64,000 nt of DNA from assembly GCA_030324005.1 (NCBI GenBank), contig JARDVH010000115.1, forward strand, positions 75,541,530 through 75,605,529. The letters are read 5' to 3'. Each line of letters starts with the position of its first letter. Position 1 is the first letter of the stretch. The notes under the pieces are model-generated. The model searched no databases, was not told where the DNA came from, and saw only the letters and a list, made by a program, of their open reading frames with translations. This DNA comes from Negaprion brevirostris. Taxonomy: Eukaryota. Made by a program: the position numbers and the translations under genes. Positions 1-64,000 of this stretch are shown one piece after another.

Positions 1-25995: not shown

Positions 25996-28069
25996 AGAAC
26001 GAACCCCACTCACCAGAAACGACAACCCTTTCTTAAAGAGTCTTCTCAAAGACCTTTCCCTTCAACTGTGTGGCCAGCCCACCCCGCTCAATCCCTCCCC
26101 TCCCATTCACCCTGACCAATTCCCCTCTTCCTCAGTGCCTGCTGGCGTGTTGCGTTCCGCAGCAAAGCAGCTGAAAAGCTATCCTTTCTGTCCACGGGCA
26201 GCGCTGTTACGAATACAAGGCACCACTTTATAAGAAAGGCAAAAAAATACTTATTTTGTGAAACCACATCGATAAAAACCCCTAAAGTATTTACAGTGCT
26301 NNNNNNNNNNNNNNNNTAAAAACGTTGACTGCTTATAATTAGCAGGAATTACCCACCTGTTACATAGCTGTTTTGTTATTTCACTGGTGTCCAAGAACAG
26401 TAAATCAGGGGGAGTTTGTGGCCTGCAGAAATGGTAACCAAGTACTTTTAGAAATGGGCACCCATTATGAAAAACAGGTGGCAAGCAAGCAGCTTTGTAG
26501 GTATGTGTGTGCAGCTTGTATTAATAAAATGTTCAAATAGCACAGGCAAAAAAAGGCAAACTGATACTTCAAGCAGCAGAATGGTCTGGTGGAAAGAGGG
26601 GAGGTTGATCTGATGCTGGGGGCAGCTTACATCATGCTCCTCCATTATCCCAAACCACAAGGATTGCATGACAGTATCTATCGGGCAACAACCTCACTGG
26701 TTGGATCTGAACTTGCTCTGGAAAAAAAAACAATTGTTCGAATTTCTTCACTGTACACCGCAGGGCACATTTCTGCTTGTATGTAGACCACACTGTTTCC
26801 CTTTGTCAGTGTGGCAATACCAATGATCTGTGACAACTTGCAAACCTGTAATACCTCAATGCAGTGGCCCTTTAATACTTGTGAGTACTATATCATGATA
26901 TTAAAAAAATAGTGAACCTAGGAAAATTATTCAGTTGCTTAAAGGCAGGTCAAAATTATGGGCTAATGTCGCAATATTATTATATCTGTGCAGGGAATTG
27001 TATATTAAAGCTAGATTTTCTGTCTCCTCTTTGAGGTAGCAAGTTTTTTTTCTTATTAATATCTAGTGGCGGCAGTTGTATGATAGAGCACATTGAGTCA
27101 ATGTGGCACATAGCTTTCATGCATAAATCAACTTTAATTTTAAGGTGGGTGGCAGCGAGGAAGCGGTATTGAATATAGACAGAGAAAAATAGAGTAAAAC
27201 AGAGTGAAGGATGCAGTGTACACAAATAAGCAGCTTAATGCATCTTGGCACACAGTGTAAGCCTTGTAGGAGCTCAAAAAGCCTCGGGCAATCTGTGAGT
27301 TGAATAGCAATTTTATTACTTTGTCATTAAACCAATTTCACAGCAGTATTGTTTGTTAATGAGTAGCAGCAAACGAGTGAAGATGTCACATAGTGGAATA
27401 GCAGTGAGATTTGTGACCAAGGAGTGCATCACTCAGATGAAAAGGCCATCGAAGGCTATAAAAAGGGACAATTTAGGGGAGGTGGGGGAAGGCAGTCAGG
27501 CTGATATTTTGGAGCTAACAGCTGTAGGAATAATGTCAAAATAAAACTTGGTAAACCAGATACGGGGAGCGGCGTAGCAGGCTGTGCTTTTACGCTGTTC
27601 AAGGCGGGGTGAAAGAGCATTTGTTTGGCTTGCTGCGTTAGCTGCTACATTTTGTAAAATAAAATATTCTTTCATTTAATGACACTTGCATTATCAGAAG
27701 TCTTTGTGGAATATGGCACATGAGTTTGGGAAATGCTTTATTGACTGAATAAATAGTCCTGCCCTCACGAGCTGCCAGCTTTTCCTTTTAAAATACAGAG
27801 TATGGGTGTCACTACAGCAACACCTCACCGCCACCCCCCCTCCATCTTCAATCCACAGAGATTTGTAGTTCAGACGACAAAGTTTGCTTCAGCAGAGGTT
27901 TTAGCTGGTGTGTCATTCAAATACACCTACTCAGCGATGTGCACTCTCCTCTAGGGGGCACGCTGACATCGCTTAGGCAGTATAACTGCAGTCTCAGCTG
28001 GCACTTCCCGCAGAGTATGCCATGTGGAATCTTGCATTCAACCCTGATCCTCTCACAGATCTTGAATGG

Positions 28070-28273
28070 GATGTAGCATTGCCGGCGTCGGACTGGGGTG
28101 GGCACAGTCTGTAGTTTCACAGCACTAGGTTAAAGTCCAACAGGTTTATTTGGTAGCACGAGTTTCAGAGCACTGCTCCTTCATCAGGTGAGTGCCTGCT
28201 GAAGGAGCAGTGCTCCAAAAGCTTGTGCTGCCAAATAAACCTGTTGGACTTTAACCTGGTGTTGTGAGATCTT
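28070..28273. mobile_element. Penelope-like element terminal fragment forming a ~73-bp-arm inverted repeat
   Basis: Arms 28117-28189 and 28194-28267 are reverse complements. Each arm has a ctga(t)gaaggagcagtgctc(c/t)gaaa-like motif followed by aataaa. Confidence 0.7.
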
Positions 28274-28384
28274 GAACAGGCCTTTGCAAGAAAAAAGGAC
28301 TTTGACTTTAGAAGTCAAATTTACATTGGATGGTTATGAACTATTTTCAGTGGAACTCATTTTTTTAAGATGTGCTTAAACATC

Positions 28385-28930
28385 CTCAAAATGAGGATAG
28401 GTTACATGAACTTGCCTTGCATTCCCCTGAGTATAGAAGATTGAAGGATGCTCTGATTGAAATGTTAGCTTTGTGGTGGCACGGTAGCACAGTGGTTAGC
28501 ACTGCTGCCTCACAGTGNNNNNNNNNNNNNNNNNNNNNNNNNNNNNNNNNNNNNNNNNNNNNNNNNNNNNNNNNNNNNNNNNNNNNNNNNNNNNNNNNNN
28601 NNNNNNNNNNNNNNNNNNNNNNNNNNNNNNNNNNNNNNNNNNNNNNNNNNNNNNNNNNNNNNNNNNNNNNNNNNNNNNNNNNNNNNNNNNNNNNNNNNNN
28701 NNNNNNNNNNNNNNNNNNNNNNNNNNNNNNNNNNNNNNNNNNNNNNNNNNNNNNNNNNNNNNNNNNNNNNGATGTGGAAAAAAAATTCCTTCACTGGCAT
28801 CAAGAACATAGGAATTAGGAGCAAAAATAGGGAAATTCAGCCCTTGGAGCCTGCCCCACCATTCAATCAGCTCATGGTTGCTTTCTGGCTGGTCTCAAAT
28901 CCACCTCCCCACCTGTTCCCCATATCCCTA
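28385..28930. mobile_element. Cluster: CR1 ORF2 C-terminal fragment (+), HE1 head running into the gap (28475-28517, +), CR1 tail (28803-28930, -)
   Basis: EDRLHELALHSPEYRRLKDALIEM resembles CR1 YEERLxxLGLYSLExRRLRGDLIE; ggcacggtagcacagtggttagc; aagaacataggaattaggagc. Confidence 0.65.
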
Positions 28931-31900
28931 CTTTATTAGAAACACAAGCACATAACATTAGAACTAGAACATTCAGCAACGTAATGAAGTGATTGATTAC
29001 ACAAAGAGTATTAGAAACCTGGATTATTCCCCTCCCACCTATAGGCAGTGGGCTCTCGCTCAGTTGGCCCTGGGAAAACAGAGATTGATCAGGTTTTTAA
29101 TAGGTTAGGGCGTCAAGGGGATTATGAAGCTACGTCTGGTAACGGGTGTTGAGGTATAGATTGGCCGTGTGATCAACTTGAGTAATGGGGCAGGCACAAG
29201 GAGGGGGGGGAGGGGGCTGTAACTGGTGGGACAACTGTTCCTAATGCTCCAATTCCAACCCACGCCAGAATTGAGATGAAACTGTACGGCTGGTATCACG
29301 AGTTTGAGGTGTTGATGATTTTCTGGGTTAGTGTACCCGTGTGATTAGAACCTCTTCCGAGCCAGTGCTCATCGTCACAATCCTGGGAGTTCAGCGAGAC
29401 TTTTTTTTAATGCCTTTCAGGCCAGGAACAACTGCTGACCTGTTCTAGTTGGCAACTTTTCAAGCATATTTTGCTCCCGGGGTACCACTGGATAGAATTG
29501 CCAGACAGATCAAGTCACTTTCAGATTCCTGCCATTATATATTTTCACTGCTCTTAAGATAATACTCTGCAGCAATTGCATAAAGTGTTGTATTTTGGAA
29601 GGAAAATAATCAACGCTGCTGTTGTTGGAAAGAAAAAGGGGGAGCGCAGACTCTGAAAGGAATTTGAAATGCTTGCATTTGTGTACCAGAGCACCTGGCG
29701 GTTTCACATGCAAGAGAATATTTCAGGGTAATTGGTGACGCCACTGATAGCCAGCTTGTAGCAAGCAGGCATTTAAACTGGGACACCACGTTTGGCAAAA
29801 AAAAAGGTGAAGATAAATCGAATTAAAGAGGATTCCACAAAAGGTCTGATGTTATCAAACCTGATCAGACACTCTGATAGAGGCTGCGGGTTGTGAATGT
29901 GTTAATTAAACCTTTCCTGAGCTTGAGTGCTGCCCATAGATTTCCAACATTCAGGTAGCGGGGATCCACGCACATGGACGAAATCAGGTCACTTTTGGTC
30001 ACAGGGACTTTTATTTTTTGCGTTAAGGTTGCCAAATTACTGCAGTCGGCTCTTTGAAGCCATGCACTGACTGAGTTTAAATTGTCGACTGAACAGAGTT
30101 TCAGAGAAAATGTGCAAATATTAATAATGAGTTTTGCTAGATAGTTAGGGAACAAGCTGGGGACTAGGACTAATAGTCATCTGTCTTCAGTGGTTAAGTC
30201 TAGACACCAGTTCCTGATCCCATGTGTGTGAAAATTTGGCCTCTGATAATAATGAATCAATAGAAGGAAAGAAACAATTTAATATTCAAAATGAAGAACT
30301 ACTTGTCCAGTGCAAGAAAAAAAGATGGGAACCAGTCAAATTGTAATCTGGCTTAGTTTCTGTCCTGATGTTTAACTACAGTTTAGAATTTGTTTTAGAA
30401 TTTGTACCAGTTGGCACTGTCATTGTACCCAGATCCCTTCTTGGGGAAAAAAAAAGATATTGAGAAATTTAGAACTTCAGTACTTCAAGGTTGTCCATTA
30501 TCTTTTATCTTTTACTCGGATATGAGAGTTTCATCAAAGTAGGTCAACTCCTTCGCTTTTCTCTAAATGCTGAAAGATAAGTCANNNNNNNNNNTTTGAT
30601 AGTCTCAGCTACAGGGCTGCTGAAGCCTGTAGGAGAATTCATAGTGCGATTGACAAGTCTAAAATATCGCCCCCTTTAGGATATTTCAGCTATTATCACG
30701 TTAACCTTGTCTAAACTTGCACAAATTATTAGTGGATATTGAAAAGAGCTAATTTATTGTTATAATTTGATGACGCTGAGGACACACGTTATCGTCTTGA
30801 TATCTGGTGCGGTTGTGTAAATCCACTGTGTGTGACTTCAGTGAGTGGCGAAGAGGCCAATTTGAATGGTGCCCATCAGTCATGTTGGTGACTCAGCACT
30901 GCCTCATTACATCACATTTATTCTTCTGCTCAAAAACCACAATGGCTGGGCAGATCATTCTGACTAACANNNNNNNNNNNNNNNNNNNNNNNNNNNNNNN
31001 NNNNNNNNNNNNNNNNNNNNNNNNNNNNNNNNNNNNNNNNNNNNNNNNNNNNNNNNNNNNNNNNNNNNNTCATTCAGACTAACAGCAAGGAGGCTTCCTC
31101 TCTCAGTTTCAAAACCTTGGTTTCAATGACAAAGATTGGCGAGCGAGAGGGGGTCATAAACTAACATCAGCTCCAGGAGTCTGGGTAATTCTGTTAATGA
31201 GGGGTGACTCATGATCAGAATATAATTTTTTTTTTAAAAATGCATTCTACAAATGTTGCTCATTCTTGAATTTCAATGTGAATTAAAACAAGTTAGCACT
31301 TGGAGAGGGGTGTTTTTCACACAAATTGCAGGGGTGAATAATAGAGAAAGCACCACCAATGTTGTAAGACTCTGAAAATGTGATTCAGTGGCCTTCGGGA
31401 CGAACCTGACACACCAGCTCTACAACCAGTATCTGCTTTCATTTGTACTTTCTTGACAGTTAGGCTTTGTGACTTTTGCCTTGGGATTTGTGAGCAGTCT
31501 GACTGGTCTGTTGTTTCAACCCAGCGCTATACCAGCAGGTACAAATATAGCTCCTGATCCCACTTTCATGTTGAACGCTCGCATTTAATTCTGCATTCGG
31601 AGCCTAGAGTATGTTTTACAGGGGAGCAGCGAATAAATTCAGCCTCAATTCTGACGCGACGCAATTGTACATCTTCTGATTAGATTGTTGATGATCATTG
31701 CTAGCTGTGTAGATGTGTCCTTGTATAGGAGGTACTTAACAGAGGCTCAGGCAGAGTGGGTGTTGAAAATGAAGTTTGAGTAGGGGCTGTTGGGCTTGGG
31801 AGTGATGTTGGGTGTTATTGATCAAACAATTATCACTTTGCCCTGCCGCTGTTGCTGGCAAATAATAATTCAAAACTCTGCTGACACACCGAGCTGCCCA

Positions 31901-34900
31901 CTGTAATGACAGAGCAACAACTCTCTGTGGAGTCAATCAGTCCCATAATTGAGATATTTTCCACTCTGCCCCCTGATTCACTGCTCTTATTCCAAATGAC
32001 ACTTGCAGGAGTACTTGGAGATCAGGCACTTCAGTTTATTGACCTGAACTGGTGGTTTTAAAAGTTTGTAAGGTACAAAAGAAAAGCAAATACATTATTT
32101 ACTGTTGCAAAATATGAAAGGCTGCAAATAAAATAGAAACCATTCCCTGTGTTGCTGTTATGTACAAAGTTAAATCATGCCCATCTCAAAATGAAATGTA
32201 AAAATTTAGCACCATCCCAAAAATTCTGAATTCTGGATTTGTTGTATTTAAATCTATTCATATAATCTTGAATCCAATTGAGTAACTCAACACGACTGAA
32301 TGAATGATAGATTATTTAACATTTATTATCATGGATGATTAATAGCAAAGTATCTTAGCCACATCAGATTTATCTATAAAGAGATGATATACATTGAGTT
32401 ATCCAAAATTATTTCATGGAAACCATCTATTGATGCCATACTCTGGAAGCTACGAGCTAAAGTGAGTGATGTACATGGTAACATCTGGCAGTAGTGAAGA
32501 GGGTGATTTTCCTTCAGCGATATACATGTCAAGATATCAAATGTCAACATTTTTGGACTCGGGTTAATGGAGCTTCCCCTAGAATAGGGATCTTCATTCT
32601 GATTTGTTCCCGGGATCCTGAGAGATTTTTTTTCCCCCTCTGACTGACAGACAGACAAATATAAAATAACCTCTTTAATCCATGTTCTTTAGGTCTTATA
32701 GCCTTAATAAATAAAAAAGGAAAAATGTTCTTGACTGCGAATCAGGCTTGAGAGGTCAACGGAAAAATGAAGTATACTTCAGGCAAAATTTGCCATTGGG
32801 GAGAATTGAGCATTCTTTCATGGTATTGCAATGGATAGTGTGTGCAGGTTGGACTAGATGGTTGCCACAATAAGGCTCCTTTCATACAGGTGTGTTTATG
32901 CCCCAGGCGTGTTGGCCACAGTCCATTCAATGTACAGAAGTTAAATTGAACAATAACAACTGAATCTCGAAAGGTGAGCATCAGAGGAGATGCCTAAGAG
33001 CTGTCTCCCAGCCAACGAAAGCCTGTTGCAGTTGTCAGAGCTTGTTGATGTTGCAGTGAACAGAGCAGTTTTGCACCAGATTTTGTGGTTCTGCCTTAGG
33101 AAAGAGAGCAAAATAGAACAGAAGAACAAAGTCCTGGTACATAAATCAGCAGCTGCTCTTTGCCAGATCAAAGGGGTGACATTCTCGCTCCTGGTCTGCA
33201 TGTCCACTTCAGGTGGTTGATAGACAGTTACCAGCTGCCCAACTGAGCCATGACTGTTTTTTTTATTTGGAATTAATAAGGAAATTCATCATGATTTGAA
33301 ATGGAAAAAAATGTTAAAGGAAAAGTGAAAGTATGAAATTGTGCAAACGCCTTTACTTTAAGGCCAAACCTTGGAGGAACTAAATTACCTCCTCTTGCTA
33401 ATTATTCACTGAACTACATTGGAACTTTATCCGCTAATTTGTGTTATCGAGCCAAGATGTAAGTGCTGTCCCGTCAAATTCACCTCAAGAGCAAAGATGT
33501 TCGGGTTTTAATTATTTTATTTTAGTTCACTTCTCAATGGACACCTACACTTTCCCATTCAGGGCATCATTTAATTTGTTGTATCCCTTACAACTGTAAT
33601 TACTGTGTCTCATCCTTGTTTATCTAAGGTACAAGTTAAAAAATACATACTTTCCCCGCACAGATGGTTATCTTTAAACACCAATAGGCTAAAGCAGAAT
33701 ATTCTTCAACCAATACTATCAAACTATAAAGTACAGTTTGCTGGATCCCATCACATTTTAGTGCTGTATCCACAGTTTTGGAATATATTGTTAATTTTGA
33801 AATCGTATAAATAATTAACACAAAAGGCTGTGTCATCAGTTTAATTAACTGCGTTGCAATGGTGTTATACATGATGTTATTACATTTTGGAGCACCGAAT
33901 GTTTATTAAATATAAGTCTGATTAATGCATTAGAATTGTAATCATCTACAAATTAAAATGTGAGTACATTTAAAATCGAAGTCATGGCAAAATTCAAAAG
34001 ACATAAAAAGTAATTAACACATTTAATTAAAAGATCAATGAAATAACGCTCTTTTTAAGAAATGAAGGAACTTCCATAAGGCAGGGTGAATTTAGTTGAT
34101 TAATTTAATTCATGAATATTACTTCTGGGAGATTCAAAATTACTTTATGAAGGAATTGTTGTACTTAAATATGAAGCCGAGAGGATGAATGAGCTTAAAT
34201 TGATGAATTGTCCAATTTATAAAATTAAACATATTTATTCACAAACTTCTGTTTGAATATATCAATATAGCTGTTGTTTAAAAACAGNNNNNNNNNNNNN
34301 NNNNNNNNNNNNNNNNNNNNNNNNNNNNNNNNNNNNNNNNNNNNNNNNNNNNNNNNNNNNNNNNNNNNNNNNNNNNNNNNNNNNNNNATATAGCTGTTGT
34401 TTAAAAACAGTGAGCGATATTTTCCGTTCTTGCAGCGTGTGTTTCCCGCCAGCAGGAGGTAGCGCGTTGTTTGCTAGCGGCGGAACCCTCTGGTTCCACC
34501 CCTGTCAAACGGAATTCCTATTAATGTCACTCTATGCTGACGGGACACTCACAGGCGGGGGTGCGCTGCCAGTGGGACTGGAGAACATATTGTCTCTGCA
34601 TCAGATCTGTCTAACGTCTCACAAGCTAAACTTGTCCAGCTTAAAAATCAGGCGGTTACATCTCACCATTTGAAATACAGCAGTTCAGAGCGTCCTCCTG
34701 TCTGGCAGAGAGGTCACGCAATCCCATCCCAAATATCAGGGACGGAGATCCTTGAATAAAAACAAGATTCATTCTTGACTGTTATGATGCAACAGAGGCA
34801 CCTGCTGTGTAGAGTATCCCAAGATCTGAAGATGAAGACATGAGATCCCCCATTGCATTGGCAATAAATCCTGGGAGGGGGTCGGTGGTGGCTGCATTAA

Positions 34901-35695
34901 ATTCCAAAAATAAACCTGAGCTGCCTCCGAGCAAATGTAGGTTGGGACAGTCAGAGGCCCAATGGGGTAGGATTCCCCGGTTAGCCAGAGAGCACACCCA
35001 GACATGCCTCTCTGAAGCACTGGTGGGACTTAAACAGGGCAGGCAAATGAAATGCACGTCTCACCTCACCACGCTCTACCCCTTCCCCATCCCCCGTACC
35101 ACCAGAGAGATTTGCTTTTTCCTGGTAAGGAAGCAGCAACCCAATGATTTCAATTCCTTTTCCAATCTCTGGCAGAAGCGCATTGAAAGGTGGAGCCATT
35201 GCCTCGTGACAAGAGTATGATCCCTGGGTGTTGAATTACCTCATTCAAATGACTGTTCATGAATGGGCTTATCTAAGATAAAGGGTGACATTGCCAAGTC
35301 TAATCCTGTCCTCTGATGGGATATTTGCCTATACTTATCAGGAACAATCACTGGATAACAATCAGAAGTGGAAACTCTGGCTACCTTGCTGACTAGATAC
35401 CTTAGATCACCCCCTGAGCCACTCGGACTCTTCCTTCATTTAATATGATTTGCAATATGCTCATAATATGACATAATCAAACAGTGTCATTGTGTGCTGT
35501 TACGTNNNNNNNNNNNNNNNNNNNNNNNNNNNNNNNNNNNNNNNNNNNNNNNNNNNNNNNNNNNNNNNNNNNNNNNNNNNNNNNNNNNNNNNNNNNNNNN
35601 NNNNNTTACGTCAGTCTTTCTCAACATTACTATTATTTGTTCATTCACATTGATCTCACTGCTTGCCACTCTTTTTCTCAATTACAAACAGAACA

Positions 35696-35995
35696 GGGCG
35701 GCACAGTGGCACAGTGGTTGACACCGTTGCTTCACAATACCAGGTTCGATTCCCGGCTTGGGTCGCTGTCTGTGTTCTCCCTGTGTCTGCGTGGGTTTCC
35801 TCCGGGTGCTCCGGTTTCCTCCCAAAGTACAAAGATGTGCAGGTTAGGTGGATTGGCCATACGAAATTGCTCTTCAGTGTCAGGGGGACTAACTAGGGTA
35901 AATGCATGGGGTTATAGGGATAGGGCCTTGGGATTGTGGTCGGTGCAGGCTCAATGGGCCGAATAGCCTCCCTCTGCACTGTAGGGGTTCTATGA
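35696..35995 (+). mobile_element. HE1-like SINE (type A)
   Basis: gggcggcacagtggcacagtggtt, ggttcgattccc, V-domain, CR1 tail. Confidence 0.88.
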
Positions 35996-36268
35996 ACATT
36001 GAATTCACATCTGTAAAAAAAATTCTATAACCAATAATGCATTTACACGTTAACATCACTTTTTTAAACACTTTCACAGGAGCTTTATAATATTGTTGAT
36101 ATAGGAATGTTGATAATTCATTATGTCATTGGATAAGTATATATTTTTTGATTTGATTTTATTTAACATTTATATTTGTAACTATGATTGGCTATATTGT
36201 ATGCTGAGTAGGTGGATTATCACCAGGTAAATTCTACAGCACAGGGTTCCATCTTCTGAGTGAGGTTA

Positions 36269-36463
36269 GGGTGCTCCAGTTTCCTCCCACAGCCCAAAGA
36301 TGTGCAGGTTAGGTGGACTGGTCATGCTAAATTGTCCCTTAGGGTCTCAAGATGTATAGGGTAGATTTGTGGGGTTATGGCAATAGGGCCTGTGCTGGAG
36401 AGTTGGTGCAGTCTTGACGGGCCAAATGGCCTCCTCCTACACTGTAGGGATCCTATGATTCTA
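36269..36463 (+). mobile_element. 5'-truncated HE1-like SINE (type A)
   Basis: gggtgctccagtttcctcccacagcccaaagatgtgcaggttagg...ctgtagggatcctatgattcta. Confidence 0.85.
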
Positions 36464-37987
36464 AGTTTAAATGCTTTAAATACTTCGTTGGAAACATCTC
36501 AATCTTGGGCTCACTTTAGCTGTTTTCCGAATGTGTGTGCTCACAAAATATAACTTCATTATCAATATTATTTGCATTAATCAAGTAGCATTATTACAAA
36601 ATCTGTAAGCTTTTGAAATGTGATAGATTCACACTACACCCTGCACGTAGCACAGACAAAAACTTGCTTAATTGTAGATTTGCATAGAACAGGAGTGACT
36701 GTACCAGTACAAACAAGCTGGGACCTGACCAGAATGTGTGAGTCATCTTCATTCCTGGATCAACATAAGCCAAGGGTATGTGAAGAAAGAACTTGCATTT
36801 ATATAGCACCTTATCACATCTCTTGGGTCGTCCTAAAGTGCTGCATCCATTTTGGATTACTTTGAAGTCACTACGTTGGTAAATGCAGCAGAAATCACTG
36901 GGAACATCAGGACCATGAACAGATTCGGGATGTTGCTCTGGACACATATTGCCTCCACAAAGTGTGTCATCTCCTTGTATTCCTGTGATGTACAACTTTG
37001 CCTCTCACAGGGCGCCCACAAATCTGTGGTGATCTTTTAAAGCAACTCATGTTATGAAAATGGTTACTGTAAGCAACTTTGTGATGGATAATAGCCCGTA
37101 GCTGTAATTCTGTCAACCTGGTGCCTGAGATTCTACCTCGGGGACTCTACGAGATGACAGTAGTGCATCACAACCTTCTAAAGGCAAACTTGAAGATTAC
37201 CACTTTTAACACAGTGGTCACACAGGCATGACACTTATCAAGGGAGATGAGTCATGATACAGTCGCAGGAGCAGAACAATATCCACCATCCCCGCTGGGG
37301 GTGATTGATAGGGTGGGGTCAGGATCTTGCACCAAGCATGAGTATAGCAGAGATCAGGTTTTGCTGTTTCACAAACCCACTGAAGACAAGTGGAATTCAG
37401 TCCCTATCATCAGAGGGTCTGGTGTTTTTTTAATTCATTCCTGAGATGTAGGTTTTGCTGGCAAAAGCAGCATTGTTGCCCATTGCTGGTTGTCTCGCAG
37501 TGCGTAACATCATGAACTATATGGCTAGTTCCGTGAGCCGACACCACCATTGGGACAAGGTCCTTGGCACCGCATCGCAATGTTTCCATGTCTGAGCACT
37601 GATCCAGAATTTTCCAAATGATGCAAATCTCTTGTGTAAGAACCTGGATACTGCAAGCCTAGTGTTTAACCCGTGTGAGAGGCAGTATGTGTACTGTCAT
37701 TAACAAGAAGGAAGCATTACCATTATTACAACATCACGAGTCTGTTTTCACTACTGACAGAATAGAATCATTTTTCAAAACCTCTTTGGCCAGAGAATGC
37801 ACGCTGGGATTTCTGCAGTCTGACTGGATATCCTTCCTTCATCCTGTGGGAGAAATTTTGGTGAAAATTAGATTACAACTCTTTGGAGGTTAAATTGACA
37901 TTCTACAAAATCTGTACTTAAGTCTGATTTTGCTTAATCGAGTGTATAATATCTTGCATTTATATAGCACCTTTCACACCAAAATAT

Positions 37988-38208
37988 CATTGAATCACTA
38001 CAGTGCAGAAAGAGGCCATTCAGCCAATGGGGCCTGTAATGACAACAATCCCACCGAGGCCTTATCCTCGTAGCCCCACATATTTACCCGCTAATCCCCC
38101 CGACACTAAGGGGCAATTTAACATGGCACATTTTTGGAATGTGGAAGGAAACCGGAGCATCCGGAGAAAACCCATGAAGACACGGAGTGAATGTGCAGAC
38201 TCCACACA
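37988..38208 (-). mobile_element. Partial HE1-like SINE (type A)
   Basis: ctacagtgcagaaagaggccattcagcc...ggaaaccggagcatccggagaaaacccat. Confidence 0.8.
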
Positions 38209-38290
38209 AGTGTCTGTGTGTCTCAAATGTCTCTAGGGGGAACACTTATTCCACAATGATCACTGTATCAAAATGCTTAGGTTGAACAGG

Positions 38291-39050
38291 GAAGAGGGAA
38301 ATCAGGAAGGCAAAACAAGGGTATGAGCTGGATCTGGCATGTAAGGTTAAAGAAAATCCCAAGAGGTTCTGTAGGAATATGAAGAGTAAAAGGGTGGATA
38401 GAGAGAGAATAGATCCCCTTAAAAATCGGCATGGCTGACTGTGTGTGGAACCACAGGAGATGGGTGGGATTTTTAATGAATATTTCTCCTCAGTGTTTAC
38501 TGAGGAGAAAATCATGGGTGCTAAAGAAATTAGGGAAACGACGATGATGTCTTGGGCCACAAGTATATTATTAGGGAGGAGGTATCTGCAGCCTTAAAGT
38601 GCACTAAGATGGATAAATTCCCGGGGCCTGATCAATTGCATCCTTGGATCTTGTGGGAGGCTAGGGAAGAAATTGCAGAAGCCCTTGCTGAGATCTTTGC
38701 TTCATCTCTTTGTCCGGGCAAAGTTCCAGAAGACTGGAGGGTGACTATTGTTTAAGAAGGGTGGCAAAGACAAGCCAGGGAATTACAGGCTGGTGAGCCT
38801 GACGTGAGTGGTGGGAAAGTTACAGGAGGGGATTCTGAGGAGCAGGGTATACCAATATTTGGATAGTTAAGGTCTGATTAGCAATAGTCGGCATGGCTTT
38901 GTCCGTGGGAAGTCATGTCTGACGAATCTTTCAGAGTTTTTCAAAGAGGTAACCAAGAGGGTGGATGGGGTGTATGTAGTCTTCCAAAAAAATTTGATAA
39001 AAGTGCCACATAACAAGCTTGCAGCTAAGAGAAAGCCCACAGAATGAAAG
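38291..39050 (+). mobile_element. CR1 LINE ORF2 (pre-RT/RT) decayed fragment
   Basis: KENPKRF..., FNEYFSSVFT, PGPDQLHPWIL...VPEDWR, FKKGGKDKPGNYRLVSLT, HGFVRGKSCLTNL; contains stops and frameshifts. Confidence 0.92.
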
Positions 39051-39331
39051 GGACAGTCGCAGCAGGGATTCAACATTCCAAAATCAAAATCCAGGATCTT
39101 TAACCTCAGCCGAGGTTATTGTTGTGTGTCCTCTTGGCAGTCTCAGCCTCATGTATCCTCTTGGGATTTTCAGTGCATTTTGATGTTTGTACAGCTTTGT
39201 AAAGCGTCCCATACAGTTACATTGAAAGCAATGGGCAGAAATTGCTGGACATTGATCACTCCAATGGGTGCACCTTGCTCCACGTGGTTGGTCTATAGTT
39301 TGTTTGGGGTGTTGCTTCCCTTGGCCTGGAG

Positions 39332-39621
39332 TTTTATTTATTAGTACCACAAGTAAGGCTTACATTCACACTGCAATGAAGTTACTGTGAAAATCCCCTG
39401 GTTGCCACACTCCTGTTTGGGTACACTGAAGGAAAATTTAGCACGGCTAATGCACCTAACCAGCACGTCTGTCAGACTGTGGGAGAAAACTGGAGCACCC
39501 AGAGGAAACCCAGTCAGACATGGGGAGAACATGCAGACTCCGCACAGACAGTGACCCAAGCCGGGAATTAAACCCAGGTCCCTGGTGCTGTGAGGCAGCA
39601 GTGCTAACTACTGTGCTACCC
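39332..39621 (-). mobile_element. HE1/V-SINE-like element, tail type B, inserted in gag
   Basis: tttatttattagtaccacaagtaaggcttacatt...gctgtgaggcagcagtgctaactactgtgctacc. Confidence 0.88.
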
Positions 39622-40032
39622 ACAGAGCTACTCTGTTTCTGTGTTGTTTCACTAACTGGAGGTTGGGGTTTATTTTGGACCGCAGTTTGCTTTCTCCCCT
39701 TTCACGTGGATCTGTGCTGCAAGCAAATTTCAGATTGTCTGACTATCTGGTCGGCTTTCTCAAGGGTCAGACCATCCTTTGCTTGGAGCATATCTGAGAC
39801 AGCATTGTCCGCCACCACTCCTACAACCGTCCTATCCCTGAGTAGCTCAGATTTCAGATCACTGCAGTCACAGTCTACAGCCAGTCCAAACAGTTCATTT
39901 GTGAAGGAGTCGACAGGTTCTCCTGGCTGCTGGAAATGTTTATTGAATTTAACCCTTACAGGGATTCTGTTACTTCTGAGGTTAAAATGGATGTCAAATG
40001 ATTTTAAAACTTCATTAAATTTTGCGGATGAT

Positions 40033-40094
40033 TCACTGATTCTAGATATGAAATCACTGGTTATCACTGATTCTAGATATGAAATCACTGGTTA
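40033..40094. repeat. Perfect 31-bp tandem duplication
   Basis: tcactgattctagatatgaaatcactggtta occurs twice in tandem. Confidence 0.9.
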
Positions 40095-40129
40095 TCAAGG
40101 GTGCAGTGCATTAACTACTGTGTCATTGT

Positions 40130-40442
40130 GGGCAGCACAGTGGTTAGCATTGCCATCTCATAGTGCCAGGGACCCAGGTTCAATTCTGGCCTCGTGTCAC
40201 TGTCGGATGCAGAGCGTGCACATTGTCCCCATGTCTGTGTGGGTTTCCTCCGGATGCTCCAGATTCCTCCCACAGTCCAAAGGTATACTGGTTAGCTTGA
40301 CTGGCCATGCTAAATTGACCCTAGTGTAAGGGGGATTAGCAGGGTAAATATGTGGTGTTACAGGAATAGGTTCTGGTTGGGATTGTGGTCAATGCAGACT
40401 CGAGGCTGAATGGCCTCCTTCTGCACTGTAGGAGTTCTATGA
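40130..40442 (+). mobile_element. HE1-like SINE (type A)
   Basis: gggcagcacagtggttagca...gggacccaggttcaattc...ctgtaggagttctatga. Confidence 0.88.
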
Positions 40443-40906
40443 ATTCATTTATCTCTGTCTTTTTATTAAACCTGAAGCAATCCTGTATCTAAGGAATTTC
40501 TTTCTTCAAAGTCGCAGTATTGTGATTGTTCTGGACGAGTCAACTTCTGGTCGATGGTTAAAATGCTTAAAGTGCAGGTTCAGCTTTAAGTGATTTCTAA
40601 AACTCCCAGGTGGTGACACCGCACAAAGGATTTTACCGTGCTTGATGGTTTTGGCAGGCTCCCACGGTCATGGCATTTGCTCTCAACATTTAAATATTTT
40701 CAACCCTGCATGTATGGATTGATTGGTCAGAGTCTTCCCTACTCTCCTGCAATGCTCCCAGGTTCTGGAAGCTTCCAATCCCAGATTTTCCTACATTTTT
40801 AAATCTGTCTGCTCAGTTGTTGTTAATTTTTAATTCACAATTTTTTAATCTATATTCAGCCGCTGGAGGTTCAGGTGCCAACTTAGAAATCAGGTCCCCC
40901 AGACTG

Positions 40907-41042
40907 TGGTCAGAATTCTCTGACCCTTCATGCCCCACCACTGCTGCCGGCGAGAATGGAGAATTTGGCACTCAGCCAAATCTCCATTCACGGCAGCGGA
41001 ACGGGAGAATCTCAGCTGTGGGCGAGGTCAAAGAATCCAACC
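40907..41042. mobile_element. Hairpin MITE copy, possible CTG target duplication
   Basis: ctg|tggtcagaattctc ... gaatccaacc|ctg; central stem tggagaatttggc-actca-gccaaatctcca. Confidence 0.65.
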
Positions 41043-41610
41043 CTGGGACTTAAACAGAATTTCTGACCACTTCAGTATTTAATTTTTTTCAGGGCTGGCA
41101 GGAATTTTAAATGTTTAGCTCACCCCTGATGGGTTTGCTGAGTTTGCACATTCTGGGTATTGAAACTGGACTTCAGTGTGATTCTGCTGCAGTGAGGGAT
41201 TCAATTTCTACCTTCAGCTTCCAAGCCTTTCTTTGGAGTTTTTCTCTGGTGATTTCTTTCTGCGCCTTCACTTCATGAGCTTTTCTCCAGAATTTTAATT
41301 TTCTTCTGCAGTCTCTTTGAATTGTTCCATTCTCTGCCACCATGTTGTAAAGTGTTGGGTGGGTCTTTCTCCGCTATTTGTAGCCTTAGGTAGTTTAACA
41401 GTAAGTATTTATTGACCACTAGAAACTGTATACATCAGTACAGTAAAGGATTCACATGAGGAGCTGTCTCCACGCTTGCATGTGCAACACTACACTACAC
41501 TCCACGTGCAAATCATGTGTTCTGTATCACTTTGTGGTGGCACTGGACCCAGTCCTATGTTAACCCATTATGTGCCACATTGTTATGCTATAGCTATTGA
41601 AAGAAAAAGT

Positions 41611-41804
41611 AAGTTTAAGTTTATTTATTAGTGTCACAAGTAGGTTTACATTAACGCTGCAATGAAGTTACTGTGAAAAGCCCCTATTCGCCACACTTCA
41701 GCGCCTATTCAGGTACACTGGGGAAGAATTTAACATGGCCAGTGCTAAACCTAACCAGCAGGTCTTCGGATTGTGGGAGGAAACTGCAGCACCCAAAAGA
41801 AACC
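41611..41804 (-). mobile_element. SINE tail type B, truncated by gap
   Basis: aagtttatttattagtgtcacaagtaggtttacattaacgctgcaatgaagttactgtgaaaa. Confidence 0.85.
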
Positions 41805-42309
41805 NNNNNNNNNNNNNNNNNNNNNNNNNNNNNNNNNNNNNNNNNNNNNNNNNNNNNNNNNNNNNNNNNNNNNNNNNNNNNNNNNNNNNNNNNNNNNNNN
41901 NNNNNNNNNNNNNNNNNNNNNNNNNNNNNNNNNNNNNNNNNNNNNNNNNNNNNNNNNNNNNNNNNNNNNNNNNNNNNNNNNNNNNNNNNNNNNNNNNNNN
42001 NNNNNNNNNNNNNNNNNNNNNNNNNNNNNNNNNNNNNNNNNNNNNNNNNNNNNNNNNNNNNNNNNNNNNNNNNNNNNNNNNNNNNNNNNNNNNNNNNNNN
42101 NNNNNNNNNNNNNNNNNNNNNNNNNNNNNNNNNNNNNNNNNNNNNNNNNNNNNNNNNNNNNNNNNNNNNNNNNNNNNNNNNNNNNNNNNNNNNNNNNNNN
42201 NNNNNNNNNNNNNNNNNNNNNNNNNNNNNNNNNNNNNNNNNNNNNNNNNNNNNNNNNNNNNNNNNNNNNNNNNNNNNNNNNNNNNNNNNNNNNNNNNNNN
42301 NNNNNNNNN

Positions 42310-42669
42310 TGTGTGCTATACAGACAAAACATACCATTCATAGAGAAGGAAAGGAGAGAGTGCAGAATGTAGTGTTACAGTCACAGCTAGGGAAAGATCA
42401 ACTTAATACAAAGTAGGTCCATTCAAAAGTCTGGCAGCAGCAGGGAAGAAGCTGTTCTTGAGTCAGTTGGTACGTGACCCCAGACTTTTGTTTCTTTTAC
42501 CCAATGGAAGAAGGTGGAAGAGTGTCTGGGGTGCGTGGGGTCCTTAATTATGCCGGCTGCTTTTCTGAGGCAGCAGAAAGTTAGACGGAGTCAATGGATG
42601 GGAGGCTGGTTTGCGTAATGGACTGGACTATGTTCATAACCCTTTGTGATATCTTGCGGTCTTGGACAG
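42310..42669 (-). mobile_element. Rex1/Babar-like LINE 3' fragment
   Basis: Minus-strand translation HLLPLGKRNKSLGSRTN*LKNSFFPAAARLLN resembles the Rex1/Babar LPSGRRY...NSFFP motif. Confidence 0.75.
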
Positions 42670-42969
42670 TAGTTTACATTGAGGAATCAATCAATTGTAC
42701 CTTCAAGTGTAAACCAGTGGTGTCTAGGATGTCTACTTCATATATAACAGTAAGATATCTAGAAGATGTCTTTGTCCCACTAGTTCCAATTATTATTGTA
42801 TAATATAGTATAAAACCCAGACACAAAATGGATGCAATAAGAATGGTGCAAGAATCCAGTGTGATCAAATCCTGTGCAAATTCCATTACAACCCAGACTA
42901 GAAAAGCGATTCACACCTTTGGCCCCAGAATTTTCACCCTGATTATGCTTTCAATGTTAATAGCAGGAT

Positions 42970-43315
42970 GGGGGAGGCAGTGACAGAGTGGTATTGTCAC
43001 TGAGACCCAGGGCAAATGCTTTGGGGACTTAGGTTCAAATACCACCATGGCAAATGGTGAAATTTGAATTCAATAAAAACCTGTGAAACCATTGTCGATT
43101 GTCAGAAAAATCCATCTGGTTCACGAACGTCCTTTAGGGAAGGAAATCTGTCGTTCTTACCCAGTCTGGCCTACATGTGAATCCAGACCCACAGAGATGT
43201 GGTTAACTCTCAAATGCCCCTCTGCAATGGTCCAGCAATCCATTCAGTTCAAGGGCAACTGGGGATGGACAACAAATGCCAGCAACACCCACATCCCCTT
43301 AAAGGACTAAAAAAA
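42970..43315 (+). mobile_element. Distinct tRNA-derived SINE with L2/CR1-type tail
   Basis: ggggaggcagtgacagagtgg (A-box-like), ggttcaaatacc (B-box-like), tail gggcaactggggatggacaacaaatgccagcaacacccacatccc...aaaaaaa. A related tail lies on the minus strand at ~37425-37495. Confidence 0.7.
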
Positions 43316-44957
43316 CGTGAAAGGGTATATTAATAACTCCATTCTTACCTCAACACACAGGGGAAGAATTCCTCATCTTAATTTTTCATCATTCTGATTA
43401 CTAGTGCTGATCTTAACCTGCAAGCAGTGCTTTCTTTAACATTGGATTAAGATTCTGCAACTTAGCACAATCATTTCTTGCAGCTTAGGGAAAAGTTTTG
43501 CAAAAAGCTTGGTTAAGTTACAATTTCTACGAAGGGAACCATCTCATTGGCGTGCACGCACTTCTCTTATCCGACATTTGCTGTTCTTGGGTGTTGAAGG
43601 AAATGAAGGGGTGCAATTCTGCCTGCCGCAGATCCTAACGAGACACAATCTTTTCACTCTGATAAATGGCATATGATATATGAGAACATTAACAAGAAAA
43701 AAGATCATTCACTTTTTGTTATGAATCCCATAGAGACCAACAACTTTTAAAAAGAAATTTGAACGTCCAGAAGCTGAAAGGATGCTGTGGTGTGATTTCA
43801 TTTTTTAAGATGTTTACTGTAACAAAAGCACTATTGATAAAATACTACCTTTGTAGGCAACTAATGTTTTAAAATACAGAACAGAAAACAGAATTTTTAG
43901 AACAACCAAAAAAACACAATTTGCAGTAATATGTTTACACCATCCTTGAAGTGAACATTCAGTTCTCCCGAAATGCTTCTTAGCTCCTGAGTGTTAATTT
44001 CTGTTCTTTTCCTTTCTCAGTCTGATAACTTCTAACCACAGAAGAATACATCATGGTGAGAGTATTCCTAGAGACAATCCCTTTAGCACAAGCTAGATGA
44101 ATCTTCCAGCCTTGTTTTGTCTCTTCACCAATTTGGTCTTTTCAATCTGAGTGTGAACTTGCATACATGGTGGACCATAGAGACTTTTGGCTTCTTGCTG
44201 CTCTCTTTCTCACTCAAACCCTGAGAGACTGTGTCTCTCTTTTTGGAGGATATAGTAAAAATCCTTCCTCTCTAAAAGCCAATTCCTTTGGCAGTGTGAT
44301 TCTTATGGGCCTTGTATCTGGGCAGAAATGCTGATTAGTTATCCTTGAGGGCCCAACTCTCTTCCATCTTGGAACTTGGCGGACAATATAAAGAACAGCA
44401 CTTTATAACCTGACATTCCCAACACTTTTCTGGGATTTAGGAGACTCACAGGGCGAATTTAACCGTTCCGCCCGCCACGGGAATTGTAGCAGGTGAGAGG
44501 TGGACCAACGGAAATGTCTGTTGACCTTGGGCGGAATTTTCAGATTTTGGGGCAAGGCCGACCCAAAAATACAGAATATACTGTAGCTGCTGCCACTGTC
44601 TCCAAGTGTTTTCATTTTATTCCTTCTTCCAATAAAACAGTCTAGACCTTCCTTTAGTTTCCAGCAATCTAATCCACTTGTGGGCCGAAGGGCCTGTTTG
44701 TGCTGTAGTGTTCTATGTTCAATCTCATCAACAAGATCTATTATTGGGAAAACCTCAGTGCAGGTCACATGACCTCCTCCATTTTAACCTGAATTTAAAG
44801 TCTCAGTCCCTGGACACAATGAGCTGACAAACTGTATATCCATAATACTTGGAAAATAAGTAGAATTCAATTCCTTTCTAATTGCTGAATATTCTCTTGA
44901 CTTAGGTCTGCAGAGAACGTGTTTATTCATTCATATTTATTATGTTAAACTGGAATC

Positions 44958-45074
44958 TGTAACACTACATTCTGCACTCTCTTTTCCTTCTCTATGAACG
45001 GTATGCTCTGTCTGTGTAACGCAAGAGACAATACCTTTCACTGCACGCTAATAAACGTGACAACATCAAATCAG
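44958..45074 (+). mobile_element. Rex1/Babar-like LINE 3' tail
   Basis: Reverse complement of the 10949/42310 family; ends gtgacaacatcaaatca. Confidence 0.7.
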
Positions 45075-45079
45075 CACCT

Positions 45080-45172
45080 CTAAAGCCAAGTCAGGAATGT
45101 GATGGAGTACTCTGCACTTACCTGGATGGGGGGCAGCTCCAACAACACTGAAAAAAACCTTGATGCGACCCA
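45080..45172 (+). mobile_element. L2/CR1-clade RT C-terminal fragment
   Basis: QVRNVMEYSALTWMGGSSNN resembles YKAQVRSVMEYSPLAW. Confidence 0.55.
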
Positions 45173-45749
45173 GCTACGGATCACCCTGCTCTCCAGGCCC
45201 CACCCCTGCACGGGACACGAGTTTTGTCCAAGGCTCCGCCCCTTGGCTATGACAGGCCCAGCAACACCCATTGTGACGCGGTGAGCGCTCATTGGCTGAA
45301 CCGCGCCAGCTAAGTCCCCGCCCACTCCTCGCGACAACCAATCCCAATGCGAGCTTCAACCCGCTGGCCACGCCTCTACCAGTGTCCCGCNNNNNNNNNN
45401 NNNNNNNNNNNNNNNNNNNNNNNNNNNNNNNNNNNNNNNNNNNNNNNNNNNNNNNNNNNNNNNNNNNNNNNNNNNNNNNNNNNNNNNNNNGCAAGATAAA
45501 CTAAATCCTTTAAAGGGATAGACATCCCTTGTGGGTTCCTCATTGGATTATCCAGTCAGTGTCAGAAAAGATTACACCAAGCTACCAACTAGGGCCCAAC
45601 CGACTCCCTTCATCATTTTACTAACCCCAATCAGATCATTCTTAACCTAAACCAATGCTTCACTAAAGTGGCGAGTCCTAACTCTTTTAGTGTATCTGGA
45701 TAACCAACGTGCTTTCTTTAGCAGCCCTGCTAAATTACTAGGGTGTACC

Positions 45750-46070
45750 GGACATGGTGGCGTGGTGGTTAGCACCTTGCTTCACAATGCCAGGGACCCA
45801 GGTTCAATTCCAGCCTTGGGTCATTGTCTGTGTGGAGTTGGCACATTCTCCCCATGCCCGTGTGGGGTTCCTCTGGGTGCTCCAGTTTCCTCCCACACTC
45901 CAAAGATCTGCAGGTTAGATGCATTGGCCGTGGTAAATTGCCCTGTGGCGACAGGAGGATTAACAGGATAAATACATGGGGTTACGGGGATAGGGCCTGG
46001 GTGAGATTGTGGGTTGGTGCAGACTCGATGTGCCAAATGGCCTCCTTCTGCACTGTGGGGATTCTGTGAT
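45750..46070 (+). mobile_element. HE1-like SINE (type A)
   Basis: tggcgtggtggttagcac, gggacccaggttcaattcc, V-domain, CR1 tail. Confidence 0.88.
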
Positions 46071-46520
46071 TTCCGATGGCATTTAATGATAGCAGGCTAA
46101 TGTGGCCATTGGTTTATGTGGATACAGCAAATCCAGGAAAACAGAAGGCAGGAACTCTCTTTCCGAAGATGGTTGTCCAAATTTCCTTTTGTTAATTTAC
46201 GGGGAAGTTTCTCTGTTTGCAGCCCTCCTTCCTGTGTCCAGGTGATCCAAACAACCTGGGAGTAGAAACTGGAAAATCCAGCCCATCAGTTTACAGGAGC
46301 TTTGTAGCTCTAGTAGCTGAACTGGTGGTAAATAATTGATTACGTTATTCCAGTTTGAACCGTATTTGTTACGAACTACTCGACAGAAGATTTAACAGAG
46401 GTTATTAGTCCTTGCTGCTTGTTTAAGCTTCAAACATTTATATTTCGAAATGGGGAGATATCAGATCACACTGCATCCAAGCCAGCCAAAGGAAGTATAA
46501 TTCTACATAAATGCATCTTG

Positions 46521-46820
46521 TGCAGTGGCACAGTGTTTAGCACTGCTGCCTCACAGTGACAGGGACCTGGGTTCAGTTCCCACCTTGGGTCAACTGTGTA
46601 AAGTTTGCAAGTTCTCCCTGTGTCTGTGTGGGTTTCCTCTGGGTACTCTGGTTTCCTCCCACAGTCCGAAAGATGTGCTGGTTAGGTACATTGGCCATGC
46701 GACAGTCCCTCTCTGTGTACCCGAACACGTGCCAGAGTGTGGCAACTAGGGGATTTTCACAGTAATTTCATTACTTATATTTAATGTGAGCCTACTTGTG
46801 ACACTAATAAATAAATTTAA
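46521..46820 (+). mobile_element. HE1/V-SINE-like element, tail type B
   Basis: tggcacagtgtttagcactgctgcctcacag...ggggattttcacagtaatttcatt...gtgacactaataaataaa. Confidence 0.88.
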
Positions 46821-47451
46821 TCTTTATTCTTTTAAAGTGTTAAAAGATCATTAGCATATTCGGGGTAAGATTTTTCTACCTGTGACAGGCCCTAATAGGC
46901 ATGTTACTCAGCAAATAGGCCCAATCCCAGTTATCAGCTACAAGGTTTCACAAACTGGTTAAGCAACTTCATTTTCGGGGATAGTTTGCTTAAGTAGAAA
47001 TGACGGTCTGAATTGGGCTGCGTTCCAGATAAATAGGATTTGGCATTAAGATTTCTCATGGCAAGAATGCTAAAAATAGGACGACGTTGCCAGGTGTGGT
47101 TTTGAGTCATTGAGGCAGAAAAACAGGGTGGTATGCATAAAGGGAGAACTAAGTTCCATTAAACTGGGACATAAACACAGGCACACACACATGCACATAA
47201 GTCTTGTGTAATCCTTAAAGGTAAATGCAGAGGGATTACTACTGATTTTGTTGGGATCAGTTAATGAGTGCATTAAACCTAAGAGTATTCAACTTTCAGG
47301 GTTATTTATTTGGACATTTGCCTTACTGTTTTGCTTTTTAACGTGCCCATTTCCCATTCTTTAAACCCCTGGAAACACTTTTAAAATCCCTGCATGTTAA
47401 ATGAGCCACTGTTCGTCCTAATGTAAACATTTTGATGAGTATCCAAAGATA

Positions 47452-47468
47452 TGACCTCCATGTGACCC
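47452..47468 (-). promoter_or_regulatory. Consensus DR5 retinoic acid response element (GGGTCA-catgg-AGGTCA on minus strand)
   Basis: Plus strand reads TGACCT ccatg TGACCC. Both half-sites match RGKTCA with a 5-bp spacer, in non-repeat sequence. Confidence 0.5.
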
Positions 47469-50400
47469 CTTAACCTTGCCTGTAATTATTTGTTTGAAGA
47501 CAGTATGGAGTTCCCATGCTGTGAGGGACTATAATGGTTTGCAGCTCTGCACAGTTCTATGTGCAAGTGTGTGCGAGAGGAGCAAGAGAGACTTTATAAT
47601 AAGGAGACTACCAGATGTAAATAATAAAAATGGTTGGGGGTAAAAAGAAAAACCTAGTAATTTAGTCCAGCCCATTACTTGGAGAGCGGCAGGGTGAAAT
47701 GAATGGGGGAAGGGAAGGAGGAGGGTGCATTACTCTGTGATGTGATACAGGAGCACATGAAGTCTCCTTCTCATCTCTGGAGTTCTTTTTGTGTGTCATG
47801 TGCATACACCATTAGCGACTCTTGGGAGGAGAGAAAACAGTCTTATCTGCTTGGTCTGATAATCTCAATTGGCCGTATTCTGATTGATAAAAGGGAGTGT
47901 AGCTACAGAGCTTTGAACCAACTCCCAAAGGGACGCAACACATTAGTCTGCCAGTGAGTCTAGTATGGGGAAGGTTACAGTGCTCAAAATGAGCAAGTAT
48001 GGACACCGAAAGATCTGAAGCATAATTTACACTACACCTAACAAAACCTTTTCCCAGTTGAAATCCAGAAAAGGAACCCACAAATTTTAAATGTTAAATG
48101 CAAACTTGAAAACTGAAGGAAATGAAAGGACAATGTTTACAATGCAGCAGGCCTGCCATGTTTTATACCATAGGCTTGTTCAACTGGTTACATTTGGATG
48201 TGCATTCCTATTGCTGTTAATCAAATTATTAAGTGTAGGCAATGCAAATGAATGTGTTACAATGTTAGATCAGAATACAAACACCCACCTTGTAATGTCA
48301 CTTTAANNNNNNNNNNNNNNNNNNNNNNNNNNNNNNNNNNNNNNNNNNNNNNNNNNNNNNNNNNNNNNNNNNNNNNNNNNNNNNNNNNNNNNNNNNNNNN
48401 NNNNNNTTTAAGCTAAGTTTGTCGAAAAGCCGAGGAGGTGGCGTGATATTGGTAACTGGATAGATCAGTTCTAAGAAGTTAGCATTCCCACTAAGGAGAC
48501 AGTGTTAGCTGAGTAAAATGAAGGAGCTATAGTGTATGCCATGTTAAACACAGTCTGGTGCTAGTGAGTATTAATAAGACAGATTTAATCCCCCATTGGG
48601 CTAAATCATTCTGTCAGAACTGGCATCAGCAATGGGCAAGGAGCAAGTGACGCAGCCTTCTCTCTTGTCTGGGATTGCTTACAAAGAGAGAAATTGGGGC
48701 AGGAACAGATACAGATCCTGAAATAAAAATCAAGTGAAACCCGCTGACATTTAATACAAAAAGTCATTCCCAAAACATCTTTCTTCTGAAATAAATCATC
48801 GAATCATACAACGTGGTCAGAGGCCACTCAACCCTTCATGATTGCTGGACCTTTCAAAGAACTATCCAATCATTCCATTGGCTGTAGCTCTGCAAATTGT
48901 TCCTCTTTAAGTATCTGTCAAAGGCACTATTGATTATACTTCCACCAGCTTTTCAGGCAGAGCATCCCAGATCAGTGCAGGTTGTTGTGGCTTGGATAAG
49001 TACCACTTGTTTATGTTTACCTGATCTTTAAACCCTCTGTGGTGGCTGAGAAAGTAGGCGTGTTTGCTTATTCCCGCAAGATCATCATTCCTGCTTGTGG
49101 CTGGTCCACAGTGAATGTTTCAACTGCACAAGAGGACTCACCATTCATCTTCCCTCCCCCCAGTAGGGAGACAGTGCAGATTCTCCTTACTGGTTCTCAG
49201 TTCAGGAGGTGAACCTCTTGCATGCAGGACACTGAACACGAGTTAGTGTTAGCCTATCCTTTTCCCGTTTTAGTCTGGCCCACCTATGTGATACTTCCTC
49301 CATCAGCCAAGAGTCAGAACACTGAGATGTGGAATTCCCCATGAATGTTGATCAGTGGCTGGACAACGGGAGACACAGTTCAGTGGGTGGGACGTGACGT
49401 GCTAGTTCTTTTCTTCCAGATGAGTGACTGAATGCTGCTCTTGCAAAGCCCACCATCTACTGGACTGCCTGAGAACTGACAGCCACTTTAAGTATCAGTT
49501 AAAGACAGGTTTCAGACTTGTGAAGATCCGGACAAGTTACTAAAGTGACATGTCTCACATTGGGGAGGAGCGGAGGGAATAATCTAAAAGTTTTTATTTG
49601 AAAATTGCAGTTTGAAAACTACCCATGAAAAGTCTGTATAAAAACTGAAATGTTTTAAAAGCTGAAATAAAAAGTGAAATGCATTCAGGGTGCACATGAA
49701 CTTAAAGTTCATTGAATGAAATCAAAAGTGTATCTGCACAGTCATGTCACACGCGCAACTTGATAGCAGAGTGTGTATACCGCATGCGATCGAGTCTGGT
49801 GGCAAGTGTGAACATTGGGGTAAATTGAATTCGGTTTGGATCTCGTAATCACAAAGTGAACTGGCTCCCATTCGGAGCAGGGTCACTGTGTGTATTCCGA
49901 CAGTGGAACAGAGCTTTGTTTACTGATGATTTGATTTAATGATAGCAGTGCTGCTTGTTAGAAAGAACCCCTCGCCATCTCCCTGAAGAACATTTCTTTC
50001 TTCGGTTGCTTAGCTAGTTTTCATGCCGGGAGCAGCTTTTGAACTGAAGCTTAGGCAAGACAAGTAATTGCGTTGGGTGACATCTTGTTGACAACAAAGG
50101 CGGAATGCAGATCTTTGGAGGATTTCCCTTCCAATAACCTGAGTATAGATTGAGAAATAATTCATAATGCACTCGCCAAAGCATTGGCGAAATTATTGTG
50201 GGTCCTCTTAGAAGGTGCATTCTGAAATAGCAGTGCTTTCTTTAGGATAATAAGCGATTTGACAATGGCAATTTTGCATCAGAAATCTGTCAGGGGCCAG
50301 GAGGGGTTTTTTTGGGCTCCTGGTTCACTTCTCCCCATCCCCCAGTGTCACAACCATGAGACATTTGTTACATGCCATTCGTATGAGTTCTCTTTCTTGC

Positions 50401-51471
50401 ACTTACTTGGACATAAAAGACAGTGGAGCAGCTTGGCTGTGTTTCAAATGCAAACATTTGGCTCCACACACAGATTGCTAACATTTTAGATAGCAAAAAA
50501 TGTGAGGGTTTTTTTTGGATGGCGGGTTAGCTTGTGCCGATAAATTAAAGACAGGCCTGAGATGATTAATTCCTCGGCTTTTATAGAATGATTTTAACTG
50601 GCTGTTTGGGAAGAGCAGGGGAAATGCCAATTTTCTTTGAACAGTGAAAGGACCATCAAGGTGTATTATTATTTGACAGATCAGAACTGAAATCCAAGGT
50701 TAAATGCAGCACTTTCTTGGTGTTCCAGAAGAATGATTGTCCAACTTTTATTTAATTTTAGTTTTCACGACGCCAACACCATGTTTTTTTTATTTTTCTC
50801 CAATATTTGTTACCCAAAAATGGCAAAGTGCATTGTTAAGCTCCAAAATAAAAAGGTACCTTGTGTTGAACTGTAGAAAGAAGTCATCTATTTTCAAATG
50901 TCTTTTAGTACCCACATTCCTGATGGGCATCTTGTCTCCCCCCCCCGCCCCCCACCGCCCTGGGTGTGGAAATCTTTGGTTGAAAAGTTGCCAGTCGCTA
51001 ACCTCTAAATGACCCCGTGACTTTACAGTCTAAAACTGCAGGAGCTGCGAATGAGCATGAGCTTTTCTGTACCAGCACTTACTTGCTGCTGTGGTGATAA
51101 AACTTCAGACAGCCTAATTGATGGGCTTTCTGACATAACAATACCTTGTGAAAGTAGAGAGTGGCAAATGCCTGGTCTTCATTTATGGACAGCTGGAACA
51201 GGAGTTGCACCCCCCCCAACCCCAGCCACCCCATGAGGAGAAAGCAACCTATTTAAGGCAATGAACTTTTACTATGTTTGTGACTCTTGTACAGGCAGAC
51301 ATTTCGTTTTAAACACTAAGAGCTGATGCCAGTAACCTTTAAATCAACAGATGACAAAATGTGCTTGTGTGCAGGTGTCTTTTTTAACACCTTCAACAAA
51401 TTAAAAGTGTGGGTTCTGAAGTTGAGTTTGCAAACTAAGGAATTAAAATTTACTCCTTCTTATTGTTCCAG

Positions 51472-51530
51472 GTTCATTAACGCCAGGAGAAGGATAGTAC
51501 AACCCATGATCGACCAATCAAATCGAGCAG
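51472..51530 (+). CDS. meis2: Meis2 homeodomain helix-3 exon (59 bp): (W)FINARRRIVQPMIDQSNRA; non-canonical GC donor
   Basis: Acceptor ttgttccag|G TTC ATT AAC GCC AGG AGA AGG completes the split W codon of the previous exon. Ends GCA G|gcaagt. Phase fits the next exon. Confidence 0.97.
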
Positions 51531-51614
51531 GCAAGTCCCAAGTAGTAACTAAATTCAGATCCCACAAGCACAAATGCGATTCGAATTATTCCTGACAAGT
51601 TCCTTCACCTGGTA

Positions 51615-51620
51615 AATAAA
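51615..51620 (+). terminator. Candidate intronic poly(A) signal AATAAA
   Basis: 85 nt downstream of the GC donor, overlapping in-frame AAA TAA codons. Confidence 0.4.
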
Positions 51621-51724
51621 ACTGACAGCTCGGCATTCTGGAAGAGTTTTCACTTCAGAATCCCAATGCAATCTCAGCTAAACTGCTGCCAGCAGGATTC
51701 CCCTCACTCTCACAGAAGTTGCTT

Positions 51725-64000: not shown

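Follow-up and report, generated by a model that had tools for sequence, protein, structure and literature searches.

A probably broken exon 10-prime in Meis2 of the shark Negaprion brevirostris

Meis genes carry, directly after exon 10, a segment described as exon 10-prime by Irimia et al. (2011; PMC3140891). According to the accessible part of that paper, on which all statements taken from it here rest, the segment results from alternative use of a second 5' splice site located downstream; the upstream donor is often GC, and the sequence of the segment is conserved to non-bilaterians. Inclusion in vertebrates is very low, with 27/27 human and 6/6 mouse ESTs excluding it, and at least nine independent losses were reported. 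In chicken Meis2, exon 10-prime contains in-frame stops, which the authors read as an ongoing loss. Why a segment as old as cnidarians is rarely included and often lost is left open there, and the words "shark" and "polyadenylation" have 0 matches each in this part of the text.

Here we analysed the 3' half of a Meis2 gene, located on the + strand of a 64,000-nt stretch of DNA from Negaprion brevirostris (the window). A sequence-only reading had proposed for the region after exon 10 mainly a composite terminal exon. Intronic polyadenylation at such exons involves a hexamer near the 5' splice site and leads to a truncated product. We found instead that the segment is the already known exon 10-prime, published as an internal alternative 5' splice extension joined to exon 11 (PMC3140891).

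The Meis2 locus and its two donors after exon 10

The features of the locus are collected in Table 1. Across exons 9, 10, 11 and 12a, a ray Meis2a and the window are identical at 98/98 residues, and Mustelus asterias Meis2a is the closest of the eight proteins compared for exon 12b, which makes a carcharhiniform shark the probable source. The 21-nt extension of exon 11 (54886-54906), known and typical of Meis2, is intact. A motif scan of the window, which holds 3505 N bases, did not find exons 1-8. Judging from the sequence around it, the AATAAA of the 3' UTR is likely the normal Meis2 poly(A) signal. By eye, two stretches (~17630-17800 and 51860-51960) are SINE-like, and we take them to resemble tRNA-derived SINE copies; a TTTA repeat begins near 51720.

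Table 1. Meis2 features in the window; a slash marks the exon-intron boundary of a donor
Feature	Positions	Strand	Basis
Exon 9, homeodomain middle	17441..17517	+	25/25 residues identical to eight Meis2 proteins
Exon 10, homeodomain end, 59 nt	51472..51530	+	19/19 residues identical
GC 5' splice site CAG/GCAAGT after exon 10	51528..51536	+	8/9 U1 consensus match
Exon 10-prime, 81 nt, 27 codons, frame-preserving	51531..51611	+	homology, donor phase
In-frame TGA, 10-prime codon 22, next base C	51593..51595	+	unchanged in four runs
Downstream GT 5' splice site CTG/GTAAAT	51609..51617	+	identical 9-mer in L023
AATAAA over donor positions +4 to +9, candidate signal only	51615..51620	+	sequence match
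Pyrimidine-rich 12-mer ending CAG	51647..51658	+	11/12 match to L023, same distance
Exon 11, two acceptors, starts 54886 and 54907	54886..54996	+	
Exon 12a, known stop-bearing exon, intact, stop at 55355-57	55299..55394	+	
Exon 12b, coding part	57697..57983	+	92/94 residues identical to Mustelus asterias Meis2a
AATAAA in 3' UTR, probable normal poly(A) signal	59057..59062	+	TGTA upstream, T-rich downstream

The non-canonical G/GCAAGT donor, the 29 codons obtained by reading on from it, the TGA at codon 22 followed by C, the TAA (51617-19) and the AATAAA are exactly as the sequence-only reading had described them. Absent from that description is a GT donor, whose boundary (51611/51612) lies 81 nt 3' of the GC donor and leaves the phase unchanged. 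The last two codons (GK), the TAA and the AATAAA all fall on this donor. The apparent ending in GK and a stop would be the outcome of translating across a G/GTAAAT donor, and the AATAAA is likely a by-product of the GT donor followed by two A's. In the window, GTAAATA is followed by AA at 3 of 15 places, this one included, and the + strand holds 63 copies of AATAAA (1.04 per kb). The GC donor had been considered weak, but it matches the U1 consensus as commonly given at 8/9 positions, whereas the GT donor, like the donors of exons 9, 11 and 12a, reaches 7/9. Orthologous proteins and the available part of PMC3140891 suggest that the GC donor is the main one.

The same arrangement was recovered in a metagenome scan that yielded 87 loci, mostly invertebrate by appearance. 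GCAAGT was found in 3 of them and a coding 10-prime in only one of these 3, a teleost-type Meis1 locus (L023), where the same GC donor and a GT donor identical in its 9-mer to that of the window lie 81 nt apart. Another sequence of the scan (L062) is a spliced Meis2 transcript skipping 10-prime. In two invertebrate-looking Meis loci (L025 and L047), the GC donor is kept and the 10-prime peptide is gone.

Exon 10-prime in other animals

A protein search with exon 10 plus the extension as query returned 161 proteins, and the counts below rest on the 120 listed. The coding likeness of 10-prime is far beyond chance, the peptide being homologous across animals with best matches at E ~1e-13. In 29 of the 120 listed homologues, the 27 residues are followed directly by vertebrate exon 11 (the pattern gave 30, from which P0051 was dropped as a false match); this joining rests on RefSeq splice forms, which are automatic gene models. 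Among the same 120, 9 have GK as their last residues, 24 continue beyond GK or GN (a rough pattern, invertebrates included), 5 are short-ending proteins and 52 have other continuations, cnidarians among them. Since 10-prime is internal coding sequence in cnidarians, it is older than vertebrates. The earlier proposal of an ancient coding extension common to Meis1 and Meis2 is thus borne out, with an even older origin.

Eight of the 9 records ending in GK are unnamed and have no Pfam domain, and they probably stem from gene calling on unspliced DNA. The ninth is a hypothetical protein. Close relatives of these records read on past GK. A mammalian MEIS1 peptide given in the sequence-only reading has a letter-for-letter match in P0008, an unnamed 133-aa record without Pfam domain, but no curated mammalian isoform ending there was confirmed among the records compared. 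In seal MEIS1 (P0031), the 27 residues of P0008 run on into exon 11.

Within cartilaginous fish, Meis2 models with an intact and spliced 10-prime were found in Chiloscyllium plagiosum, Pristiophorus, Hypanus, Mobula hypostoma, Hemitrygon and Pristis. In Meis1, 12 of the 15 proteins listed for one cluster keep the segment, and 3 lack the region. The Meis2a models of Mobula birostris and Narcine (P0017, P0137, P0139 and P0141) have a frameshift inside 10-prime, which is intact in Mobula hypostoma; these frameshifts could be either further losses or assembly errors. Open 10-prime sequences with 9-12 differences in 27 residues are present in wolf Meis2 (P0012) and in unnamed mammal-type records (P0009, P0013 and P0014), whereas mammalian Meis2 is counted as having lost the segment in the part of PMC3140891 available.

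The in-frame stop and its interpretation

Codon 22 encodes Ser in Meis2 of the six other cartilaginous fish, of turtles, birds and sturgeon, which agrees with the earlier suggestion that the stop is lineage-specific. We compared 4 of 24 listed sequencing runs, from four studies of related animals (of the differences in each contig, those away from its ends are listed, 3/8, 3/5, 3/5 and 7/11). All four cover 51593-51620, and at contig level no other letter is present at the TGA, while the AATAAA and the GT donor are free of variants. The GC donor, too, is unchanged in every run that covers it, the animals being close kin. Four of the listed variable sites are inside 10-prime, three of them residue-changing, and exon 10 has none in the three runs that cover it. 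The difference between 4/81 sites in 10-prime and 0/59 in exon 10 gives p=0.14; against 6/177 listed flank sites it gives p=0.51, from small numbers. In run X19, RNA by guess (depth 3.3), one contig (51547-51716) spans the donor and the AATAAA without being spliced and shows no loose end. Because its source may be DNA, this contig was left out of the count.

Compared with the ray form, the 10-prime of the window differs at 9 of 27 residues, while the bamboo shark differs at 2, the sawshark at 3, and turtles and birds at 4. The excess of changes in the window has p=0.04 against the bamboo shark and p=0.10 against the sawshark. The contrast between these 9/27 changes and 0/98 in exons 9-12a points to decay. 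We suggest, with a probability of about 0.74, that the TGA makes Meis2 exon 10-prime a dead, decaying splicing option in this shark lineage. Most transcripts would use the GC donor, skip 10-prime and give a normal Meis2, and the few using the GT donor would carry the stop and be removed by nonsense-mediated decay. As a general rule, a stop farther than 50 nt before a later junction leads to nonsense-mediated decay. With the GT donor used, the distance from the TGA to the exon 11/12 junction downstream would be 106-127 nt, so this fate is predicted by the 50-nt rule. Some observations count against decay: under neutral decay, there would be no need for both donors and the AATAAA to stay unchanged (although the animals are close kin), and the rate tests are weak (p=0.04, 0.10 and 0.14). 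The teleost Meis1 and Narcine Meis2a models that end past the donor, and a 12-mer in common with the paralogue, count in the same direction.

These last observations would fit transcripts in which neither donor is used and whose 3' end lies within intron 10, either through intron retention or through cleavage downstream of the AATAAA that overlaps the U1 site. The product would be a homeodomain protein without activation domain, ending here at the TGA. In a cluster of 22 members (P0055), 10 of the 15 listed are teleost Meis1 RefSeq models ending past the GT donor, and the Narcine Meis2a X1 model likewise ends past it; for all of these, retained introns, genuine 3' ends and model artefacts are conceivable. 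The past-donor tails of the ten teleost models (P0055, P0180-P0188) are variable, and four of the ten carry no isoform suffix. Mammal-type Meis2 records that stop after GK or read on as GNK would fit a kept AATAAA, without proving it. The 12-mer shared with L023 lies 27-38 nt past the hexamer, and its score is equalled by 9/1161 window tiles and 11/3000 shuffles, in a comparison of one pair noticed after the fact. The 12-mer may act as a poly(A) element downstream of the hexamer or as a cryptic acceptor, at 128 nt from the GC donor, or the match may be due to chance. In place of the AATAAA, L023 has AATACA, a weak poly(A) signal variant. However, the stop after GK and the AATAAA are both absent in this one paralogous locus read as DNA, which reads GKY and has no AATAAA or ATTAAA within 150 nt past the GT donor. 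The tails after GK differ between species in length and sequence, 10-prime is internal in cnidarians, no TGTA is present in the 60 nt upstream of the AATAAA at 51615-20, and the T content downstream of it is 0.32, against 0.44 at the 3' UTR signal. In the available part of a mouse Meis1 long-read study (PMC13379096), both homeodomain-bearing novel forms splice exon 10 to 11. A second protein search, restricted to cluster representatives with a query including exon 11 residues, gave 28 matches (223-711 aa) with no full-length form ending at GK, and it missed P0055. Among the papers listed in searches outside subscription journals, none dealt with 3' ends of Meis transcripts in intron 10, and the supplements of PMC5928244, as far as available, have no MEIS1 or MEIS2 row, which is uninformative since the table covers differential sites in lymphocytes. 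On account of the teleost and Narcine models, the GK and GNK records and the 12-mer, we keep such a terminal form as unlikely while giving it some weight. We consider it just as doubtful that the donor of 10-prime doubles as an ancient 3'-end switch, with a poly(A) hexamer (AATAAA in Meis2, AATACA in teleost Meis1) in the U1 site and the shared pyrimidine element 27-38 nt past it.

A kept stop is also conceivable, with the use of the GT donor tuning Meis2 dose via nonsense-mediated decay. The stop and both donors are common to the window and the covering runs, the TGA is more than 50 nt before a later junction, and stops are present in the same segment of chicken Meis2 (PMC3140891, in part). 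The segment, however, varies at about the rate of its flanks in the listed sites, and the same paper describes a vertebrate inclusion that is very low and a segment often lost outright, which makes this regulatory role improbable. Far less probable is translational read-through of the TGA, yielding the whole extension. The base after the TGA is a C, as pointed out with the suggestion of a leaky stop, but the context TGA CAAGTT fits neither of the read-through motifs CTAG and CARYYA, and the next codon is CGA in three runs. Since other species have Ser at codon 22, followed by Gly, the combination of a conserved stop and a conserved tail is absent. That the TGA is a sequencing or assembly error is the least probable of all, given that the four runs from four studies agree on it in their contigs.

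Comparison with known systems

If a terminal form were real, a possible dominant-negative Meis isoform would be under control of U1 against the 3'-end machinery, and if the donor were a 3'-end switch, vertebrate Meis1 and Meis2 would make a homeodomain-bearing isoform without activation domain, at which the teleost and Narcine models hint. With known composite terminal exons, the locus has in common a hexamer near a 5' splice site and a truncated product, predicted here from sequence; it differs in that the hexamer and the stop are not conserved in L023 and in that its cleavage site is at most putative. The homeodomain-less Meis1/hth isoforms of PMC13379096, in the part available, indicate that C-terminally truncated Meis products are real, but they end before the homeodomain. 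The 10-prime peptide is in none of the five novel mouse long-read forms listed there, one of which comes without a protein prediction; the listing leaves out two annotated forms.

The broken exon 10-prime, which we favour, places the shark alongside chicken Meis2 as described in the accessible part of PMC3140891, with the same paralogue, the same segment and a stop inside it. The two stops would differ in origin, the chicken one having probably arisen independently, because 10-prime is intact in turtles, in birds other than chicken and in several sharks and rays. By itself, the shark stop means little. Cartilaginous fish nevertheless offer a small natural test of why the segment is rarely included and often lost, because Meis1 keeps it and Meis2 has it intact in some lineages and broken in others. 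With the Meis/hth exon 10-prime in general (PMC3140891, in part), the locus shares the position after exon 10, the GC upstream donor, the second donor downstream, the conserved peptide, the presence in both Meis1 and Meis2 and the loss of coding sense in some genes. What the shark Meis2 stop adds is a further case of the loss described there.
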